Virus record (IMG/VR): IMGVR_UViG_3300042502_001233
Coordinates: 298,019 to 362,018 of that record
Length of the DNA: 64,000 nt
Reading direction: 5' to 3' (one strand)
Shown: positions 1 to 64,000 of the stretch, one piece after another
Position numbering within the stretch: position 1 is the first letter of the stretch
Layout of the letters: each line of letters opens with the position of its first letter
The notes under the pieces: model-generated
Databases searched by the model: none
What the model saw: only the letters and a program-made list of their open reading frames with translations
Told to the model about the DNA's origin: nothing
Position numbers and translations under genes: made by a program

Positions 1-542
1 ACAGCATCACCAAAATACTCTCTAATCAACTTGTTACTCATATTAACATACAAGTTTTTTAAGTTGTTGGTGCTTAACATGGCGCGTTGTAATGGTGTGG
101 CTACACCACCTTGAATGGTGATATCTCTTTCGACATTCTCTTTACCATATCTACGAGGAACAGATTTCTCTTTCACAACTTTTACAACCTTAACAGCTTT
201 TGGTTTAACCTCAACGATTGGCTCAACTACAGCTTCAATAACTGGTTCAACTACAGTTTCAACGATTGGTTCAGGTTGTATATCCTCACCAGTATTCAAC
301 AATTGATTGTATCTAATAGCGTATTCTTCTTTGGTAGAGATAAGTTCTTCGAAGATACTAGTTATCATTTCTTCGGTTCTTTCAGGTAACTTACCTTCTT
401 TGGTTAAACGATATAAAACACTAAATGGCAATTTAACATCTTCTGTAAAGATTGCATTCAAGTCTTCTATTTTTTCGATTAATCTTAGAGTTGTAAGTCT
501 ATCAAACTTCAACTCAGCTATTTTTGTGAAAAATGATTCCAT
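1..542 (-). CDS. hypothetical protein, 3'-truncated by window edge (MESFFTKIAELKF...)
   Basis: Read manually: ATG at 542 overlaps the TAA of the upstream ORF (TAATG); frame stays open to position 1; contains EP(I/V)(V/I)E repeats. Confidence 0.8.
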   Translation of the reverse strand, partial: MESFFTKIAELKFDRLTTLRLIEKIEDLNAIFTEDVKLPFSVLYRLTKEGKLPERTEEMITSIFEELISTKEEYAIRYNQLLNTGEDIQPEPIVETVVEPVIEAVVEPIVEVKPKAVKVVKVVKEKSVPRRYGKENVERDITIQGGVATPLQRAMLSTNNLKNLYVNMSNKLIREYFGDA

Positions 543-895
543 TATTTTGCAGCTTTGGTTTTTAATTCAGTTAAAATTTTATTGTGTTGTGAAACTTGGT
601 TACCCAACTTGGCTTTCAAATCTTTAACGTGTTTACCAAGACTGTCACATGTTGTTCTATAAACAACAACCTCTAACTTGTTGGCTCTGCGTTTGTCCAA
701 GATATCTTTAACTTCATTGATTAAACGGTGTGACTCTGATACGTGACTAGGTTTGGTCCCTTCTACTTTGTGGTACCATACTGATAGTTCTTTATCTAAA
801 TCAGATTGTGTTTGAAAAGCATTTTGTGCTATTTGCTCAATTGTATCGTAATGCTTTACGAAATCTCTTAATTTTTCTAATGAATCTTTTGACAT
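542..895 (-). CDS. hypothetical protein
   Basis: 117-aa ORF behind a TATCTTTG promoter box at 922-929. Confidence 0.75.
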   Translation of the reverse strand: MSKDSLEKLRDFVKHYDTIEQIAQNAFQTQSDLDKELSVWYHKVEGTKPSHVSESHRLINEVKDILDKRRANKLEVVVYRTTCDSLGKHVKDLKAKLGNQVSQHNKILTELKTKAAK

Positions 896-1009
896 AACTA
901 ATTCGTTTAAATATTAGAGTACAAAGATACGACTATATTTTATATACGCAAATTTTTTTTCACTTTTTTTCAAAAAAAAAATCCTAACTCTCGTTAGGAC
1001 TTGATTTTA

Positions 1010-1459
1010 TTAGTTGTAAGCTTGTGGGTTATCAACAACTTTACCCATTGCAGTTACCTTGCTTAACTTAGGATGCCTTACTTTACCGTCGGCATCTGGC
1101 TTACCAGACATTTCTTTGGTTGTAATTGACCTATCTGATGCGTTGTCAGCGTCACACTTATGGTCACCACACATAGCACCTGATGCATCCATTACTTGAG
1201 ATAGCTTAAGAATTCTATTAGGACCTTGTGTCGCATTTTTAACTTTAGCCGTAAGAGTTTTTACTTTCTTTTTTTCACCAGCATTTAAATCTTCATAATC
1301 TTTTTGACTAGAAGGTTTATCCTCGTTATCATCTGGATAGTCATTGGCTGGGTTTTTCTTGTTTAATGGTTTTTTAGTCTCTTCGCTGTTCTTGCCAGCT
1401 TCTAACATATTACCCAATAAACCTTCTCTAACCAATTGTTGTATTAATATCTTGCTCAT
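1010..1459 (-). CDS. hypothetical protein, possibly late/virion-associated
   Basis: 149 aa; N-terminus KILIQQLVREG; TATTTAT motif upstream (1476-1482); hairpin downstream. Confidence 0.7.
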   Translation of the reverse strand: MSKILIQQLVREGLLGNMLEAGKNSEETKKPLNKKNPANDYPDDNEDKPSSQKDYEDLNAGEKKKVKTLTAKVKNATQGPNRILKLSQVMDASGAMCGDHKCDADNASDRSITTKEMSGKPDADGKVRHPKLSKVTAMGKVVDNPQAYN

Positions 1460-1509
1460 CGTATTTTATTTTATTATAAATATCATGAAACATGATAAAA
1501 ATCAACTAA

Positions 1510-1905
1510 CTACTGCATTTTTTTACCATAACTTTTACTGGTGATAGCTCTTTTAGGTATCGAATAATCATATTGAGTCGAATCAAACACATCATCTGGT
1601 GATTCATACAATATCTTATTCATATCTTCAAGACTCAATTCAACATTATAACCAGTGGCTTCATAAATTTTGTAACGGAAATCAGTGATTCGGTTGTTGA
1701 CCTCAATAGCTTTATTTTCTGACCACTTTTCCCATATTGGGAACAAAGTATCTTCATCAATATTAAAAATGCTCATAATCGTTTGCATCACACTTCTGAG
1801 GCCAACTTCTGAACCATCGAAGTTATCCACTAACTTATACGACACCAAAGTTGATAAGGTGAATATATAGTTGTTTTCTAGATATTTCGTAATCATTTGT
1901 TCCAT
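1510..1905 (-). CDS. hypothetical protein
   Basis: 131-aa ORF coupled to the sigma gene stop. Confidence 0.7.
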   Translation of the reverse strand: MEQMITKYLENNYIFTLSTLVSYKLVDNFDGSEVGLRSVMQTIMSIFNIDEDTLFPIWEKWSENKAIEVNNRITDFRYKIYEATGYNVELSLEDMNKILYESPDDVFDSTQYDYSIPKRAITSKSYGKKMQ

Positions 1906-2783
1906 TACGCAAAGTTTTCGTAGGCAGATTTCATTCTAACACTGTTTTTGAATTTTTTAAGTGTTTTTTCTCTAACTTGACGAACCATTTCACGTGTTAA
2001 GTTAACGTCTTTACCTACTTCTTCAAGTGTTCTAGCTGCATGACCATTTAAACCAAACAAAGATTCCATAATATACTTGTCTCTCGGTTTAAGAGTTTCA
2101 AGAAGCACGTTGATTTCTTCAACAACATCACTATTGTTTAACAAATAGTCTGTTGATTTATCTGTATCATCAGAAATCAAATCACCCAATGTTGAACTGT
2201 TACCTTCATCATTGTTGATTTCTCTATCCAAAGAGTCCACATTAAATGTAGACAAGGAATCTAAGAATTCAAATTCATCAGTAGTCATTTCGTTACCGAA
2301 TGCACTAATAACTTCTTGAATATCGACTCTGTGGTTGTTCTTTTGCTCCAACTCACTAACCAATTTATCCAACTTTGACAAGTTGTTGATTTTATTGGCT
2401 GGAAGTCTAACTATTTTACCGTGTTTAGAAATGTGTTCTAAAATAATTTTTCTAATTGACCATACGGCAAACGATATAAATTTATAACCCATACTTGGTT
2501 GAAACTTCTTCACAGCCAAAATAAGTCCAATGTTACCTTCGTTTACTAAGTCTTCCAATGGAATCTTGTCTGTTGCATATTTTTTAGCCACAGAAATCAC
2601 AAAACGTAAGTTTCTTTCAACCAATTCATCAGCAGCAGCTTTGTCACCATTTAAGACTTTTTCAGTCAACTTAGCTTCTTCATCAGGTGTTAGCATAGGT
2701 ATATCATTAACCTCTCTCAAATATTGTTTGAAAGATGCTATATCTCTGTTAGTAAGTTTGGAGGTAATTTTAAATTTTTTCAT
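1905..2783 (-). CDS. RNA polymerase sigma70-family factor (RpoD-like, short Bacteroidota type lacking region 1.1)
   Basis: YLREV..IPMLT (1.2), LVERNLRFVISVAKKY, DLVNEGNIGL, YKFISFAVWSIR (region 2), TLEEVGKDVNLTREMVRQ (region 4 HTH). Confidence 0.95.
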   Translation of the reverse strand: MKKFKITSKLTNRDIASFKQYLREVNDIPMLTPDEEAKLTEKVLNGDKAAADELVERNLRFVISVAKKYATDKIPLEDLVNEGNIGLILAVKKFQPSMGYKFISFAVWSIRKIILEHISKHGKIVRLPANKINNLSKLDKLVSELEQKNNHRVDIQEVISAFGNEMTTDEFEFLDSLSTFNVDSLDREINNDEGNSSTLGDLISDDTDKSTDYLLNNSDVVEEINVLLETLKPRDKYIMESLFGLNGHAARTLEEVGKDVNLTREMVRQVREKTLKKFKNSVRMKSAYENFA

Positions 2784-2838
2784 CGTATATGTTTATTTGG
2801 GTGTTACTATTATTATTTGCAAATGTAATACAAAGTTT

Positions 2839-3285
2839 TTAATCATTTAAACTTCTTTGTAAATCTTTTTTCAAGTCTCTATCCTTGATTGTTTCTCTCT
2901 TGTCGTGTAGGTTCTTACCTCTGGCTAACCCAATTTCTAGTTTGATTAACCCTTCGTTCGTTAATTTGATTGCTAAAGGTATGATTGTCAGACCCTTCTC
3001 AGAAACCTTTTCTTTCAACTTTAGGATTTCTTTCTTCTTCATTAGAAGTTTTCTATCTCTCAAAGGTTGGTGATTGTTGTATTTGCCACCTTCTTTGTGT
3101 TCGGCCACGTGCATACCTTTGATGTATATTTCATCATCTTGGATGAAACAATACGCTTCCGATATGGAAGTTTTGCCACCTTTGATTGATTTAACCTCGG
3201 AACCTTTAAGCTGAATACCAGCTGTGTGTTTATCGAGTATGTTGTATTCGAAAAAACCTTTCTTATTGCTTACTATTGTTTTCAT
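2839..3285 (-). CDS. smpB: SsrA-binding protein SmpB
   Basis: NKKGFFEY, AGIQLKGSEVKSIK, RDRKLLMKKKEI, GLARGKNLHDKRETIKDRD. Confidence 0.97.
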   Translation of the reverse strand: MKTIVSNKKGFFEYNILDKHTAGIQLKGSEVKSIKGGKTSISEAYCFIQDDEIYIKGMHVAEHKEGGKYNNHQPLRDRKLLMKKKEILKLKEKVSEKGLTIIPLAIKLTNEGLIKLEIGLARGKNLHDKRETIKDRDLKKDLQRSLND

Positions 3286-3739
3286 TTTTATTTATTAGTT
3301 TAGTTGCTAAATAACATAAATCAATCGTTTTGACTTTTACTATAACGTCTTTTCTATTTTCTCTACGATAAAGTTCATACGTATCTTTTGATGTACCTAT
3401 TTCTTTACCTTTGGTTTTATTGGCAATAAATTCTTGTAATATAATTTTGTCAACAATAATCCAATAGTCTTCAGTTTCAAAAGCAAAAAAATCAGCATCA
3501 CCATATAACCAAGATAATTTGCCTCTAACATTTTTAAGTTCGACCCAATGAAAATTTTCATTGTAAAATAAATCTGACCTAGATTCTTTTTTCAAACTTT
3601 TAACATCTATTTTAGCTTCTATTTTCAAATCCCAATGTTCGTACATATCTTCTTCTTTTGTAGAAGGTGTAACATTGGTGAATAACGCAGAAAAATCATC
3701 TTCTTTTAATTTACCGATTATAAATTCTTTATTATTCAT
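3263..3739 (-). CDS. hypothetical protein, possible PD-(D/E)XK fold
   Basis: HWD...IDVKS...WVELKNV; start chosen at MNNKEF overlapping the upstream stop. Confidence 0.55.
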   Translation of the reverse strand: MNNKEFIIGKLKEDDFSALFTNVTPSTKEEDMYEHWDLKIEAKIDVKSLKKESRSDLFYNENFHWVELKNVRGKLSWLYGDADFFAFETEDYWIIVDKIILQEFIANKTKGKEIGTSKDTYELYRRENRKDVIVKVKTIDLCYLATKLINKNENNSKQ

Positions 3740-3983
3740 TTTTCTTCTTTTTAGTTTTCTTTGGCCACATACCTTCACATGGTTCTTGACACCATCTGGC
3801 GGTTCTGGCAACGATTACGTTAATGGTATGGATGTTACAACCATCTTCCAAGTGTTTGGCGTATTCTCTACACGCTGCTCTATCCATTTTATGTTTCACT
3901 GCAAGATGAACAACCCCGCCACATTTTGAACATGTGGCGGCCATTACTTCGACTTTACTTAAGTCTTCTTCTTGTTCTGCCAT
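3732..3983 (-). CDS. small Cys-rich hypothetical protein
   Basis: 83 aa, CSKC and further Cys. Confidence 0.65.
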   Translation of the reverse strand: MAEQEEDLSKVEVMAATCSKCGGVVHLAVKHKMDRAACREYAKHLEDGCNIHTINVIVARTARWCQEPCEGMWPKKTKKKKNE

Positions 3984-4679
3984 TTAAACTTTTGCTGCTG
4001 ATGGTTCCCCATCAATGATTACTAAATATTCACCAGTTGTTCCTATGGTGTCGATACCAATCAAACTATCAGTTATCGTTAGTTCTTCGATTGTGGTGTG
4101 ACCCACAACAAATCGATAACCATCTAACTTGTTTTTTAATAGTGATGGTATTCTAACCCATATTGGGGGTTGTGTAACATCATTACCACTATTACTAAAG
4201 TTATCACCGTAAGTAAACCTAAACGATTCAATGTTTGACATGAACCTTCTGTTTACTGAATCTTCCAACTCGGATAAGTTTATGTCATTATTTTCACACC
4301 ATGTTTTGGTTAACCCAGCGTGTGTGAACACAAAATCTTCATAAACATAACACATCTGTAACAAACCAGTTGATACGGCTGGTTCCAAGACTTCATTAAT
4401 ATCAATAGCTTTAAACTTCTGATACCCAGAATAAGTTTCTTGAGCTCCTTTAAGATAATGAAAGTCGTGATTACCAATAAGCAAAATAACCTTATCCACA
4501 TTTTCTTTTTTAAAATTTAGAATGTCTATAAAGTTCTGTATTTGTTGGTCTACTGAAACATCGTAATGCGTGTCGAAATAATCTCCTATAAAGACTATTT
4601 TATCAGCATCAGTTTCTTTAGCCACGATATTTTTCCAGTGGATGCGACCATGAGTGTCGCCAAGACATACTATTTTCAT
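3984..4679 (-). CDS. calcineurin-like metallophosphoesterase
   Basis: GDTHG, GDYFD, GNHD, THAG, GHT motifs. Confidence 0.92.
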   Translation of the reverse strand: MKIVCLGDTHGRIHWKNIVAKETDADKIVFIGDYFDTHYDVSVDQQIQNFIDILNFKKENVDKVILLIGNHDFHYLKGAQETYSGYQKFKAIDINEVLEPAVSTGLLQMCYVYEDFVFTHAGLTKTWCENNDINLSELEDSVNRRFMSNIESFRFTYGDNFSNSGNDVTQPPIWVRIPSLLKNKLDGYRFVVGHTTIEELTITDSLIGIDTIGTTGEYLVIIDGEPSAAKV

Positions 4680-5278
4680 TTTGTTTTGTTTTGTTTATGT
4701 TCTAGTTTTTTGAAATCTAACGTTTTGTATAACATACTATGATGATATGACTCTTTAAAAAAAGATTCGAATTTAACAACTTCTTTTATTGATGTTAATC
4801 TAATTTGTTTTCTTGACTGTTTAAAATTAATATCGAATTTTGTTTTAAAATAATTTATTATTAATTGTATTTCCTCATCATTAAAATTATCAACAGCTAA
4901 AATTAAATGACAAATATTACCGTTATAATAAAGACAACCATCATCCATATACCATACAGCGATAGCCATAGGTTCTAACATTTCTAAAATTTCTTCTGTG
5001 ATTACTTTTCTATCGTTATAAAATAATTCTCTATATTTAACATAATCATCAATTATAGAATAGCATGTTATTGAATGATAAAATTTATTAGTCCTTTTAT
5101 CAAATCTTTTTCGTTCATAAATTGAATAATTATTTAAAGAATTTTCAGCTTTCCATATAGCATAGTCTTTTTGAGCTAATGAATGTTCCCATCTAACACT
5201 ATAAGATTTTCGTCTATTACATAGTTTAGGTACTATTGCATCACCTAAAATCGTTCCTAATAAAATTTGTTCTTTCAT
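4676..5278 (-). CDS. LAGLIDADG homing endonuclease
   Basis: LLGTILGDA and AIAVWYMDDG motifs. Confidence 0.88.
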   Translation of the reverse strand: MKEQILLGTILGDAIVPKLCNRRKSYSVRWEHSLAQKDYAIWKAENSLNNYSIYERKRFDKRTNKFYHSITCYSIIDDYVKYRELFYNDRKVITEEILEMLEPMAIAVWYMDDGCLYYNGNICHLILAVDNFNDEEIQLIINYFKTKFDINFKQSRKQIRLTSIKEVVKFESFFKESYHHSMLYKTLDFKKLEHKQNKTK

Positions 5279-5419
5279 TTGTATGTTTTATTATAAATAT
5301 ACAAAACCATGATAAAAGACTAACACAAAATAGTAATGCTATTATTTTCATATATACTTTTTAACGTTTACAAATATACTACATAAAACGCTAAAATGCA
5401 AGTTTTTTTTACGTTTTTT

Positions 5420-5578
5420 TTAACAGTAAGACCAATTAGATGGGTCATTGTGGTCATCTAATTCATGTTCTTCGTGGTCATGTTTTTCTTTATTTTTATG
5501 TTTATGACCTTTCATAATATTAGACAATCTTTTTTTAATCTGAGTAGATTTTACTATTATGTTTACAAATTTTTTCAT
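5420..5578 (-). CDS. small His-rich hypothetical protein (52 aa)
   Basis: Read manually: MKKFVNII...GHKHKNKEKHDHEEHELDDHNDPSNWSYC. Confidence 0.45.
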   Translation of the reverse strand: MKKFVNIIVKSTQIKKRLSNIMKGHKHKNKEKHDHEEHELDDHNDPSNWSYC

Positions 5579-5582
5579 AATT

Positions 5583-6611
5583 TTAATTTTTTAATTTTAA
5601 TAACCATTGTAATTTGGCTTTTATGTTATATATTTTTAAACTAAAACTTTGTAACCATGTTATAAAACCTCTATATTTGTACGCTAATTTTAATTTTTTA
5701 ACAATACCCTTATGTTCGGTAGGCGATACCTTCATAATCCATGGCATCCAACTTATATCATCAGAAGCAACTATTGGAACTTTAGCTGTTACGAAATCAG
5801 CTGTAACAATGTTGAACGATTCAGAAAAAGATACTTGCATACCTATATCCATTTTAGATGCCGCTTCCAAAAATTCAGCATGTTTATACCATCTATGTTC
5901 AACCAACTCGTGTCTAGAATGTTCAAACAACGCTTGAATGTTTTTTAACGCATTGTCACCAGATTGTTCAGTTCTGGTTCCGTTGATATGAAATCTTAAA
6001 GTTTTACCTATTTTTTCAGCAAACTCTATCGCAGCCATCGCTTGTTGGTATGTGTTTTTCATTGGTCTAATCGCACCAAAAGAACCAATATCAACAAACT
6101 CTTTGCTTTTCACATGTTTTTTAGGTGTGAATGGTTTCGCTTTATAAATATTTGGTAAAAAGATAAAATTACCTTCTGGGAAACAGTAAGTTAATTGTTC
6201 AGTAAGTTCCGTTGTGTTAGGAGCAATTTCAATTTTTAACTCATCGATAGAAGCATATTGTTTTATCCATCTAGTTGCGATACCTTCGTTGGCCAAAAAT
6301 GGTGCTTTTGAATGTAATCTCACAATCCATCTTCTATTTAGATGTCTTTGGATTTGGAACAATTCTTTGAACTTTGCTGGTGGAACCCAAATAGCTTCAA
6401 TTATAACCACATCTGGGTTAAATTCAGTCACTACTCTATCAATAGAATTTGAGTCAGGTACTGGTGTAATTTTAGCATCAAAGTCGTTTTCATTTAGATA
6501 ATTAACAACAAAACTAGCTGAATTAAATAATCCAGATGTGACACCATAGTAGTCTTTTACTCTGTCGCAAGTTATAAATTGTATACGTTTTTTTGGGGTG
6601 ATTTCGTTCAT
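5583..6611 (-). CDS. GT-B (family 4-like) glycosyltransferase
   Basis: FGAIRPMKN and SESFNIVTADFVTAKVPIVASD donor-binding motif. Confidence 0.8.
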   Translation of the reverse strand: MNEITPKKRIQFITCDRVKDYYGVTSGLFNSASFVVNYLNENDFDAKITPVPDSNSIDRVVTEFNPDVVIIEAIWVPPAKFKELFQIQRHLNRRWIVRLHSKAPFLANEGIATRWIKQYASIDELKIEIAPNTTELTEQLTYCFPEGNFIFLPNIYKAKPFTPKKHVKSKEFVDIGSFGAIRPMKNTYQQAMAAIEFAEKIGKTLRFHINGTRTEQSGDNALKNIQALFEHSRHELVEHRWYKHAEFLEAASKMDIGMQVSFSESFNIVTADFVTAKVPIVASDDISWMPWIMKVSPTEHKGIVKKLKLAYKYRGFITWLQSFSLKIYNIKAKLQWLLKLKN

Positions 6612-6685
6612 TTTGTCGTTTAATAATAAATATAGTAAACGACCTAGAAATAATATTTTTTTTGTGTTAATTTTGTACTATTTTG

Positions 6686-6784
6686 TGCGAGAGGATGGAT
6701 TCGAACCACCGACACCTAGTCCCTAGTTGTTCCCTTGTACTTCGGGCTAAAAACCTTAGCGTTTACCAACTTCGCCACTCTCGC
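6686..6784 (-). ncRNA. tRNA-like RNA with remodelled anticodon/variable region
   Basis: Acceptor GCGAGAG/CTCTCGC, Leu-type D arm, T arm GGTGG-TTCGAAT-CCATC; no canonical 7-nt anticodon loop. Confidence 0.6.
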
Positions 6785-6869
6785 AGTTTCTAGTCTTTCC
6801 CAGTGTCACCCACTTATAAGCCTCTAGGTTTTTGTTCCTGTTAGGGTAAGGCAATTAATCACAATGTAA

Positions 6870-7517
6870 TTATTTTCTTCCTTGAACCCAACCTTCGTTT
6901 AAGTAGGTTTCAAGGTCTTCTTTTTTAATTTTTTTGTTGGTACCATCTTTGGTTATCCAACATGTACCATATTGACTGTTTAATTCGCCAATACCAGTGT
7001 TTTTCATTTTTTCTGATATTAATATCTTAGATTCCTCTGAATGTTTTTTACCATCCCAATCGTGAAAATATTTTTTTTCACGTTTACCTTCTTTATATGC
7101 TCTTTTTAAACCGTTAGAATGATTTTGTTTATAATTTATTTTAAATTCTAAATCATTTTCTCTTTTTTTAGCTAAACCTTTACCACCAGAACTTGAACAT
7201 TTAATCATATGTTCTTCACTTGAAAACCCACCTTGACCACCTTCCTTAAGGTTCATACATTTACCATCAGAAATTAATTCTTTGGTAACTAACTCAATCT
7301 CTCTAAGAACTAATTCTTCTCTTGTCGGTAAGAACTCAAGTATTTCTTTGGTATGGTTTTCTACACCATATTTTCTAATTGAATATCTGAGTATTTTACC
7401 ACTCCCCATATAACCATCATCTAGGTTACTTGTGCTATGCATCCCTACATACCATCGTCCAGTTACATTACATGTTGTTTTATATATGTAATGTATGTTT
7501 CTTTCTTTTCTTGCCAT
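6870..7517 (-). CDS. GIY-YIG (Seg-like) homing endonuclease
   Basis: HYIYKTT...WYVGMH...YMGSG; NUMOD3-like GKKHSEESKILIS. Confidence 0.92.
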   Translation of the reverse strand: MARKERNIHYIYKTTCNVTGRWYVGMHSTSNLDDGYMGSGKILRYSIRKYGVENHTKEILEFLPTREELVLREIELVTKELISDGKCMNLKEGGQGGFSSEEHMIKCSSSGGKGLAKKRENDLEFKINYKQNHSNGLKRAYKEGKREKKYFHDWDGKKHSEESKILISEKMKNTGIGELNSQYGTCWITKDGTNKKIKKEDLETYLNEGWVQGRK

Positions 7518-7574
7518 TTTACTTCTTTCTAAATAAATATCTAGAAATTATAAAAAGTACAAAAAAGTTTAAGG

Positions 7575-7648
7575 TGGAAGTAACGGGACTCGAACCCGTG
7601 TTCTCGCAACATCAGCCGCTTTATACTATCCTATTGTACTATACTCCC
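7575..7648 (-). ncRNA. tRNA-like RNA with Ala-type acceptor (G3:U70) and 4-nt anticodon loop
   Basis: GGGAGTA/TACTTCC-A acceptor, D and T arms intact; central hairpin GCGGC-TGAT-GTTGC. Confidence 0.6.
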
Positions 7649-7877
7649 ATTTGATTACTGTAGGCAATGAATAACACTTATCTATCATTTATTAGCATCA
7701 GATAGAACGATTCTTCTTGTTACCCAACTATCGGTGTCGCTAACGCCTCATGCACTCACACAGTAATCATTTTCTAGTCTTTCCCAGTGTTTTCAACCAT
7801 TGCAGTAAGTGCTCTAGAACACTTGCCAATTACCTAACATATAAATCTTGTTAGGGGCTTAACCGTTGGATTTCTTG

Positions 7878-7970
7878 TGGAGAAGAAAGGGTTCGAACCT
7901 TTACAAGCCGCTAAGCTGCCATCCATGACCTTCCTCTGGACTCGAACCAGACTTCTTCCAAAGCTTCTCC
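7878..7970 (-). ncRNA. tRNA-like RNA with two T-arm hairpins
   Basis: GGAGAAG/CTTCTCC closing stem; TCTGG-TTCGAGT-CCAGA and AAAGG-TTCGAAC-CCTTT. Confidence 0.5.
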
Positions 7971-8318
7971 ATTTTGAGAGGATTAGGTATGGCTCACCCC
8001 TCTATAACTGACGTCCTACCTTGACAGTCTTTTTGTTTTTGGTTAAGAATAGGGTTCACACCTAAAAAGAGACTCATGTTCTCGGAAACCACTTGAGTTT
8101 CCACCACCTTTTGCGGCTTGTTAACCGATTTGTCGATGCTCTGGCCACTGCCACCAGTTCTCCCCTTGAAACGAAGTGTTTTCTGTTAAACTACGCACCA
8201 TAAGACCTTGCAAGGAATCGCTACTAAGTCGTCGACTACTTTTTGCTAAACTATTCTGATACATTTGCAACCCTAACACCGCTACTGCGAGGCTAGGAAA
8301 TGTACCTTAACAATTTTG

Positions 8319-8482
8319 TAGACAAGGCTGAGTTCGAATCAGCATACCCAAACTAGCCACGCTTGGAAAAGGTTTTTAATGAGCTTTCCCCTTTGCTCCG
8401 AGCCGAATGTGTCTATCAATTTAATGTTCACCTAGAACAACCACCCCCAATGAGGTCAGCTTGACTTTTCCACCACTTGTCT
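8319..8482 (-). ncRNA. expanded tRNA-like RNA (about 165 nt)
   Basis: AGACAAG/CTTGTCT acceptor, T arm GCTGA-TTCGAAC-TCAGC, Leu-like D-arm halves TGGTGGAA...TAGACAC split by an insertion. Confidence 0.45.
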
Positions 8483-8743
8483 CCTATCTGTACCCTACAT
8501 AGATTGGGTAAGCGACCTCTGTCACTTCCTATCAACAATGCCATCCATGTTTGGCTATAGTGTATAGACATACCAAGTCTAATTGGTTTTGATTACATCT
8601 CCTAGCCGCTAAGCCTGATGTCGCGTGCCAGACCTTACTGGCATAAATGGTGGTTACACTACTGTTGAATCAGAACAGATTTTTTTTTACATTGCAAATA
8701 TACTACTTAGTTTTTATACTTGCAAATTTTTTTTAAACTTTTT

Positions 8744-8998
8744 TTATTCACACCAACAATTATTTCTATCATACCCACAACTAGGGCATTTGTTGGCGCT
8801 TTCTCTTTCGTGTTCTTTACGTCTGGTTTCAGCGTCTGGAACCCATTCACCGATTTCTTCATTGTACTCCATTCCTTCATAAAAACCACCTTTGGTATTT
8901 GATGAAAAGAATTCTCTGTTGGTCATTAAACCTTGTTTTCTGTGATGGTCATCCCAAAACGTGTCATCTTCGTTATACGCTGGATATTTGTTGCTCAT
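8744..8998 (-). CDS. hypothetical protein with C-terminal Cys cluster
   Basis: 84 aa, CPSC...CWC. Confidence 0.6.
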   Translation of the reverse strand: MSNKYPAYNEDDTFWDDHHRKQGLMTNREFFSSNTKGGFYEGMEYNEEIGEWVPDAETRRKEHERESANKCPSCGYDRNNCWCE

Positions 8999-9002
8999 AG
9001 TA

Positions 9003-9668
9003 CTATTTTTTTATTTCTACCACAATTGGTTTGTTTTGCACTTGGTAGTTGAAGTTAAGTATTGATGCGTTTACAAACACCCCACCATCTGGAAACTCAA
9101 ACTTACCGTATGCTTCGTGGATATGACCACACACAAATAGCTTTAGGTTGGTCATTTCAGCAGACTTCTCCAATAAATAAGGACAGCCAGTAGATACACC
9201 TCTAGTTGTCATATCCAAGAAACCTTTCATTGGACCATGTGTTATAAGCACATCGGTATCCAACGGTATCATATCCCAATGTTGACATATATCAGTACCC
9301 ATTCTATTAAACGCCCAATCATAAAACCATGGGGTGACTCCACTACCATGAAATTTTAACCCTTCAATTTCTACATTAGTATCATGTAAATAAATTATTG
9401 TTGGGTATTTTTCTTGTAACATTTCGTTGACAGCAAAAGTACTAACTTTTTCAAACCAAAAATCATGATTACCTGGAATAAAAATTTTGTATTTATAATT
9501 TAAAGCATTATACCAACTTAAGAAATCTTCAACCTCTCTTAGACTTCCTCTTCCAGATATATCACCAGCGTGTATTATCATGTCAATAGAACCATCTTTA
9601 TTATCTAACCAATCTGGCGGTATGCGGTGATGTATTGAATGGGTGTCACTTATACATGTAATAGTCAT
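9003..9668 (-). CDS. metallophosphoesterase (MPPED/239FB-like)
   Basis: ISDTH, IHAGD, GNHD, THGP, GHIHE. Confidence 0.92.
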   Translation of the reverse strand: MTITCISDTHSIHHRIPPDWLDNKDGSIDMIIHAGDISGRGSLREVEDFLSWYNALNYKYKIFIPGNHDFWFEKVSTFAVNEMLQEKYPTIIYLHDTNVEIEGLKFHGSGVTPWFYDWAFNRMGTDICQHWDMIPLDTDVLITHGPMKGFLDMTTRGVSTGCPYLLEKSAEMTNLKLFVCGHIHEAYGKFEFPDGGVFVNASILNFNYQVQNKPIVVEIKK

Positions 9669-10525
9669 ATTTCATTTATTTTTTCTAAACATGTGATACT
9701 TAAACATTCACTCCATCCTTCAAATGGTAATTTAGGCATCACTTTATAATTTTTATATTCTTTAATTAATCTTTTCTCCATATCATAAATTTTAGATGGG
9801 TTATCCTCGATTAATTTTATTATTTCAAACTGGTAATTTTTTAAACTTCTATAACGTTCTTTTACAGTATTAGATGTAATACCAAATTTTATAAATTCTT
9901 CGTTTTTATTAAAAACCCTTAAAATATAAAAAAAAGCTGTTTTACCTTTGGTTTTTTTTAACCATGATTCTTTACTAAAACCAACACTTCCACATTTTTT
10001 ACAACCATGACCACATAAATGTGATTCAATTAATTGGTCAAATTCACCATGTATTGGACAATTAATTTTTATTTTAACCTTACCATTAGTATAATCAAAA
10101 GTTTTATAAGAATAAAAATTATTATGTACTTTATTAGCTTTAAATACGAACAGTTTATATTTTTCAGTACACGTCTCAATACTTATTTTAGAACCTTTAA
10201 GTAAATCGTAACATTGTGGTGTATATTTAAAACCGTTTACGTCTTCAACTAATAAAGATTCTTTCATTCCATTATAGTCTAACAATTTTAATGTTGGGTG
10301 TAACAATTTTATCTTTGATTCGATGTATTTTTCTTTATCAACAACTGATTGAATATTAAAAGATGATTTTAATAAATTATAACCATTACTTTTTCGATAA
10401 AGCCAACCATCACTATCTTCAACTATTATTTCAGAGGTAACATTAGTAAATTTTACTATTTTAAAATTTGGGAATTTTTCATTAAATTTATTAATAAAAG
10501 ATTCATTTGCTTCTTTATGTTTCAT
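9665..10525 (-). CDS. putative homing endonuclease (Zn-finger repeat plus C-terminal GIY-YIG-like domain)
   Basis: CPIHGEF...HLCGHGCKKC; FYIL...KFGIT...KERY...E. Confidence 0.75.
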   Translation of the reverse strand: MKHKEANESFINKFNEKFPNFKIVKFTNVTSEIIVEDSDGWLYRKSNGYNLLKSSFNIQSVVDKEKYIESKIKLLHPTLKLLDYNGMKESLLVEDVNGFKYTPQCYDLLKGSKISIETCTEKYKLFVFKANKVHNNFYSYKTFDYTNGKVKIKINCPIHGEFDQLIESHLCGHGCKKCGSVGFSKESWLKKTKGKTAFFYILRVFNKNEEFIKFGITSNTVKERYRSLKNYQFEIIKLIEDNPSKIYDMEKRLIKEYKNYKVMPKLPFEGWSECLSITCLEKINEI

Positions 10526-10554
10526 ACTAATAAATATCTAAAAATATTTAAAAG

Positions 10555-10596
10555 TCAAATTTTATTGTGTGTATCACTTATGCATGTTATTTTCAT
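10555..10596 (-). pseudogene. orphaned original 5' end of the 9003-9668 phosphoesterase (MKITCISDTHNKI*)
   Basis: Matches MTITCISDTHSIH at the start of 9003-9668; ATG overlaps the upstream stop. Confidence 0.8.
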
Positions 10597-11816
10597 TATG
10601 AAAAATTTTCATTATCATTTTCAAATGAACCACCAGCTCCAGAGCCTGAGAAGTCTCCACCCCCAAATCCTCCTTCGAATGATTCATTATTATTATTCAT
10701 TGATTCACCGATAATACCACCAATCAAATTACCACCAACAACAGTTCCGATTAACGCTGAATCGGTTATATAACCAATCATCGCTGATTCAACAAAAGAA
10801 TTATCATTATCAACAGTAACGTTTGTTGTTTTGGTTTGACCAGTATTTTCTCTATGTTTAAAATAATTTTTAACATAGGTGTCGTCTTTGGTTATATATA
10901 AACCATTTTTGTCTTTTTTATTAATGGTTTTTGCGATTGGTGTGAATTCAGTAATTCGTTTTAAGTATTGTCTACTTTCTAAAGACCCATGCCAAATGTG
11001 ATACAAATCACCTTTAACATAACCTAATTTACCTTTTGTTTTCTTAAAGAATTTTTTAGACCATTTGGTTACAGCATCAATATCTTCTGTAAACGATTTA
11101 GCGATACACTTATGACAAATATGACCAGCAGCAGCATGTGCCATAATATGGTCAGCACCACCTACCAAAGCTTTGTCATACAAAGGTATTTTATCTAAAA
11201 GACTTCTTTGAGCACCCCATGCAAAACCAACGTGACCGTGTTTATCATAGTTGTGGTCATCTGAATAATCAGTTGTAACATAGTTGGCAGCGAAGCTTCT
11301 CCACAATCTAGGATGTCTAACTGGTGGTTCACATCTCATATGGTCTTTAGCTTCATGTAAGTTAAAGTCTGGTTCGTATTGGTCTTTTTCCAAATGAACA
11401 CAATATTCAAACAATTGAACAATTTGTTTTTTCTGTAATTCGTCAACGGCATCTACCAACCAATTTTTGTTTGTGAATAACACATCAGCATCAACCCACA
11501 TAACATATTTAAAAGAATAAGGTAATTTTTTAATCAAACCGTTCAATAGCGTTTCTTTGTGCCAAAGAGTTGTTTGTGTGTGTACCAAGCTAAAATTTAA
11601 GTTGTCATGGTTTAATTCTGGTTTTGAATCACCAATAACACATTCCACAATTCTATGGTTTAAATGTTTTATTGATTCGTAAAATTTGTTGAAAGCGATT
11701 AACCTATAAGGGTTATTCTCAGGGTTAAAATAACAAGCGATGATTACCGCTTCTGGGTGGTTCACATATCCTGTGTTTGTTTCCCCGAATAAAAATTTTT
11801 TGAAAAAATTATGCAA
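10596..11816 (-). CDS. GT-A-like glycosyltransferase with Gly-rich C-terminal tail
   Basis: LWHKETLLN, WVDAD (DxD), GGADH, HIWHG; tail GGFGGGDFSGSGAGGSF. Confidence 0.7.
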   Translation of the reverse strand: MHNFFKKFLFGETNTGYVNHPEAVIIACYFNPENNPYRLIAFNKFYESIKHLNHRIVECVIGDSKPELNHDNLNFSLVHTQTTLWHKETLLNGLIKKLPYSFKYVMWVDADVLFTNKNWLVDAVDELQKKQIVQLFEYCVHLEKDQYEPDFNLHEAKDHMRCEPPVRHPRLWRSFAANYVTTDYSDDHNYDKHGHVGFAWGAQRSLLDKIPLYDKALVGGADHIMAHAAAGHICHKCIAKSFTEDIDAVTKWSKKFFKKTKGKLGYVKGDLYHIWHGSLESRQYLKRITEFTPIAKTINKKDKNGLYITKDDTYVKNYFKHRENTGQTKTTNVTVDNDNSFVESAMIGYITDSALIGTVVGGNLIGGIIGESMNNNNESFEGGFGGGDFSGSGAGGSFENDNENFS

Positions 11817-11875
11817 GTTATTTTCATTATCTTTTATTTTTTACAAATATACTAAAACTTTTATTAATCTGCAAC

Positions 11876-12673
11876 TTAAAGACCGCTATTTTTACTAATA
11901 TAACGTTCAGAAGCCGCAACCACAGCTTCTGAATACCAATCATCATAAGCTTTTTCTATGAATTCATATATAATTTCAGTCTCACCAATAAAATAATTTT
12001 GCATTTTTTCTTTGGTCAAAGGTCCTCGGCCAATCCATGTTACAACCCAATTCCTTGTCCCCATAGTTATAACCAACTCTTGGAAAAATTCTTGTATTTT
12101 GTTTTGTATTACGTTCTTGCTATACCACTCATACAATAAAGTTTTGGCGTGTTCAACTTGTTTATATGTATCCAAAGATAACTGAGTATCAAATTTTTCA
12201 GAAAGCTCTTTATATTTAACACCAGATTGATAATTTTTGATATACCTTTCAACTCTAGGTCTAATTATGTATTCGTTATAATATGAATGAAAATAAGCTG
12301 TGATAAAATCTGGGCTGTATTCTTTCTTTCTATTAAAATGTTTTAACATAACTTGTAACCCATTAGTCGCACCGTATTTATCACCAACACTATTTAGATA
12401 ATCGTACAAATCTTGAGTTAGTTTTTCTTTAAATTTTAAATACCACCCTTTTACTATGTCAAAAGATGAAGTTTTATCATCTATGTAATAGTTGCCAATT
12501 ATTACATTGAAACGATGTGTGATAAAATAATCAAATTTTATTTTTTGTTTGGTATCTTTCTCAACTACCATAACATCTATGTTGTCTAGCATTACGGTAT
12601 AGTTTCTATTTAAGAATTTTACTATAAACTTTTCGTCTGTCATTTTTATAATCTTTTGACTTAAATATAACAA
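11876..12673 (-). CDS. hypothetical protein
   Basis: 265-aa ORF (ATG start probably slightly downstream). Confidence 0.7.
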   Translation of the reverse strand: MLYLSQKIIKMTDEKFIVKFLNRNYTVMLDNIDVMVVEKDTKQKIKFDYFITHRFNVIIGNYYIDDKTSSFDIVKGWYLKFKEKLTQDLYDYLNSVGDKYGATNGLQVMLKHFNRKKEYSPDFITAYFHSYYNEYIIRPRVERYIKNYQSGVKYKELSEKFDTQLSLDTYKQVEHAKTLLYEWYSKNVIQNKIQEFFQELVITMGTRNWVVTWIGRGPLTKEKMQNYFIGETEIIYEFIEKAYDDWYSEAVVAASERYISKNSGL

Positions 12674-12695
12674 AAAACCTTGATAAAATCAAGGT

Positions 12696-14687
12696 TTAAA
12701 GATTAATTAACGACAAATTTATGTTCTTTTTCTCAACATCTACACTGGATACAATCACATGAACCATGTCCCCAAGTCTAATCTTGTGACCTGTGTTATA
12801 ACCTTTTACGCAATGATTGTTGGTATCAGCTTGATAAGTATCACCGTTGATGTCTGATAGTTTTATGAACCCATCACATTTGTTCTCTAGTATCTCTACA
12901 AACAAACCGTAATCAGTTACAGAACTCACAATACCTTTGAATACTTTGCCAATGTTTTCACTCATATAAACACATTGCATGTATTTGATTGAATCACGTT
13001 CTGCTTTCTGCGCCTTCTTCTCTCTTTCAGATAAATGTTGGCATCTGGTTTCAAGCTTCTCAATTTTAGGTAGCGTTGGTTTGTTCTCCAAGTACAACCC
13101 TAACAGTCTGTGTGTTATAACGTCTGGATAACGTCTAATCGGACTGGTGAAGTGGCTGTAGTCTTTAAAACCAAGACCATAGTGACCAATGTTTTTAGTT
13201 GTGTAGTTTGCTTTCTGCATTGTTCTCACAACCAAGTTGTTAATCATATCTTCCTCAGCAGTACCTCTAACATCCAACAACAACTGGTTAAGAGTTCTTG
13301 TGGTTTCCTCTGGTGTGTCAATACGAATCTCATAACCAAACTGTGAAATAAATTCCTTTAAGTTATTTAATTTATCATCGTTAGGTTTATCATGTGCTCT
13401 GTTTACATTAGGCAACTCTCGTTTGTTTATGTATTGAGCAACATGTCTGTTTGCCAACAACATAAATTCCTCAATCAACTTGTTTGAGTCTTTGGCTACC
13501 TTGAAGTGGATACCAATTGGCTTGTTGTTTTCATCCAACTTGAATTTAACCTCTTGTTTATCAAAGGATATTGAACCTTTCTTTGAACGAGTCTTACGCA
13601 TTCTCTGTGCTATCTTATTTAACAATCTAACTGCATCAAACATTTTCTTTACTTCCGTAGCGTATCTCATGCTACTGTCAATATTCATGTTTTTCATAAA
13701 TTCAAAATCAGATATGTCGGTTTCTCCTTTACCTTCTGATTCAATAATTATTTGTGCTTCTTCATATGTAAGTCTACAATCAGAGTTAATCACAGTTCTA
13801 CCGAACCATTCTTCAAGCACATGACCGTTTTGGTCAATCTTAAACACCGCTGAGAAACACAATTTGTCCTCGTTAGGTCTAAGACTACACAATCCGTTAG
13901 ACAAGTTCTCAGGAAGCATTGGAACACATCTGTCAACTAGATACACACTGGTACCTCTGGCAAACGCTTCTTTATCCAATTGTGTGTCTGGACGCAAATA
14001 GTGTGATACGTCAGCAATGTGAATACCAACAAACAACTCACCATCAACCCATTCAACACTCAACGCATCATCAAAATCTTTGGCATCCGCTGGGTCAATG
14101 GTGAACGTCAATACGTCACGCATATCTCTACGTTTGTCAATCTCTGATTGTGGTATGTCTATTGGGATTGCTCTAGCTTCTGCCAACACATCTTCGTCGA
14201 AGTCGTATGGTAAACCATATTCTTCAAGGATACTGTGTATCTCAGTTTCATGTTCACCAGCATCACCTAAAACTCTAAGGACTTTCCCGTTAGGGTTTTT
14301 AGCGTTGTCTCTCCATTCAGTTAGCTTCACAATAACCTTTTGTCCATCTGTAGCTCCACAGAGCTTGTCTGATGGAATATAAAAGTCAATTGGTAGTTTG
14401 TTACTATCTGGAATAAAGAACGCGAATTTTGGGCTTATTTGTATTGTACCAACAAACTCCGTTCTGAATCGTTCTACGATTTCAACTACATGTCCTTCCA
14501 TTGAGCGGCCAATACCTTCGACCACTTTAACTTTGACTTTATCCAAATGCAACGCTTGGTTAGTGTTGCTCTTGTGGATGTAAATGTCTTTTGGTAGGTT
14601 TGGGTCAGTCAAATACGCTGAGCCACTAGCATTCATGCTTAGTCTACCTTCTAATATATCATCAATTTTTATTTTTTCTTCTCTCAT
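12696..14687 (-). CDS. rnr: ribonuclease R
   Basis: TIDPADAKDFDDA, HIADVSHY, RGTSVY, IEEFMLLAN, HFTSPIRRYPD, C-terminal S1. Confidence 0.97.
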   Translation of the reverse strand: MREEKIKIDDILEGRLSMNASGSAYLTDPNLPKDIYIHKSNTNQALHLDKVKVKVVEGIGRSMEGHVVEIVERFRTEFVGTIQISPKFAFFIPDSNKLPIDFYIPSDKLCGATDGQKVIVKLTEWRDNAKNPNGKVLRVLGDAGEHETEIHSILEEYGLPYDFDEDVLAEARAIPIDIPQSEIDKRRDMRDVLTFTIDPADAKDFDDALSVEWVDGELFVGIHIADVSHYLRPDTQLDKEAFARGTSVYLVDRCVPMLPENLSNGLCSLRPNEDKLCFSAVFKIDQNGHVLEEWFGRTVINSDCRLTYEEAQIIIESEGKGETDISDFEFMKNMNIDSSMRYATEVKKMFDAVRLLNKIAQRMRKTRSKKGSISFDKQEVKFKLDENNKPIGIHFKVAKDSNKLIEEFMLLANRHVAQYINKRELPNVNRAHDKPNDDKLNNLKEFISQFGYEIRIDTPEETTRTLNQLLLDVRGTAEEDMINNLVVRTMQKANYTTKNIGHYGLGFKDYSHFTSPIRRYPDVITHRLLGLYLENKPTLPKIEKLETRCQHLSEREKKAQKAERDSIKYMQCVYMSENIGKVFKGIVSSVTDYGLFVEILENKCDGFIKLSDINGDTYQADTNNHCVKGYNTGHKIRLGDMVHVIVSSVDVEKKNINLSLINL

Positions 14688-14789
14688 AATGCAAATATAC
14701 TATTTTTTTTATAAATACGAAACTATTTTCATAAAAAAAAATTGATTTTAAAATTTTTCAACATATTTATATATAGAAACTATATAGAA

Positions 14790-14948
14790 ATGAAAAAACA
14801 AGATAAACGAATTCTTTTAAATATTGATGAAGAGTTAAAAACGTTGTTCACAAAAAAATGTGATGATAACCATATGAAAATATCAGCTAGAATAAAATAT
14901 CTAATAAAAATGGATATTGAAAATAAAATAACAATTAACAATGGATGA
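14790..14948 (+). CDS. small ribbon-helix-helix-like protein
   Basis: KRILLNIDEELKTLFTKKC...ISARIKYLI; TATTTAT motif upstream. Confidence 0.55.
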   Translation: MKKQDKRILLNIDEELKTLFTKKCDDNHMKISARIKYLIKMDIENKITINNG

Positions 14949-15558
14949 TAAACGTAAAAAATATAGAGAAGATAATAAAGAAAAAATAAAACAATATCGC
15001 AAAGCTTATTACCTTAAAAATAGAGAAAAAGAATTAGAGTATCAAAAAAATTTAACAAAACCTTCTTTAACTGATGATGAAAAAGAACGAAACAAATTAT
15101 ACGCTATAGAATATCGAAAAAATAACAATGAAAAAGTAAAAGAATCTAGGAAAAAATGGAAAAACAAAAATAAGTCACATATAAATAATTATAACAAAGA
15201 AAAAAGAATAAACGACCCTATGTTTAAATTAATCTCTAACTATAGAAGTATGTTATATTATAGACTAAAAAACAATGGTTTTGTTAAAAATAATAAATCT
15301 GAAATAATATTAGGTTGCACTTTTGATGAATTCAGAACCTATATAGAATCACTTTGGGAATCTTGGATGACTTGGGATAACTACGGTAATCCAAAAGATG
15401 GGGTTTATGAACCTAATAAGACTTGGGATATTGACCATATGATACCGACAGATTCGGCAACGACTGAAGAAGAACTAATTAAACTTAACCACCATACAAA
15501 TCTTCAACCAATGTGTAGTTATCATAATAGGTTCATAAAATCAAATAAATTTATTTAA
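14941..15558 (+). CDS. HNH endonuclease with Lys/Glu-rich N-terminus
   Basis: WMTWDNYG...WDIDHMIP...LNHHTNLQPMC...N. Confidence 0.85.
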   Translation: MDDKRKKYREDNKEKIKQYRKAYYLKNREKELEYQKNLTKPSLTDDEKERNKLYAIEYRKNNNEKVKESRKKWKNKNKSHINNYNKEKRINDPMFKLISNYRSMLYYRLKNNGFVKNNKSEIILGCTFDEFRTYIESLWESWMTWDNYGNPKDGVYEPNKTWDIDHMIPTDSATTEEELIKLNHHTNLQPMCSYHNRFIKSNKFI

Positions 15559-16079
15559 TCATCTTTTCCTATGAACTTTATTATAAGTTCGTTATATTTG
15601 TTAATATCATTTTGTATTTCACCAAAGTACAATCTTGCCATTGGTGCATAATCTTCTTGTTTATGTTTTTGGTCCAACTGTTGTGTTTGATACCATGGGT
15701 AAATTACTTTGTTAAAATTATAGAACATCAAACATGCATATCTATCAGCTAGGATTTCTTCTATAAAAATGTGTTTTGTAAACTCTCCAAAATCTTCTAA
15801 CGACAAATTGTGTAAAATCCAATCACCCCCAAATTTGGTGATTCGTTTCATGTGGCATGTTTCGTGCAAAATTATGAAATAAACCAACTTGTCATTATAG
15901 TAATCAACTTTGTCAACATCAACGTAAACACCTTCAATGGTTGCTATTGCTATTGGTGCACCATTAATTTTCCTAGCTTTGTAGACGAATCCAGTACATT
16001 GAATAAACTCAATAAGTTTATTGAAATCGTATTTACCGTGTTTTTTTCTTAAAAACTCTATTATCTTTTGGTCTATCAT
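15555..16079 (-). CDS. HExxH zinc metallopeptidase-like protein (IrrE/ImmA-like)
   Basis: FIILHETCH and downstream EEILADRYA. Confidence 0.7.
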   Translation of the reverse strand: MIDQKIIEFLRKKHGKYDFNKLIEFIQCTGFVYKARKINGAPIAIATIEGVYVDVDKVDYYNDKLVYFIILHETCHMKRITKFGGDWILHNLSLEDFGEFTKHIFIEEILADRYACLMFYNFNKVIYPWYQTQQLDQKHKQEDYAPMARLYFGEIQNDINKYNELIIKFIGKDD

Positions 16080-16363
16080 ATTACCTCAGTCACTTTTCCG
16101 AACACGCTTTTGGTCCAACCGTTGATGTGTCCTTTGTTGTTTCCTATTTGACAACCTTTCTTTTCGTTCTTGGCTTTGACCAGATGTGTGTAGAAATTAC
16201 CTTTCACTTTGCAATATACTATATCACCAACCTCTACATTCTCCCACGTTGCTGGTTCAAGTTTGTGTTTCTGACCAGACTTGATAAGTGGGACCATTGA
16301 GTTCCCTTTTTCACTGGTTATGAAGCTTTCCCCTTTATCCAACTTTTCTACTTTAAAATTCAT
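16076..16363 (-). CDS. peptidase S24/S26-like domain protein
   Basis: GNSMVPLIKSG, VGDIVYCKV, HLVKA. Confidence 0.7.
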   Translation of the reverse strand: MNFKVEKLDKGESFITSEKGNSMVPLIKSGQKHKLEPATWENVEVGDIVYCKVKGNFYTHLVKAKNEKKGCQIGNNKGHINGWTKSVFGKVTEVI

Positions 16364-16469
16364 AATGCAAATATACTATTATTTTTATAAATATCAAAAT
16401 AATTTTAATAAAAATGTTCTTATCGGTCGTACTTTTAAATTTTTTTAAATATTTATATATAAAAAGATT

Positions 16470-17111
16470 ATGACAACAGAAGAAAAAAAAGAAAAAAAGA
16501 GATTATATGATATAGAATATCGTAAAAAAAATAAAGAAAAACTTTGTAATCAAAAAAAAGAATGGGTTGAAAACAACAAAGAAAAAATATCAAGTTACAA
16601 ACAAAAACATAAAGAAAATAAAAAAATATCAGATAAAAAATATGCTGAAAAAAATAAAACAAAATTAAACATAAAAAAAACAAATTGGGCTAAAGCTAAC
16701 ATAGATAAAGTTAGACAAGCAAAATTAAAATATGAAAAAAATAGATTAGCTACTGATTATTTATATAAATTAAAACATAACATTAGTTGTGCAATAAGAC
16801 AGTCATTAAAAAAGAATGGTTTTAGTAAAAAATCTAAAACACATGAAATACTTGGTTGTACTTATGAAAAATTTAAAGAACACGTTGAGTCACAATGGGA
16901 ATCATGGATGTCTTGGAATAATTATGGTAAATATAATGGTGAATTAAACTATGGGTGGGATATAGACCATATAATTCCAACTTCATCAGCAATAACAGAA
17001 GAAGATGTTATTAAATTAAACCATTACACAAATCTTAAACCATTATGTAGCAAAGTTAATAGAGATATTAAAAAACATTATACCAATGTAGGTATACCAT
17101 TTATTACATGA
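16470..17111 (+). CDS. HNH endonuclease, paralog of 14941-15558
   Basis: WMSWNNYG...WDIDHIIP...LNHYTNLKPLC...N. Confidence 0.85.
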   Translation: MTTEEKKEKKRLYDIEYRKKNKEKLCNQKKEWVENNKEKISSYKQKHKENKKISDKKYAEKNKTKLNIKKTNWAKANIDKVRQAKLKYEKNRLATDYLYKLKHNISCAIRQSLKKNGFSKKSKTHEILGCTYEKFKEHVESQWESWMSWNNYGKYNGELNYGWDIDHIIPTSSAITEEDVIKLNHYTNLKPLCSKVNRDIKKHYTNVGIPFIT

Positions 17112-17605
17112 AATATTTTGAAACTTTGTAACCTACCAGTTTCAACTTGATTTTCACACCATTTTTTAAATATATCTATGTGTTCAGACCTATCATCATA
17201 TATAGAAATTTCTCTAATGGTGTTTACTCTACGTAGAATATCTTCCATGGTTTTAATCTTGGCTGTATCGGTAGAACCACCTCTGTTGAAATGATACTCG
17301 TCAAACGTCAAGTGTTTATCAGCAAGTATCTTCCTAACCAAGTCACCTAGTTTGACCATACGACCAGTAAGCATTACTGTCATGGTACTTGGGTCAGTTT
17401 TTTCTTTTTCATAATCAGCTATCACTGATGGTACTGTTGGCATATCAAACACACTCATATCTAACGAGAGTGGTTGTCCCCACCAACCAGCATGTGGCCA
17501 ATCTTTACCAGTCTTTTCTTTATATATTTTTTTACCTTCTTCTGGTAACGGTGTGTCTACAAGAGTTCCGTCAAAATCCCAGATTGTCAATTTTTTTATT
17601 TCCAT
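17078..17605 (-). CDS. HAD phosphatase, Swiss-Army-knife RNA-repair-like
   Basis: DFDGTL, WWGQP, MLTGR, IYDDRSEH. Confidence 0.8.
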   Translation of the reverse strand: MEIKKLTIWDFDGTLVDTPLPEEGKKIYKEKTGKDWPHAGWWGQPLSLDMSVFDMPTVPSVIADYEKEKTDPSTMTVMLTGRMVKLGDLVRKILADKHLTFDEYHFNRGGSTDTAKIKTMEDILRRVNTIREISIYDDRSEHIDIFKKWCENQVETGRLQSFKIFHVINGIPTLV

Positions 17606-17607
17606 TT

Positions 17608-18450
17608 TTATTCTTCTGTTTCTAAACGTCTTACAACGTCTTTAATGTTAATGTATGATGTTAATATTGTTGGCAAACCCAATAACGCGTTACAAAAATC
17701 AAACATATATCTATATGTTGAAAATACACTACCTACGGTTACTTTGTTATACATAACGTAATATGTTAACAAAGCTGTAACACTACCGTAAACAATTGTT
17801 TGAATCCATAGCGAGAATTTAGCGTCAATTGATGATAACTTTAAAGATAATTTTTGACTTCGCCTTAATAAATTATTAATTGATGATATATTTCTTGTCC
17901 CAACAATATCTGTTTGTTCTTCAGACAAGTCATTATAATGACTAGTGATTTTAGCAATTTTAGGTGAATAATATACCGTAACACCCAAGATTAAAATTGT
18001 GGTGATGATTAAAAACCCAACAATCGGTAAACTAACCAACGCTAAGAAATAAATAGCACCAACAATTCCGATAATTGTTTGTAAAACCACTAACATATCT
18101 CTTTCAAAGAAACTAACAATGTAATGCATCAAAGTTAACCTACCATTAATTTTAGTAGTTTCAACATTATTATAAATTTGGTTTTGTGTTTCTTTTGATG
18201 CAAATCGTCTATAAATACTAGAGAAAACTTTGGTATCGTAAATTCTACTAAGATAACCAAAAACCATTATATATACAAACGTAAATATTAAATACCAAAT
18301 GTATGAATAATCTTTTGCGATTAAGTGGTCAATAGAATTACCCAAAACTTTAGGGTATATTACCATCAATGTCGCGTTGATTGCAAATAAAGAATAAGAA
18401 AACAATATTGATTTCCAATTCATCTGAAACATTACTTTTAATTTATCCAT
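17608..18450 (-). CDS. ABC-type six-transmembrane domain protein without ATPase
   Basis: YPKVLGNSIDHL, RIYDTKVFSSIY, VSFFERDM; about 6 hydrophobic segments. Confidence 0.7.
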   Translation of the reverse strand: MDKLKVMFQMNWKSILFSYSLFAINATLMVIYPKVLGNSIDHLIAKDYSYIWYLIFTFVYIMVFGYLSRIYDTKVFSSIYRRFASKETQNQIYNNVETTKINGRLTLMHYIVSFFERDMLVVLQTIIGIVGAIYFLALVSLPIVGFLIITTILILGVTVYYSPKIAKITSHYNDLSEEQTDIVGTRNISSINNLLRRSQKLSLKLSSIDAKFSLWIQTIVYGSVTALLTYYVMYNKVTVGSVFSTYRYMFDFCNALLGLPTILTSYINIKDVVRRLETEE

Positions 18451-18785
18451 TTAGTAAAAAACTTCTTTAATTTGATTATAAAACTTTCTTTTTTCTCGTT
18501 ACTTAATAACGCACCATAAATTCTTTTGGTTGCGCTTCCAATGAAATCACTTGTAATCGGCCCGTGTGCGTGTATTGTTTGTTTTAGTGCACCACTGATT
18601 CTTTTGGTCTCATTTATTTTCTCTTTCTTCAACTTTTCAATTGCGTCCAGATTATTTTGTTCGTAATCGCTTACTACATCTAAGATGAAATCAATATCCT
18701 TTTGTGTTATTGTTTTGTTGAGCAATTGGTTCACCAATTTTTGTCTCAATCTACCATTTCTGGTCTTTAATATGTTAAACTTCAT
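18438..18785 (-). CDS. hypothetical protein
   Basis: 115-aa ORF behind a TATATTTG box. Confidence 0.7.
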   Translation of the reverse strand: MKFNILKTRNGRLRQKLVNQLLNKTITQKDIDFILDVVSDYEQNNLDAIEKLKKEKINETKRISGALKQTIHAHGPITSDFIGSATKRIYGALLSNEKKESFIIKLKKFFTKWIN

Positions 18786-18940
18786 CTTAAATTCTTTGCA
18801 AATATAATACTTAATTTGGAGCTACCAAACTCTTTTAATAAATATTTTAATTATTCTAAAAATTGTCTAGCTTGGCTTTCATACAACGCGGCTAGACTTT
18901 GTTTACTACCGTCATAAGAATCTAACAACCCACTGGGTTG

Positions 18941-19393
18941 TTAGATTCTTATGATTTCGTTTCTATCTGGATTTCTAGGTTTTGGGACACCTATTTCATA
19001 ATCTGGTGTTGGATGGTCTAATTGACCATATTGATAGTCCATGTAAAACAATTGACCAGTTGGCGCGCTCATAGATTCAATTGAAATTAAATCTCCACCA
19101 ATCAACGATGATGATATACTTCTAGCTATTGGGAAATCAATAGTATATCTATTTCTCCAATAATTTGATAAATCAACATGTGGGATAATAGTATTAGCCC
19201 AAGAATTGATAGCCCATTTGGTTCTGGTGTATCCATACCCAAAAATTTCAACTAGTTCTTTGACTAGCTTTTCATCGTCATATTTAACTAACCCGTCACC
19301 TTCATATTTGAATATAACGTAATTACCTCTACCATTTTTACCTAAAACATAAAAAGCGCTTAAGTATTTGTACAATAATTTCTTCATGTACAA
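18941..19393 (-). CDS. hypothetical protein with a T4 gp23-like capsid segment
   Basis: FPIARSISSSLIGGDLISIESMSAPTGQLFYMDYQYG. Confidence 0.55.
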   Translation of the reverse strand: MYMKKLLYKYLSAFYVLGKNGRGNYVIFKYEGDGLVKYDDEKLVKELVEIFGYGYTRTKWAINSWANTIIPHVDLSNYWRNRYTIDFPIARSISSSLIGGDLISIESMSAPTGQLFYMDYQYGQLDHPTPDYEIGVPKPRNPDRNEIIRI

Positions 19394-19423
19394 TTATACT
19401 CAAAACGCTACATTATGTAAACC

Positions 19424-19930
19424 TTATTTTTTAGTTTTAGGTTTTAAAGTACACATCATTTTTTTACCTTCAAGTTTAGGTAATCCTTCACTAGTACCAA
19501 ATTTATCTAAATCTAATATAAATTTAAGGATAACTTCCATACCTTTATCGGTAAACAACATTTCACGCCCTCTAAATTGCATTGAAAGTTTTATCTTATG
19601 CCCAACCTTAAGAAAATTTTCAGCATGTTTAAGTCGATAATCTAAATCATTCTGCCCAATATTATAAGAAAGTTTGATTTCCTTAATATCTAGTGATTTT
19701 TGTTTTGTCGCTTTATTTTGGTTGTAAACATATTTTTCATAATTTATTATCTTACAAACTGGTGGTTGTGCATTTTCATTAATTAAAACTAAATCTAACT
19801 CTTGTTTGTTAGCTAAATCTTGTGCTTCTTTTAACGTTATAATACCATACTCTGCAACACGAACACTTGGGTGTTTAATTTCAAAATTTAGTTTGTGTTG
19901 TCTTTCTTTTTGCTTATTTTTTTTGTTCAT
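19424..19930 (-). CDS. infC: translation initiation factor IF-3
   Basis: LDLVLINENAQPPVCKIINY, KEIKLSYNIGQND, FRGRE, PKLEGK. Confidence 0.95.
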   Translation of the reverse strand: MNKKNKQKERQHKLNFEIKHPSVRVAEYGIITLKEAQDLANKQELDLVLINENAQPPVCKIINYEKYVYNQNKATKQKSLDIKEIKLSYNIGQNDLDYRLKHAENFLKVGHKIKLSMQFRGREMLFTDKGMEVILKFILDLDKFGTSEGLPKLEGKKMMCTLKPKTKK

Positions 19931-21099
19931 TTATATAAATTATGTATTAAACTTATCGGTAAATTAAATCTCTTCATGAGTCTATGCGGGTGTTCAAATT
20001 TGCATAATTCTTTAAAATTAGAGTAATTACATGATTTGAGATATTCTTCATATTCAGTATAAGTTTTAAACGATTTATTTTTAGGTAAATCATTTATCAA
20101 CCCTAATTCATCGTTTTGAAAAAGTTTATATTTTTTAATTTTCTTAAATAAATCTGGGTATTTTTTTATTTCTGTCATTTTTTTACCCACAACAAGTAAT
20201 TTTTCATCTGGTGTTAACAAATTAGGGAAAACTATTTTAGGTAAATAATTTAAAATATCTTCTTTGGTTATACTTAAACCAGTTATTAAATTCACTTTTT
20301 CTATTTGTAAAATCAGTTGGTTTTTAATGTTTTTTTCATAATCTCTATAGTTATCAGTAAATTCATGTACAGTAAACAACTCGACACCAACTTTAGAACA
20401 TAATTCTTTTTTATTCTTATCATCAACTGAATTATGAAAATATCTTCCATCGTATTCCCAACCTATTTTCCATTTATCAAAATAACAATCTATTTCAAGT
20501 GGTTTAATTACAGTTCTATTTTCATAATCACATTTTTCTTTTAAAATAAACTCTAAAATATCTTTTAATATTAATTGTGGTATACTAAAACCACCGCTAA
20601 TCATATGACCACAAATTGAGTCTAACCAACCCATTTTAACAGCTTTTGAGTAAGCACCTTTATCTTTAAGATAAAACTCGTGTCTAGTTACGTATTTTTT
20701 AGCAATAGCTTCAACCAATTCGTATTTCAAATCACGTCCATTTATTTTGGAAATTTTAGCTGTGACAAAATCTTTTTCAGTTTTAGTTCTATACAAATTT
20801 AATTCTTTTAGTTTCTTACCAACAATTTTTTTTGTCTTATTGAATAAAACAGATAGTTCGTTATTGGTGTTAATTTTATATAGTTCGATTAATCTTTTAA
20901 CTTCATCGTCAGACCAATAATTTTTTGAATTATTTTTTTTACGCATTTCGCTTATATATGAAATACTTTTTTTAAACCCTAAACTATTAGCTTTTCTAAT
21001 TAAAGCACCTTTTTTAACTTGTAATTTTTCTGAAATAATAACATTATCAGTTTCTGGGTATAAGCTAACCAACATTTCTAACTTTTCTTTTGTCCACAT
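19927..21099 (-). CDS. putative homing endonuclease (HTH repeats plus Vsr/PD-(D/E)XK-like domain)
   Basis: WT..E...L repeats; LEIDCY...WEYDGRYFH; own TATTTAT motif. Confidence 0.7.
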   Translation of the reverse strand: MWTKEKLEMLVSLYPETDNVIISEKLQVKKGALIRKANSLGFKKSISYISEMRKKNNSKNYWSDDEVKRLIELYKINTNNELSVLFNKTKKIVGKKLKELNLYRTKTEKDFVTAKISKINGRDLKYELVEAIAKKYVTRHEFYLKDKGAYSKAVKMGWLDSICGHMISGGFSIPQLILKDILEFILKEKCDYENRTVIKPLEIDCYFDKWKIGWEYDGRYFHNSVDDKNKKELCSKVGVELFTVHEFTDNYRDYEKNIKNQLILQIEKVNLITGLSITKEDILNYLPKIVFPNLLTPDEKLLVVGKKMTEIKKYPDLFKKIKKYKLFQNDELGLINDLPKNKSFKTYTEYEEYLKSCNYSNFKELCKFEHPHRLMKRFNLPISLIHNLYK

Positions 21100-21138
21100 A
21101 ATTTTCTTTTATTATAAATATAACAAAATTGCCAAAAG

Positions 21139-21240
21139 TTAAAAAATATTTTCGATACTTCCAGCCAAGAATACATTTAGGTAGTCTTGGTCTATTGTAA
21201 CTTCATTAGGCGCTTGTACTTCAATTGCTTTTTGTTGCAT
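21139..21240 (-). pseudogene. truncated nucleoside 2-deoxyribosyltransferase-like gene (MQQKAIEVQAP...VFLAGSIE*)
   Basis: 33-codon fragment ending just after the FLAG motif at the endonuclease cassette boundary; compare IFLAGP in 41726-42742. Confidence 0.55.
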
Positions 21241-21249
21241 AAAAACTTT

Positions 21250-21459
21250 TTAATTCAAACTAATATTGTAGTCATCAAAACCTTCGATATCTATATCATC
21301 ATCATCATCTTTGTCATCATCAATGACGTTTGTAATAATAATTGTTTCAATTACATCTTGTAATTCATCCAATACTGACACTTCAATTGCGCCAGTTTCA
21401 TTATCGTATTCTATTTTTACGATATACTCGCCCAAATCAACGGTTTTTTTGATTAACAT
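21250..21459 (-). CDS. acidic hypothetical protein
   Basis: MLIKKTVDLG...DDDKDDDDDID; start chosen after the upstream stop. Confidence 0.6.
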   Translation of the reverse strand: MLIKKTVDLGEYIVKIEYDNETGAIEVSVLDELQDVIETIIITNVIDDDKDDDDDIDIEGFDDYNISLN

Positions 21460-21461
21460 TT

Positions 21462-21701
21462 TTAATAGTTCATTGTGTTCGGTGTTATTTTTCCAGAAAT
21501 AATATCTGGTATTACCTTTTCTTGGTAATCGTTCAACAATTTTTCCCTTGTTACACTCCAACCTTCTGGCGGTAAACCATAATCTTCAAAGTATGTATAA
21601 CGTATCATCCCACAGATGTTTGGACCAGCGTCTTTGGCGGTTCCATCATCCATAATAACTTCGAACTTTCCCTCGTTAATGTGTTTAATTTCGTTATACA
21701 T
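21462..21701 (-). CDS. hypothetical protein
   Basis: 79-aa ORF. Confidence 0.6.
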   Translation of the reverse strand: MYNEIKHINEGKFEVIMDDGTAKDAGPNICGMIRYTYFEDYGLPPEGWSVTREKLLNDYQEKVIPDIISGKITPNTMNY

Positions 21702-21800
21702 ACTTATATTAGACTATTTTTCTTTTTTAACTACCTGACAACTCACCAGTTGATTCATTTGACGATAAATACCCAACTTTAAAATCTGGCATATCGTAAG

Positions 21801-23015
21801 CTATTGGTTCCTAACAATACTTTTTGACTGTAACTTAACCTCAGCAGTGTCTTCACATTCATCATCACCATATTCATCTCGATTAATCTGTTTGATGATG
21901 TTTTTAGCGAAATCAGACATTTCTTTAGAGCTTTTCTTCATACCACCAGTACCAAAACCTACTCCGAAATCATCGTCATAAGCATAAGTATAGTTGATAG
22001 TGTCAGCGTCTTCAACTTTAATTAAAATTGGCTCGTCAAAACCTAATTTTTTACCTTTGTCACCTTCAAAAGGTTCAACCTCAATAGTTGAGAAATTGAT
22101 AACTCTTGAAACATGACCAATAGTTTGATTATCAATTTCAAAACGATAACCAACACGACTTTCGTTGTACATTGGTTTTGGATAAACTTTTACGTTACTT
22201 GCCAATTCCACAAGTCTACCGTCTTCGTCTCTCATTTTAATGTTGAACTTACCTTTGATTTTCTTAACGTTGAAAATTGCTTCGAACTCACTTGGTGCTT
22301 CTTGGTGAATGTTAACCTCCGCTAAGATTGCTTTTACGATGTCAACTGTAATTGTTTCCAAGTTACAGATGAAGTCAATACAAGCTTGTTTGAACTCTGG
22401 GTATTCTAACACGTCGTCGATGATTTCTTCAACCACTGCTGGTTTAAGGTCTTCAAATTTCTTCATGTAACGAATCCTACCAGGTCTCTGGATAAGGTTT
22501 TGGTCAACATACAAGTTGTTCGTAGTAAACAAGAACACTCTTCTAAACGTTGAATTTGACGCTCCATCCATGATTGTCAACATCTCTGATGACTCACCAA
22601 ATACTTTCTCATACTCATCAATAAATATCGTGATATTTTGCGGAATTGAGTTTAAAAATTGATGAATTCCATCTAATCTTTGTTCAACCAAAATAATCGG
22701 CTGATTTAGGCTGTTAGCCATGATTTTTGAACTAACAGTTTTTCCAGTTCCTTTCAAACCATTCAACAATACACCCAAATTTCCATGTGGTGTTGCGTTG
22801 TATGTTTTGATTACTCTGTTTACAAGTGATGTCTCAAGACCGTATAACTTGTAATCAAACGTAAACTTGTCGCTATTTTTAGATAGATACAAACGACCAA
22901 ATGGGTCTACACCTACTTTATAAATTGCGTTTTCGAGTTTTTCAAACTCTTCTGACGGGTACCCTAAGTATAACTTATTACCCTCGGCATTCCAGACTTT
23001 TTTCACTTCTGCCAT
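21801..23015 (-). CDS. AAA+ ATPase
   Basis: GLKGTGKT, IFIDEYEK, TTN, RPGR. Confidence 0.92.
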   Translation of the reverse strand: MAEVKKVWNAEGNKLYLGYPSEEFEKLENAIYKVGVDPFGRLYLSKNSDKFTFDYKLYGLETSLVNRVIKTYNATPHGNLGVLLNGLKGTGKTVSSKIMANSLNQPIILVEQRLDGIHQFLNSIPQNITIFIDEYEKVFGESSEMLTIMDGASNSTFRRVFLFTTNNLYVDQNLIQRPGRIRYMKKFEDLKPAVVEEIIDDVLEYPEFKQACIDFICNLETITVDIVKAILAEVNIHQEAPSEFEAIFNVKKIKGKFNIKMRDEDGRLVELASNVKVYPKPMYNESRVGYRFEIDNQTIGHVSRVINFSTIEVEPFEGDKGKKLGFDEPILIKVEDADTINYTYAYDDDFGVGFGTGGMKKSSKEMSDFAKNIIKQINRDEYGDDECEDTAEVKLQSKSIVRNQ

Positions 23016-23024
23016 ATATTAATT

Positions 23025-23249
23025 TTAAATTGTTACGAAATCAACGGTCATACAGCCGCCTAAATTAAAGAAATTACAAGGTTCCAAACCATAGTCCATT
23101 AGTATATTTTTGACTATGGTTTTCATTTCGGTTGAATTACCCGTTATAATTTCTGCTTGTGGGATTTCAAGTTTTATACAATCCCAAATGAACGAATCTA
23201 ATACGTCCTGAACTTCTTTGTGTCTAACACCATGTAAATCTAATCTCAT
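23025..23249 (-). CDS. Smr-domain protein
   Basis: LDLHG...IITG. Confidence 0.75.
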   Translation of the reverse strand: MRLDLHGVRHKEVQDVLDSFIWDCIKLEIPQAEIITGNSTEMKTIVKNILMDYGLEPCNFFNLGGCMTVDFVTI

Positions 23250-23701
23250 CCTTCAATAATCTCTTTAATCTTATCAATACACGCAACTTGTGTATCATGT
23301 AAAACCTTAGAAGCTTCATCAAGACTAACCCATTTGTAACCATCCATTTCTGGAAAACCACCACGGTCCTCTGGAACGTTTGAGTTACACTTAAATTCAA
23401 CACTATCCCAATCAAATGAAGACTTCTTATTCTCTAAATATAAGAAAGGGTATAAGATTTTCTTCTTGTGTTTGTAGTTAACAGCTTTCAACGGATATAT
23501 TGTGAAGTCTGTTGTGTTGGACAAATCCAAATTGGTTTCCTCGTAGGTTTCACGTATTGCAGCTTCTAAGAAAATTTCATCATCTTCTACTTTACCCTTT
23601 GGGATGCTGTAAAAGTTTGCTGGATGATTTGTCGGGTGACAAATCAAAACTTTCTTGTCCTTTCTGACAATAAATAAACCTGATGCAATTGTTTTAGCCA
23701 T
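23246..23701 (-). CDS. Nudix hydrolase
   Basis: PKGKVEDDE...AAIRETYEET Nudix box; FPEMD. Confidence 0.92.
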   Translation of the reverse strand: MAKTIASGLFIVRKDKKVLICHPTNHPANFYSIPKGKVEDDEIFLEAAIRETYEETNLDLSNTTDFTIYPLKAVNYKHKKKILYPFLYLENKKSSFDWDSVEFKCNSNVPEDRGGFPEMDGYKWVSLDEASKVLHDTQVACIDKIKEIIEG

Positions 23702-23703
23702 AA

Positions 23704-24057
23704 TTACAATAGTTTTGTTCCGATACTCATGTAGTCTAACCCAACTTCCATTTGACCTTGTAAATTGGTACCAACTACTATCATAGCTTCACTGGTAATA
23801 CCCATCATCTTTGACGGTTTAAGGTTTACAATAAACGGCATTGTTAAACCAATCAATGATTCTGGAACTATGGTTGCACCGATATTCGTAACCACAGTTA
23901 GCAGTTGCTCTGACTCAAAATCAAATTTAACTGATAACTTCAAAAGTTTATCACTTTTAGGTACACGCTCAGCGGCTAATACTTGACCTATACGAATATC
24001 TAATTTTTTCTCTATTTCTAAGAATTCTGTAAATTCTATTTGTTCTTTAGTTACCAT
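23704..24057 (-). CDS. tRNA-binding OB-fold protein (CsaA/Trbp111/MetRS C-terminal-like)
   Basis: LDIRIGQV...SDKLLKL...VNLKP..MMGITSEAM. Confidence 0.85.
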   Translation of the reverse strand: MVTKEQIEFTEFLEIEKKLDIRIGQVLAAERVPKSDKLLKLSVKFDFESEQLLTVVTNIGATIVPESLIGLTMPFIVNLKPSKMMGITSEAMIVVGTNLQGQMEVGLDYMSIGTKLL

Positions 24058-24222
24058 TGAAACTATAATTAACATTTATAATTTGTATTTGTTTATCATT
24101 TTCTCTTATAGCTTCTTGTATCGCTAGAGAATCATCTCGTTCAGCTAGTTTTTTTAAAACCGCATTTGATTTTTCTAGAGAGTTTAACAACCCTTCTAAA
24201 ACGTGTAAAGGTACTTTGTACA

Positions 24223-24633
24223 TTATATTAAATTATTTACGTTTAACATCATTTCTAAATGAAACCAATCAACAAATGGTCTTGGTGATAGTTCTTTATC
24301 AATTTTTAAAGGAACACCTATCGCTATATCATCAATCATAAGTTGACCATAAGCTTTTGGGCTATCTGTCCATTCATGTTGTGTTGGGTTTGTATTTACC
24401 CCATACAACGGAATATCATTTTCAGCGAACCAATCAATCGCTTCTTGAAGACAATCTCTTGTTTTACCATCTGGATGAATGTAAGGTCTGTGACTACGCA
24501 TTGTAAACAATATAAGTTTATGTCCTTTTTGAACCAATTTCTTTAATACAAAAACTGAACCTATATCTTTTCCAACAAACGGAAAATCATGCGTCACACA
24601 CGTGCCATCAAAATCTACTAATATTTCTTTCAT
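24223..24633 (-). CDS. HAD-superfamily hydrolase
   Basis: VDFDGT, LFTMR, SPKAY, IDD. Confidence 0.8.
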   Translation of the reverse strand: MKEILVDFDGTCVTHDFPFVGKDIGSVFVLKKLVQKGHKLILFTMRSHRPYIHPDGKTRDCLQEAIDWFAENDIPLYGVNTNPTQHEWTDSPKAYGQLMIDDIAIGVPLKIDKELSPRPFVDWFHLEMMLNVNNLI

Positions 24634-24742
24634 AATACAAAGATACTACTATTATTTTAATTTTGCAAGTTATTTTAAAAATTATTCCTATATGGATGAA
24701 ATATAAATACAAACAAATATAAAACATTTGTATGACATCCCT

Positions 24743-26705
24743 TTTGTGATTCCTTAAAAGATTGAATATAAGATAATAAGCAAAAGCAGTTCTGTCTGAC
24801 TAAGCAGTTTTGATTCCTAAATAGAATTAATATATGTAAATTGTACAGGATGCTGGAGTAACCACCTTGTATCTTGCGATTCCCATAAGTTTATGTATAT
24901 GTAAAATAAAACAAGAATAACAATAACGCATCAACTGTTTCGATTCCCTTACTGAATAAGTATAAGTATAAGTATGATAGTAACCGTACTAGGAAATGTG
25001 GCTTTGTGATTCTAATATATAATTGGTATAGGTTTTTTTTTATAACACGCTTGCATAGGTGCAACAAGGTTTGTGATTCCATTACAGAATAAGTTTAAAT
25101 ATAATTTATTACAATACTGAGCAGTATTCTTGATAGTTGTGATTCCTTTACAGATTAGGTATTAGTGTTATTGTTTACAACAGTGCGCAACAAAATATTG
25201 TTGTTTTGATTCTTGTACAGAATATGTGTAAGTACATCCATCGAACCATATAAACGCCTCATCAATATTGTGATTCCCTACAGAATTATTAAAAGTATTA
25301 TTAAGTCACCTTGCAAAGCCGCAGCCCGAATTGTGATTCCTTATGGGTTAATTATAAGTACAATAAGTAAAGCAATTGGATTAGCAATGACTGTTTTTCG
25401 ATTCCTCACAGATTAATTATATATACGATGTTGTCAATTTGATACAATAAGTACAAGATTGTGATTCACTACAGAATAAATATAAGTACGTTAGGTATTC
25501 TTAACACTAATGGTTGCTCAATCTTGTGATTCCCTACAGAATGGGTATAAGAACAATATGTTTTTCAACTGTAGCCTTGGCAACACCGTTGTGATTCCAT
25601 ACAGAATGAATATAAGTACAGTACACCTACTTCCATAAACATTATATTACGTTGTGATTCCCTTACAGGATAAGTATAAATGTAAAAAGGGTGTTTTGGA
25701 TTGATATAACGTTATGATTCCTTTTTGGATTAAGTATAAATATATTTTATAATGGGTTTAGCCTAAATCACCAAGAATTTTGATTCCCACACAGAATGGA
25801 TATAAGTATAATATCACCAGAAGGTACCTTGGTATTAGACAATTGTGATTCCATTACAGAATGAGTATAAGTACAGTAGATTATGATTTTGAATTTAGCG
25901 GTTGTGATTCCCATACAGAATGGGTATAAGTACAGTTTTAATGATTTTCATCGCTTTGTTTAGCGTGTTGTGATTCCCGTACAGAATGGGTATAAGTACA
26001 GTGGTGTAATCATTCTTCTGTAGTTTCTGTATGTTGTGATTCCCCTACAGAATGGGTGTAAGTACAATAATCCATATTTTTACTGCACTGGCAGAACAGT
26101 TTTGATTCCCTACAGAATTTCAATGAACGTAATTCCCTTACGGATGTTAGTTAAGTTCGTCAAGTCTACTACTTTTGATTCTTATACAGAATGAGTATAA
26201 GTACAGCTCCCACCGTCACGAATATACTTGTCACTACCGTTTTGATTCCCTAAAGATTATGTATAGGTACAATCAAAACCTTCAAAATGAATGCAACCTA
26301 GCGTTGTGATTCCAGAGTAACGGGCCGAATGCTAATTGCATTGTGATTCCGTTATAGAATAGGTATAAGTACAGTTAATATAAAAAAACAAGGCAAATTG
26401 TCAAGGTTGTGATTCCCCTACAGAATGGGTACAAGTACTGTACTGGGAGCTACCCAGTTGGAACCTGATACGTTGTGATTCACCTACAGAATGGGTATAA
26501 GTACAATAGGATTCGGAGATACCCTTTTTACTTTATTGTTGTGATTCCCCTACAGAATGGGTATAAGTACAATATTAACACCAGGTTTTGTTAAATGTTT
26601 CACGTTGTGATTCCCCTACAGAATGGGTATAAGTACAATGCACTTTTACTAGTTGGGTGTATACATATAGTTGTGATTCCCCTACAGAATGGGTATAAGT
26701 ACAAT
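24743..26705 (-). CRISPR. CRISPR array, about 31 repeats; plus-strand consensus GTTGTGATTCCCCTACAGAATGGGTATAAGTACAAT (36 bp); spacers mostly 29-31 bp; leader at the cas6 end
   Basis: Exact copies at 26670, 26604, 26538; near-exact at 26472, 26406, 26033, 25967, 25901; 66-bp period; progressively degenerate to 24743 (possible remnant near 24680); partial repeats at 26303 and 26099. Strand inferred from cas genes and decay polarity. Confidence 0.97.
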
Positions 26706-26803
26706 AGACCCTTTGTAAAGACTTGTAAACAAAGGGTTTTTTGCACTTTTCATAATAAAAAATGGTTTAAAATTACCATATAATCCATAAATAACCCCAT
26801 TTT
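26706..26803 (-). promoter_or_regulatory. CRISPR leader with repeat-adjacent inverted repeat ACCCTTTGT...ACAAAGGGT
   Basis: AT-rich 98 bp between cas6 stop and the best-conserved repeat. Confidence 0.65.
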
Positions 26804-27502
26804 TTAATTGTAAATCTTATGATTCTCTGTTTTATATATTGTACCAAACCCACTTCCAGTTGACTGACCGATACCTATTGTGTATAACAATTTAGCAACT
26901 TTCTTACTGCAATTGATATTCAACTGACAATGATTGGCTTTGTTGGCAACATTCTTAACCATTATTGTTTTAACTTTGTTAAATGGTCTATTTTCAACAA
27001 CAACATCAAAATCTTTCAAATCCAAAGTAGAATCAATCTTGCTTAATTTATTAACTAAATAGGTTTTCAATTTTGAATTGAATTCGACATCATTTAACGT
27101 TAAATACTGATAGGTTTTCATATCCGTATATTCTTTAACTATAAACGGTGACAACGTAATAAAATAGTTCCAACCATTATGGAACGTTTCTTCGACGTAA
27201 TCCACCCCAGAAAAACGCATACCAAAAAAAAGTTCTGGATTGGTTAACACACCCATTAACAATTTTTGAATAAATTCATTATCATTAGATGTTACCGTAA
27301 AATAAGCTCCTTTTTCAAAATTAAGCGTTTTATCTTCTAAGTTTATTCTACCACCTTGCAAAATAGAAATAGAGTAATCTGATTTGGTATCGTGATATTT
27401 GTTATCTTTCCCTAAACACTTATGAACGTAACCATTTAATAATGATTGGTTGTTCACTGGGACTGGCGTTGTATTCTTGCTAAAATTAAATTTTACTCTC
27501 AT
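26804..27502 (-). CDS. cas6: CRISPR endoribonuclease Cas6
   Basis: C-terminal G-loop GIGQSTGSGFG; TLSP motif; adjacent to array. Confidence 0.92.
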   Translation of the reverse strand: MRVKFNFSKNTTPVPVNNQSLLNGYVHKCLGKDNKYHDTKSDYSISILQGGRINLEDKTLNFEKGAYFTVTSNDNEFIQKLLMGVLTNPELFFGMRFSGVDYVEETFHNGWNYFITLSPFIVKEYTDMKTYQYLTLNDVEFNSKLKTYLVNKLSKIDSTLDLKDFDVVVENRPFNKVKTIMVKNVANKANHCQLNINCSKKVAKLLYTIGIGQSTGSGFGTIYKTENHKIYN

Positions 27503-27504
27503 AA

Positions 27505-28335
27505 TTATTGTTTTTCTAAACTTATTTCACCAACCAAAACATGGTTGTCATTAATTTCAATTTGGTTTGCTGTTAAGACTTTATTAATAAAAACTAAACC
27601 ACCATCTAACAGCTTTGCAAACCCTTTATTTTTTTTTATTTTTTCAATATCATCTTCTGATACTGGGACATATATCTCACCGTTCAAACGATGAATATTA
27701 TCAAGACCTTTAAAAACTGTTAAAACCGTTCTATTGTTTTTATTAATATTAGTTAATTCTGAATCAACACCATATATAGAGTCATACAGCGGTTTTTTAG
27801 CTTTTTTGTTTAACTCAATAAATATGTTTTTAATTCTTTCATCTTTTGAATTTAACACCATTTTTTTAAACTCATTGAATGAGATTGATAAACAATCGAT
27901 GTTAAATATTTTATTCATGTTTGCAATGAACTCATTGAACAAGTCAATTTCCAATAGTCTTGATACACGCTCCCAATTAACATAAGCAACTGGATTCCAA
28001 CCATTATGAACAGCTTTTTTTAATTGTATCTTTTCACCAATGAGTTTTCCGTTTTTATCTTTTAAACTGGTAATGTTCAAATAAGATTCTTTGGCTTTTT
28101 TTACTAGGTATTGATTTTGTTCATAAAAAACAGTGCGATTCATTGGTACTGGTCTTTCACCAAATAAAACATGGAGCATATTTGAAATTTGTTGAGCCGT
28201 TATTGGCTCAACAAACTCAGGGATATCTGTTCTTTTAATACGTTCACCATCATTAAAACTGATGTCTTTTGTTTTTCTATTTTTTCTAAACAAACCCGCA
28301 TTTCTGAACTCTAGAATTAGATATTTATTCAACAT
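27505..28335 (-). CDS. cas5: Cas5, I-F2 (Cas5fv)-like with central helical insert
   Basis: N-terminal strand YLILEF, helix ITAQQISNMLHVLFGER, C-terminal LNGEIYV...LDGGLVFI; located between cas7 and cas6. Confidence 0.7.
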   Translation of the reverse strand: MLNKYLILEFRNAGLFRKNRKTKDISFNDGERIKRTDIPEFVEPITAQQISNMLHVLFGERPVPMNRTVFYEQNQYLVKKAKESYLNITSLKDKNGKLIGEKIQLKKAVHNGWNPVAYVNWERVSRLLEIDLFNEFIANMNKIFNIDCLSISFNEFKKMVLNSKDERIKNIFIELNKKAKKPLYDSIYGVDSELTNINKNNRTVLTVFKGLDNIHRLNGEIYVPVSEDDIEKIKKNKGFAKLLDGGLVFINKVLTANQIEINDNHVLVGEISLEKQ

Positions 28336-29401
28336 CTTCTTCTACTTTTTTAATTTTTTTAGATTTAGAAACCTCGGCTTTTTTAGCTTTTTTAGCTAAT
28401 TTAACGGCCTCATAATTGTCAATTAATGATTGACGAGTTTTTTCAGATTCTTCTTTATCTTCAAGTTGGTAATACGTTTCAGCTTCAAAATTAATTGCTT
28501 CCACGTCTGATAATGTTTTGATTGAAACCCAATTATCCTCTGAATACATTGTGTCTTCAATAGGGTCCATAACCAATTTATATTCCAAAACACCCATATT
28601 GGCAAAAGCATTCTTTTTGTGAATGTCTAAAGTTAGTAACTTTTTAAACAAATCTTTAACAATAAACAAAACATTTTCGTTTGTCAACGTAAATCCATAT
28701 TCTGGAATTTTAACGTCTGAACCAATTTGTTGGTAATACCCTAATTCTGAATTAAAATTAGGTAATTTAGAACTCATCAATTGTTTGTAGAATGGGAATA
28801 AATCTGAATTAAACGCATAACGGTCAAATATTTGGTCACATGACACAAATTGTAACTGCATTAAATCAATCACACCGCTGGTTTGATAAGTAATATCACC
28901 AATAACTTCTTTTTTGTAGAAAGAGTTATCCGAACCTTCTTTATCAACATCTGTGTTTTTGGCACCACTTCTACTAAATGTCTCTAATGTAGATACTGAA
29001 TCATTGATTTGAACTGCATCAGTTATTGATAACGCACCAGAACGTTTTAACGTCTCATCTTTGGCGAATAAATACCCTCTAAGCAAAGATGTTGGTGATG
29101 CGATAAAAGAATACAACAACGCTTCGTTATGGATTAAATTAGGTGATTGTGTTTGCGATTCTTTGATGAAAATGTTATGACGCAAACAATCTGAACTAAT
29201 TACAATTTTATAGTTAGCATCATTTCCAGCACCAAAAAATCTTTTTTTAGCATAAGACACGTTGTCATGTCTTGTTTTCATGTGGTTAAAATTTTCGGTA
29301 GGTAAATTATTGAACACCCATTTTTGTTCGCTGCTGTCATAATTTACGATACCATTACCGTTTAGTTTCATTCTAAAAAGAATGTTTTTTACTTTACTCA
29401 T
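28325..29401 (-). CDS. cas7: Cas7 backbone subunit, I-F2 (Cas7fv)-like
   Basis: GNGIVNYD, ISSDCLRHNIF, ASPTSLLRGY, LKRSGAL, SFYKKEVIGDITY, QLQFVSCDQIFDR. Confidence 0.85.
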   Translation of the reverse strand: MSKVKNILFRMKLNGNGIVNYDSSEQKWVFNNLPTENFNHMKTRHDNVSYAKKRFFGAGNDANYKIVISSDCLRHNIFIKESQTQSPNLIHNEALLYSFIASPTSLLRGYLFAKDETLKRSGALSITDAVQINDSVSTLETFSRSGAKNTDVDKEGSDNSFYKKEVIGDITYQTSGVIDLMQLQFVSCDQIFDRYAFNSDLFPFYKQLMSSKLPNFNSELGYYQQIGSDVKIPEYGFTLTNENVLFIVKDLFKKLLTLDIHKKNAFANMGVLEYKLVMDPIEDTMYSEDNWVSIKTLSDVEAINFEAETYYQLEDKEESEKTRQSLIDNYEAVKLAKKAKKAEVSKSKKIKKVEEDVE

Positions 29402-29436
29402 TTTTTTTTATTTTAAATAATTGTTATTTTATGATA

Positions 29437-29474
29437 CAAGTATACTTAATTAATTTTAATTTGTCAAGTATACT
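29437..29474 (-). promoter_or_regulatory. host-type promoter for cas7-cas5-cas6 with two AGTATACT palindromes
   Basis: TATACTTG (-7-like, 29437-29444) and TTGACA upstream; CAAGTATACT occurs at 29437 and 29465. Confidence 0.55.
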
Positions 29475-29494
29475 ATGAAATATTTTTTCAAATT

Positions 29495-31777
29495 TTATAT
29501 AAGCACTTCTAAATCAGATTTTTTTATTAAACCAAAACTAGGGTGATAAACTTTATCAAACCTAATATACGGTGTTTCTATTTTTCTAGCATTAACATAA
29601 ACACCTTCTTCGGATAAGTATTTTTTAGAATTAATCATATCATTATAATCAAATCTACCATCATTGTTATTACGCAATAATTCCCAAGTTTGTTTTACCT
29701 TTTTAAACGTGTTAGAGTTTTCATCAAATTCTTCACTAAAAGTTTTTCTTATTGTAACAGAAAAAGTGTCAGTAAAATTATTTGGGTCATCGTGATATTG
29801 TGCTATAACAAATACACTGTTACCATTAGACCTTAATTTGTTACCACCAGCTGTTATTGTTTTTGTTTTTGATTTAGAAAAATACATAACAGGATAGATT
29901 TTAGTTAAACAATCCAAACTCTTAGCCAAGGTTTCTCTTAACTCTCTAACCAATATTTTTTCATACATCGCTTGAAATTCATTATAGATAACATAAAATC
30001 TATCAATAGATAAATTTTCACCACTATATTGTTTTAAATGTGCAAACCAAGAATTAGATAAATTGTTAGTATACAAAATTTCTCTCATTTTGGTTTCACT
30101 TCTATTATCAAATAGCATAACATAAACCTCTGGGCTCAAATAATAACCCCATCTGTTACATCTACCAATACGTTGTAAAGTTGTTTCTGGTGATAACACT
30201 GATTCATATAATTTATTGAATGATATGTCTAAACTAGACTGTATTATAGGTGTACCCATAACATTTGGTTTAGTTAAACTTCTATCGGAAGTTTTACCAT
30301 AGTCTTCATATAATTTAGCAAAATTTTTCTCCCTATCTGATTTTACAAAATCAGAATGGAACAGAGAAGCACATGAAAATTTGTTTTTGTTTAACTGCGA
30401 TGTTTTTATCGCGTTCATAACTACCAAAGAAGATGAATTTGGTTCTACGATTGCTTCTCCATCTATCGTATTGAACAAAAATTCAACACTATGTGGTGCA
30501 TTGAAATGTCTGTGTTTTTCTGGTAAAATCAAAGTTTTAGCACCTATAGAATCCCATAACGCGCACATGTTTGTTGGTGTTGCTGATAGTAAAAGAGTGT
30601 TAGCTCTGGTGAAACGGTTTCTAGTTGTCATTATGTTTATAAAACTTGAAAACAAAGCAGTTTCTTTACCAATTAATTCATGAAATTCATCAAATATAAC
30701 ATCAGAGTTTATAATGGTGTATAACCTAGATGCTACGTTATTGTTGATACTAGGTGTTAGATAATTATCTATATTAGTTACTATTATATTTGAATCGAAC
30801 CCCTTTGAATTATGTGTACTTTTTTTAACTTCGCTAGAGTAAAACAACTCAACTGAAATATTATTATCCCCAAACAATTTTAACTCTTCGTTTATTGTTT
30901 TATATACAGATTGAGCAATTACGTTAGTTGGGCAAACCCAAATAACTCTTTTATTCCTTGTTATTGCAAACAACATCCCTAACAAAGTTTTACCGAAACC
31001 AGCTGGTGCGTTAATTTGTGTTGTTTTTTCTGTTGATTCAACAATTGAAAGTTGGTTAGTAAAACGTTCATTACCAAAAAATTTATGTTTTTTAATGTCG
31101 ATACCATATTCTACAGTATTGTAGTTTGAAATCAAATCTTTAATTTCTTCATCAGTTGCCGTTTCATATTTTGAGGCTAACCTATCAGCAGAAATCACAC
31201 AAGACCTAATTAAAAGATTTTCAGCATTTTTTTGATAACAATCATCACCAACCATATAAAACATTGGAGTATTTTTAGGGACGTAGTCTTTTTCCTCAAA
31301 ATAAATTCTATCGTTAGAAACGTTTTTCTTTATGATATCATTAGCAAAACCCATCATAATTTTAAACTCTTCTTCTGTAATATTTTTCTCAATATCCGTG
31401 TCTTTATATTTACCAAATTCATTACTAATACCGTGATGCCAATAAATAACGTTTAGAATTTTTTCTAATGTTTCTTTATTTATACCGTTTAAATATCTAC
31501 TTAAAAAAGCCCAACCTATTTCATTATGCCTAAACTTTTTGTCGGTAGGTAATTTTTCTTCAATTTGGTCCTCAGATAAACCTTTATTTAACTTTTTTTG
31601 AAAGAATTCAGTGCATTTACCGATATCGTGCAACAGTGATGAAACTTTTATTACTAATAACGTTTCGTCATTAATTTCTAAAATCGTTTGTCTCGCAATT
31701 TCTTCTGCAAACTTTGAAACCAAAATAGAGTGGTCTTCCAAACTTTGACCAGAACTTTTTGCTAAAATGATACTCAT
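29495..31777 (-). CDS. cas3: Cas3 HD nuclease-helicase (no Cas2 fusion)
   Basis: LAKS..SLEDH, LLHDIGK, RHNE, HHG, SADRLAS; APAGFGKT, FDEFH, SAT, SLDISF, QRIGRCNR. Confidence 0.96.
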   Translation of the reverse strand: MSIILAKSSGQSLEDHSILVSKFAEEIARQTILEINDETLLVIKVSSLLHDIGKCTEFFQKKLNKGLSEDQIEEKLPTDKKFRHNEIGWAFLSRYLNGINKETLEKILNVIYWHHGISNEFGKYKDTDIEKNITEEEFKIMMGFANDIIKKNVSNDRIYFEEKDYVPKNTPMFYMVGDDCYQKNAENLLIRSCVISADRLASKYETATDEEIKDLISNYNTVEYGIDIKKHKFFGNERFTNQLSIVESTEKTTQINAPAGFGKTLLGMLFAITRNKRVIWVCPTNVIAQSVYKTINEELKLFGDNNISVELFYSSEVKKSTHNSKGFDSNIIVTNIDNYLTPSINNNVASRLYTIINSDVIFDEFHELIGKETALFSSFINIMTTRNRFTRANTLLLSATPTNMCALWDSIGAKTLILPEKHRHFNAPHSVEFLFNTIDGEAIVEPNSSSLVVMNAIKTSQLNKNKFSCASLFHSDFVKSDREKNFAKLYEDYGKTSDRSLTKPNVMGTPIIQSSLDISFNKLYESVLSPETTLQRIGRCNRWGYYLSPEVYVMLFDNRSETKMREILYTNNLSNSWFAHLKQYSGENLSIDRFYVIYNEFQAMYEKILVRELRETLAKSLDCLTKIYPVMYFSKSKTKTITAGGNKLRSNGNSVFVIAQYHDDPNNFTDTFSVTIRKTFSEEFDENSNTFKKVKQTWELLRNNNDGRFDYNDMINSKKYLSEEGVYVNARKIETPYIRFDKVYHPSFGLIKKSDLEVLI

Positions 31778-31818
31778 ATTTATTTTTATTATATAAACTT
31801 ATTATTTTTAATACTAGA

Positions 31819-31848
31819 AAATAAAAGGTGCTTTCACACCTTTTATTT
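31819..31848. terminator. intrinsic terminator upstream of cas3
   Basis: AAATAAAAGGTG-CTTTCA-CACCTTTTATTT. Confidence 0.7.
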
Positions 31849-33449
31849 TAAATTTCAAACGTTGTAAACTCACCATCGATAAAGTTCAAATGCTGAGCCC
31901 TACCATCGTTATGGATAATAACATGTGATTGTAACCATGAACTTGGTCCTTGATTATATCCAACTCGTAGTCTAGTTGTTGTACCAACCGCCACAGCACC
32001 ATCTTTTCTTCCAGGACTATGGTAATGTCCCACGACAATCTTAGTGTTCAATTTTCTAAACTGTAGCAAAGAACCTCTACTACCGTTAGAACCTATATCA
32101 CCATGTTGTCCTAACTCCCAACCTTTAACTTTGTAAGATGCTGCTCTTCCAAGTGTTTTAAATTTAGGGAATTTTTCATTGATAAGACTAGGGATAACAC
32201 CTTTAACGTTGTAAGGGTCTTTACCGTACTGTTCTAACAAAATGTCAGAATACTTCATGTACAATCTAGAGTTCTTATACGTAGGTTGTTTCTTCCAATC
32301 TTCATTCTTTAACCATCTATCCAAGAAATCATCGTGATTACTTCTTACGATTACCACATTTTTAAATTTCTCAAAAGACTCAAGACCAGCCATCATAGCA
32401 TTAACTTCTTTTTCCAAGTCGTTAGTACCAGTCATCTCTTTACCGTATTGGATAAACGGGTCTTTCATCTGGTGATGACTAATTGAATCACCATCAAACA
32501 CATCATGTAACACAACATGTTCTGGTTTTATTTTGTCCAAAAATGATAGCGTTGTGTCTAACACTTCTTGGTCATGGTGACCGTAGTGAATGTCACCCAA
32601 TACAGCAGCAGCTATTGAGTTTATTTGACTTATACCACCATCTTCAACACGATAGATTAAATCGGTAAAATTACCTGATTTATCATCGGACGTTACTTGT
32701 CTAACAAAAAATGTTTCATCATCTTTAATTTCGACAATTGCAAATCCAAAAGTATGGTGAAACTCTCCTACTTTACCAGCTTTAGCATCAGTGTAGTTCT
32801 TCATAGTAACAGCACCAGTGGTAAGCATGATTTTAGGTTTGTTTCCTTCCAACACAGGAATCATCTCTAGTTGTACCTTCGGACTACCAAAGATACATGA
32901 GTTAACCCCGCTAAGGGCTTGCATACCAGTCATTGGGTTTACAGCTGTTGGTTGTACTTTGATGTCTGACAAAATAGAAACATACTTGTGTATGTCATGT
33001 CTGTTTGCATCTAAGTAAGGTTCAACCTCTTTTTTCCAATGTTCTTCATTTTTATTGTTGTTGGTCCAGATACTCGTAGGGTTTTTGTAACGCCCAGCGA
33101 TTACCAAGATTTCAGCATCAATAAATTCAGCATAAGCTTCCATGTTTCGCAACAGTTTCTTATGGACTGGTGTGTTGTTTTGTGCCCAACTAATAATGAA
33201 TCTTTTTTTCTCATCACTATGTTGTTTGGTCTTGGCTTTGATGTACTGCTCTGGTTCAACTTCTTGTTTTTCTTTGAACCCAAGTTTTTTAAACCATTTT
33301 CTTACTGTTCTTTCTGAAAGATTAAATTCATCACCTAATTTTATAGCTAATCGCTCAACTGTTAAATTATTATCTAACCTATTATCATATTCTGATTTAA
33401 AACGTGTAATTATTTCATCAGTTAAATCTTTAAATTTAATTTTGTTCAT
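31848..33449 (-). CDS. HTH plus calcineurin-like phosphoesterase/nuclease, T5 A1-like
   Basis: SERTVRKW HTH; AQNNTPVH; GDIH, HDVFDG, SNHD, HGD, GHYH. Confidence 0.75.
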   Translation of the reverse strand: MNKIKFKDLTDEIITRFKSEYDNRLDNNLTVERLAIKLGDEFNLSERTVRKWFKKLGFKEKQEVEPEQYIKAKTKQHSDEKKRFIISWAQNNTPVHKKLLRNMEAYAEFIDAEILVIAGRYKNPTSIWTNNNKNEEHWKKEVEPYLDANRHDIHKYVSILSDIKVQPTAVNPMTGMQALSGVNSCIFGSPKVQLEMIPVLEGNKPKIMLTTGAVTMKNYTDAKAGKVGEFHHTFGFAIVEIKDDETFFVRQVTSDDKSGNFTDLIYRVEDGGISQINSIAAAVLGDIHYGHHDQEVLDTTLSFLDKIKPEHVVLHDVFDGDSISHHQMKDPFIQYGKEMTGTNDLEKEVNAMMAGLESFEKFKNVVIVRSNHDDFLDRWLKNEDWKKQPTYKNSRLYMKYSDILLEQYGKDPYNVKGVIPSLINEKFPKFKTLGRAASYKVKGWELGQHGDIGSNGSRGSLLQFRKLNTKIVVGHYHSPGRKDGAVAVGTTTRLRVGYNQGPSSWLQSHVIIHNDGRAQHLNFIDGEFTTFEI

Positions 33450-34341
33450 TCATTTTTAATTTTAATATCTTTGTTATTTTATTCACATTTTCATTATATT
33501 TTATTACTATTAATTTAATTTTATTTTTTTCACAATAATCTTTTTTTATAGCATCAGTTTTTTGTTGCTCCTTAAAACGTTTTTCACCACCAAAATAATC
33601 GATAGGTTTATAATGTTGTATACCATTAAATTCAATACATGTATTATATTCTGGTAGATAGAAATCAAAAGGTAAAACATTTTTATTTTTACATTCATCA
33701 AACTTATGTTGTGGGATAAATTTAATCGAAAATTTATCTAGTAATTCTCTAATCTTATTTTCACCTTTAGATTCTTTACAAAAAGGACATCCTTGTCCTT
33801 TTAAGTGATTTTGTGGTGTTTGCTCGAAGTTACCATGATTTGAACAAATCATTTTTACTTTTTCACCAAAACCTAAATATTCAACCAACGAATAATCATA
33901 TTTATCATTATGAACTAATTTTGCTTTTTCAATAAATTTTAAAACTTTAGTTTTTCTTTTGATAAAACTACACAGTTCACAATCTCTACCCTTTAAATGA
34001 TTAGATGGTGTTTGTTCAAATTCACCATGTATCGGACAAATTATTTTTACTTTAGTATCATAATTAATGTATTCAACATTAGAGTAATTAAACTTGTCAC
34101 CATGTATTGATTTGCTTTTCCCAATAAAATCATCTATGGATATTTTTTGTTTATCTTGTGAGCATTTAGAACACCCATAACCACTTAAATGACCACTAGC
34201 TCTTTGTTCAAACTCACCATGAATTGGACAGATTATTTTTACTTTAAACTTACTTTCAGTATATTCAACTAATGAATAATCAAACTTATCACCATGAATT
34301 AACTTAGCTTTCTCAATAAATTTTAAATTTTTATCTATCAT
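33436..34341 (-). CDS. putative homing endonuclease (three CPIHG Zn repeats plus Vsr-like domain)
   Basis: ICPIHGEFEQ repeats; LPFDFYLP...IEFNGIQHY. Confidence 0.85.
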   Translation of the reverse strand: MIDKNLKFIEKAKLIHGDKFDYSLVEYTESKFKVKIICPIHGEFEQRASGHLSGYGCSKCSQDKQKISIDDFIGKSKSIHGDKFNYSNVEYINYDTKVKIICPIHGEFEQTPSNHLKGRDCELCSFIKRKTKVLKFIEKAKLVHNDKYDYSLVEYLGFGEKVKMICSNHGNFEQTPQNHLKGQGCPFCKESKGENKIRELLDKFSIKFIPQHKFDECKNKNVLPFDFYLPEYNTCIEFNGIQHYKPIDYFGGEKRFKEQQKTDAIKKDYCEKNKIKLIVIKYNENVNKITKILKLKMNEQN

Positions 34342-34363
34342 AATATTCTTTTATAATAAATAT

Positions 34364-34531
34364 CTAAATAAAACCAAAAAGACAAAGTTTAAACCATTTT
34401 CTGACAGTACGTTCAGACTTACCGAAAAGGTTTACTAACATTTTCATTCGGTCATCCCAAGACATGTCTTTGTTTAAGTAGATTTCTCTAGCTTCTTGAA
34501 TACGTTCATCCGTTAATTCATTAAATTTCAT
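34364..34531 (-). pseudogene. orphaned original 5' end of the A1-like gene (55 codons)
   Basis: MKFNELTDE...SERTVRKWFK versus KFKDLTDE...SERTVRKWFK in 31848-33449. Confidence 0.8.
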
Positions 34532-34586
34532 TTAAACTTATTTATCTCTTGTTATGTTTTTAACAAATATACATAAAAAAAATGAA

Positions 34587-35411
34587 TTATGCAATATTAT
34601 CCTCAGCTATTTGAATAGTCGGAATAAGTTTATACAAGTATTCTTTTTCTTGCGTAAAAATTGGTATGTTGTAGTCTGGCAACCATTTGCTTCTTTGAAC
34701 TGGCTCACCATTTTGACCGTCAACCCAAATGGTTTGTTTTTTTACAACAACACCTCTTTTGTATTTAACTTTGTAATCATTCCAATTTACACCTTTCTCT
34801 TTGAAAAGCATTTCTTGTTTTTCTTCACCAGACTTATTCATAGTAGCTGAGTGACCTAACAAAGCGTGAGCGGCCATACTAATACTGTTTCTAGTGCAGT
34901 CTTGTTGTCTCCATATAATATAGTTAGCTACCTCTCTAATATCTGGTATCACAAATACTCTAGAATCAAAAACAGCATCAATTTCTGGAAATTCACCACT
35001 AATGATTTTTTCCATTAAATTAAATTCCTCTGGTTTAAATGCAGCAAGCATTCTTAGCATGGTTTTATTAAACGCAGCTGTCATCTTTGAAGCTGAAATG
35101 CTACATAATTTTTGTAGTTTTCCATCAAATGGTAATTCAGCATCAATGTTGTCGATTGTTGAAAAAACAAGACTAACTTCATCTGATTGCGTATAAGCAA
35201 ACAACGGATTCAAATATTTGCATAGTTCAATAGTAGCGGCATCCATCACATTGGATAGAATGTCGTCAAATGGTTTCTCAAACATTTTTGTATATTTGCT
35301 AAACCCCTTACCATCAAGTCTTATGATAACATAAGACCTATTAGGTATTTTAAAATTATAGCAACTTTCGTATTCCTTCATACGGTCGCTAAAGCTTGTG
35401 TTTTTTCCCAT
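34587..35411 (-). CDS. tRNA(His) guanylyltransferase Thg1-like protein
   Basis: RLDGKGFSKYT, YTQSDEVSL, FDSR, WRQQDCTRNS. Confidence 0.95.
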   Translation of the reverse strand: MGKNTSFSDRMKEYESCYNFKIPNRSYVIIRLDGKGFSKYTKMFEKPFDDILSNVMDAATIELCKYLNPLFAYTQSDEVSLVFSTIDNIDAELPFDGKLQKLCSISASKMTAAFNKTMLRMLAAFKPEEFNLMEKIISGEFPEIDAVFDSRVFVIPDIREVANYIIWRQQDCTRNSISMAAHALLGHSATMNKSGEEKQEMLFKEKGVNWNDYKVKYKRGVVVKKQTIWVDGQNGEPVQRSKWLPDYNIPIFTQEKEYLYKLIPTIQIAEDNIA

Positions 35412-35453
35412 TGTTTTAAATTTGTTTTTCCTATTTTATTTTTTATATTTTGA

Positions 35454-36437
35454 TTAAAAACGTGCTTTTTTAAGACCTTCATAACTTGATTGACTGTTGA
35501 TTGCAATAACCGCGTAAGCTATTTGCGTTGCAACTGAGATTGATTTGATTTTAGTTACACCAAAACCAATTGGACCAGCACCCTTATCCAAGGAATCACT
35601 TATAATCAATTCTTTAAGGACCGATTTTTCAATACGACCTAACGCTGGACCAGACAACACACCATGGCTAATAATCGCTCTTACACTGTTAGCACCAGCT
35701 TCCATGATAACTTCAGCTGCTTTGCATAGTGTACCAGCGGTATCAACCATATCATCTAAGATAATAACGTCTTTACCAGTTACATCACCAATGATAATCA
35801 TTTCATCAATGACATTGGCTTGGCTACGAGTCTTATCCAACATAACATAGTTAATGGCAATGTTGTGATATTTAGCTAATTGGTCTTTCATACGTTTAAC
35901 TCTTTTTCCAGAGCCAGCGTCAGGTCCGCACAATATTGTGTTCTCGTTATAGATACTAGCGATGTATTCACTAAACACGTTTTTACCTTCCAAGTGTGTT
36001 ACTGGAATATTGAAAAAACCTTGAATTTGGTCTGCATGTAAATCAAATGTGATTACACCAGTCGCTCCACGATTTTCAATCATTTCAACCATCACTTTGG
36101 CACCAATTGGTCCGCGTGATTGGTCTTTCTTGTCACTTCTCTGATAAGGAAAAAATGGTAAAATAGGGATGATTTCTTTAGCAGCAGCACGTTTGGCCGC
36201 ATCTATCGCTAAATTTAGCTTGATAATCTCGTCGGAGTTGTTAGGGCTTGTCAAAAGATAAACTCGTTTACCTCTAATAGAATTACAGAAATCCACACAT
36301 AATTCTCCGTCTGAGAACTTTTGTGAATTAACCTTATCAACAACGATAGGGTCTTTGGATATTTTTTTGATTGCTTTGATAACACCATTGGTCAAATCTT
36401 CTCGACCATCAATTGATATAAGGACTGATTCTAACAT
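35454..36437 (-). CDS. prs: ribose-phosphate pyrophosphokinase family protein
   Basis: FSDGE, PYQRSDKK, DLHADQIQGFF, PDAG, DDMVDTAGTL. Confidence 0.92.
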   Translation of the reverse strand: MLESVLISIDGREDLTNGVIKAIKKISKDPIVVDKVNSQKFSDGELCVDFCNSIRGKRVYLLTSPNNSDEIIKLNLAIDAAKRAAAKEIIPILPFFPYQRSDKKDQSRGPIGAKVMVEMIENRGATGVITFDLHADQIQGFFNIPVTHLEGKNVFSEYIASIYNENTILCGPDAGSGKRVKRMKDQLAKYHNIAINYVMLDKTRSQANVIDEMIIIGDVTGKDVIILDDMVDTAGTLCKAAEVIMEAGANSVRAIISHGVLSGPALGRIEKSVLKELIISDSLDKGAGPIGFGVTKIKSISVATQIAYAVIAINSQSSYEGLKKARF

Positions 36438-36671
36438 AAGTTATAATTTTTAGCAAAGATACTAAATAAAAAATGAATAACCAAACGGTTATTCATTTTT
36501 TTTAGTGTTTTTTGCGATTAAAAATATAACCCACGATATAACTCCTGCTATCGCTAAGTATTTAACCAAGTAGGCAAATACCATTATCCCAATCCAAACA
36601 GATTTAAGGATAATTATTACTAGCAAAACAGCTAGGAATATCAAAAGAAATTTTATTCTTCTCATTTTTTA

Positions 36672-37121
36672 TTAATTTATAATTATTGAACCAGTTCCAG
36701 CATTGGTGATGATTTTGTTATCACCAACATCTTTTACGTTAAGGATGAATTCTCCTTTTGGTGGGTAAATAAATTTACAACTCGACCCACCCAAAGATTC
36801 ATAAATTGTACTTGATTTAACTGAAAAAGAATACACAAATTCAGAACCACCTTCATAACTTCTTCCAGATATCGTGTAAAATGGTTTAGACACAATTTGT
36901 TTTTTACCATTAACCTCCATCGTTACTATAGCGTCTCTAAAAATTTCAATTTCTTTTTTGAAATTAGGGTCTTCGCTGGTTACTAACGATTCTGGTACCG
37001 TTAGCGTCATAGTGTCTGTGTTTTTATCGTATGATAATGTTACACCTTTTACAGTTACCGTTTGAGCAACCATAGATATTGTTGCGAAAAACAACAATAA
37101 ACTTACTTTAATTTTTTCCAT
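36672..37121 (-). CDS. secreted hypothetical protein
   Basis: Signal-peptide-like N-terminus ending VAQ. Confidence 0.65.
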   Translation of the reverse strand: MEKIKVSLLLFFATISMVAQTVTVKGVTLSYDKNTDTMTLTVPESLVTSEDPNFKKEIEIFRDAIVTMEVNGKKQIVSKPFYTISGRSYEGGSEFVYSFSVKSSTIYESLGGSSCKFIYPPKGEFILNVKDVGDNKIITNAGTGSIIIN

Positions 37122-37465
37122 TCTCTTATGTTGTATTTGGTTTTATATTTTCCTAATTCGTAACTACCGTTATACAACACAATGTCTATGGCTGTTGGTA
37201 ATTCATCGTACAATTTATCCCACTCTGCTTTTTGTTCGTCAGAGTATGTTTTAGGACCTTCAACAGCAAAAGGGTCCATGTCTTTATCAAAACCATTTAG
37301 AATTAAATCTATAGCTTCGTATAAATCATCCTCACCAAACGGTGGAAGGTTCTCTACCCCATCATGACCTAACGCCACAATTTGATTTTCGCTGTTAAAA
37401 GACCAACGCAACTGTTTAATCAATTTAACGTGTTCTTCTTTTAACTCAAATTTTAATACGCTCAT
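37103..37465 (-). CDS. hypothetical protein
   Basis: 120-aa ORF in operon. Confidence 0.7.
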   Translation of the reverse strand: MSVLKFELKEEHVKLIKQLRWSFNSENQIVALGHDGVENLPPFGEDDLYEAIDLILNGFDKDMDPFAVEGPKTYSDEQKAEWDKLYDELPTAIDIVLYNGSYELGKYKTKYNIREWKKLK

Positions 37466-38220
37466 TATTTGTCGTTTTTATCGTCTCCAACAGCCTGAAC
37501 CATTAGATTATTTACTAGTTCTGACACACCTTCCACAGCACCTTTCTCAATGTATGTGATGTCTAATTCTGGATACTCCAACCCCAATGATTTGGTAGGT
37601 GCTGGGTCCACGAAATAGATTGGTACATCACGTTTACATTTTTCAAAGAAATTGTATGTGTAACCTATGTTCATGCTAGTACCAACAACAATGATAATAT
37701 CTGCTTCAATAAACGCTTCTAACGCTTCATAGAAGAAGAAAGGATATTCACCAAACCAAACAATATGTGGTCTTAATTGTGCATTATATTCTTCATCTTT
37801 ATCACCCATGTTTATATCACAATAACCGATGTCATAAACCTTTTGTGTCGCAACAAGTGTTTGGTTGTTCATTCCAAAACAAGTTCTAGCTTTGGTCAAT
37901 TCACCATGCAAGTGAATTATATTGGTAGAACCACCTCTTTCATGCAAATCATCAACATTTTGTGTTACGATTGTAACCTCGTGCTTAGATTCTAACGCAG
38001 CCAACGCTGTATGGGCATTGTTTGGTTCTACTGTAGGTAATTGTTTACGTCTAGCATTGTAAAAATCCAACACTTTAGAACGGTCTTTAGCCCAACCTTC
38101 TGGTGTGGCAACCTCATCAATCTTAAAATTTTCCCACAAACCATCCTTGGAATCTCTAAAGGTTTCAATTCCAGATTCTTTGCTGATACCAGCACCAGTA
38201 AAAACTACTATTTTACCCAT
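37465..38220 (-). CDS. cobB: Sir2-family NAD-dependent deacylase
   Basis: GAGISKESGIETFR, TQNVDDLHERGG, HLHG, RPHIVWFGE, VGTS. Confidence 0.93.
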   Translation of the reverse strand: MGKIVVFTGAGISKESGIETFRDSKDGLWENFKIDEVATPEGWAKDRSKVLDFYNARRKQLPTVEPNNAHTALAALESKHEVTIVTQNVDDLHERGGSTNIIHLHGELTKARTCFGMNNQTLVATQKVYDIGYCDINMGDKDEEYNAQLRPHIVWFGEYPFFFYEALEAFIEADIIIVVGTSMNIGYTYNFFEKCKRDVPIYFVDPAPTKSLGLEYPELDITYIEKGAVEGVSELVNNLMVQAVGDDKNDK

Positions 38221-38513
38221 TATCGATTAAAGATTAATCTAAATAGCGCACCTAGGACTCTAATTGTGATGAAAAACCCACCAACAAAACCAAAATCGTA
38301 CCAAGCACCGTTATTATGTACAGCATACACAGCAACATCGTCCCAGATAAGACTACCAATAAAAGATGGCATCATAATCATACCATGCCATGTTCCACCC
38401 CAGAAACCATATATGTGTTCGTTAGGATTTGGAAATTGAACTTGTGCAACATCTGCACATGATGTAGCGAACATTAACAACGCTAACGCCACAAAGATAA
38501 ACATTTTTTTCAT
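38220..38513 (-). CDS. small membrane lipoprotein
   Basis: Lipobox-like ATSC; GFWGGTWHG...WYDFGF. Confidence 0.7.
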   Translation of the reverse strand: MKKMFIFVALALLMFATSCADVAQVQFPNPNEHIYGFWGGTWHGMIMMPSFIGSLIWDDVAVYAVHNNGAWYDFGFVGGFFITIRVLGALFRLIFNR

Positions 38514-38914
38514 TCTAATAATTTTTTTATTTGTTTTATTTTTTCGTTAACTCTTTGGTTAACTCTTTCTTCTACCACTCTACTCAACACAGATTCAATA
38601 ATAGTTTCAGTTATCTTATCTATTTTATCATCAATGTGTCGTTTCAATGATGTTTCAAATTCGGCTAACCGTTTATCAATTTCTCTCTTAAGATATTCTC
38701 TCTTTCGTTCTATATCTTCTTGTGTTTGTGATAGTAATTCTTGGTCGATAAACTTATGTAATTCTTCCCTTAATTCTTTAGGTGTAATCACCATATCATC
38801 CCCATAACTGTTTGTGAATTTAACAAAATCATTATCTGAAATTTGTATCGAACCACTTAATGAGTCAAGCCTTCTAAAATCGTTATATGCGTTTAAATCA
38901 CTTATTCTCGCCAT
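38510..38914 (-). CDS. coiled-coil hypothetical protein
   Basis: 134-aa charged helical ORF. Confidence 0.65.
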   Translation of the reverse strand: MARISDLNAYNDFRRLDSLSGSIQISDNDFVKFTNSYGDDMVITPKELREELHKFIDQELLSQTQEDIERKREYLKREIDKRLAEFETSLKRHIDDKIDKITETIIESVLSRVVEERVNQRVNEKIKQIKKLLE

Positions 38915-39335
38915 AATGGTTCAACATTAACTCGTAAACCTCTTGCCAATCCGTTTCTGGGCTGAAACCTGCTTTGTCCTCAAACAAAACATTCATATAA
39001 GGTTTTTTATCGTAATTCCCATAACCTTTAGGGTCAGTAGGAATCTCTGGGTTCTCATTCACGTATTTAAAATGAATATCGTTCTCAAGGAACAATCTTT
39101 GATATTCAATTACTTCATGTGGGTGAGAACACGTATACAAGAACATAACCACTTCTGGTATTGTACTTAACAATTTAAGTGTTTCTTTAGCCATTGGGTA
39201 AAACTCATCAGGTGTGTTACCATATTGATAGTTAGGTTTAAGGATTGTCCCGTGAATATCAAAGGCGAAATAACCTTTATCCCATCCTCTTTTTTCTTTA
39301 TTTCTAAAAAAATTTTTAATTGCTGTACTTACCAT
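38898..39335 (-). CDS. HAD-like hydrolase
   Basis: FDIHGT, LYTCS, KPY...EDKAGF. Confidence 0.75.
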   Translation of the reverse strand: MVSTAIKNFFRNKEKRGWDKGYFAFDIHGTILKPNYQYGNTPDEFYPMAKETLKLLSTIPEVVMFLYTCSHPHEVIEYQRLFLENDIHFKYVNENPEIPTDPKGYGNYDKKPYMNVLFEDKAGFSPETDWQEVYELMLNHYGENK

Positions 39336-40125
39336 AACTTTCTTTTATTTGTTTGTATTTAATTAATTTTCGTGATAACCCAAAATTATCACCTTTGTAA
39401 ATGTATTCACCTAATTTTATTATATTTTTACCCAAAATACGTAAAACAGAACTTTTGTTTTCTTTGTTTGTTTTTTTATTTAAATTAATAACACGTCTAA
39501 CTTTATATTTAATTTCTAATTCATCACATAAATCTTCAAAATAAGACCAATCCTGTTCATAAGATGAAGTTATCGCAAATTGTCTACCATTATTTTTATA
39601 ATAAAAAGACCCATCACCATCTATTAATCCTCTAAAAAAATAATGTTTTAATTCATCAGGTATTTTAGATAATATTTTATCAGCTGATTTATATGATTTT
39701 TTATCATAATCATTTTCAATTAAAAAATTATTTATATTTCTATTTGAACCTATTAAATATACAGCCGTTTTCCAACCATTTTTACTTCTATCTTGGATTG
39801 ATTTACCCCAATTACCTAATTTGAAAAATAATGATTCTATTTCATCAATATCTTTTTTCACACCACCAACATTAAAATGTCTACCATCAGCCCTTACATG
39901 ACCATCAGCCCATATAAAACCTAAAACATATGCTGTATATGAATTCGTGATTTCTTCAAATTCTGAAAATTTTAAACTTTTTTCTTTTTTTAAGTTTAAA
40001 ACTCTTATTTTATAAACCACTTGTTCAACTGGTATACCTAAAACATCAGAACAATGAAATCTATCAGTTAAAGGGTATTCTTTAATTAAAAAATTTATTT
40101 CGTTTTCACTCCATTTGTGTTTCAT
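39316..40125 (-). CDS. LAGLIDADG homing endonuclease
   Basis: YVLGFIWADG and FFRGLIDGDG. Confidence 0.92.
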   Translation of the reverse strand: MKHKWSENEINFLIKEYPLTDRFHCSDVLGIPVEQVVYKIRVLNLKKEKSLKFSEFEEITNSYTAYVLGFIWADGHVRADGRHFNVGGVKKDIDEIESLFFKLGNWGKSIQDRSKNGWKTAVYLIGSNRNINNFLIENDYDKKSYKSADKILSKIPDELKHYFFRGLIDGDGSFYYKNNGRQFAITSSYEQDWSYFEDLCDELEIKYKVRRVINLNKKTNKENKSSVLRILGKNIIKLGEYIYKGDNFGLSRKLIKYKQIKESYGKYSN

Positions 40126-40187
40126 ATTTTTGTTTTATTATAAATATAATAAAAAACACAAAAAGATAAAGTTATTCACGTAAAATT

Positions 40188-40268
40188 CTAAAACCAAAAC
40201 GTTCTATCCCAATTTCTTTTTTCTTTAAGTTCGAAATGATTTATTTCTATCGCTCTTGTTATACTCAT
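40188..40268 (-). pseudogene. orphaned original 5' end of the 38898-39335 HAD gene
   Basis: MSITRAIEINHFELKEKRNWDRTFWF* versus MVSTAIKNFFRNKEKRGWDKGYFAF. Confidence 0.7.
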
Positions 40269-40447
40269 GGTATATATAATTTTTTAAAGTCAACTGTTTT
40301 CATTGAATAATACATATCCCCTTGTTTAAAGAAAACTGTATCACCAAATTGATTTACGTTTGACGGTTTCCATTCCGTTAATAAACTAACTGGTAAGTTT
40401 AACTCACCTTCGTTGGCAACACCAACTTTGATTAATTCTTCTGCCAT
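40265..40447 (-). CDS. hypothetical protein
   Basis: 60-aa ORF in operon. Confidence 0.55.
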   Translation of the reverse strand: MAEELIKVGVANEGELNLPVSLLTEWKPSNVNQFGDTVFFKQGDMYYSMKTVDFKKLYIP

Positions 40448-40448
40448 T

Positions 40449-41015
40449 CTAACTATTTAAAAAGCTTATTATTTTTTCTTTAACACCAGACTGTTTGATA
40501 CCTTCATATAGTCTTGGTGTGTGAACAAAATTCGTTAAACCACCGTTTGTTTCACCGTCTATGTTTATGTATTCACCTAGTTGCATGTCATCAACAGCTA
40601 CCCACGTATCAACTGGGTTACTCTTTAACCAATGGTTAATTTCAAGTATTCTAGCACGTTCATACCATCCTTTGTAGTGGAATAAAGCCTCACTATATTC
40701 GTCAAAATCTTTAAGGTTTGGCGTAAGAGCTATTGGTTTTTTTATGATACCTTGCAACTCATAAAACTCACCTAATTCTTCCAAATTTGCCCATCTTTTC
40801 CAATCAGACGAAACAACAATTTCAGCACCAGTTTCTTCAAGTATTTGGTTCAATACATTGATTGCTTTTTTGTTGAAATTGTCGAATCGTTCTATAACTG
40901 GGATAGACCCGTCGGCTATTGTTTGTCCAACACTTCTGTTTTGTTTCTTGAATCTGCTTCCAAATTCACTACCCAAACAAATAACCCCATCATGGTCTAA
41001 GAATATTATTTTCAT
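40449..41015 (-). CDS. HAD domain protein, Swiss-Army-knife RNA-repair-like
   Basis: IFLDHDGV, IVVSSDWK, WVAVDD. Confidence 0.82.
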   Translation of the reverse strand: MKIIFLDHDGVICLGSEFGSRFKKQNRSVGQTIADGSIPVIERFDNFNKKAINVLNQILEETGAEIVVSSDWKRWANLEELGEFYELQGIIKKPIALTPNLKDFDEYSEALFHYKGWYERARILEINHWLKSNPVDTWVAVDDMQLGEYINIDGETNGGLTNFVHTPRLYEGIKQSGVKEKIISFLNS

Positions 41016-41052
41016 ATTGCAAAGATACGAATTATTTTCGAAAAATCAAATA

Positions 41053-41724
41053 TTATGGAACATATTTTACAACGGTTACGTCTTCACCGTTTAATTCTTC
41101 TTGGATAATGCCTTCGATGATATCCCACGACCCCCCAGCTAAACCGCTGCCAATCATTGGTAAACCAAATGTCTTGCCTGAAAACTTCTCTTTCATAGCT
41201 CTCAACGCCAAACGCAATGCAGAGTAATCCAAATCCATTCTACCATGTTGTCTACCTTTATAGTCAAATTGACCATACAAGTTAACAATGATAGGTGTTG
41301 TGGTTTCAGTGTAAGTTATTGTACCCAATTTTGATTGGTCCCCAGATGTAGTTTCGCAATCAGCAGCATACGCTTCTGGAAACTTGTGTTTAATCTGTGG
41401 GGCTATACCTGCACCCATAGTGCAGAAACAATTGCAACAATGTGCAATTACGTCATAATTATCGGCATCCCTAACTAGGTCGCCATCAATGTATTTTATC
41501 ATAGTTAATATTGGTGTTGTAAATTTACGATACAAGAATACAGTTTCAACGTTGTATCTTCTTCTACCATTTATAATTGTTGGATTTAAAACCGTGTCGA
41601 TTGTTTTCAATCGATGTTTTCCGATTTTAAGAATGTGTTTTACTATTCCGCTTCTAAGCGTTTTGAATTTCCCAGTCTTTTTGATTAGGAAATCATTTTT
41701 TTGGTAATTGTCTTTTAATGCCAT
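41053..41724 (-). CDS. macro domain (ADP-ribose processing) protein; true start may be internal MIKYIDGDL
   Basis: GDL...IAHCCNC..TMGAGIA...PMIGSGLAGGSW. Confidence 0.9.
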   Translation of the reverse strand: MALKDNYQKNDFLIKKTGKFKTLRSGIVKHILKIGKHRLKTIDTVLNPTIINGRRRYNVETVFLYRKFTTPILTMIKYIDGDLVRDADNYDVIAHCCNCFCTMGAGIAPQIKHKFPEAYAADCETTSGDQSKLGTITYTETTTPIIVNLYGQFDYKGRQHGRMDLDYSALRLALRAMKEKFSGKTFGLPMIGSGLAGGSWDIIEGIIQEELNGEDVTVVKYVP

Positions 41725-41725
41725 T

Positions 41726-42742
41726 TTACTCGTTGTCGTTTTCGTTAAACCTTTTGTTTGCTAGTTTGATAGAAGCAGCTACTGTGTCTTCTAACGTGTT
41801 ATATATGTTAGCTTCGTAGTTCAATGTTTCTTCAAATACTTCACCCCACATGATGTCTAAGTAACTCATACGATAAGCATCATCTGGTCTACCATAAACC
41901 ATTTTTTGTGGTTCTCTACCTTGCCAATACCCAAATTCCATGTTGGTTGTCAACGCAATCAACTCTTTGGTTCTTGGAATCCAGAACATAATACAATCAG
42001 CGGCTTTTAAGCCATTGTATTCCCATCTAGGAACCCATGCTTTGTTTTGGTCAGATTCTGTCTTAGACGTGAACTCTGGTACTATTATATCACCATTGAA
42101 ACCTTGACGTTTAAACTCTTCTATAGCTTCATAACGCCATGATGTTAAATGTGGTTGGTGACCTCTAACCGTTGGACCAGCCAAAAATATTGATGGTTTT
42201 TCAATCAACCTGATAACTTCTTGAGGTGTATGATAACGGTGAACCGTTACATTGTGTTTGGTTAGAGCTTCTTTATCAAACTCATCTCTAACACGCATAA
42301 TAGCTTCACCTAACCAATTGGTACCTTTCCATTTTGTTTTGTCGTTGATGTCTGGGTGAGATTCATGCATCCCTATACCCCAAATAGTGTCTTCTGGACT
42401 GGCTTCAACAATTTCCAACTTGCCAGTTCTCATTAACTCTGATTTCATCACAGAATTTTGACTAAACTTAGCGTAATTAGCTTCATATACGATTTCACGA
42501 CATACAGCTTCCCATTTGTCTTTGTTAAAGTTTTTAACTTTGCGACCAATAGCTTTTTGCTCTTTAGGTCCCTTAGCCATCATAATTTCAGCCCATGATG
42601 TATAGTCTTTGAACAGTATGGCTTTTTTAGCCATCATGTATTGCTCAGCCGTTACATATTTTACTCCGTCAATTTCAAACTCACTAGGAGCCCACTGGGA
42701 AAACGTCCCACCCCAAAAGAATATGTATTTATCAGTTTTCAT
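41726..42742 (-). CDS. NADAR domain fused to a nucleoside 2-deoxyribosyltransferase-like domain
   Basis: FSQW, TAEQYMMAKKA, KFSQN, EASPEDTIWGIG, GTNWLG; IFLAGP, SWR, TTNMEFG. Confidence 0.9.
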   Translation of the reverse strand: MKTDKYIFFWGGTFSQWAPSEFEIDGVKYVTAEQYMMAKKAILFKDYTSWAEIMMAKGPKEQKAIGRKVKNFNKDKWEAVCREIVYEANYAKFSQNSVMKSELMRTGKLEIVEASPEDTIWGIGMHESHPDINDKTKWKGTNWLGEAIMRVRDEFDKEALTKHNVTVHRYHTPQEVIRLIEKPSIFLAGPTVRGHQPHLTSWRYEAIEEFKRQGFNGDIIVPEFTSKTESDQNKAWVPRWEYNGLKAADCIMFWIPRTKELIALTTNMEFGYWQGREPQKMVYGRPDDAYRMSYLDIMWGEVFEETLNYEANIYNTLEDTVAASIKLANKRFNENDNE

Positions 42743-42744
42743 AA

Positions 42745-43356
42745 TTAAACTAAATCTTTTGCATGTTGCATGCTTATTTTGTCATAGACACCTGAACAAA
42801 GGCTATAAACGTATAACCAAAGTCTTCTAAATGGGTTATTCAATAACGTTGCTACCAAAGATAGCGGCCAATATGAAATCCAAGCTATAATTGAAGATTT
42901 GTTATCAGTACCGTTAGGCATAATCTTAACAACAACATCTTTCATATTGTTAACATCACTACCGTATAACTTGAAACCAAACTGTCTTAAAAAATCACAT
43001 AACCCACGCAAGTGTATTTGGTCTTTTTCATCAAACTTTTTGTTTTGTTCTAAGTATTCTGCTCGTTTTGTTTTGAACAAATTGACTTTTTTCTTAACAA
43101 ATTCATTCCATTTAAGTATAGACCAACCCATACCTAATATAATATAACCTAGTGAAAAATAAATGGTTGTAGCGATGTTTGTCGATACAAAAGCCCATAA
43201 ATCTTTTCCATAGTTCCACAATAAAAGTGCCAACACAAATGATATTATACCACTTGCCCAACCTTCTTCTTCATTTTCTAGCGATACCATTACCGCTATT
43301 GCCCCTACAATACTAACTCCTAGTATAACGTAGATGTTACTTAAAAATTCTAACAT
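42745..43356 (-). CDS. membrane protein
   Basis: Several hydrophobic segments; IIAWISYWP. Confidence 0.75.
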   Translation of the reverse strand: MLEFLSNIYVILGVSIVGAIAVMVSLENEEEGWASGIISFVLALLLWNYGKDLWAFVSTNIATTIYFSLGYIILGMGWSILKWNEFVKKKVNLFKTKRAEYLEQNKKFDEKDQIHLRGLCDFLRQFGFKLYGSDVNNMKDVVVKIMPNGTDNKSSIIAWISYWPLSLVATLLNNPFRRLWLYVYSLCSGVYDKISMQHAKDLV

Positions 43357-43368
43357 AATTTCTTTTTT

Positions 43369-44496
43369 TTAGTTTGTTACTTTTGCTCTTTCTCTAATTT
43401 CTTCGAATGTGTATTCCACAAGGATTTCACCCATTCTAAACACTTCAACCAACTCGTCTTTAACAGTGTCAAAATCAGCATCCATTGATGTAACGGTTCT
43501 GTATGTACCATCATCATTTTTAACCAATTTAAGTTTACCTTGTTTTGATTTTTTAAATGATTTGGTGATGTTACCATCAGCGTCCATTTCAGTTGGTGAT
43601 TTAACCACGTTTCTTTCTTCTCCGTCAACTACGGCAAAGCATGCTTTCGTGGCAAAGTTCAAAGTATCTCGATTACAGTCTTGAAGTAATTTACCACCCA
43701 TACCCAACGCTAAATTCTCTGGAGATATTTTTTCATCTTCTAACATTGCGTAGATTTCTTTAATTGACTCCAAGTTAACACCGTCACCTTGGATAACACG
43801 AACTTGTGGTGGCAACACTTTGTAACCTTTATCGTTCACAGTGTATCCAAATTTATCGAACAATATGTGGAAAATTTCTCGTAATGAGTTGATTACGTGA
43901 CCAGAATCTGGACGGATTACAAGCTGATTTCCTGGCTCTGCTGGACGTGATAAGATAAGGTCTATAAGGTCTTGACCCCAATATTGTGCACACGCTCTGA
44001 AAATGTTGTAAGAGTCAGATACACATGCTACCAAACCAGTAGGGAACATAGTCAATACTCTTCTCATCATTTCTAACTCACCTTCTTCACCGTTAAGGGT
44101 CATGATAGAGTGTTCAGTAGCTGGAATAGACAATCCGTAGATAGTTTCTGTGTTGTAAAGGTCTCTAATCATTTTAGAAGCAATTACAGTATCAGAACCT
44201 TTGAAGTTAACCAAATGCGCTGAACCACCAATTTTAGCTGATTGTACACTTGATACACCACGGAAACCGAAGTCATTCAATACAAAATCCACAAGGAACT
44301 CTCGTAACGCTGGGTCGTAAGATGTACATTTTTGGAATGCGGCATCTACAATTTTTCTTACTTCTCTAGAAAGAGTAGCAACAGTGATTGGGTACCATAC
44401 TTGAAGCAAAATTGATTCTAAGAAGTTTGTCAACCAAGCACATTCTGGGTCGAGACTTTCAATCGTGAATAGCACGTTCTTGGTGTTTACAACGGA
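43369..44496 (-). CDS. nadV: nicotinamide phosphoribosyltransferase (NAMPT) family, exon 2
   Basis: SVVNTKNVLFTIE, DFGFRG, PATEHS, VSDSY, IRPDSG, IQGDG, SKQG. Confidence 0.93.
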   Translation of the reverse strand, partial: SVVNTKNVLFTIESLDPECAWLTNFLESILLQVWYPITVATLSREVRKIVDAAFQKCTSYDPALREFLVDFVLNDFGFRGVSSVQSAKIGGSAHLVNFKGSDTVIASKMIRDLYNTETIYGLSIPATEHSIMTLNGEEGELEMMRRVLTMFPTGLVACVSDSYNIFRACAQYWGQDLIDLILSRPAEPGNQLVIRPDSGHVINSLREIFHILFDKFGYTVNDKGYKVLPPQVRVIQGDGVNLESIKEIYAMLEDEKISPENLALGMGGKLLQDCNRDTLNFATKACFAVVDGEERNVVKSPTEMDADGNITKSFKKSKQGKLKLVKNDDGTYRTVTSMDADFDTVKDELVEVFRMGEILVEYTFEEIRERAKVTN

Positions 44497-45466
44497 CGTT
44501 TATATTCCACTCAACTCGCAACAGTTGAATGCGTTCTCTAAGGAACTGCTTTATCTCTCGATAAAGACTAGACTATATCAAAACCCTATTTACTAGGGTC
44601 AAAACCATTTCCAGAACCATTAGCTTGTTCTGTACTCCCTTGCGGGATAGTCGTTGAACGTTTTTCTAAATTTAAGTATATTTTATTAACAAGGTTTAAA
44701 AAATCATCATGGTCTAAACACATTTTAGCTCTATTACATGTTTCACAACAAGTAACAACATTTTCGTTGGTGTATCCAATTTCATTATTCAATCTATCAA
44801 TTCCGTTTCTTTTAAACTCTAAACCACTTCGATTATATCTTTCCTCACCTTTATTTACTTTTGGTTCCTCACCGCAATAATAACAATTTGAAAAAATTAA
44901 TTCTTTTACCTTTTCATCGGTAAGTAAGAATTCATAACCTCTATTTTTTGCACCACTTTTATATTGTTTTAAAACTCTACTAAGTAATGCGCCATTTTCT
45001 GGTTTTATTCTAGTTTTGGAAATTTCTTTGATTGAACATTGTTTACATTGTGTTCTTTTTCCATTATTTAATTCATTTGGTCTTACTTTTGCTTCTCCAC
45101 CACATTCACACTCACAAACCCAAAGGTATTGTTCATATTTTTTAGTTTCATCTAAAATGTAATCTTTAGCAATTAACTTACCAAACTTCTCACCAGTTAA
45201 ATCTTTAAACAATGGTGATTCTTTTCCTTTTTTATACTCTCTCATAATTAATGCGTTTATTAATAAATATCACGAACTTTTAAAAACGCACTAATAAAAT
45301 GAAAATAAATTTAGAAACTTCGCTGCTGATTTCCCAATCCTATATCTTTTCAAACATTCACGCTTAATATTACTATTTACGTTGTAGTGTTATAGGCTCT
45401 AAGGGGTTCCCAGCAATTAGATTTCTTTAGACATACTATTACTAGTATGAATGGCTACTTTTGTTA
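44497..45466 (-). mobile_element. group I intron in NAMPT, carrying an HNH-type endonuclease ORF
   Basis: 5' splice site after GGU with P1 partner GUAGCC; core P AATTGCTGGGAA, Q AATCAGCAG, R TTCAACGACTA, S GATATAGTCT; terminal G at 44497; splicing restores AVPEG|SVV in frame. Confidence 0.93.
44586..45245 (-). CDS. intron-encoded HNH/His-Cys-type endonuclease
   Basis: DLTGEKFGKL, WVCECECG, CYYCG, NGIDRLNN..GY...NVVTCCETCN. Confidence 0.88.
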   Translation of the reverse strand: MREYKKGKESPLFKDLTGEKFGKLIAKDYILDETKKYEQYLWVCECECGGEAKVRPNELNNGKRTQCKQCSIKEISKTRIKPENGALLSRVLKQYKSGAKNRGYEFLLTDEKVKELIFSNCYYCGEEPKVNKGEERYNRSGLEFKRNGIDRLNNEIGYTNENVVTCCETCNRAKMCLDHDDFLNLVNKIYLNLEKRSTTIPQGSTEQANGSGNGFDPSK

Positions 45467-45901
45467 ACCCTCTGGAACCGCTTTGATACTTATTGGTAGT
45501 TTACCATCGTATTTATCAACGATATAGTCAAATTTGCTTCTATCGAAGACATCATCACGACCAAAGACACCTAACTTGGTACCTAAGTATTCGTAAGCTT
45601 CATCAACTTCTTCTTTAACGATTGCAATACCTTCAAGGTATTGTTTAAGGATAATTTGTAGACCGTAGAACAATGTGGTATCAAATTTACCACCTCTAGA
45701 TTCCAAATAAGAAATCATTTTGGTCATTTCAACACCGTAGAATCTGTGGTGTGAATATTTGTAAGCGTCGCTACACAAGATAAGGTTATCTGGTTTAACA
45801 AGCACTTTTGATAATACTTTTTGGATTGATTTAATATCATCCAAATCAGCGTTGGCTAACGCTCTCTCTAGTCGTCTGACTAAATTTCTTTGTATGCTCA
45901 T
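45467..45901 (-). CDS. nadV: NAMPT family, exon 1 (spliced product about 520 aa)
   Basis: SDAYKYSH, YLESRGG, FYGLQ, LPISIKAVPEG. Confidence 0.93.
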
Positions 45902-45959
45902 AATTTTTAAACATTTAGTTGTGCAAATATACTACTATTTTATTATATCTGCAATTATT

Positions 45960-47465
45960 TTAGTAATTTTTTAGTTTGCCATTTTCGTCTCTGTGCATGA
46001 TGTGCTCAGACGTTAATTGAGTAACATCTGTCAAGCCCATAGCGCCCAATACTTCTCTCACTTCATGTATCACAGCTTTATGGTAGTTATACACACGTAC
46101 TTTCTTTTCTGCTGGGTTTAACGCGCCAATAAGTGTTTTGTTTTGCGTGGCAATTCCAACTGGACAAGTGTTCATGTTGCACTCTCTAGCTTGAATACAC
46201 CCAAGACTTAACATAAATGCTCTAGCTGCGTTCACAGTATCAGCACCCATAGCCAATAGTTTGATAATATCGAATGAAGTACTAGCTTTACCTGATGCAA
46301 TTACTTTAATATCATCTTTTAACCCAGCTTTATTCAAGTTATGGTTAACAATTTTCAAAGCATCCATAAGGGGCATACCAATACTGTTAGTGAACACCAA
46401 AGGAGCCGCACCAGTACCACCCTCACCACCATCAACAGTTATAAAGTCTGGGTAGTTTTTGTTTTCTTTCATCGTTTGACATAACTCTTGGAACTCCAAA
46501 TCATCACCAATACATAATTTAATGCCGATTGGTAATCCACCAGACAACTTTCTAAGTTTAGCCACGAACTTTAATAACCCAACAGAATCAGAAAATGCTG
46601 AATGATATGGTGGACTCATCACATCTATATTGGCCTCAACACCACGTATAGCGGCTATTTCAGGTGTGTTTTTAGAAGCTGGTAAAATTCCACCATGACC
46701 AGGTTTTGCCCCTTGAGACAACTTGATTTCAATCATCTTGATGTTCCCACTTTTCAAAGTTTTTACAAATTCCATATCAGAAAAATGACGTTTACCAGCT
46801 ATGGTTTTACCCGCACCAAAATAACCAGTACCTATTTGGAAACACAAATCACCACCATTCTCTGTATGATATGGACTTACACCACCTTCACCAGTGTTGT
46901 GATAAAAGTTACCCAACTTAGCACCACCATTTAACGAACGCACAGCAGCATTTGACAACGCACCGTAGCTCATAGCACTAATGTTAAGAATACTTGCAGA
47001 ATAAGGTTTCTTGCAGAATTTTGAACCAATGGTAACACGAGGTTCTTTAACTAGTGACAAATCTTTTGGGTACATCGAATGTTTCAGAAATTCATATCCT
47101 TTTGCATATACATCATCTTGTGTACCAAATGGTGTCGTGTTAACCTCACCTTTGGATTTTTGGTACACGTCAGAACGTTTTTCACGATTATAAGGTGTTC
47201 CGTTAGTGTTATCCTCGATAAAATATTGTTGAATTTTTGAACGCTCGTGTTCAAACACCCATCTAAGTCTACCGATTAGAGGATAATTTCTTAACAACGC
47301 ATGTTTGGTTTGGTTGATGTCTTTAATAACTGTAACTAAACAAACCACACTGGTCAAAGCCAATAGTGTTAACAATAGACTAGGAAACAACGAAGCAAAT
47401 AACGTAAGAATTATTGCCAAGCATGTAAATATCAATAAAATTTTGTCTCTAGTTAAATTACTCAT
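45960..47465 (-). CDS. FMN-binding glutamate synthase family protein
   Basis: SAMSYGALS, NTGEGG, EIKLSQGAKPGHGG, VDGGEGGTGAAP, GCIQARECNMNTCPVGIATQ. Confidence 0.93.
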   Translation of the reverse strand: MSNLTRDKILLIFTCLAIILTLFASLFPSLLLTLLALTSVVCLVTVIKDINQTKHALLRNYPLIGRLRWVFEHERSKIQQYFIEDNTNGTPYNREKRSDVYQKSKGEVNTTPFGTQDDVYAKGYEFLKHSMYPKDLSLVKEPRVTIGSKFCKKPYSASILNISAMSYGALSNAAVRSLNGGAKLGNFYHNTGEGGVSPYHTENGGDLCFQIGTGYFGAGKTIAGKRHFSDMEFVKTLKSGNIKMIEIKLSQGAKPGHGGILPASKNTPEIAAIRGVEANIDVMSPPYHSAFSDSVGLLKFVAKLRKLSGGLPIGIKLCIGDDLEFQELCQTMKENKNYPDFITVDGGEGGTGAAPLVFTNSIGMPLMDALKIVNHNLNKAGLKDDIKVIASGKASTSFDIIKLLAMGADTVNAARAFMLSLGCIQARECNMNTCPVGIATQNKTLIGALNPAEKKVRVYNYHKAVIHEVREVLGAMGLTDVTQLTSEHIMHRDENGKLKNY

Positions 47466-47467
47466 GA

Positions 47468-48466
47468 TTATTTTAATGTAATTAAGTTTTCTTCTACTAC
47501 TTTTTTGATGAATGTTTCCATCAATTTAATGTGTTCTGGGACAATTTTATCCTCTATATCGAACATATAGTTTTTATTCTGGGTGTGACCACTACCTTGA
47601 CTTGGGTCTGTTATCACACTAAACAAATCTTTGATGTTAAACCATTTTACTTCCGCGATATCGTCAGAAGCTTCTGGTCTACCCATTTGGTCCCAAGCGT
47701 GTGTCATGAACAAAGTTGTCATAATACCGTTTTCTTCTCTAGCATAACGCCAATCTTCTACAGCTTGACTGCACACATAATGCATTTTCAACGCAGATAG
47801 TTTTGTTTCTTCGTAAAGTTCTCTACGAGCAGCCATTTCCCAATTTTCATCAGTACGGTCAACAAACCCACCAACAAATCTAAAAAGCGTTTCAGATGGT
47901 TTTCTAGCCAATAGGATTTTATCACCATCAACAACCACAACATCAACTGTTGGGTATGTTACTGGTCTTTGTCTGTGAATACCATAGATAACACCACTTC
48001 TAAATTCATCTGAATCCAACGGTGTATTAGCAGCTTCTGCTCTAAGGTCAGTAGCGTTGTGTGAATCGACTTGTGGGTATTCTTCTGTAGAATGATTTCC
48101 ATGATAATGAGGAATGAATGAATCGCGACTACCATATAATACCGCATCGGTTTCTGGGAACATACTTCTAATAGCGTTGTCAATCTGTGTTGACCATTTA
48201 TGGTCACTTCTGTTGTCGTCTAACGGCAATAAAATGACATTTGGATAAACGTTTTGAACCATTTTACATCTGGTTGCAAAATCCAAAGGATTTCTTTTTG
48301 AGTTTTGTATTCTAGGGATACCTAAAAACACAACAACATTTCTATGGTTTTCAGTTACATAGTCCAACAGACCTGTGTGACCTTCATGTAATTCAGGTGT
48401 TTGGAATCTTCCAATAACTACACCTACAGTGTTTAAATTTTTCATTTTCTTGATTTTATGTTGCAA
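47468..48466 (-). CDS. nadM: bifunctional NMN adenylyltransferase / Nudix ADP-ribose pyrophosphatase
   Basis: IGRFQ..LHEGH, NPL, NATDLR; GGFVD...AARRELYEET, ASDDIAEVKW. Confidence 0.9.
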   Translation of the reverse strand: MQHKIKKMKNLNTVGVVIGRFQTPELHEGHTGLLDYVTENHRNVVVFLGIPRIQNSKRNPLDFATRCKMVQNVYPNVILLPLDDNRSDHKWSTQIDNAIRSMFPETDAVLYGSRDSFIPHYHGNHSTEEYPQVDSHNATDLRAEAANTPLDSDEFRSGVIYGIHRQRPVTYPTVDVVVVDGDKILLARKPSETLFRFVGGFVDRTDENWEMAARRELYEETKLSALKMHYVCSQAVEDWRYAREENGIMTTLFMTHAWDQMGRPEASDDIAEVKWFNIKDLFSVITDPSQGSGHTQNKNYMFDIEDKIVPEHIKLMETFIKKVVEENLITLK

Positions 48467-48513
48467 AGATACATAAAAATCCCAACTAACAAATTAATTG
48501 GGACTTTTTTATT

Positions 48514-49911
48514 TTATTTTAAATGAAACCCCATTGAGGTTTTTTCTTTCTCTACTTGGCTAGCGTAGAAACCTTTGTATGACTCAGTTATAAGACTTAC
48601 AGTATCAGTTACTGACCATTCTGGGTCATCTTCTGACATCTCTACAATGTTATCAGCCAAATTCGCAATAAATGCACCAGTAATGTTAGCTTTTTTACCG
48701 TTAATTGTTCCAGTAAGCGCATCGTACACTTCTTGAATTTGCCATTTCTCTGGTAAGTGAATTTGACAAACTCTGATGATTTGGTCATCGTTCAAGAATG
48801 TATAATCCAACGTAAAGTTAAAACGTCCAGGTCTCTCAGCCGCCTTATCCACCAAACCTTTATCGTTCGTAGAGGCTAATAAACTTATTTTACGTTTCTT
48901 AACACCGTCAAAGAACGATAAGAACTGACCTAACAATTTGGTATAGCTACCGTTATCACGTGAACCCAAGAACAAGTCGATGTCGTCCATGATAATAACT
49001 GCGTTATCAAAAATCTCGCAAGCTTCCATGATTGTTGTTAAATCCGAAGTATATTCAAACTCTGGGATGATGAATGTAACGTTTGGTACTAATTTACGAC
49101 AAATCTCACGAATACTTTCGGTTTTACCAGTTCCTGGTTCTCCGTTAAGAAGATACCTTGCGCTACCACCTCTGGAAATACGAGAAATGATATGTTGGAT
49201 GTGTCTGTTTTGAAGGTCATTTAATATAAGCTCGTTACCAGCTTCTTCAATATCTACCTTTTCGATTCCTCTGAATCTACCTTCTTTCATTTTAACCTTG
49301 ATTACTTTACCTTTGTACTCAGAGTGGTTAAAGGATAGTTCTTTGATTTTCTTAACAAAGGTGTTAAATTTATCATTAACTAATCTTTCTTTTGAACTTA
49401 AGTGTAATTGAATACACAAGTCACCTCTTTGGTCCAAGAACATTTTGGTTTGAACGATGTAATCGTTATTGTTGTCTGGTAACTTACAATTAAATACGTA
49501 TGAACCAGTGATTTCAAATTCACCTCCAAAGTTAACTCTACCCAATTGGTCAACATTACAATAAGAGCTTACTGTTACGTAAGTTTCATCTTTACGTTTG
49601 TATTGGTCGAATAGGAAGCCGTTTATGATTGCAAATTCTACGAAACTGATTTCGATAGTATAACCGTTGGAACCATATTCTCCGATATCATTATCCTCAT
49701 CTTCACCAAAATCACTTGGGAAATCGTATGGATGTTCTTCACCCATCATATCATTAAATTCCTCAGAACTTATGGATATAGTTTTAATCATTGGTCCATT
49801 ATCACCACCCACTTCTCTCATTAGTCTTTTAAGATTATCTGGTAGATGATTTTCAGCGTTTAGACTGTTTTCTGTGTTTTTTTCTGTTTTCTTTTTAGCC
49901 ATGGTGGTCAA
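48514..49911 (-). CDS. AAA+ ATPase
   Basis: GEPGTGKT, IIMDDID, STN, RPGRF. Confidence 0.9.
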   Translation of the reverse strand: MTTMAKKKTEKNTENSLNAENHLPDNLKRLMREVGGDNGPMIKTISISSEEFNDMMGEEHPYDFPSDFGEDEDNDIGEYGSNGYTIEISFVEFAIINGFLFDQYKRKDETYVTVSSYCNVDQLGRVNFGGEFEITGSYVFNCKLPDNNNDYIVQTKMFLDQRGDLCIQLHLSSKERLVNDKFNTFVKKIKELSFNHSEYKGKVIKVKMKEGRFRGIEKVDIEEAGNELILNDLQNRHIQHIISRISRGGSARYLLNGEPGTGKTESIREICRKLVPNVTFIIPEFEYTSDLTTIMEACEIFDNAVIIMDDIDLFLGSRDNGSYTKLLGQFLSFFDGVKKRKISLLASTNDKGLVDKAAERPGRFNFTLDYTFLNDDQIIRVCQIHLPEKWQIQEVYDALTGTINGKKANITGAFIANLADNIVEMSEDDPEWSVTDTVSLITESYKGFYASQVEKEKTSMGFHLK

Positions 49912-50488
49912 TTAATTCGATTACTTTACTGTTCATTATGCTTTTAATTTCATTGTAACTTATGGGAGCATAACCCCAACCATTACATCCTAAATCCAAT
50001 ACTTTACGTTTATAGTAATCTGGAAGCAGCGTTACTAGACTCTGGTGACAGTGTCCATGTAACATATATTCACCGTGGTGGTGTTTATCCCAAGATAGTA
50101 TTGGATAGTGCATCATTACGATACCTTGTTTTTTTCTTGGGTTATCATGGTCCGTTACTGAAAGACTTACATAGTCGCTTATTGTTTCAAAGCGTTTTAA
50201 ACTACGAATGTCTTTCTCACGGTCATGGTTGCCTAGAATAAAATGTATCTTACCTTTTAGTTGGTCAACAATGTGTTGTGTTGTTACACCGTTTTTCTCA
50301 AAGGATAAATCCCCAAGATAAAACACAACATCATCATCGCCAACCACTTCATTCCAATTGTCGATTAATGTTTGATTCATTTCCTCGACATTGTTAAACG
50401 GACGGCCATCATATTTTATCACGTTCGCATGACAAAAGTGATAATCTGATGCAAACCAAATCCGTTGGTGGTCAATGTTAATCCTCAT
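49895..50488 (-). CDS. calcineurin-like phosphoesterase
   Basis: SDYHFCH, LGD, GNHD, HYP, HGHCH. Confidence 0.92.
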   Translation of the reverse strand: MRINIDHQRIWFASDYHFCHANVIKYDGRPFNNVEEMNQTLIDNWNEVVGDDDVVFYLGDLSFEKNGVTTQHIVDQLKGKIHFILGNHDREKDIRSLKRFETISDYVSLSVTDHDNPRKKQGIVMMHYPILSWDKHHHGEYMLHGHCHQSLVTLLPDYYKRKVLDLGCNGWGYAPISYNEIKSIMNSKVIELIDHHG

Positions 50489-51074
50489 TCTTTTCTAATT
50501 GTTCTTTTAGTTTCAACAGAGCACTGCTGGCATCACCTAACGTGTATGTCGCTTGTTTCTTTAAAGCTGGCGCCATTTTGTTAACTTGTTTTTGCACGTC
50601 TGAGTCGTTGATAGACTTAGCTCTGTTTACAAAAACATCACGTCTAAGACTAGACAATAGCCAATTAATGTGTTTGTCACCTTTTAATGACTTGGTAATA
50701 ACCCAATCATAAAAGTGTTGGAAGTTTTCGTAAGACATATAGGTTGTTGTCCCTTCCCCAGAAACACCCATTTTTTTATCACCAAACAATTTTGCAACTG
50801 CTGATGTTTTGTCTGTACTTTCGTCAAAAGCTATTTTCAAGCTTTCCATAAAATTCTTTTTAAAGTCTTCGGATTGGATACCTTCTAAGATATCTTGCGT
50901 AGACAATAAAGATTCTCTGGTGATAACACATTTGAAATCACCTTTTGGTCTGTCCCAAACTTTCTGAACTTTTGTGAAAGGCACATAAGACCTAACCAAA
51001 TGGTTTAAAAAGTTTTTACTCTTTGGGTTCGCAAGCATTTCATCTAAACTTGCAAAAATTTGTTCTTGACTCAT
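50478..51074 (-). CDS. hypothetical protein
   Basis: 198-aa ORF. Confidence 0.75.
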   Translation of the reverse strand: MSQEQIFASLDEMLANPKSKNFLNHLVRSYVPFTKVQKVWDRPKGDFKCVITRESLLSTQDILEGIQSEDFKKNFMESLKIAFDESTDKTSAVAKLFGDKKMGVSGEGTTTYMSYENFQHFYDWVITKSLKGDKHINWLLSSLRRDVFVNRAKSINDSDVQKQVNKMAPALKKQATYTLGDASSALLKLKEQLEKNED

Positions 51075-51098
51075 ATTTTAATTTTGTAAAATTACATA

Positions 51099-51494
51099 TT
51101 ATCCTAAAGCTTCTTTAGCCAAACGTGATACTATCGAATTGTCAGCTTGACCAACATAGGTCTTGTTAAAAGTACCCATAATCAAACCAATGTTGTTTGC
51201 ACCACCAGCAACTAAGTCTTTTATTACAGTAGCAATTTGCTCTTCTGTCATCATGGTTGGTAAGTATGGTCCCAAGAAACCTAATTCAGTTAAAGCTTCT
51301 TCTGAATTTGTCAATTTCAAAGATTTTTCCATTTTCTTTAAGATTGACATAACAACAGCATCTGTCGCTACAGTTCCTCTACCTTCTTCATTTTGGATTT
51401 CTCCTTTTAAAATACCTAAAAAGTTCTTTCTAACCATGTCTTTGGTTTTAAAAGCTTCCATGAAATCTGTGTGAATTCTTTCTTTAAGTGTCAT
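51099..51494 (-). CDS. GatB/YqeY domain protein
   Basis: LKERI..D...AFK, YLPTMMTEEQI, IGLIMG, GQAD. Confidence 0.85.
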   Translation of the reverse strand: MTLKERIHTDFMEAFKTKDMVRKNFLGILKGEIQNEEGRGTVATDAVVMSILKKMEKSLKLTNSEEALTELGFLGPYLPTMMTEEQIATVIKDLVAGGANNIGLIMGTFNKTYVGQADNSIVSRLAKEALG

Positions 51495-51502
51495 TTTTAT
51501 AA

Positions 51503-51781
51503 TTAATTTTTGTTTACAATGTAATAATGATAACCTTTATCATTATCTATAGCGTAATACGCTAACGTTATTTCACCTTTTTCTACTCTACTACTAAATT
51601 GTTTTCTTTCATCCATACTAGCATCTTGAGCGATTCTAATATATTTGTCAACACGTTTGGGTTTAGTTTCTTTTGGTGTCTCTTTAACCTTAACCACTGG
51701 TTCAATAACTGGAAGTGGTATAGGCACTTCTCTTTTCTTGGGTTCTAGTTTGGTTCCACTTGGTTTTATTCTCTCAGCCAT
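51503..51781 (-). CDS. hypothetical protein
   Basis: 92-aa ORF. Confidence 0.65.
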   Translation of the reverse strand: MAERIKPSGTKLEPKKREVPIPLPVIEPVVKVKETPKETKPKRVDKYIRIAQDASMDERKQFSSRVEKGEITLAYYAIDNDKGYHYYIVNKN

Positions 51782-51807
51782 TTTTACAAATATACTAATT
51801 TAATTTA

Positions 51808-52314
51808 TTAGATGCAATCTTTATTGTTGTTTTTTTTATATAATTCAAACCTAAACTTATATCCGTTTTCTTCGTGTATCTCACTACCTTCAATCAAACA
51901 CCAATCTTTATGGTCTAAACCTTCCAAATATATATCACCTTCAACCTCACTATAAATCTGTGTTAAATACAATCTATGAGCGTATTTAAAAGCTTCCTTG
52001 TACAAACCAGCACCACCGATGATAAAAACTTCTTTATCACTATTTTCATGTACCTTTAAAAGGTTTTCTAAATCAAAAGTAACAGAAGCACCATTAGCTA
52101 CGTAGTTTTTATCTCGACTCATAACGATATTCGTTCTGTTAAGTAATGGTCTATATTTCTCTGGTATACTTTCCCAACACTTTCTACCCATCACCACAAC
52201 GTGACCTTTGGTTGTGTCTTTGAAATATTTCATGTCGGTTGGCAAATGCCAAGGCAAGTCGTTATCTTTACCGATAACTAAATTAGTTGATGTTGCTACT
52301 ATTATGTTTATCAT
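51808..52314 (-). CDS. folA: dihydrofolate reductase
   Basis: VIGKDNDLPWHLPTDMKYFK, VMGRKCWESI, RPL..R, IIGGA. Confidence 0.97.
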   Translation of the reverse strand: MINIIVATSTNLVIGKDNDLPWHLPTDMKYFKDTTKGHVVVMGRKCWESIPEKYRPLLNRTNIVMSRDKNYVANGASVTFDLENLLKVHENSDKEVFIIGGAGLYKEAFKYAHRLYLTQIYSEVEGDIYLEGLDHKDWCLIEGSEIHEENGYKFRFELYKKNNNKDCI

Positions 52315-52492
52315 CTTTTTGTTGTTTTAAAGTTTCTTCTGTTATTGATACTAAAGTATGTTTGTCGTATGTCATTACATCAAATACCACTGACCTATTT
52401 TGGTCTAACCAACGCTTAAATATTAGTTCACCTTGTCCGTTGAACAAATACAACTCATTTCCGTGTATTTCTTTTCTAAAAGTTCCTTCCAT
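52283..52492 (-). CDS. hypothetical protein
   Basis: 69-aa ORF. Confidence 0.6.
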   Translation of the reverse strand: MEGTFRKEIHGNELYLFNGQGELIFKRWLDQNRSVVFDVMTYDKHTLVSITEETLKQQKDDKHNSSNIN

Positions 52493-52494
52493 AA

Positions 52495-53328
52495 TTAATT
52501 TTTTAAAGATTCCAACATTGTCTTAAATAATTTGTGTGTTGGTAAATCGTTAGGGTCACCAGCAAAAGGATTTTCAATTTCACTACTAATAATTTCAACA
52601 CCAGCAATTATATAATAAATTAACATCACTAAAGGTACTGACCATATATCTAAGTCATGAAACATACCAAATGGCAATGTCAACAAATAAATCATCATAC
52701 TAATTTTTATATGGAATACGTAGGATAACGGTATTGGTGTATTTTTGATACGTTCCAATTGATTTGAATATTCCATCATTTTCAAAAAGGAACCGTTTAA
52801 CATTGATTTAACGTTATCATCTTGTTTAAGGTATGAAACGCTTTTGAACATTTCCCTAAGGTATTGTGTTTGTGTTAAATGAAAAACACTTGATGGTTCA
52901 TTGTCTTGCCCTTTAGTCAGATAATTTCTAAGTGAGGTTAAAAAAGTAGTTAAATTCTGTTTGATAGCTGTTTCGTAATTAGTATCAAATCTGTCAAACT
53001 GTGATTTATTTAAACTATCTAACCTAGCCGTAACTATCGAAACTTCGCTGGATAAACTAGCAATAATCTTTCTACCATCCCACCAGCGGTCATAAGCAGT
53101 GTTGGTTCTAAAAACTAGTAATAAACCAATAACAATACCGATTAGACTATGTGTCGATGATGGTATAGTAAATGATGTTATTTCAAAGAATTTTATTGAA
53201 AACCAGATTAAAAAAGTAAATAACCCCATCCCTATTGTTCTGTATAACAAAACTTTTAAATAAAGGTTTGGTTTTGAAAATAATAAATAAAAAATATTGT
53301 TTTTTATTTGTTTGGTAACATTATCCAT
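52495..53328 (-). CDS. bestrophin-family channel (YneE-like)
   Basis: LLLVFRTNTAYDRWWDGRK, ERIKNTPIP, EIENPF..DPNDLP. Confidence 0.93.
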   Translation of the reverse strand: MDNVTKQIKNNIFYLLFSKPNLYLKVLLYRTIGMGLFTFLIWFSIKFFEITSFTIPSSTHSLIGIVIGLLLVFRTNTAYDRWWDGRKIIASLSSEVSIVTARLDSLNKSQFDRFDTNYETAIKQNLTTFLTSLRNYLTKGQDNEPSSVFHLTQTQYLREMFKSVSYLKQDDNVKSMLNGSFLKMMEYSNQLERIKNTPIPLSYVFHIKISMMIYLLTLPFGMFHDLDIWSVPLVMLIYYIIAGVEIISSEIENPFAGDPNDLPTHKLFKTMLESLKN

Positions 53329-53756
53329 TATATTTCTTCTTCTTTTTTAATTAATAGTTTTTCAAAACTTAAACCATGTGGGTGTGGTTTTTTATTCTTC
53401 ATTGATACAAACGTAAAATTTGCCGCACATATATCTTCTATATCACCTTTTTGACTCTCTCTAGACACACTAATCTTAATTTGTAAAGAAGAGCGCCCTA
53501 TTGCCTTTATTTCAGCTGTCATAGTAATCAAATCACCCAAGAAAGCTGGTTTCTTGAAATCAATCTTATCAACACTGGCAGTAACTGCCCCATCACAATC
53601 TGTACCGTACAATGCACGTCTTACCACCTTAACACCAGCAACATCCATATGGCTCATAACACAACCACCAAACAACGTGTCGGCATAGTTAAGGTCTTGT
53701 GGGAATACTGTAAATGAATGTGTGGCTTTAAGTCTGTCACCAACAAATTTTTCCAT
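53328..53756 (-). CDS. hotdog-fold acyl-CoA thioesterase
   Basis: VFPQDLN..TLFGG..MSHMD, VTASVD, GRSS. Confidence 0.9.
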   Translation of the reverse strand: MEKFVGDRLKATHSFTVFPQDLNYADTLFGGCVMSHMDVAGVKVVRRALYGTDCDGAVTASVDKIDFKKPAFLGDLITMTAEIKAIGRSSLQIKISVSRESQKGDIEDICAANFTFVSMKNKKPHPHGLSFEKLLIKKEEEI

Positions 53757-53758
53757 GA

Positions 53759-54007
53759 TTAGTCTTTTAATGTTTTGTTTAAACGAATTACTGAATGATT
53801 AACCAAATCATTTCTATCAGCATAACCATTATCATGTGCTGCATCAATCATAAAACACAACGCTTCTTGTAAACAAAGTATATCTTTGTTTATCATAGCT
53901 TTAGCTTCTTCTGGATTGGTTGGTGCTGGTTCTGTATCAGCTGGCTTTGTTATGTAAATTGGAATTTGATTATCGGTATCTACCGTTATAATTAATGAAG
54001 TTTTCAT
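53759..54007 (-). CDS. hypothetical protein
   Basis: 82-aa ORF. Confidence 0.6.
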   Translation of the reverse strand: MKTSLIITVDTDNQIPIYITKPADTEPAPTNPEEAKAMINKDILCLQEALCFMIDAAHDNGYADRNDLVNHSVIRLNKTLKD

Positions 54008-54080
54008 TTTGTATAATTTTTTTACAAATATACTCCAATAAATCTAATTTTACAAGTATTTATAATAAAATTTTTTAACT

Positions 54081-54233
54081 ATGGCAAAAACACAAACAAA
54101 ATCAGCAAGTGTTTCCGTAAGAATCGAGAAACCTAAAAAGAAAAGACCAGGTGTTCACTCTAAATGCAAATCTTCAAAATTGAAGAAATCAAAGAATTAT
54201 TTGAAAAAGAAAGTTGGACAAGGAGCTAGGTAA
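54081..54233 (+). CDS. small basic protein (50 aa, MAKTQTKS...KNYLKKKVGQGAR)
   Basis: Read manually; TATTTAT motif at 54057-54063 upstream and bidirectional terminator downstream. Confidence 0.7.
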   Translation: MAKTQTKSASVSVRIEKPKKKRPGVHSKCKSSKLKKSKNYLKKKVGQGAR

Positions 54234-54237
54234 AATA

Positions 54238-54263
54238 AAAAGAGGGGTATCACCCCTCTTTTT
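54238..54263. terminator. bidirectional intrinsic terminator
   Basis: AAAAGAGGGG-TATCA-CCCCTCTTTT between convergent genes. Confidence 0.85.
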
Positions 54264-55744
54264 TAATATGTAAATTTATGCCAAGTATCATAATTTTTAT
54301 CTAAAGCATCCATAGCCAGTTCAACTTCTTTTAAACATTCGTTGATACCACCACCAACTAGCACCACGTTGTTATAAGAACCCAAAAAGTCCATTAAGTC
54401 TGGAATATTAATACAATCCTCAGAATCTTCCATCAATTCTCTGATGTTTTTAGAACCGTATTGTTTAACAAATGCTTTCCAGAATTTTTTATCCAATTCT
54501 CTAGAATCGTTTATATCGTTATCTCGCATAAACTTAACCAGATTTACCAATTCTTCATCATCCCCACCACGGTCCATACAGTTTCTAAAGAACGCGTAAC
54601 CTTTGTCGTATAATCTAGCACCATAAGCTATATCTTCATCCAACCCGTTTTCTACCAACCAATCTCTATATTCATGTTCTGAAACCATACCCATAGTGTC
54701 TTCACCATTGTATAAAAACGTTAAATCAGATAATTCGTGTATATGCGTGTTGATGTATTCGAATAATTCAGTTTGTATACCACCCATCCATGAAGCGTAT
54801 TCTGGTTGAACGTCAACAACTATCAAATGTCTACCGACAGCATTTTCCGTTATCAAAGGCGTATCTTCATTGATTTCACCACTAGACAATTTTTTGTTGT
54901 GTTCAATAACTCTATCTAATATTTGATGATAAGCTTGAGATAACCTTCTCATAAGTCTTTTTTTGAAGTTTGGTGTCATTTTCTCATAGGCACCAAAGTT
55001 ATTCTCAAATTGAGTTTTAATACTACTAAAAGGAACTGGTGTTAAAAAACCATTAGGTTTGTTTTTATCCATTCCGTTGTTAGTAATATAGAACTGAATT
55101 TCTTTTATAGCTTGGGTAAACCTAGCGTTAATTTCGTATTCAAGTTTATCGTAGTCATCGCGTTGTTTTTGTGTGATAGGTGTACCTTTTGGTAAGTTAC
55201 CGTATTCTTTGTCGTAGTCATAACCTCTTTTGCTGGCCATGAACATACCTTGACTTCTCCAAGAGTCATAAGCATGTTGTAATTCGTGTAAAATTGTTGA
55301 TAGAACTTTTCTATCATACAAACGACCATGTACTTGGTTGCACATCTGGTTGTATATTTCTTGGTTGATTTGTTTACCTGATTTTAATATAGGGAAAACT
55401 ATATCTTCTATGGATTTTTGTAGTTTAGACAATTCATACCTAACAATGATATCACCACTAATTTCATTATGTGCGACAAAATCACCCAAAGAACTCAAAC
55501 TACCACTATATCTAAAACCTAAATCATATTCGTTGACAAAATCACTTAAATTTAAGTATTTGTTTCTGTTTATTTTGCTAAACATATCTTGAATTCTATC
55601 AAGGATATTTAATGTAGATTTTTTATCAATCGTTTCACTTACAAAATACCTAATACTAGTCATAAATACACTATCAGCCAAATTTTGCAATTCGACGTGT
55701 GTATTCATATCTTCTCTAAGTAGATGTTTGATTAACCTTTTCAT
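54263..55744 (-). CDS. two-domain protein: HExxH metallopeptidase-like plus cysteine-hydrolase (isochorismatase/nicotinamidase)-like
   Basis: ILHELQHAYD...EINAR; LIVVDVQ...DKGY...LVGGGINECL. Confidence 0.65.
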   Translation of the reverse strand: MKRLIKHLLREDMNTHVELQNLADSVFMTSIRYFVSETIDKKSTLNILDRIQDMFSKINRNKYLNLSDFVNEYDLGFRYSGSLSSLGDFVAHNEISGDIIVRYELSKLQKSIEDIVFPILKSGKQINQEIYNQMCNQVHGRLYDRKVLSTILHELQHAYDSWRSQGMFMASKRGYDYDKEYGNLPKGTPITQKQRDDYDKLEYEINARFTQAIKEIQFYITNNGMDKNKPNGFLTPVPFSSIKTQFENNFGAYEKMTPNFKKRLMRRLSQAYHQILDRVIEHNKKLSSGEINEDTPLITENAVGRHLIVVDVQPEYASWMGGIQTELFEYINTHIHELSDLTFLYNGEDTMGMVSEHEYRDWLVENGLDEDIAYGARLYDKGYAFFRNCMDRGGDDEELVNLVKFMRDNDINDSRELDKKFWKAFVKQYGSKNIRELMEDSEDCINIPDLMDFLGSYNNVVLVGGGINECLKEVELAMDALDKNYDTWHKFTY

Positions 55745-55750
55745 ATAAGT

Positions 55751-55864
55751 TTATGCGTTCTTTAATCTGTTGATGATTTCTTCGTTTTGTTTAACCAAAT
55801 TTCTTCTTTTAACCACATTACCTCTGTTAGGTTTAGCCGCTGGTCTTTTTGTTGCTCTCGCCAT
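55751..55864 (-). CDS. small basic protein (37 aa, MARATKRPAAK...)
   Basis: Read manually; directly behind a TATTTAT motif. Confidence 0.55.
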   Translation of the reverse strand: MARATKRPAAKPNRGNVVKRRNLVKQNEEIINRLKNA

Positions 55865-55931
55865 AATATTTAATTTTATTATAAATATCCAGTTAAAAAT
55901 AAAAAAACCTATACATTGTATAGGTTTTCAT

Positions 55932-56189
55932 AACAAAGTGAGCTTAGCCGCGATTCTGTTTTAATCCATAATTTATCTTTGCCACTACCCGTCTATCGTC
56001 ACAATCCAAGTTCCCTTGCTAAGACTGTATGTGTTGCATCCCGTGTTGCGGTAGTAGTAACGAATGTTCAGATGTTAACTAAAGTATTTAAACTTAGGTG
56101 CCAGCCATCTGCTGCTTACTAATTCTTCTACCTCTTGGAGAGATGTCGCGAACTTCCTCTGTTGCCAGCTATGGATTCTCTGCTTTGTT
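55932..56189 (-). ncRNA. rnpB: compact RNase P RNA
   Basis: CR-I GAGGAAGTTCGCGA pairs with CR-V ACAGAATCGCGGCTA (P4); CR-IV AGATAAAT; P1 ACAAAG/CTTTGT, P2 ATCCATA/TATGGAT, P3 CTG-GCAA-CAG; terminator hairpin near 55905-55928. Confidence 0.85.
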
Positions 56190-56192
56190 TTG

Positions 56193-56308
56193 TGGGGCGG
56201 CTGGAATTGCACCAACGTTTTTCAAATTTACAGTTTGGTTTTGTGAATTAAATTGCTGCAAACATTCTTCATAAACAGAATGTGTTGTTCTAACATTTTA
56301 ACACCCCC
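56193..56308 (-). ncRNA. degenerate tRNA-Tyr(GTA)-like RNA with inserted CAGCAA stem
   Basis: CAAA-CTGTAAA-TTTG anticodon arm; insert ACATTCT/AGAATGT-TTGCAGCAA between D region and anticodon arm. Confidence 0.55.
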
Positions 56309-56333
56309 ATATTAGTCACAAAAAAGTGACCAG

Positions 56334-56407
56334 TGCAGTAGACGAGACTCGAACTCGCAACCCTTGACTTGGCAAGCCAATACTCTAACCAATTGAGCTA
56401 CTACTGC
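56334..56407 (-). tRNA. tRNA-Gly(GCC)
   Basis: Full cloverleaf; TTGGC-TTGCCAA-GTCAA. Confidence 0.93.
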
Positions 56408-56546
56408 ATTTATGCCTCTCTCTGCATCCGTCACACCCCATTTGTATTCTGTTAATCTCCTAAGACTGTTTGCTACGCTTGACATAAAGTCTCAGCCCTT
56501 AAAAGGATTTTCCTAACGGTAAATCGGTGTCAAAAACCAGTATTTC

Positions 56547-57359
56547 TTAATACCACCACCATTTAGCTTGGTTTCTGTTTTGGTAATGAAACTCTTGGAA
56601 GTCTTGACTCCAAGCGCTAGCACTGGTCCAATCAGTCCAATCACTATCGGTGATAAACTCTCTTTCAGTCATTTCGTTACCTTGTTCTTTGTGCCACTCA
56701 TGAGAGTCGTTAATGAACATGGTGTTGAGGTTCTTTCTAAGAGCCATTTTGTCTTTGCGTCTGTTTCTTTTTGAGACACTTTTTAAGAACCAAGAATAAC
56801 CACCCTCATTGTAAGGATTCATAATAGTTCTAAGATGCCAAAGTTGGTCTCTTACAAATCTTAATTCTCGTTCTAACTCACCATCAACCACTTTACGGTG
56901 AGTGATGTAACTGTTTCTGATTTTCATAACAAAATAAAAATCTGGAACGTAAGACGCTGAGTAATATTTAGCTATAGTACCGTTCCAACGTGGTTTATCA
57001 TCTAAATGATTGTGTCGGAAATACTTTGCCACTTGTGGCGGCAATTTTAAATATTGTTCCTCAGACATTAATTTTATCTTAGGTTTTCTATCAATCACAT
57101 AACCTCTCTTTTTTTCGTAGAACACAGTCGTTGGAGACCATGTTAACGTAGAGCAATTATCAATGATGTATTGGAATACCCAAGCATCTTGTCTTCTAGA
57201 AATGTCTTCTCTTAATTCCAAATAAGCTTCATAGCCTTTGTGTATTGGTTTTTCAAGTTCAACATAACCTAAATTTTTGATGGCCATTTCAAGCTCATCT
57301 TCTTTTTCCATTAACGCTAAATAGCGTTTGTAATCTTTGTGTTTTGTGTTTTTACTCAT
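56547..57359 (-). CDS. hypothetical protein within tRNA cluster
   Basis: 270-aa ORF. Confidence 0.75.
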   Translation of the reverse strand: MSKNTKHKDYKRYLALMEKEDELEMAIKNLGYVELEKPIHKGYEAYLELREDISRRQDAWVFQYIIDNCSTLTWSPTTVFYEKKRGYVIDRKPKIKLMSEEQYLKLPPQVAKYFRHNHLDDKPRWNGTIAKYYSASYVPDFYFVMKIRNSYITHRKVVDGELERELRFVRDQLWHLRTIMNPYNEGGYSWFLKSVSKRNRRKDKMALRKNLNTMFINDSHEWHKEQGNEMTEREFITDSDWTDWTSASAWSQDFQEFHYQNRNQAKWWWY

Positions 57360-57488
57360 TTGTTCTCGGTATAGGGATTTGACCCTTAGTACCTCGAACC
57401 TTTTAAAATTGCAATCATAGTTTTCCTTTTTTATTAATTAGTATTTTATTAGAGTACAAATATACGAACTCTTTTTATAAATAGCAAG

Positions 57489-57758
57489 TTATTTGTTATA
57501 ATTTTTTAAATTATGTTCTACACACATAACCGCTTCTGCGATAGCCACTTTGGCATCTTCAACGTCTTTTGCCCAAGTAACCACACCCAAATTAGGTATC
57601 GTTACCTTGATGAAACCGTCTGGTCTTCTTTCAATGACGCTATTTCTGGTATCTTCTACCAACTTCTCAATTCTTTCTCTGTGCTTTCTAGAGCGTTCTG
57701 CTAACCTAGCTTTACTTTCCTCTGAAAGCTTTCCACCTAAGTATACAAAACTTTCCAT
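57489..57758 (-). CDS. hypothetical protein with HicB-like C-terminal segment
   Basis: VTIPNLGVVTWAKDVEDAKVAIAEAV. Confidence 0.55.
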   Translation of the reverse strand: MESFVYLGGKLSEESKARLAERSRKHRERIEKLVEDTRNSVIERRPDGFIKVTIPNLGVVTWAKDVEDAKVAIAEAVMCVEHNLKNYNK

Positions 57759-57773
57759 AATTAATATTTTTAG

Positions 57774-57853
57774 AGCCGATGGAGGGACTCGAACCCCCGA
57801 TGTTTGTATACCGCTTTACAAAAGCGGTGCTGTCGCCACTGAGCCACATCGGC
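57774..57853 (-). tRNA. tRNA-Thr(TGT), enlarged variable loop
   Basis: GCCGATG acceptor; CCGCT-TTTGTAA-AGCGG. Confidence 0.85.
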
Positions 57854-57956
57854 ATTTAATAGCTATCAAATCGTGGATATCATTGATTTGAAATAAACTT
57901 ATTATCCTTTCTGCAAGGAATGACAACCATCTCTGAAGTTTACTTATCACTATTTG

Positions 57957-58030
57957 AGCCTCAGACAGGAGTCGAACCTGCGACCTGCTGATTACAAATC
58001 AGCTGCTCTGGCCATCTGAGCTACTGAGGC
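57957..58030 (-). tRNA. tRNA-Thr(TGT)
   Basis: GCTGA-TTTGTAA-TCAGC. Confidence 0.95.
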
Positions 58031-58038
58031 ATATATTG

Positions 58039-58122
58039 TGGGCAAGGAGGGATTCGAACCCCCGAAGTCGAATGACAGATGTTTTACAGACACCGCGCTT
58101 TGAGCCGCTTGCATACTTACCC
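58039..58122 (-). tRNA. tRNA-Tyr(GTA)
   Basis: GGTGT-CTGTAAA-ACATC, long variable arm. Confidence 0.93.
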
Positions 58123-58186
58123 ATAACGGCCTATAACGTTTGCCACTCGATGGGTATTTCTTTCTCGCAGTACCATTTCTGCCGTG

Positions 58187-58265
58187 TGGGCCTAGAGGGA
58201 ATCGAACCTACAAGAATTAACACGATTTTACAGACCGCTGAGCTCACCACCTGCTCAATAGACCC
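58187..58265 (-). tRNA. tRNA-Tyr(GTA), imperfect T stem
   Basis: GCGGT-CTGTAAA-ATCGT. Confidence 0.75.
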
Positions 58266-58271
58266 AATTTC

Positions 58272-58330
58272 AGGGTGGTGTATCGGTTTCAAATTAAAAG
58301 TTTGATGATAAAGATTGCTGAAACCACCCT
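58272..58330 (-). ncRNA. mini RNA: CAGCAA stem carrying an isolated Lys(TTT) anticodon stem-loop
   Basis: AGGGTGG-TTTCAGCAA...TCAAA-CTTTTAA-TTTGA...CCACCCT. Confidence 0.6.
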
Positions 58331-58334
58331 TTAG

Positions 58335-58406
58335 TTGGAATGTAGGGACTCGAACCCTAAAAATGACGGTCAAAGTGTCATATGTTGCCAATTACATCAC
58401 ATTCCA
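58335..58406 (-). tRNA. tRNA-Gln(TTG)
   Basis: TGGAATG acceptor; loop CTTTGAC. Confidence 0.85.
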
Positions 58407-58417
58407 GTATAATATTG

Positions 58418-58488
58418 TTGTCCTACAAGGATTCGAACCTTGAATGACTGGCTCAAAACCAGTAGTGTTACCGTTACACTATAGGACA
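58418..58488 (-). tRNA. tRNA-Gln(TTG)
   Basis: ACTGG-TTTTGAG-CCAGT. Confidence 0.92.
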
Positions 58489-58661
58489 ATAACTCTAATT
58501 CTATGCTCGTCCTCACGCAACTCTATAAATTAGTAACAGTCTTATCTACAACGTCAGTAGGACTTAAAAGGAACCACTCATTTATATCCTTTCTATCAAC
58601 GGGGAATCACTCCCATGCTTGGCGTAATCCATACATCACTGCATGTCTATCCTACTTATTG

Positions 58662-58735
58662 AGCGATTATTCGGATTCGAACCGAAACCAGAGACTTGGA
58701 AGGCCCCTGTGCTAGCCGTTAAACACCATAATCGC
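58662..58735 (-). tRNA. tRNA-Gly(TCC)
   Basis: GGGGC-CTTCCAA-GTCTC. Confidence 0.92.
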
Positions 58736-58786
58736 AATTTTCTAATTTATTTATTTCATCTAAAACATAGTTTATATATTATTTTG

Positions 58787-58859
58787 TGCTCCCGAAGGGC
58801 CTCGAACCCTTTACCCCTCCGTTAAAAGCGGAGTGCCCGTCCACATGAGCTTCGAAAGC
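58787..58859 (-). tRNA. tRNA-Lys(TTT)
   Basis: CTCCG-CTTTTAA-CGGAG. Confidence 0.85.
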
Positions 58860-58883
58860 AATTATCCATTTCTGGATTTTTAG

Positions 58884-58957
58884 TACCCCCGAAGAGACTC
58901 GAACTCTTGACTCCCCGCTTAAAAGGCGGGTGCTCTAACCAACTGAGCTACGAGGGT
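58884..58957 (-). tRNA. tRNA-Lys(TTT)
   Basis: CCCGC-CTTTTAA-GCGGG. Confidence 0.95.
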
Positions 58958-59045
58958 ATATTACACTCATAACCAATTGGTCTGAGTGACTTAACGTTTA
59001 CGCTTTATGTTCTTTATATTTTTCATTTGTTTTATTGTTGTTTTT

Positions 59046-59121
59046 GGCCTCCCAGAAGGATTCGAACCTTCCATCCATAAGCCCCCAATGGGCTGCGCTT
59101 TTCCTACTAAGCTATGGGACG
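59046..59121 (-). tRNA. atypical tRNA/pseudo-tRNA, anticodon ambiguous (TGG or TTG)
   Basis: D and T arms intact; AGCCC-ATTGG-GGGCT anticodon arm is non-canonical. Confidence 0.5.
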
Positions 59122-59127
59122 CATATT

Positions 59128-59475
59128 TTATTTTTGTCTTTCTTTTAATTCTTCAACCGTTAAATTATAACGATGTAATATTCTATGATGATTCGCACAA
59201 AGGCAAACACATTTTTCAATTTCATTTATAATTTTAACATTAGACCATTTATGGTTACATACAGCGGCTATTGTAAATTCTTTATCATCTTTGTCTATGT
59301 GATGAAAATCTATACAAGCTTTATCCGCTTCCCCACAAACTAAACAAGGTTTTTTTAAGGTTTCTACTAAATCTCTAATTTCTTGTCTTCTTTGTCTTTG
59401 TTTTAAATTATGAATTTCTTTATTGTTTTTAAATTCATTTTGTTTCCATTCTTTTTGTTTTTCTGTCTGTGCCAT
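59128..59475 (-). CDS. small HNH endonuclease
   Basis: CLVCG...DFHH...KCVCLCANHHR. Confidence 0.88.
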   Translation of the reverse strand: MAQTEKQKEWKQNEFKNNKEIHNLKQRQRRQEIRDLVETLKKPCLVCGEADKACIDFHHIDKDDKEFTIAAVCNHKWSNVKIINEIEKCVCLCANHHRILHRYNLTVEELKERQK

Positions 59476-59598
59476 ATTTTCTTTTTATTATAAATATGTT
59501 CAAGTCATACAAAAAGACTAGAATTTATCAAATTATTAGCCATTATTTTCATAATGTTTCCAGTAACCGCTGCGTGGAAGCTATTTGATATGGTTACT

Positions 59599-59687
59599 TC
59601 TAAGTGATGGGACTCGAACCCACATGATGCTTTTTACACAATTCTCGTTTCCAAAACGAGTCGGCTTCCAATTGCCTTCACACCTAG
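59599..59687 (-). tRNA. tRNA-Pro(TGG) with long variable arm
   Basis: CTAGGTG/CACTTAG acceptor; CTCGT-TTTGGAA-ACGAG; T arm GTGGG-TTCGAGT-CCCAT. Confidence 0.7.
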
Positions 59688-59701
59688 TTATTTTGTTGCA
59701 T

Positions 59702-59737
59702 AAAAAAACCCAGTTTAGATTGCTCTGAACTGGGTCT
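59702..59737 (-). terminator. intrinsic terminator (candidate attenuator) in front of the tRNA cluster
   Basis: ACCCAGTTCAGA-GCAA-TCTAAACTGGGT followed by a T run. Confidence 0.9.
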
Positions 59738-59760
59738 ATAATCTGTACTTACGTACTTTA

Positions 59761-59862
59761 TTATATTGTTGTCAAATCTAACAACTTGACATACCCAGTC
59801 ACCTTGAACGGTTTCCCGCCTTTAGGTTGATATTGCGTTTGATATGTGGTTGTTGTTGTCAT
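59761..59862 (-). CDS. candidate attenuator leader peptide MTTTTTYQTQYQPKGGKPFKVTGYVKLLDLTTI
   Basis: Read manually; A-rich initiation region; lies between promoter and terminator; codons 2-18 only Thr/Tyr/Gln/Pro/Lys/Gly. Confidence 0.8.
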   Translation of the reverse strand: MTTTTTYQTQYQPKGGKPFKVTGYVKLLDLTTI

Positions 59863-59926
59863 TGTTTTTTATTTAATTTGTTTGTTTGTTTTCTTGTGGA
59901 TTTCTCCGTTGATTAATAAATATGTG

Positions 59927-59958
59927 CAAATATACGAAAAGATATTATACTAGTCAAG
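59927..59958 (-). promoter_or_regulatory. Bacteroidota-type promoter of the tRNA operon
   Basis: TATATTTG (-7 box, 59927-59934) with CTTGAC about 20 bp upstream. Confidence 0.7.
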
Positions 59959-59992
59959 TTTTTTTGCAACTTTTTTTAAATTATTTTCTAAC

Positions 59993-60496
59993 TTATTGAT
60001 TTTCAGAGCTTTCGTCTCTACGTTTTATTTCGTCTCTTAGAGTTGCCGCTAGTTCATAGTCTTCTTTTGTCACAGCTTCTTCTAATAATTCTTCTAATGG
60101 TCTGCTTACTTTTGGTTTATTAAACAATTCATTAATCCTATCCGAACGTTTAGTATTTTTTATTTTATCAAGTTCTTCTTTGAAAAACTTTGGTTCATCG
60201 TGTTCATCTCTAAATGGAACATCAGACATTACTTTTTTAACTACTCTACCCATTTTGGTAATCCAAATTTGTTTTTTGTAGAAGAAACCATCTTCTTCAT
60301 AATAATCCACAAAATCTGGTTCACCAAGAGTGTTATCAATATTTTTGATAGACTCAATATCTGGGTTGTTAGATTTTGATTGTGATAAAATGTTCAATAA
60401 TCTAGTCATTTTATCAGCATCGCTATTTTTTTTAGGTTTTTCATTAGAACCTTCTTCAAAAAACTCGTTGAATAGGTCATTAAATTTGTTACTCAT
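59993..60496 (-). CDS. hypothetical protein with C-terminal UVR (UvrB/C) motif
   Basis: LEELLEEAVTKEDYELAATLRDEIK. Confidence 0.78.
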   Translation of the reverse strand: MSNKFNDLFNEFFEEGSNEKPKKNSDADKMTRLLNILSQSKSNNPDIESIKNIDNTLGEPDFVDYYEEDGFFYKKQIWITKMGRVVKKVMSDVPFRDEHDEPKFFKEELDKIKNTKRSDRINELFNKPKVSRPLEELLEEAVTKEDYELAATLRDEIKRRDESSENQ

Positions 60497-60497
60497 A

Positions 60498-60932
60498 TTA
60501 CTTTAATTTTTTTGCTATTTTATGTTTTGTTTTTTTGGTATGGTGTATAATTAATCTAATAAATGGTATATCAGAGAAATAAACATACATACCAAAAAAT
60601 GTTGTCGCTAACCCGTACATAATACACATGGTAAACCAATAGTCATTAGTTATTTGTAATACCCCATATACTATCCAATCGTATCCTAACGGGTTAAAAA
60701 ATAACCCTAACGTTACCAAAAGATTTCCTAACCCTATTTTACCGTTTTTAAAGAAAAAGTAAGACAAAGATAACAATAGGAACGCCAACCCATATAGAAC
60801 GTACATTGTACTCCAATAGTCGTTGGTTAATTGTGTCAGCTTGAACACCAAAATATCGAACCCAAACGGGTTTAGAAAAGTGCCGATGGCTAAACAAACT
60901 GTCGCTATCTTCTTCCTTGTTATCTGAATCAC
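60498..60932 (-). CDS. membrane protein with internal duplication
   Basis: GTFLNPFGFD..LTNDYW / GLFFNPLGYD..ITNDYW. Confidence 0.75.
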   Translation of the reverse strand: MIQITRKKIATVCLAIGTFLNPFGFDILVFKLTQLTNDYWSTMYVLYGLAFLLLSLSYFFFKNGKIGLGNLLVTLGLFFNPLGYDWIVYGVLQITNDYWFTMCIMYGLATTFFGMYVYFSDIPFIRLIIHHTKKTKHKIAKKLK

Positions 60933-61380
60933 TATTTCCCATATTTAAAATTAATAAACATTATTTATTAATAAATATCATTAAAAATTTATTATTTTAC
61001 ACAAATATACTGATTTCAGTATATTTGTCAAGTTATTAAACAACACCATTTAGGTGTTATCATATTTTTAAATACGAAAATAGGTGTTTTCGTGTTTATC
61101 CTTGTCTAGTGTTTTCCAAAAACCTATTTTGTATAAGAATACATGATAGAGAAAATAAAATAGTAAAACCGACAATTCTCTATCTAATGTGGACAAAAAG
61201 TCAAATATTTTTTCTAACATTACCATTATTTATTAAAATCAATTACTATACCATTTCGATTATTTTTTTGGGCTACTGGTTTATTCTCAGAACTTTCATC
61301 ACTGACAATAAATAAATCTTTTAATCCCATTTTGTTATAAAGTTTTTAATGTTGGTACAAAGGTATGAATAAAATTTCAA

Positions 61381-61872
61381 TTATGCAAATTTTTCTGGTA
61401 TTTTTTCTATGTGTCTTGTTAAAATAATGTAAGAACACCATGCAAGGTCTATTGTTTGCTCAAAGAACCCTTCATCAATTCTGTAGTGTGACCTATCACA
61501 ATCCCACAACGCATCTTTTATACCTTGAGTAAATTGTTTCATGTTGGTAGGTACAACTCTAGGTACTGGCACTTTGATAGTTTCTGGAAGATACTTCTCT
61601 TCTAATTTATGGTACCATTTACGGTTTTCATAAAAAATCTTAGTTCTAGCTTCTTCTTTAGCTACTCTATCTGGGTCTTTACTACTTATATATAAAGGAC
61701 CATATTTACTATTTAATTCATTCCACTCAGCTGTTTCTTCTGGTGAAACATCAATTATAGTTCTAGTCAACAACATATCAGTACTCAACGTTGGTAAATG
61801 ACATGCAACTATGTATTCACCGACATACATGCCTAACTGATAATTCAAAGGAAGTCTTTTTCTTTTTCTCAT
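61381..61872 (-). CDS. hypothetical protein
   Basis: Start chosen at MRKRKRL behind a TACCTTTG box. Confidence 0.65.
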   Translation of the reverse strand: MRKRKRLPLNYQLGMYVGEYIVACHLPTLSTDMLLTRTIIDVSPEETAEWNELNSKYGPLYISSKDPDRVAKEEARTKIFYENRKWYHKLEEKYLPETIKVPVPRVVPTNMKQFTQGIKDALWDCDRSHYRIDEGFFEQTIDLAWCSYIILTRHIEKIPEKFA

Positions 61873-62214
61873 ATGACAAAGGTACAAATAAAAAATGACA
61901 CTACCAAATGATAATGCCATTTTTTTTGAAGGAAGCACTGCTTTACGGTAAATTACCAACCTAATTTTTGGGTCGACTGGAGTTAACAATCGGACTGTCC
62001 ACCAGCTTATTTTTTATAAAACAAGCAAAAACCTAGAAGAACAGTGACTCAAGGGAATACTCATACCTCGGCTCTAGAAACCTTTCATTTAGTTTCGCCC
62101 CCTGTATAGATAGTTTATACTCTATCAGATACCCGTGGTCAGCCACAGCTCTTTTTCTACATATCCCAATTGTGGGAAAGGGAGCCACCTCTAAACTACT
62201 TGAGTTTGTTCTCG

Positions 62215-62400
62215 TATGGTGAGTAGGATTCGAACCTACTAGGTAAGGGTTCCTTCATTGGCTGTTAAGCACCTTCATGAGGCTCAGTTTCGCCACCCTC
62301 TGCACAAACCACGACTTACTTTCCCATTTACCTTAACTGATGTTGAGACGTGCGTTCGTTTACCTTATTGTCTTTTAGCGTTCCCAGACGCATTCACCAT
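62215..62400 (-). ncRNA. expanded tRNA-like RNA (about 185 nt)
   Basis: ATGGTGA/TCACCAT closing stem next to T arm GTAGG-TTCGAAT-CCTAC. Confidence 0.45.
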
Positions 62401-62411
62401 ATGTGAGTGAC

Positions 62412-62538
62412 AAGATTGCGTTTTAATAGTGCTACCCATTACACCACACGCCCAACACCTCTATTAGGACATGCTGGGACTCGAACCCAGACCTTCTCGA
62501 TTTCAAAGCGAATTGTACAAATTTGCTGAAACAATCTT
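62412..62538 (-). ncRNA. circularly permuted tRNA-like RNA with CAGCAA stem (Y-RNA-like)
   Basis: AAGATTG-TTTCAGCAA, anticodon arm, T arm, CATGTCC-loop-GGGCGTG, D arm, CAATCTT. Confidence 0.75.
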
Positions 62539-62731
62539 TTTTCACTCTATTAAGGCTAGAGGAACCTTTTATTTTTGGCTTTCACCATAATGTCATGATA
62601 ATGTTGGAAAACCCATCCTTCTTCCAATCCTTGGTGCTTCTTAAGTTTTACGTAGCCACGGCACGGGTGTTACACTGCGAGTCCGCTGTTGAAATTGTCG
62701 ACATCTCAACAGTAAGTGTCATTATCATTAG

Positions 62732-62846
62732 TACAAGAGATTGGATTCGAACCAATGCCACTCCCACGTCTCGCATCCAATCTAAAAGGGAATCGAACCC
62801 TACGCACGGTTACAGGGGGAGTGCTCTTCCGCTAAGCTACTCTTAT
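62732..62846 (-). ncRNA. tRNA-like RNA with about 45-nt insert, including a second T arm, in the anticodon loop
   Basis: ATAAGAG/CTCTTGT acceptor, D arm, ACTCCC/GGGAGT stem, insert AGGG-TTCGATT-CCCT. Confidence 0.6.
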
Positions 62847-62998
62847 ATTTGAGGCTGAGGCCTCTGTGTTGTAGTGACTACAAAGTCTATCCACTCTTCT
62901 ACCTACATCTCTACTACCACTCCGATATAGGGTGGGATGGTTCGGTCTCCTTATTTAGCATTCCTTTCTCAAGGGAACAACACAATATTTTAGACAAC

Positions 62999-63126
62999 AA
63001 GATTACTTTTTTTCTTTTACGTGCTCTAACCAACTGAGCTACCGACCCACTAGGAGCCGAGTGGGACTCGAACCCACGACCACGAGCTTAACAGGCTATA
63101 GATAGTTTTGTTGCTGAAATAATCTT
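62999..63126 (-). ncRNA. circularly permuted tRNA-Asn(GTT)-like RNA with CAGCAA stem (Y-RNA-like)
   Basis: AAGATTA-TTTCAGCAA, AGC-CTGTTAA-GCT, T arm, TCGGCTC-CTAGT-GGGTCGG, GCTC-AGTTGGTTA-GAGC, TAATCTT. Confidence 0.8.
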
Positions 63127-63216
63127 TCTATGTCTAGTAATAACTCACGCAATTTCTCACGTGAATTATCGACCCCTTTTGTTATACTCTTGAGGGCACT
63201 CTGAGTTAGTTGGTGA

Positions 63217-63849
63217 TTACTTTCCTTGACCAGAAACGTTAATCGAACCTACAGAACCAGCTTTAGCTCTTTCGATACCAGCTGCTCTTTCAGCATCCAA
63301 CTGTAAGTACAATTTCGTAACTTGTTCTTCTAAGAACTTGTTTTGTGTCGCTAATGTACCAATTTTTGCTGCATTTTCCGCTGCGATAGCTTTGTTTTCT
63401 GAGTGAATCAACTTGATTTCGTTCTCGTATTGAGATTTCAATGTTGATGCAACAGTAGCAACTTCACGTTTTACTTGAGCCTCAGTGTTAGTTCTAGCTT
63501 CTTCTAAGTCACTTTTCAATGCGCTTAACTCGCTAGCAGAAACTGCTACTTTGTTTACGCTTGATAAGTACTCGTTAACTACACGGTCAGTGTTAGCTTT
63601 GAAGCTTAAGTCTAAATCAACTTTTAATTGACGTTCTTTTTCAGTGAACTCTACTTCCAAAGCTTTGATAGCTTCTTCTTTGTTCGCTACAAGTAACGTT
63701 AATTCTTCTGCTTTAGAAGTTAATTGATTTACACTTGCAGTTGCGTTGTTTAACTCAGCTACTGCTTTCGTGATTTGTTGTGCGGCTTGTCCTAAGACGA
63801 TTTCAGTGCTCACACTTGCTTTCTTTGCGGTTGTTGTTTTTCCAGCCAT
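63217..63849 (-). CDS. coiled-coil hypothetical protein
   Basis: 210 aa, Ala/Glu/Lys-rich heptad pattern. Confidence 0.8.
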   Translation of the reverse strand: MAGKTTTAKKASVSTEIVLGQAAQQITKAVAELNNATASVNQLTSKAEELTLLVANKEEAIKALEVEFTEKERQLKVDLDLSFKANTDRVVNEYLSSVNKVAVSASELSALKSDLEEARTNTEAQVKREVATVASTLKSQYENEIKLIHSENKAIAAENAAKIGTLATQNKFLEEQVTKLYLQLDAERAAGIERAKAGSVGSINVSGQGK

Positions 63850-64000
63850 TTGATTGTTTTTGTTTGTTTGTTATGTTATGTTATGATAATTAATCCATTT
63901 TTATAATACAAAGATACTAACTTTTAAGTCAAAAGTCAAGTAAAAATTCGTATTTTTAACAACTTTTTTTGCTGTATAAACAACTGATTGTCAATAAGTT

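Follow-up and report, generated by a model that had tools for sequence, protein, structure and literature searches.

What is the RNA encoded at the end of the tRNA cluster of this phage, and what might it do? An earlier note had proposed that 258 nt at this position are a phage-encoded miniature RNase P RNA, with the universal CR-I, CR-IV and CR-V motifs, a compensated P4, and reduced peripheral and specificity-domain elements, co-oriented with the tRNAs and followed by a terminator. The window analysed here is a 64,000-nucleotide stretch, the last 64 kb of a 362,018-bp IMG/VR virus record that CheckV rates 100% complete. The sequence occurs in lake-water metagenomes, and the record is a phage, since it has a terminase large-subunit ATPase domain. 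It carries 45 tRNA genes, all on the minus strand and mostly without encoded CCA, and a CCA-adding-type nucleotidyltransferase. We find that the described features are present on the minus strand of 55932-56189 and that the identification is supported, although catalysis is inferred.

Structure of the RNA at 55932-56189

At curated Rfam thresholds, only tRNAs are found in the window. A permissive search gives a global alignment (1-288 of 288) to archaeal RNase P (RF00373) on exactly 55932-56189, with a score of 22.6 bits against a gathering score of 84, E=2e-4 locally and E=0.017 over the whole window. RNase P is the only non-tRNA Rfam family that aligns here. The bacterial type A (RF00010, gathering score 100) and archaeal type T (RF02357) models give nothing at E<=1 on the genome. 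Taken alone, this result is suggestive and not proof, and the hit to the archaeal model reflects the shared universal core, not archaeal descent. The case rests on comparison with relatives. The helices of the window's RNA were verified base by base, and the features of the locus are as follows.

55932-56189, minus strand: complete miniature RNase P RNA gene, 258 nt, from the P1 5' end to the P1 3' end
56178-56189, minus strand: P1 5' strand (AACAAAG..GAG), pairing with 55932-55942
55932-55942, minus strand: P1 3' strand (CTC.CTTTGTT); P1 has 7+3 bp
56169-56177, minus strand: P2 5' strand, pairing with 55963-55971 (9 bp)
55963-55971, minus strand: P2 3' strand, overlapping the end of CR-IV
56159-56168, minus strand: P3 hairpin (CTG-GCAA-CAG), 3 bp with a GCAA loop
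56145-56159, minus strand: CR-I and the P4 5' strand (GAGGAAGTTCGCGAC), including the bulged U at 56151
55945-55959, minus strand: CR-V and the P4 3' strand (ACAGAATCGCGGCTA)
56141-56145, minus strand: P5 5' strand (CATCT), pairing with 56037-56041 (GGATG)
56134-56139, minus strand: P6 pseudoknot 5' strand (TCCAAG), pairing with the L17 loop at 56005-56010 (CTTGGA), 6 bp
56050-56132, minus strand: vestigial specificity domain, a 5-bp P7-like helix (GGTAG/CTACC) enclosing a short internal loop and one extended hairpin
56034-56037, minus strand: J5/15 GCAA
55982-56033, minus strand: P15-P16-P17 module, with the L15 GGU at 55987-55989
55970-55978, minus strand: CR-IV (AGATAAATT)
55903-55929, minus strand: intrinsic terminator hairpin (12-bp stem plus T run), starting 2 nt after the P1 3' end
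56193-56308, minus strand: atypical tRNA-like element with an acceptor-like 3' end (..CCGCCCCA)
56333-56407, minus strand: tRNA-Gly(GCC), the nearest canonical tRNA upstream, with no encoded CCA
57773-59687, minus strand: co-oriented array of 11 tRNA genes upstream of the ribozyme

P4 forms 8 of 8 pairs (A-U, G-C, U.G, bulged U, C-G, G-C, C-G, G-C, A-U). The near-universal third A of CR-I (GGAAAG) is G here, although the change is compensated in P4. The P6 pseudoknot and the P15-P17 module were not in the earlier note. CR-II and CR-III, the specificity-domain elements that in type A enzymes recognise the tRNA T-loop, were not found, and so the efficiency and specificity of the RNA are uncertain.

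Relatives and covariation

A scan of viral contigs for CR-I and CR-V with the window's unusual P4 bases found nine loci, and a scan with the CR-V 15-mer, after removal of hits to an unrelated coding gene, raised the set to 29 loci, 25 of them unique. Because these were selected on P4, a third scan was performed that specified only the L15, CR-IV and ACAGAA blocks. It returned about 30 further members with 15 different CR-I/CR-V combinations, each of which keeps 8 of 8 P4 pairs and the bulged U. In total, 49 distinct loci were analysed, with lengths of 193-361 nt and a median of about 226 nt.

RNAalifold on a plain MAFFT alignment recovered P2, P3, P5, P15 and P16, with compensatory changes at 18 of 21 pairs. 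A covariance model, R1, was then built and aligns members well, scoring 148.8 bits at 55930-56190 in the window. The partners of P2 and P4, which cross, were swapped in R1, and pairs were therefore counted with explicit pseudoknot brackets; since the alignments were fitted to the wrong partners, support for the correct ones cannot be a fitting artefact. In an alignment of 30 diverse compact members that excludes the window (A3), 89.6% of cells are paired, against 64% for shuffled partners and 32-44% for slid partners. Double-sided changes are seen in 49 of 57 pairs, and the covariation score is 0.647, against 0.18 for shuffled and 0.09-0.15 for slid partners. P2 is 97% paired, with double-sided changes in 5 of 7 pairs, P3 is 98.9% paired, P4 is 99.6% paired with 7 of 8 pairs covarying, and P5 is 99% paired with 3 of 4 pairs covarying. 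The P6 pseudoknot is 82.9% paired and 5 of 5 pairs covary, while P15, P16 and P17 are 97%, 96.5% and 82% paired, with covariation. The two helices of the specificity-domain remnant, S1 and S2, are 89% and 88% paired, also with covariation. P1 differs in sequence in nearly every member while staying complementary. The set that includes the window gives the same picture.

An nhmmer profile built from A3, which contains neither the window nor its near relative L002, finds the window's RNA as the only hit in the 362-kb genome, at 104.6 bits and E=3.4e-31, nearly end to end (56185-55932, E=6e-32). Furthermore, one relative, L034, shares the family-specific P4 (GTTCGCGA/TCGCGGC) and lies among tRNAs on a 176.8-kb viral contig rated 100% complete. 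L034 is a full-length hit to Rfam bacterial class A RNase P at 178.2 bits; it has P7-P12 and P18 and lacks P13/P14. It thus provides a bridge to a bona fide type A RNase P RNA. Five of the miniature RNAs give global sub-threshold hits of 26-41 bits to the archaeal model, and two more score 40-42 bits to the type A model, with E about 1e-11 per genome. No other member, including eight of 259-361 nt, reaches a curated threshold. The earlier note had taken the absence of any covariance-model hit and of cleavage activity as grounds for rejection; there is no hit at curated thresholds for the window's RNA, but there is the global sub-threshold hit.

By position, the 5-bp S1 helix of the miniature RNAs is P7, and everything distal to it has collapsed to one hairpin. 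The interior between the P5 strands is 40-99 nt in the family and about 100 nt in the window, where it does not align to the specificity domain of any Rfam model; the corresponding interior in E. coli is probably in the region of 170-190 nt. In the window, the hairpin carries an extension that a related strain lacks, since a transcript contig from that strain replaces 45 nt of the distal hairpin with 5 nt.

The nucleotides expected to be functional are retained. GAGGAA of CR-I is present in 30 of 30 members, in a set that includes members found without specifying it. GCAA of J5/15 was never part of a scan pattern, and it is invariant in a first alignment and present in 29-30 of 30 members of A3. 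GGT of L15 is invariant in the set selected only on CR-I and CR-V. CR-IV (family consensus AGAnAAATG) and ACAGAA are likewise conserved in the subset that was not selected for that motif. By analogy with type A enzymes, these positions would bind catalytic metal ions, the residue 5' of the scissile bond (the J5/15 adenosine), and the tRNA 3' CCA (the L15 GGU).

Genomic context

Across the 49 loci, all 476 tRNA genes in the flanks examined are on the strand of the RNA and none is opposite. A tRNA lies within 3 kb of 36 of 49 members, and 23 of 49 have five or more. Fifteen of 49 are abutted within 12 nt by a co-oriented tRNA. In L005, for example, tRNA-Asn ends at 9287, the RNA spans 9285-9542, and tRNA-Val starts at 9543; L110, L092, L151, L039, L008 and L117 are alike. 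We infer from this that the 3' end of the RNA often coincides with an RNase P cleavage site and its 5' end with a tRNA 3' end. The window's RNA is single copy and co-oriented with all of the window's tRNA genes. Its upstream neighbour is the atypical tRNA-like element of roughly 115 nt, which ends 3 nt before P1 and probably defines the 5' end of the ribozyme. This element gives a weak tRNA hit of 20.8 bits and has a predicted acceptor-like stem, and it is about 100% conserved with L002 while its flanks diverge. In other members, a canonical tRNA occupies this position. The downstream boundary in the window is the terminator.

No RnpA (PF00825) is encoded in this genome or in 16 other carrier records, nine of which are at least 90% complete and four of which have terminal repeats, in a search whose positive control worked. 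A search with flanking proteins gave L002, which has the RNA, but also L003 and L004, which encode a relative of the neighbouring 493-aa protein and have no RNA within 6 kb. That protein is therefore not an obligate partner.

A scan of 185,579 species' genomes for the CR-V/CR-IV block gave five MAG contigs. Four match the family model, and all four are tRNA-array contigs of 2-203 kb, typical of phage DNA binned into MAGs; the fifth is not a member. The three larger MAGs also have their own canonical rnpB elsewhere, at 166-311 bits, and thus the miniature RNA is an extra, phage-type copy.

Evidence for expression is weak. Parts of the region occur in six freshwater metatranscriptomes, and when four of these were compared with 55000-57800, the neighbouring ORF 56547-57359 was covered in all four. 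Only one 182-nt contig, from a related strain in one run, covers the 5' 160 nt of the RNA, and DNA carry-over cannot be excluded.

Inferred function and related RNAs

What is the function of this RNA? The region encodes a phage version of the RNA subunit of RNase P, descended from the bacterial type A enzyme, in which the whole catalytic domain is kept and the specificity domain is reduced to a P7-like helix and one hairpin. In the mechanism that we consider likely, the RNA is transcribed as part of the phage's tRNA operon, its 5' end is set by 3' processing of the preceding tRNA or tRNA-like element, and its 3' end is set by the terminator in this window, or in many relatives by RNase P cleavage at the 5' end of the next tRNA. 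The mature RNA most likely cleaves 5' leaders from the phage's 45 pre-tRNAs, probably with the host's RnpA protein, because neither this phage nor the 16 other carriers encode one. The earlier note's proposal that the phage supplies its own ribozyme for its tRNAs fits the context, but catalysis, substrates, protein partner and end formation are inferred. The isolated catalytic domain of bacterial RNase P RNA appears to retain cleavage activity in vitro, and archaeal type T RNAs that lack the specificity domain are apparently functional. However, every host already has RNase P, and the selective benefit is not obvious. We think it somewhat more likely than not that these RNAs are a widespread and so far unrecognised class of phage-encoded, bacterial-type ribozymes, carried in tRNA operons from 160-kb T4-like phages up to the 735-kb huge phage, released from the polycistronic transcript by the tRNA-processing cuts themselves, including their own activity at the next tRNA, and working without a phage-encoded protein, which would give the phage its own tRNA-maturation capacity.

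It is possible, but unlikely, that the RNA is a non-catalytic mimic that keeps the fold in order to sequester host RnpA or pre-tRNAs, tilting tRNA maturation or host physiology in the phage's favour, as was proposed for the camelpox RNase P-like RNA (PMC3001073). Any protein partner must be taken from the host, the protein-binding region (P2-P3, CR-IV, CR-V) is conserved, and there is this viral precedent for an inactive RNase P-like RNA. However, residues needed for chemistry and substrate docking rather than protein binding are also conserved, namely the bulged U in P4, the J5/15 adenosines and the L15 GGU, and strict co-orientation and butt-joining with tRNAs fit a processing enzyme better than an inhibitor.

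An equally doubtful alternative is a catalytic RNase P that, having lost T-loop recognition, acts mainly on non-canonical substrates, such as atypical tRNA-like RNAs, tmRNA-like or Y RNA-like elements, or host RNAs. The loss of the specificity domain is in keeping with this, and the window holds several atypical tRNA-like elements, one of them directly upstream of the ribozyme and highly conserved, as well as a YrlA-like sub-threshold hit. Most family members, however, sit among ordinary canonical tRNAs and abut them, and the CCA-binding GGU is kept.

It is very unlikely that the RNA is only a structured spacer or a decaying captured host rnpB with no function in trans. Phage tRNA regions are mosaic and carry homing endonucleases; an HNH ORF lies in the window's array, and a GIY-YIG ORF splits the copy in another family locus, L106. 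But about 50 divergent copies preserve every helix through compensatory changes and keep the catalytic-core nucleotides, a pattern that indicates purifying selection on the fold, and MAGs that carry a copy also have a separate, canonical rnpB. A chance resemblance in AT-rich intergenic DNA, which the low Rfam score might suggest, is refuted by the leave-out profile, the covariation, the compensated P4 variants and L034.

The RNA matches bacterial type A RNase P RNA in the order and topology of P1-P6 and P15-P17, with P2 crossing P4, and in the P6 pseudoknot. It differs in its length (193-361 nt in the family, 258 nt here, rather than 330-400 nt), in the replacement of P8-P14 with CR-II and CR-III by a single hairpin, in the usual absence of P18, in its unusual P4 (GUUCGCGA/UCGCGGC), and in being phage-encoded within tRNA arrays with no cognate rnpA. 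The type T RNA of Thermoproteaceae/Pyrobaculum, a natural RNase P RNA of about 200 nt, appears also to have lost nearly the whole specificity domain while keeping the catalytic domain, but it is of archaeal type, seems to work with archaeal proteins, and appears to lack the bacterial P15-P17/GGU and P6 arrangement. As its model gives no hit, the similarity is limited to the loss of the specificity domain, and the reduction is convergent, not homologous. The diverged RNase P RNAs of CPR bacteria (PMC8172020) are bacterial-type RNAs that lack P12-P14 and P18 and also needed thresholds below the Rfam noise cut-off to be found. They are, however, the cell's only RNase P RNA, many lack the UGG/GGU motif or P15-P17, and they still keep more of the specificity domain, whereas the phage family keeps P15-P17 and GGU and loses more of it. 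Engineered catalytic-domain-only RNAs suggest that a type A or type B catalytic domain without most of the specificity domain can still cleave pre-tRNA, and the Mycoplasma fermentans RNA (276 nt) suggests that bacterial P RNAs can be about 260-280 nt; these are laboratory constructs, or a cellular RNA that keeps a specificity domain, while the phage family is a natural lineage under selection, reaching 193 nt. The camelpox RNA is the only viral precedent that we found. It comes from a eukaryotic virus, derives from nuclear H1/MRP-type RNA, is reported to lack pre-tRNA processing activity in vitro, and is not linked to tRNA genes.

RNase P RNA is one of the few universal ribozymes and has been treated as a strictly cellular or organellar gene. 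If active, this family would be the first RNase P ribozyme known from bacteriophages, would add a core tRNA-maturation enzyme to the translation-related genes that large phages carry, and would be a natural experiment in how little of a bacterial RNase P RNA is needed, with sizes down to about 193 nt, no T-loop-recognition module, and dozens of sequence variants. We found no description of a phage RNase P RNA in the literature searched, which is incomplete, and we regard novelty as probable and not certain. The DLP6 genome paper, the 2020 huge-phage paper and a 2026 jumbo-phage review do not mention RNase P, and the CPR paper reports only tRNAs and a tmRNA in its megaphages.

Current annotation pipelines miss these genes. 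A blastn search of GenBank phages with the window's region gave only tRNA matches; queries with other members found three records, but queries with L034 and L110 found none. Family members occur, unannotated, in the 735-kb and 635-kb uncultured huge-phage records, at 146 and 109 bits. A member also occurs, unannotated, in the cultured Stenotrophomonas phage vB_SmaS-DLP_6 (DLP6) at KU682439.2:105771-106021, scoring 131.5 bits. The DLP6 copy has P4 with 8 of 8 pairs and a 7-bp P6, and it ends 4 nt before tRNA-Arg(CCG).

A split family member and members on other contigs

One member of the family, at the locus L106 (the same sequence is in the locus L127), is split by an open reading frame. The arrangement on L106 is as follows.

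L106:12867-13787, minus strand, the split member as a whole
13522-13787, minus strand, P1 through P15
12867-12986, minus strand, CR-IV, CR-V, and the P1 3′ strand

Between the two parts, exactly at the P18 position, we found a 206-aa GIY-YIG endonuclease ORF (PF22945, E = 1.4e-9). This is either a homing-endonuclease-bearing intron in an RNase P RNA gene or a free-standing endonuclease gene that is tolerated in a variable slot. An HNH endonuclease ORF was also found inside the tRNA array of the window, at 59128-59475 (minus strand).

The cultured Stenotrophomonas phage DLP6, a T4-like phage of 168 kb with S. maltophilia D1571 as its host, carries an unannotated 251-nt family member inside its 30-tRNA region, at KU682439.2:105771-106021 (the locus L191:2306-2556). 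This member ends 4 nt upstream of tRNA-Arg(CCG). The phage is a ready experimental system. A 150-kb viral contig that carries a mini RNase P RNA also carries a tmRNA (97.4 bits) about 1.2 kb away (locus L147:1261-1644, minus strand). In a cellular genome, an Actinomycetes MAG (G005, contig C2) has two RNaseP_bact_a hits 3 kb apart, L185 and L189, at 258919-259323 and 262265-262659, with scores of 278.6 and 83.2 bits, respectively. It is possible that this is a duplicated or degenerate second rnpB.

tRNA-like and Y RNA-like elements of the phage

The phage also contains an amber-suppressor-type tRNA and a number of elements that resemble tRNAs or other small RNAs.

Window 56193-56308, minus strand, an atypical tRNA-like element of roughly 115 nt
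Window 62991-63114, minus strand, a sub-threshold Y RNA-like hit
Window 62732-62846, minus strand, a 115-nt tRNA-model hit
Window 7572-7648, minus strand, an odd tRNA-like gene
G000:C1:44350-44423 (the phage genome, outside the window), minus strand, an amber-suppressor-type tRNA (anticodon CTA)

The atypical element at 56193-56308 has an acceptor-like stem, GGGGGTG/CGCCCC, a T-arm-like GTTGG-TGCAATT-CCAGC, and an anticodon-loop-like CTGTAAA. It is not called by ARAGORN, and the Rfam tRNA model gives 20.8 bits. It is almost 100% identical in L002, a locus carrying another family member, although the sequence around it has diverged. The Y RNA-like hit (YrlA, RF02553) has a score of 41.2 bits, E = 1.1e-5, below the gathering score of 69, and it lies beside the 115-nt tRNA-model hit. 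The two may form a phage Y RNA-like/tRNA-like module. The odd tRNA-like gene at 7572-7648 cannot be assigned by ARAGORN and also gives a weak tmRNA-model hit of 28.7 bits.

Proteins encoded by the phage

In addition to the endonuclease ORF in the tRNA array, the phage encodes the following proteins.

G000:C1:40295-40675 (outside the window), minus strand, the phage's own CCA-adding-type nucleotidyltransferase (PF01743, 123 bits)
Window 12696-14687, minus strand, a 663-aa RNase R/II-family 3′-5′ exoribonuclease
Window 29495-31777, minus strand, a 760-aa Cas3-like protein
Window 56547-57359, minus strand, a 270-aa ORF between tRNA-Gly and the main tRNA array

The exoribonuclease has an RNB domain (366 bits), together with cold-shock and S1 domains, and is another RNA-processing enzyme encoded by the phage. 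The Cas3-like protein has an HD nuclease domain, a DEAD/DEAH helicase domain, and a Cas3 C-terminal domain. The 270-aa ORF has no Pfam or PHROG match; it is covered by metatranscriptome contigs in all four RNA runs examined.

What the first reader, a model, noticed from the sequence alone, without database searches (positions are those of the whole stretch)
56193..58330. Same CAGCAA stem in two other topologies: inside a Tyr tRNA and on a bare Lys anticodon hairpin
Seen: at 56193-56308 the stem plus TTGCAGCAA is inserted between the D region and anticodon arm of a non-permuted Tyr(GTA)-like tRNA, i.e. the same circle opened elsewhere. At 58272-58330 it carries only TCAAA-CTTTTAA-TTTGA, a Lys(UUU) anticodon stem-loop. 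Stem sequences differ between the copies (AGAATGT, AGGGTGG, AAGATT) but stay paired, which is natural covariation. Known: tRNA-Lys(UUU) is the PrrC target. Inference: a modular protein-binding handle displaying anticodon loops, placed within the putatively attenuator-controlled region.
Basis: partly seen in the sequence, partly recalled or inferred. Interest (0 to 1): 0.72.

Follow-up and report, generated by a model that had tools for sequence, protein, structure and literature searches.

The report
Phage Ro-type RNAs carrying tRNA parts
The two elements are real members of a large, so far uncurated family of phage small RNAs that share a short helix plus an invariant CAGCAA motif, carry pieces of tRNA as cargo, and are encoded next to a very divergent phage relative of the Ro60 RNA-binding protein, so they are best read as a new kind of phage Y RNA.

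Summary
Both elements exist as described, on the minus strand. 58330-58271 is a 7-8 bp helix, UU-CAGCAA, and a Lys(UUU)-type anticodon hairpin. It fills the spacer between two tRNAs. 56308-56192 is a tRNA-Tyr(GUA)-like body whose D-arm/anticodon-arm junction holds the same helix, closed as a hairpin, followed by UUG-CAGCAA.

The hexamer alone is not enriched. The composite is a conserved family: more than 250 copies in IMG/VR phage contigs, at least 8 in this 362-kb lake phage, and copies in Felixounavirus, Listeria P100-like phages and a mycobacteriophage. It is almost absent from 185,000 bacterial genomes. The helix covaries strongly and CAGCAA is invariant. A model built without this window scores 58268-58334 at 40 bits (E 6e-8).

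Cargo length is bimodal: a hairpin only, or a whole permuted tRNA-like body. A few copies are non-permuted like 56308-56192.

The family is linked to a DUF2828+DUF7788 protein whose predicted fold is Ro60 (Z 12-16). In 80 loci chosen by that protein alone, 55 RNA hits all lie on the gene's strand, and 50 are within 500 nt.

Best reading: phage Y-RNA-like RNAs whose handle binds the phage Ro60-like protein. Binding, expression and the anticodon-nuclease (PrrC) idea remain untested.

The parts
58271..58330 (-). el3: minimal handle RNA. Helix 58330-58323 / 58279-58272 plus closing U.G-type G at 58271; UU-CAGCAA (CAGCAA 58320-58315); spacer; cargo; A/C-rich return strand.
   Evidence: Sequence. 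CM R1 built without it: 40.1 bits, E 5.7e-8. The minimum-energy fold gives the helix plus the hairpin.
58289..58305 (-). el3 cargo: anticodon-type stem-loop, 5 bp, loop CUUUUAA (UUU, Lys-type).
   Evidence: The same hairpin type occurs in 13 other short family members.
56192..56308 (-). el4: non-permuted tRNA-Tyr(GUA)-like RNA with the handle as an internal hairpin between the D region and the anticodon arm. Acceptor 56308-56302 / 56199-56193; discriminator C at 56192.
   Evidence: Orthologue L119 and same-topology relatives L014, L020, L035, L044. The L044 copy lies 54 nt upstream of a Ro60-like gene.
56253..56283 (-). el4 handle: strands 56283-56277 and 56268-56262, loop 56276-56269, then U-UG-CAGCAA (CAGCAA 56258-56253).
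   Evidence: The hairpin is in both the minimum-energy and centroid folds. The UUGCAGCAA variant is also seen in L155, L185 and L194.
56222..56238 (-). el4 anticodon-type arm, loop CUGUAAA (GUA).
62998..63126 (-). el1 (context): long handle RNA. Helix 63126-63120 / 63005-62999, CAGCAA 63116-63111. Cargo is a permuted tRNA-like body: T arm, acceptor closed by a loop, D arm.
   Evidence: Rfam YrlA 41.2 bits, below the cut-off of 69. R1 22.2 bits. Orthologues in L035, L037, L070 and L098.
62411..62538 (-). el2 (context): second long handle RNA. Helix 62538-62532 / 62418-62412, CAGCAA 62528-62523, permuted tRNA-like cargo.
   Evidence: Rfam YrlA 21.3 bits. Orthologues in L035 and L070.

Best explanation
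el3 and el4 are two of at least eight members, in this phage, of a phage-specific family of Y-RNA-like small RNAs.

What defines the family: a handle made of a 7-9 bp helix (consensus U-AGGAUNNN / NNNAUCCU-G, inner pairs free to covary), followed on the 5' strand by U-N-CAGCAA, and faced by an A-rich return strand. This is a stem plus an internal loop with an invariant motif, the same layout as the Ro-binding module of Y RNAs.

Proposed mechanism:
- The handle is the docking site for the phage's own very divergent Ro60 homologue (DUF2828+DUF7788, encoded at genome position about 64.7-66.1 kb).
- The variable cargo is a tRNA-derived module, apparently copied from neighbouring tRNA genes. It may be a bare anticodon-type hairpin (el3), a hairpin plus a T arm, a whole permuted tRNA-like body (el1, el2), or a normal-order tRNA-like body with the handle as an extra arm (el4).
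- The cargo presents a tRNA shape to a tRNA-directed factor, either tethering that factor to the Ro-like ring or acting as a stabilised decoy during infection.
- The RNAs are made as part of tRNA-array transcripts and are released by the ordinary tRNA end-processing of their neighbours.

Shown: family membership, helix covariation, motif invariance, restriction to phages, gene linkage and strand, and the Ro60 fold of the protein.

Inferred: physical binding, release by tRNA processing, and what the cargo engages.
For: Family:
- Two motif scans of IMG/VR gave 228 loci with 267 helix-plus-motif instances.
- Cargo length is bimodal, 28-41 nt and 86-118 nt.
- 90 non-redundant short elements align with CAGCAA invariant and 6 of 7 helix pairs showing compensatory changes.
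- Covariation controls are clean.

Membership:
- R1 scores el3 at 40.1 bits and finds three more copies elsewhere in the genome at 40.7, 37.9 and 27.7 bits.

Phage restriction:
- Only 3-4 true hits in 185,579 species genomes, all on tiny MAG contigs.

Protein link:
- ORF clustering of the RNA-selected loci puts one roughly 473-aa protein first: 28 loci, 25 of them with elements, usually 25-300 nt away on the same strand.
- Pfam calls it DUF2828 plus DUF7788.
- The AF2 model (pLDDT 75.6) matches only Ro60 proteins over both domains. Foldseek top 13 hits have E 5e-8 to 4e-5; VIA-align gives Z 12.4-16.2 over about 390 residues.
- Reverse test: in 80 loci picked by the protein alone, R1 gives 55 hits in 40 loci, all on the gene's strand, with 50 within 500 nt (binomial p about 1e-61).
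- In this phage's own clade the gene is followed at once by a conserved long handle RNA with the variant motif U[UA]CUGCAA (UGCAGCAA here).

Cultured phages show the same arrangement:
- Three tandem copies 70-340 nt upstream of Listeria phage CKA15_055.
- Four copies in the tRNA array behind the Felixounavirus gene.
- One copy 100 nt behind a mycobacteriophage gene annotated 'Ro-like RNA binding protein'.

Precedent:
- Y RNAs are found by exactly this adjacency and same-strand criterion, and phage Ro60 binds adjacent Y-like RNAs (PMC4201824, PMC12135203).
Against: - No binding data. The complex-prediction tool does not fold protein with RNA.
- No expression data for el3 or el4.
- el3 and el4 themselves lie about 65-73 kb from the Ro-like gene, counting across the joined genome ends, so for these two copies the linkage is by family and not by position.
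- The conserved motif is not the GNCGAAN0-1G / CGAA motif of known Ro-binding sites. Rfam YrlA does not reach its cut-off on any copy and misses el3, el4 and the cultured-phage copies altogether.
- In el4 the handle is a closed hairpin and not the paired RNA termini, unlike every described Y RNA.
- About half of the cargos are not anticodon-like, so a single cargo function is not evident.
- The protein has no sequence-level similarity to solved Ro60 proteins. The assignment rests on a predicted fold.
Confidence: 0.62

Rival explanations
1. They are unusual but real tRNA genes: permuted (el1, el2) or intron-like interrupted (el4). The helix plus CAGCAA would be a cut-and-ligate signal that yields ordinary tRNAs, and el3 would be a decayed remnant.
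For: - Long forms contain an anticodon arm, T arm, 7-bp acceptor and D arm in permuted order.
- el4, L014, L020 and L044 have free acceptor ends.
- The phage has an Rnl2-type RNA ligase.
- M. smegmatis YrlA is cut by RNase P and receives CCA (PMC4201824).
Against: - Short forms with only a hairpin are the commonest class (about 120 of 267) and are well conserved, so they are not decay products.
- Only about a third of long cargos have a canonical anticodon arm.
- The phage has no tRNA splicing endonuclease and no RtcB.
- The handle has no bulge-helix-bulge shape.
- el4 duplicates two normal tRNA-Tyr(GUA) genes and has a mismatched acceptor end, a 3-bp D stem and an atypical T loop.
- This reading does not explain the tight linkage to a Ro60-like gene.
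Confidence: 0.1
2. The handle is bound by some other factor, not the Ro60-like protein: a host protein such as an RNase or chaperone, or another phage protein. The gene adjacency would then only reflect shared location in tRNA and RNA-repair islands.
For: - The loci also hold Pnkp-like kinase and phosphatase genes, a metallophosphoesterase and an RNase-H-like DUF458 gene.
- CKA15 has RtcB nearby.
- el3 and el4 are far from the Ro-like gene.
- The motif differs from known Ro sites.
Against: - No other protein cluster comes near the Ro-like one in frequency or proximity.
- 50 of 55 RNA hits lie within 500 nt of the gene and all are on its strand.
- The arrangement recurs in unrelated phage groups of Gram-positive, Gram-negative and actinobacterial hosts.
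Confidence: 0.15
3. The elements are processing spacers of tRNA operons (RNase III-, E- or P-guiding hairpins) with no life of their own.
For: They sit exactly between tRNAs, a few nucleotides from tRNA ends.
Against: - An invariant single-stranded hexamer, a conserved U.G closing pair and elaborate tRNA-like cargos are not needed for a spacer.
- Many copies lie next to the protein gene without flanking tRNAs.
Confidence: 0.08
4. They are DNA-level repeats: miniature mobile elements or recombination sites with inverted repeats.
For: Multiple copies per genome with short inverted repeats.
Against: - Strict strand bias: 55 of 55 hits on the gene's strand, and always co-oriented with the tRNAs.
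- The conserved U.G wobble (79 of 90) would be A.C on the other strand.
- The inner helix pairs covary freely while the loop motif is fixed.
- No target duplications were seen.
Confidence: 0.03

Closest known systems
Bacterial and phage Y RNAs of the YrlA type with Rsr/Ro60 (Rfam RF02553; Chen et al. 2014, PMC4201824; structure in bioRxiv 10.1101/312249)
   Same: - Small RNAs encoded beside, and on the strand of, a Ro60-fold protein gene.
- Modular: a stem plus internal loop with a short invariant motif near the 5' strand, and a second module that mimics tRNA.
- Long forms have the same permuted tRNA topology: T arm, loop-closed acceptor, D arm. el1 scores 41 bits on the YrlA model.
   Different: - The motif is U-N-CAGCAA (CUGCAA in one clade), not GNCGAAN0-1G.
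- The protein is DUF2828+DUF7788 and is not detected by the Pfam TROVE model.
- The tRNA-like cargo often keeps a separate anticodon arm, which YrlA lacks.
- Cargo can shrink to a single hairpin (el3).
- The handle can be an internal hairpin of a normal-order tRNA-like RNA (el4).
- There are many copies per genome, scattered through tRNA arrays.
- The family is essentially phage-only.
Thermus phage phiLo Ro60 with Yrl1/Yrl2 (PMC12135203; PDB 9KOP, 9L5Y)
   Same: - A phage-encoded Ro60-fold protein with adjacent Y-like RNAs upstream of the gene.
- It is the best or near-best structural match of the protein modelled here.
   Different: - phiLo uses a canonical TROVE protein and a CGAA-motif bulge.
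- It has two RNAs and no tRNA-array context.
- Binding and PNPase recruitment were shown there. Nothing has been shown here.
Circularly permuted and intron-containing tRNA genes of Cyanidioschyzon, some green algae and Thermofilum (as reviewed in PMC4090602)
   Same: The gene order 3' half, linker, 5' half, with paired leader and trailer. The interruption sits at a non-canonical position.
   Different: - Those have a bulge-helix-bulge junction cut by the splicing endonuclease and mature into working tRNAs.
- Here there is no such motif and no endonuclease, and most family members cannot give a tRNA at all.
Ro60-like proteins of cultured phages noted in passing: Bas63 gp130 (bioRxiv 10.1101/2024.10.10.617714) and Listeria CKA15_055 (PMC12282133)
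   Same: - The CKA15 protein is a member of the same family by tblastn. Bas63 gp130 was not checked and is linked only by its genus and gene order.
- Both papers guessed that nearby RNAs might be Y RNAs.
   Different: - Neither paper defined the RNAs.
- The abundant CKA15_059-061 transcript is a ROOL-like RNA (90 bits). The handle RNAs lie in the unannotated 400 nt just upstream of CKA15_055.

Membership tests
Y RNA / YrlA (Ro60-associated RNA) | Encoded near, and on the same strand as, a Ro60-fold protein gene | tested here: met
   Met for the family: 50 of 55 hits within 500 nt and all on the gene's strand, in loci selected by the protein. One variant copy directly follows the gene in this phage. 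el3 and el4 themselves are distant copies inside the tRNA arrays.
Y RNA / YrlA (Ro60-associated RNA) | Conserved GNCGAAN0-1G (CGAA) motif in the Ro-binding module | tested here: not met
   The invariant motif is U-N-CAGCAA, or U[UA]CUGCAA in one clade.
Y RNA / YrlA (Ro60-associated RNA) | Score at or above the Rfam RF02553 gathering cut-off (69 bits) | tested here: not met
   el1 scores 41.2 bits and el2 21.3 bits. There is no hit on el3, el4 or the copies in cultured phages.
Y RNA / YrlA (Ro60-associated RNA) | Stem formed by the RNA's 5' and 3' ends, plus a second effector module | tested here: inconclusive
   The topology fits for el1, el2 and el3. In el4 the stem is an internal hairpin. 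The true RNA ends are unknown, as there is no read support.
Y RNA / YrlA (Ro60-associated RNA) | Physical binding to the Ro60 protein | not testable with these tools
   Complex prediction does not fold protein with RNA.
Ro60 / TROVE protein (for the partner protein) | HEAT-repeat ring followed by a vWA domain | tested here: met
   AF2 model plus Foldseek and VIA-align: the top 10-13 hits are all Ro60, covering model residues about 14-458, Z 12.4-16.2. Hits to vWA alone rank below.
Ro60 / TROVE protein (for the partner protein) | Match to Pfam TROVE (PF05731), or sequence similarity to solved Ro60 proteins | tested here: not met
   No TROVE hit in the genome. A profile search against PDB sequences finds nothing. 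Pfam assigns DUF2828 plus DUF7788.
tRNA (for el4) | Cloverleaf recognised by tRNA finders, with a 7-bp acceptor, a 4-bp D stem and a canonical T loop | tested here: not met
   ARAGORN makes no call. Rfam tRNA gives a partial 20.8 bits against a cut-off of 29. There is a G1.A72 mismatch, a roughly 3-bp D stem and the T loop UGCAAUU.
Permuted or split tRNA genes matured by splicing | Bulge-helix-bulge junction and a splicing endonuclease | tested here: not met
   The handle is a plain helix with a one-sided loop. There is no PF01974 hit and no RtcB in the phage. Host enzymes were not examined.

The most novel reading that the evidence does not exclude
The handle RNAs are Ro-protected tRNA decoys, a counter-defence device. 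The phage Ro60-like ring stabilises a set of uncharged, uncleavable-end mimics of the anticodon arms most often attacked by host anticodon nucleases, such as Lys-UUU, Thr-UGU, Arg-UCU, Asn-GUU and Tyr-GUA. These mimics soak up such nucleases, or deliver them to degradation. On this reading a phage tunes its decoy set simply by copying a neighbouring tRNA's anticodon arm into the handle.
Probability: 0.2. Interest if true: 0.85.

Novelty: new variant of a known kind. Interest (0 to 1): 0.72.

Why it matters
Ro60-Y RNA particles are known, but in bacteria they are tied to one RNA family (YrlA/Yrn) and to canonical TROVE proteins. What the tRNA-like module engages is still an open question.

What this adds:
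- A second RNA solution, restricted to phages, with a different invariant motif. It pairs with a protein family that Pfam still files as two domains of unknown function.
- That protein family is present in hundreds of cultured phages, including Felixounavirus, P100-like, Schizotequatrovirus and mycobacteriophages.
- The cargo series runs from a bare anticodon hairpin, through a hairpin plus a T arm, to a whole tRNA-like body, permuted or not. It reads like a natural deletion series of the effector module. It points to the anticodon arm as the part that matters, at least in many copies.
- Because the system occurs in laboratory phages of E. coli, Listeria and M. smegmatis, the question of what a Y RNA's tRNA mimicry is for becomes directly testable. 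One such protein has already been reported to counter a defence system.
- For annotation, some 'tRNA' calls and small hypothetical ORFs in phage tRNA arrays are really these RNAs.

Tried and rejected
- Hexamer enrichment: TTGCTG/CAGCAA alone is at chance level, so it is useless as a test by itself.
- My first regex pass wrongly suggested only four copies in the genome. The covariance model later found three more, plus a variant.
- Rfam at gathering and at E-value thresholds finds no family for el3 or el4. It gives only weak YrlA hits on el1 and el2.
- Pfam TROVE finds nothing in the genome, and a profile of the protein finds nothing among PDB sequences. Only fold comparison revealed Ro60.
- Complex prediction on the protein plus el3 RNA was not folded and gave no verdict. 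It is not evidence either way.
- Expression: four lake metatranscriptomes laid on 55900-59700 gave only generic tRNA fragments and a related strain's ORF. Nothing covered el3 or el4.
- Bacterial genomes: the pattern scan gave 32 stretches, nearly all chance matches in coding DNA.
- Alternative pairing of CAGCAA with the 3' tail, as the YrlA model aligns el1, or UUUCAG with CUGAAA in el3, is not conserved across the family and was dropped.
- The neighbours of the phage's own Ro-like gene (DnaJ, RNase HII, ClpP, a lysozyme-like protein) say nothing about function.
- RNase P-like RNA: a pattern scan for relatives returned two chance hits.
Full report
**What is in the sequence**

The window is the last 64 kb of a 362,018-bp, 31% G+C single-contig virus record from lake water. 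It has Bacteroidota-style promoters, judged from the sequence. Its minus strand carries a tRNA array (13 ARAGORN calls in the window). A further 32 tRNAs lie at the other end of the contig, so the two ends form one tRNA region if the genome ends are joined.

- el3 (58330-58271) is an 8-bp helix, then UU-CAGCAA, a 9-nt spacer, a 5-bp hairpin with loop CUUUUAA, a 9-nt return and the second helix strand. It occupies the whole spacer between two tRNAs.
- el4 (56308-56192) has an acceptor stem (6 of 7 pairs), a reduced D region, and a 7-bp hairpin followed by U-UG-CAGCAA. After that come an anticodon-type arm with loop CUGUAAA, a T arm and the 3' acceptor strand.
- Tools do not call el4 a tRNA.
- Two further copies in the window, el1 (63126-62998) and el2 (62538-62411), enclose permuted tRNA-like bodies. 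They give sub-threshold hits to the Rfam Y-RNA-like family YrlA.

**Is it more than chance?**

The hexamer alone is not enriched (29 found, 24.5 expected). The composite is.

- Scanning IMG/VR with two short patterns returned 228 loci. A script found 267 instances in them of a helix of at least 7 bp placed 0-2 nt before TT(G)CAGCAA.
- The distance to the partner strand is bimodal, 28-41 nt and 86-118 nt. There are some intermediates and a few cases where the partner lies just upstream, forming a hairpin as in el4.
- Ninety non-redundant short elements from other phages align with CAGCAA invariant and the flanks conserved (UUUU-AGGAU... / ...AUCCU-GUU). Six of seven helix pairs show compensatory changes; one pair reads CG 29, AU 28, GC 19, UA 13.
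- With a 9-pair structure, 90.1% of cells pair against 73.7% in shuffles. The covariation score is 0.467 against 0.124 (0 of 500 shuffles as high), and at most 0.085 for slid partners. The outer pair is a conserved U.G wobble in 79 of 90, which marks the structure as RNA on this strand.
- A covariance model built from that alignment, which contains no sequence of this window, scores el3 at 40.1 bits (E 5.7e-8) and el1 at 22.2 bits.
- Over the whole genome the same model finds three more copies at 40.7, 37.9 and 27.7 bits.
- The UUG-CAGCAA variant and the AGAAU helix of el4 both occur in other members.
- el4 has an orthologue of identical design in L119. The same non-permuted topology, with other loops, is seen in L014, L020, L035 and L044.
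- In 185,579 prokaryote species genomes the short-form pattern gave only three or four true hits, all on very small MAG contigs. The family is therefore essentially a phage feature.

**What it is linked to**

I clustered all ORFs of the RNA-selected loci. The most widespread cluster is a protein of about 473 aa, present in 28 loci, 25 of which contain elements. It usually lies 25-300 nt from an element on the same strand.

- Pfam calls the protein DUF2828 plus DUF7788.
- This phage has one copy at about 64.7-66.1 kb. It has no Pfam TROVE hit.
- A profile of the family finds nothing among PDB sequences.
- The AlphaFold model (pLDDT 75.6) matches Ro60 proteins and nothing else over its full length. 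The Foldseek top 13 hits include the Thermus phage phiLo, Xenopus, human and Deinococcus proteins (E 5e-8 to 4e-5). VIA-align gives Z 12.4-16.2 over about 390 residues spanning the helical ring and the vWA domain, with vWA-only hits ranking below.

The reverse test is independent of the RNA motif. At least 580 viral contigs encode the protein. In the 80 best loci the RNA model gives 55 hits at E no higher than 0.01, in 40 loci. All 55 are on the gene's strand, and 50 lie within 500 nt up- or downstream of the gene (binomial p about 1e-61).

The closest relatives of this phage's protein lack such hits. Instead, they and this phage have a conserved long RNA directly after the stop codon, with the same helix logic and the motif variant U[UA]CUGCAA (UGCAGCAA here).

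The protein family is present in 711 GenBank phage records. The handle RNAs sit where expected in three groups of cultured phages:

- three tandem copies 70-340 nt upstream of Listeria phage CKA15_055;
- four copies inside the tRNA array behind the Felixounavirus gene;
- one copy, annotated as tRNA-Asn, 100 nt behind the gene annotated 'Ro-like RNA binding protein' in Mycobacterium phage Wilder.

Rfam YrlA does not detect any of these.

**How it most likely works**

The layout is that of the Ro-binding module of Y RNAs: a stem, then an asymmetric internal loop carrying a short invariant motif on the 5' strand, then a variable module. The adjacency and same-strand rule is the very criterion by which bacterial Y RNAs were found (PMC4201824). 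A phage Ro60 has been shown to bind adjacent Y-like RNAs (PMC12135203).

I therefore read the helix plus CAGCAA as the docking site of the phage Ro60-like protein, and the cargo as the effector module.

- Cargos look copied from neighbouring tRNA genes. el3 (UUU) lies 450 nt from the tRNA-Lys(UUU) pair. el4 (GUA) lies downstream of two tRNA-Tyr(GUA) genes. A copy with a UAA loop plus a T arm sits inside the Leu cluster.
- Short elements begin a few nucleotides after a tRNA 3' end and stop a few nucleotides before the next tRNA. Ordinary tRNA end-processing would therefore release them. This step is inferred.
- What the cargo engages is not known. Canonical anticodon-type hairpins are present in 57 of 107 short and 26 of 74 long cargos. 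UUU (13) and UGU (12) are the commonest.
- The surrounding loci often hold RNA-repair-type genes: a P-loop kinase, phosphatases and a metallophosphoesterase, plus RtcB in CKA15. This phage has an Rnl2-type ligase but neither RtcB nor a splicing endonuclease.
- The most economical function is a Ro-Y-type particle acting on tRNA-directed processes during infection. It could tether a tRNA-binding enzyme to the ring, or act as a Ro-stabilised decoy for anticodon-directed nucleases.
- Two published observations fit, without proving it. In a preprint, the Ro60-like gp130 of Bas63 counters the Ppl defence; I did not check that gp130 belongs to this protein family and infer the link from its genus and gene order (10.1101/2024.10.10.617714). 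CKA15_055 is found in virions (PMC12282133).

**Rivals**

- Real tRNA genes needing cut-and-ligate maturation. The dominance and conservation of hairpin-only forms, the lack of a bulge-helix-bulge motif or an endonuclease, and el4's defects and redundancy argue against this.
- Another binding partner. This remains possible, because the motif differs from known Ro sites and el3 and el4 are far from the gene.
- Mere processing spacers. The invariant single-stranded motif and the elaborate cargos argue against this.
- DNA-level repeats. The strict strand bias and the U.G wobble argue against this.

**Comparison and novelty**

It works like a Y RNA, but it fails two membership tests for YrlA: the motif and the Rfam score. 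Its protein partner also fails the TROVE sequence tests while meeting the fold test. Chen et al. searched only genomes annotated with TROVE proteins (PMC4201824), so this protein-RNA pair was outside their net.

I found no paper naming DUF2828 or DUF7788 in this connection. Two papers merely guess that RNAs near such phage proteins could be Y RNAs.

I rate it a new variant of a known kind. It has features not described for Y RNAs: multiple copies embedded in tRNA arrays, a graded cargo series down to a single anticodon-type hairpin, and a version (el4) in which the handle is an internal arm of a normal-order tRNA-like RNA.

**Limits**

- There is no binding evidence (one search was not folded).
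- There is no expression evidence for el3 or el4.
- The instance counts from the script include some chance helices, so the covariance-model results are the safer numbers.
- The attenuator idea in the finding was not examined.

Noticed in passing
window 55932-56189 (-): An RNase P RNA-like sequence begins 3 nt after el4. Rfam RNaseP_arch gives 22.6 bits against a cut-off of 84 (E 1.6e-4 on a 601-nt search). The motifs GAGGAAGUUCGCG and ACAGAAUCGCGGCUAAGC can form a P4 helix with the bulged U. An intrinsic terminator follows at about 55905-55935. One RNA-library contig from a relative covers 56030-56197. A phage-encoded minimal RNase P RNA would be unusual.
   Followed up: partly
window 59527-59598 (-): An HDV-like ribozyme match (RF02682, 32.3 bits, cut-off 44) abuts the 3' end of tRNA 59599-59687. 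This resembles the HDV-like ribozymes reported behind phage tRNAs.
   Followed up: no
window 62732-62846 (-): A tRNA (Rfam 47 bits) with a 49-nt insert in the anticodon loop. The insert contains a second T-arm-like hairpin.
   Followed up: no
window 6686-7648 (-): Two odd tRNA-like genes flank a GIY-YIG homing-endonuclease-like ORF (about 6870-7547). One is 6686-6784, with a long insert. The other is 7573-7648, for which ARAGORN gives an undetermined anticodon.
   Followed up: no
window 62000-62410 and 58490-58660 (-): Long non-coding stretches inside the tRNA region with T-arm-like hairpins (for example around 62230). No Rfam match, and unexplained.
   Followed up: no
G000:C1:8772-8866, 56996-57056, 58034-58107 and about 64506-64645 (all -), outside the window: Four further handle RNAs of the same genome. 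The last is the variant (UGCAGCAA) that directly follows the Ro60-like gene at 64.7-66.1 kb. The first carries a Leu-type loop plus a T arm and sits inside the tRNA-Leu cluster.
   Followed up: yes
L346 (Listeria phage CKA15, OR088597.1) 2470-3021: The very highly transcribed 'CKA15_059-061' region of the published transcriptome is a ROOL-like RNA (RF03087, 90.1 bits, cut-off 99.1), so it is not a Y RNA. The handle RNAs lie at L346:3660-3930, in unannotated DNA just upstream of the Ro-like gene.
   Followed up: partly
L349 (Mycobacterium phage Wilder) about 4530-4660; L347 (Escherichia phage nataliec) 6120-6990: In public records the handle RNAs are either annotated as a tRNA (tRNA-Asn in Wilder) or left unannotated between tRNAs (nataliec).
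   Followed up: partly

Follow-up and report, generated by a model that had tools for sequence, protein, structure and literature searches.

The window analyzed here is a stretch of 64,000 nucleotides from a phage known only from metagenomes (IMG/VR record IMGVR_UViG_3300042502_001233, positions 298,019 to 362,018), and the unit of interest lies on its minus strand. It begins with a Bacteroidota-type promoter (59957-59927), composed of a -33 element TTGACT (59957-59952) and a -7 element TATATTTG (59934-59927). The motif TTG-N19-21-TAnnTTTG occurs 20 times on the coding strand against 1.8 in shuffles. A 5'-UTR hairpin, H0 (GGA-GAAA-UCC, 59907-59898), is followed by a leader ORF of 33 codons (59862-59761), which ends in UAA with a second UAA directly after it. 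The start context of this ORF is A-rich, with A at -3 and no Shine-Dalgarno sequence, like that of the long ORFs of the phage. An intrinsic terminator (59737-59702) comes next, with an 8-bp outer stem, a 3-bp inner AGA/UCU stem, a GCAA loop and a U7 tail (59708-59702), at -16.2 kcal/mol. The first tRNA gene lies only 14 nt after the U tract, which leaves no room for a promoter. All of the elements listed in the original prediction, which proposed a tRNA-depletion-sensing attenuator at this place, are present.

Interestingly, codons 2-18 of the leader (59859-59809) encode only Thr, Tyr, Gln, Pro, Lys, and Gly, the six amino acids served by the tRNA genes downstream. This run of 17 residues is unique, and the next-longest run in all six frames of the window is 8. 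Because these residues make up 31% of the long ORFs of the phage, the chance of such a run (p^17) is about 2e-9. The original prediction described the codons as mostly cognate to the downstream tRNAs. However, the Thr codons ACC and ACT are not strictly cognate to a UGU anticodon.

The first gene of the downstream unit was called by ARAGORN as tRNA-Pro(UGG) (59687-59599). It is atypical, being 89 nt long with a long variable region and scoring 28.4 bits against the Rfam threshold of 29, although its homologs in relatives score up to 52 bits. In this genome the array is not contiguous. The first tRNA is followed by a candidate HDV-like (theta-type) self-cleaving ribozyme (59598-59527) and by a 115-aa ORF with HNH-like Cys/His motifs (59475-59128), which had no Pfam hit and is apparently an insertion into the array. 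Relatives have HNH-annotated ORFs at other places in their arrays. ARAGORN finds three Gln(UUG) genes rather than the two listed in the original prediction. One of them (59121-59046) is a non-canonical tRNA-like element with A33, whose homologs in relatives are called Gln, His, Ala, or undetermined depending on single-base differences. The apparent extra tRNAs (His, Ala, and a third Gln) are thus one homologous element. A compact array of Lys, Lys, Gly(UCC), Gln, Gln, Tyr, Tyr, Thr, and Thr tRNAs follows (58957-57773). No consensus promoter was found between 59927 and 57457, where the -7 box of the next one ends, and none lies inside the compact arrays, so that these must be read through the terminator. 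On the other hand, tRNA-Gly(GCC) (56407-56333), which the original prediction included in the set of tRNAs downstream, lies beyond that next promoter.

Conservation of the leader and its linkage to tRNA genes

Relatives were found in three independent ways, through the neighboring UVR-motif protein, through the core of the ORF, and through the terminator alone. About 60 related phage contigs carry the leader ORF, the terminator and the antiterminator segment described below, directly upstream of an array whose bona fide tRNAs serve only Lys, Pro, Gly, Gln, Tyr, and Thr. The promoter is conserved at the same place in all relatives, and the leader stays recognizable where the flanking protein is only 28-40% identical. 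A search of a GenBank phage collection for distant matches to the leader found nothing, and a search for near matches with 20 kb found only tRNA-sized matches, indicating no cultured relative. The exact back-translated leader pattern was found in viral contigs only in the source contig. A scan of genome contigs gave one false hit, in a Legionellaceae genome assembled from a metagenome and without leader features, so that the element was not seen in the bacterial genomes scanned. Pfam searches with the 33-aa peptide and the neighboring ORFs detected only a UVR motif in the upstream 167-aa protein.

The ORF is open in every relative and all indels within it are multiples of three, although translation itself is inferred. 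Substitutions and 3-nt indels in the sensing stretch mostly stay within the six amino acids. By our reading of the alignments, about 11 of 16 inferred substitution or insertion events do so (p of about 3e-4 to 2e-3), and one relative, L103 (L numbers designate the other leader-bearing sequences), has a 20-residue run of the set. Occasional residues outside the set (Met2, Ala5, Val5, Asn4, and Ser18) occur in some relatives without a matching tRNA. The residues encoded in the C-terminal part of the leader vary freely, whereas the RNA hairpins formed there co-vary.

Intriguingly, other leader types go with other tRNA sets. In L086, Pro, Gln, or Asp occupies 9 of 13 residues in one stretch, ahead of Pro, Asp, Gln(UUG), and Gln(CUG) tRNAs, and L059 has a similar Asp/Pro-rich leader ahead of Asp, Pro, Gln, and Gln. 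A second leader in one phage (L141:1147-1343) carries FF and EED runs ahead of Phe, Glu, and Asp, with its own regions 1-4, although the leaders of L059 and L141 also hold many residues with no matching tRNA.

Alternative pairings predicted in the leader RNA

The segment GACTGGGT at 59800-59793, just after the sensing codons, is complementary to ACCCAGTT at 59735-59728 in the 5' arm of the terminator. The first of these, region 2 (GACUGGGU), is a near copy of the 3' arm of the terminator (region 4, 59715-59708), and the second, region 3 (ACCCAGUU), is a shared strand that can pair with either region 2 or region 4. The 7-mer ACTGGGT occurs about 4.6 times per 128 kb in shuffles, and a same-strand copy within 100 nt of the terminator is therefore expected about 0.4% of the time. 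Region 2 is invariant, including at synonymous sites and a rare GGG codon, and it is conserved although the ORF frame over it shifts in L083, L084, L115, and L079. About 35 unrelated terminators with the same stem had no tRNA downstream, and only one of them had an upstream copy of region 2.

Several further hairpins are predicted. At the position of H0, relatives keep a hairpin with different stems (GGAU/AUCC, GGGG/CCC, GGGU/ACCC, and A6/U6). The GAAA-capped hairpin H1 (GGCGG-GAAA-CCGUU, 59820-59807, -5.3 kcal/mol) covers the Gly-Gly-Lys-Pro codons, and relatives keep a hairpin here in a shifted register (GGCG/CGCC versus GGCC/GGCC; 72% paired in the register of the window). Hairpin H_C (59791-59770, -7.8 kcal/mol) lies in the 3' part of the ORF, with 91% of alignment cells paired and 2 pairs changed on both sides, and its stem is rebuilt as UCAAG/CUUGA, UCAUG/CAUGA, and UAAGU/ACUUA in relatives. 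Hairpin H2 (59765-59737) contains the stop codon in its lower stem and has a GNRA loop on its upper stem (GUAC-GUAA-GUAC). Compensatory changes are found in both stems (GUAC/GUAC, AUAC/GUAU, GUAG/CUAC, and GAUA/UAUC).

The terminator is in the full-length minimum-energy fold in 25 of 25 leaders and is 100% paired in 29 leaders. In truncated RNA, the 8-bp region 2:3 helix is predicted by minimum energy in 14 of 17 leaders. L106 and L115 showed no clear 2:3 pairing in the minimum-energy fold. With the RNA cut before region 4, the probability of 2:3 pairing is 0.75-0.98 for a ribosome on codons 6-18, with all 25 leaders at 0.75 or more, and 0 for a ribosome on codon 22. Masking a ribosome footprint gives 0.85-0.93 for A-site codons 1-18 and 0 for codons 20-28. 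The boundary of permissive stall sites in these simulations is therefore at codon 18, where the six-amino-acid stretch ends.

Diverged lineages show matching changes in the two strands. L057 and L116 have GACUGGGC with GCCCAGUU, a U-A to C-G change. L109 changes region 3 (U to C), region 4 compensates, and the region 2 G then forms G-C in place of G.U. L103 has a different terminator and a matching new region 2, and in L059 and L086 region 2 is GACUAACUG (GGCUAACUU in L086), complementary to region 3 CAGUUAGUC. In the lineage of the window itself, however, the core of the 2:3 helix is invariant, so that co-variation there is uninformative and shuffle controls for this helix alone are not significant. 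In L033, L083, and L084, a change in region 3 is compensated in region 4 but not in region 2.

A possible gauge of decoding capacity

These results suggest a ribosome-mediated (leader-peptide) transcription attenuator that gates read-through from one promoter into the tRNA array, a reading to which we assign a probability of about 0.7 on computational evidence alone. In this model, slow decoding of any of the codons 2-18 stalls the ribosome within this stretch, region 2 stays free, H_C and H2 fold between, and region 2 pairs with region 3 in a three-way junction, so that the terminator cannot form and RNA polymerase runs on into the tRNA genes. If decoding is fast, the ribosome runs over region 2 to the stop codon, region 3 is left to pair with region 4, and transcription ends at the U tract. 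The result would be negative feedback, in which supply of the six tRNAs is raised when decoding capacity for their codons falls. That stalling switches the structure in vivo, and the direction and size of the effect, are inferred. The terminating state depends on kinetics that sequence analysis cannot show. The stop codon lies 30 nt downstream of region 2, and a ribosome there does not cover that region. The equilibrium probability of 2:3 pairing with a ribosome at the stop ranges from 0.01 to 0.99, and untranslated RNA favors the antiterminator at equilibrium. Termination must therefore rest on timing, ribosome bulk, or refolding of region 1 (the sensing codons) with region 2, a pairing that is weak in this lineage, and transcription-translation coupling does not appear to have been characterized in Bacteroidota. 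A pyrBI-type mechanism, in which the ribosome physically covers the terminator, was rejected because the stop codon is 26 nt upstream of the terminator stem.

The nature of the natural signal is a separate matter. The original prediction was that the switch senses host tRNA destruction by anticodon nucleases, which is not supported by these data, only not excluded, since any slowing of decoding would act in the same way. It is about as likely as not that the same anatomy reports amino-acid starvation, tRNA charging, decay of host tRNAs during infection, or the general rate of translation, and tunes tRNA supply to demand. Classical attenuators sense charging, the modeled default without ribosomes is read-through, so that a global loss of translation would also switch the unit on, and no defense or anti-defense gene was identified next to the unit in this window. 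Nothing found here speaks against this view, but phage tRNAs can rescue infection from tRNA-cleaving defenses (PMC10264068; PMC11555353; PMC12409363), which, together with the duplication of each tRNA with divergent sequences, keeps the counter-defense reading open. More speculatively, a whole group of aquatic Bacteroidota phages, many with very large genomes, may carry modular attenuators, each written in the codons of the array it controls (Lys/Pro/Gly/Gln/Tyr/Thr, Asp/Pro/Gln, or Phe/Glu/Asp), and switch on the matching replacement tRNAs when those of the host are cleaved by tRNA-targeting immunity or decay. Such a sensor-coupled counter-defense, in place of constitutive tRNA supply, is possible but unlikely on present evidence.

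It is improbable that the ORF is a stand-alone small gene for a functional peptide, with a constitutive, somewhat leaky terminator (also ending the upstream operon) and tRNAs expressed by basal read-through. The ORF is conserved with a good start context, its central motif YQ(T)(K)QYQPKGG is nearly invariant, and the terminator is strong. However, this view does not explain why the composition of the peptide equals the tRNA set, why other leader types match other arrays, or why region 2 is conserved at synonymous sites and across a frame shift, and the C-terminal third varies freely while keeping RNA hairpins. In addition, the ORF was not called in the public records examined, and Pfam finds nothing in it. 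An RNA-only element governed by a bound protein, uncharged tRNA, or small molecule, with an incidental ORF, is similarly unlikely: H0, H_C, and H2 co-vary, nucleotide conservation exceeds what coding requires and the alternative pairing exists without reference to the ORF, but the ORF is kept open in every lineage, its composition persists despite nucleotide changes, the boundary of permissive ribosome positions coincides with the end of the restricted stretch, and no Rfam family matches the leader (59926-59702) above noise, a weak CrcZ hit over its CA-rich start (12.7 bits, E 0.34) included.

Why phages carry tRNAs is a long-running question, usually answered by codon compensation, replacement of decaying host tRNAs, or escape from tRNA-cleaving defenses. 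If the model holds, the phage measures decoding capacity for exactly the codons served by its tRNAs and adjusts tRNA output to it, and the leader itself states which shortages matter. It would be, to our knowledge, the first leader-peptide attenuator that controls tRNA genes and the one with the largest number of inputs, as well as a compact natural part for sensing translation stress in Bacteroidota. The existence of several codon-matched versions suggests a general design rule.

Comparison with known systems

HDV-like (theta) ribozymes next to phage tRNAs have been described, and most predicted hosts of such phages are Bacteroidota (PMC10879173). The candidate found here starts at the base after the discriminator of the first tRNA (59598), which fits the proposed role in cutting the tRNA 3' trailer, and all 74 model positions are aligned. 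Its score for RF02682 is 32.3 bits, below the threshold of 44 (E 3e-4 in the local search), and it was absent from six relatives and present only in this genome among those scanned. It sits next to a Pro(UGG)-type tRNA and an HNH ORF rather than a suppressor tRNA, and it is not part of the attenuator. Phage-encoded tRNAs as a counter to tRNA-targeting defense or to loss of host tRNAs (PMC10264068; PMC11555353; PMC12409363) resemble the present array, in which tRNAs occur in pairs with the same anticodon, including those for Lys and Tyr, for which cleaving defense systems are described. Those reports concern the tRNAs themselves, and our full-text searches found no description of a codon-matched leader and attenuator controlling them.

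In pheST (pheM leader) attenuation and in T-box leaders of aminoacyl-tRNA synthetase genes, the supply of a component of the translation apparatus is set, as proposed for the phage unit, by sensing the state of the matching tRNA through a terminator/antiterminator switch. However, pheM senses one amino acid and controls a synthetase, and T-box RNAs bind uncharged tRNA directly and need no ORF. No T-box match was found in 59450-59960 or 55000-64000 at E up to 1. The multivalent leader-peptide attenuators of enterobacterial amino-acid operons (the thr leader sensing Thr and Ile, the ilvGMEDA and ilvBN leaders sensing Leu/Val/Ile, and also trp, his, leu, and pheA) have no sequence homology to the present leader, but they share with it a promoter-proximal short ORF enriched in regulatory codons for more than one amino acid, an intrinsic terminator before the regulated genes, and a segment that can pair either upstream or downstream, with ribosome position, as inferred for the phage unit, deciding the outcome. 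In the phage unit the regulated genes would be tRNAs and not biosynthetic enzymes, there would be six inputs, the stop codon lies downstream of region 2 inside one of two scaffold hairpins between regions 2 and 3, region 1:2 pairing is weak in this lineage, and the setting is a Bacteroidota phage with no Shine-Dalgarno sequence.

Organization of the leader and its tRNA array

The 362-kb viral contig IMGVR_UViG_3300042502_001233, of which the window is the last 64 kb, has no cultured phage relative in GenBank, but three features point to a Bacteroidota host. The promoter motif TTG-N19-21-TAnnTTTG occurs 20 times on the coding strand, against 1.8 in shuffles, only 1 of 46 long ORFs has a Shine-Dalgarno-like sequence, and start codons sit in an A-rich context, with A at -3 in 78% of the long ORFs. 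This promoter type and start context appear to be characteristic of Bacteroidota. Read on the minus strand, the region holds in order a promoter (59957-59927), a small 5' hairpin, a 33-codon ORF (59862-59761), two hairpins (H_C and H2), the second of which contains the stop codon, and a strong terminator (59737-59702), followed 14 nt later by a tRNA-Pro(UGG) called by ARAGORN. Codons 2-18 encode only Thr, Tyr, Gln, Pro, Lys, and Gly. These six residues make up 31% of the phage's proteins, and the 17-residue run is unique, since the next-longest in any frame of the window is 8. GACTGGGT (59800-59793, region 2) is complementary to the 5' arm of the terminator (region 3), and a same-strand copy of its 7-mer core that close to the terminator is expected about 0.4% of the time.

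The downstream tRNAs are Lys x2, Gly(UCC), Gln x2, Tyr x2, and Thr x2, plus the first Pro. tRNA-Gly(GCC), which the original prediction had counted within the matching set, lies further on, past another promoter. The consensus promoter occurs once before the leader and not again until after the compact array, in the window and in relatives, and the 14-nt gap leaves no room for another promoter. The array therefore depends on reading through this terminator. In the array (57773-58957, minus strand) and in the arrays of relatives, most tRNAs come as two divergent genes with the same anticodon. Some have odd lengths (Pro 89-96 nt, Thr 81, Gln 83), the Pro tRNAs have A, not G, at position 37, and no CCA is encoded. 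Intriguingly, an HDV-like (theta-type) ribozyme candidate (59527-59598, minus strand) starts one base after the first tRNA and is followed by an HNH-like ORF (59475-59128). It scores 32.3 bits against a threshold of 44, and the six relatives scanned lack it, so it looks like part of an insertion into the array.

Other tRNA-like or structured RNA signals were seen outside the array. A 1.2-kb G+C-rich non-coding stretch (61990-63216, minus strand) holds several tRNA-like modules, of which two are weak YrlA-like (Y RNA-like) Rfam hits, at 41 and 21 bits against a threshold of 69, and one is called as a tRNA-Thr with a 44-nt intron (62731-62846). A weak match to archaeal RNase P RNA (55932-56189, minus strand; 22.6 bits against a threshold of 84, E 0.0024) just downstream of tRNA-Gly(GCC) is probably noise, although it lies in a non-coding stretch. 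Far from the array, ARAGORN reports a tRNA with an undetermined two-base anticodon (7573-7648, minus strand).

Conservation of the leader in related phages

Homologs of the upstream UVR-motif protein, at 40-96% identity, led to syntenic contigs, and more loci came from pattern scans on the ORF core and on the terminator alone, and from a scan with a protein alignment. In total, about 60 loci from lake, marine, and other aquatic metagenomes were obtained. In all of them the leader lies directly before a tRNA array, whose bona fide members serve only Lys, Pro, Gly, Gln, Tyr, and Thr, sometimes with one copy each (the related loci L033 and L044) and often with two. The sporadic "His," "Ala," "???," and third "Gln" calls are one homologous tRNA-like element with an abnormal anticodon loop. 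This conserved element (59046-59121 in the window, minus strand) has A33 and a variable "anticodon," and its homologs occupy the second array position in the relatives L006, L009, L012, L013, L016, L018, L030, L031, L035, and L039. ARAGORN assigns it differently depending on single-base differences. The leader remains recognizable where the flanking protein has fallen to 28-40% identity. Upstream of the UVR-motif gene, the relatives L003, L005, and L008-L013 carry an OmpA-domain protein and ABC-transporter genes (permease, ATPase, NMT1-type binding domain), which are unusual cargo for a phage.

The ORF is open in every lineage, and all indels are 3 nt. In the sensing stretch, substitutions and an inserted codon mostly stay within the six amino acids; by our reading of the alignments, this applies to about 11 of 16 inferred events (p of about 3e-4 to 2e-3). 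The exceptions are Met2, Ala5, Val5, Asn4, and Ser18, whereas the relative L103 has a 20-residue run of the set. The C-terminal residues vary freely, while the RNA hairpins they encode are kept by compensatory changes. This pattern fits a leader peptide rather than a functional protein. In the relatives L034, L041, L042, and L044, the 5' hairpin contains an AUG in frame with the leader that would extend the ORF by 8-11 codons, although this may be incidental.

Predicted alternative pairings and co-variation

In 25 distinct leaders, the full-length minimum-energy fold contains the terminator. When the RNA is cut just before the 3' arm of the terminator (region 4), region 3 is predicted to pair with region 2, and the resulting 8-bp helix closes a three-way junction over hairpins H_C and H2. 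A ribosome footprint was masked at each codon in five representative leaders. The antiterminator probability is 0.85-0.93 for A-site codons 1-18 and falls to 0 for codons 20-28, and the same holds at sampled codons in all 25 leaders. The boundary falls where the six-amino-acid stretch ends. In several lineages a stalled ribosome raises the probability above the ribosome-free value, because it removes a competing pairing of region 2 with the sensing codons (region 1). On the other hand, the stop codon lies downstream of region 2, so the terminating state cannot be explained by simple masking, and equilibrium folding with a ribosome at the stop gives anything from 0.01 to 0.99. Termination must therefore rest on timing, on the ribosome unfolding H_C and H2, or on refolding of region 1 with region 2.

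In the window's own lineage, regions 2, 3, and 4 are almost invariant, so counts there say little. Region 2 is nonetheless fixed at synonymous sites, including a rare GGG codon, and it is also kept in the relatives L083, L084, L115, and L079, although the reading frame over it is shifted. This points to constraint at the RNA level. Diverged lineages add real changes. L057 and L116 turn the outer U-A pair of the 2:3 helix into C-G. In L109, region 3 is changed and region 4 compensates, and region 2 then forms a Watson-Crick pair in place of a wobble pair. L103 has a different terminator with a matching new region 2. However, L106 and L115 gave no clear pairing. As a control, about 35 unrelated terminators that share the same stem had no tRNAs downstream, and only one had an upstream copy of region 2.

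Leaders of other codon content and relation to known attenuators

Interestingly, further leader/terminator units of different sequence lie ahead of different tRNA arrays. The locus L059 has an Asp/Pro-rich stretch ahead of Asp, Pro, Gln, Gln, with region 2 GACUAACUG complementary to region 3 CAGUUAGUC. In the leader of L086, 9 of 13 residues in one stretch are Pro, Gln, or Asp, the array that follows is Pro, Asp, Gln(UUG), Gln(CUG), and region 2 GGCUAACUU forms 8 pairs with the same region 3. The leader at L141:1147-1343 carries FF and EED runs ahead of Phe, Glu, Asp, then an odd tRNA-like call and Pro. It has almost the same promoter and 5' hairpin as the window's type, but four regions of unrelated sequence with the same 1:2, 2:3, 3:4 logic. 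L141 also carries the window's leader type 3 kb downstream, so one phage has both. Leader codon content thus follows tRNA content, in line with the co-variation anticipated in the original prediction, although these leaders are less pure than the window's. These observations suggest a family of codon-matched attenuators.

Full-text searches found no description of such a leader on tRNA genes. As to the natural signal, tRNA cleavage by host defense is one candidate among several. On computational evidence alone, the element is a well-supported candidate for a multivalent leader-peptide attenuator of a phage tRNA array, widespread in one group of aquatic Bacteroidota phages. Leader-peptide attenuation is itself a known kind of regulation, and one difference here is that the genes placed behind the leader are tRNA genes.
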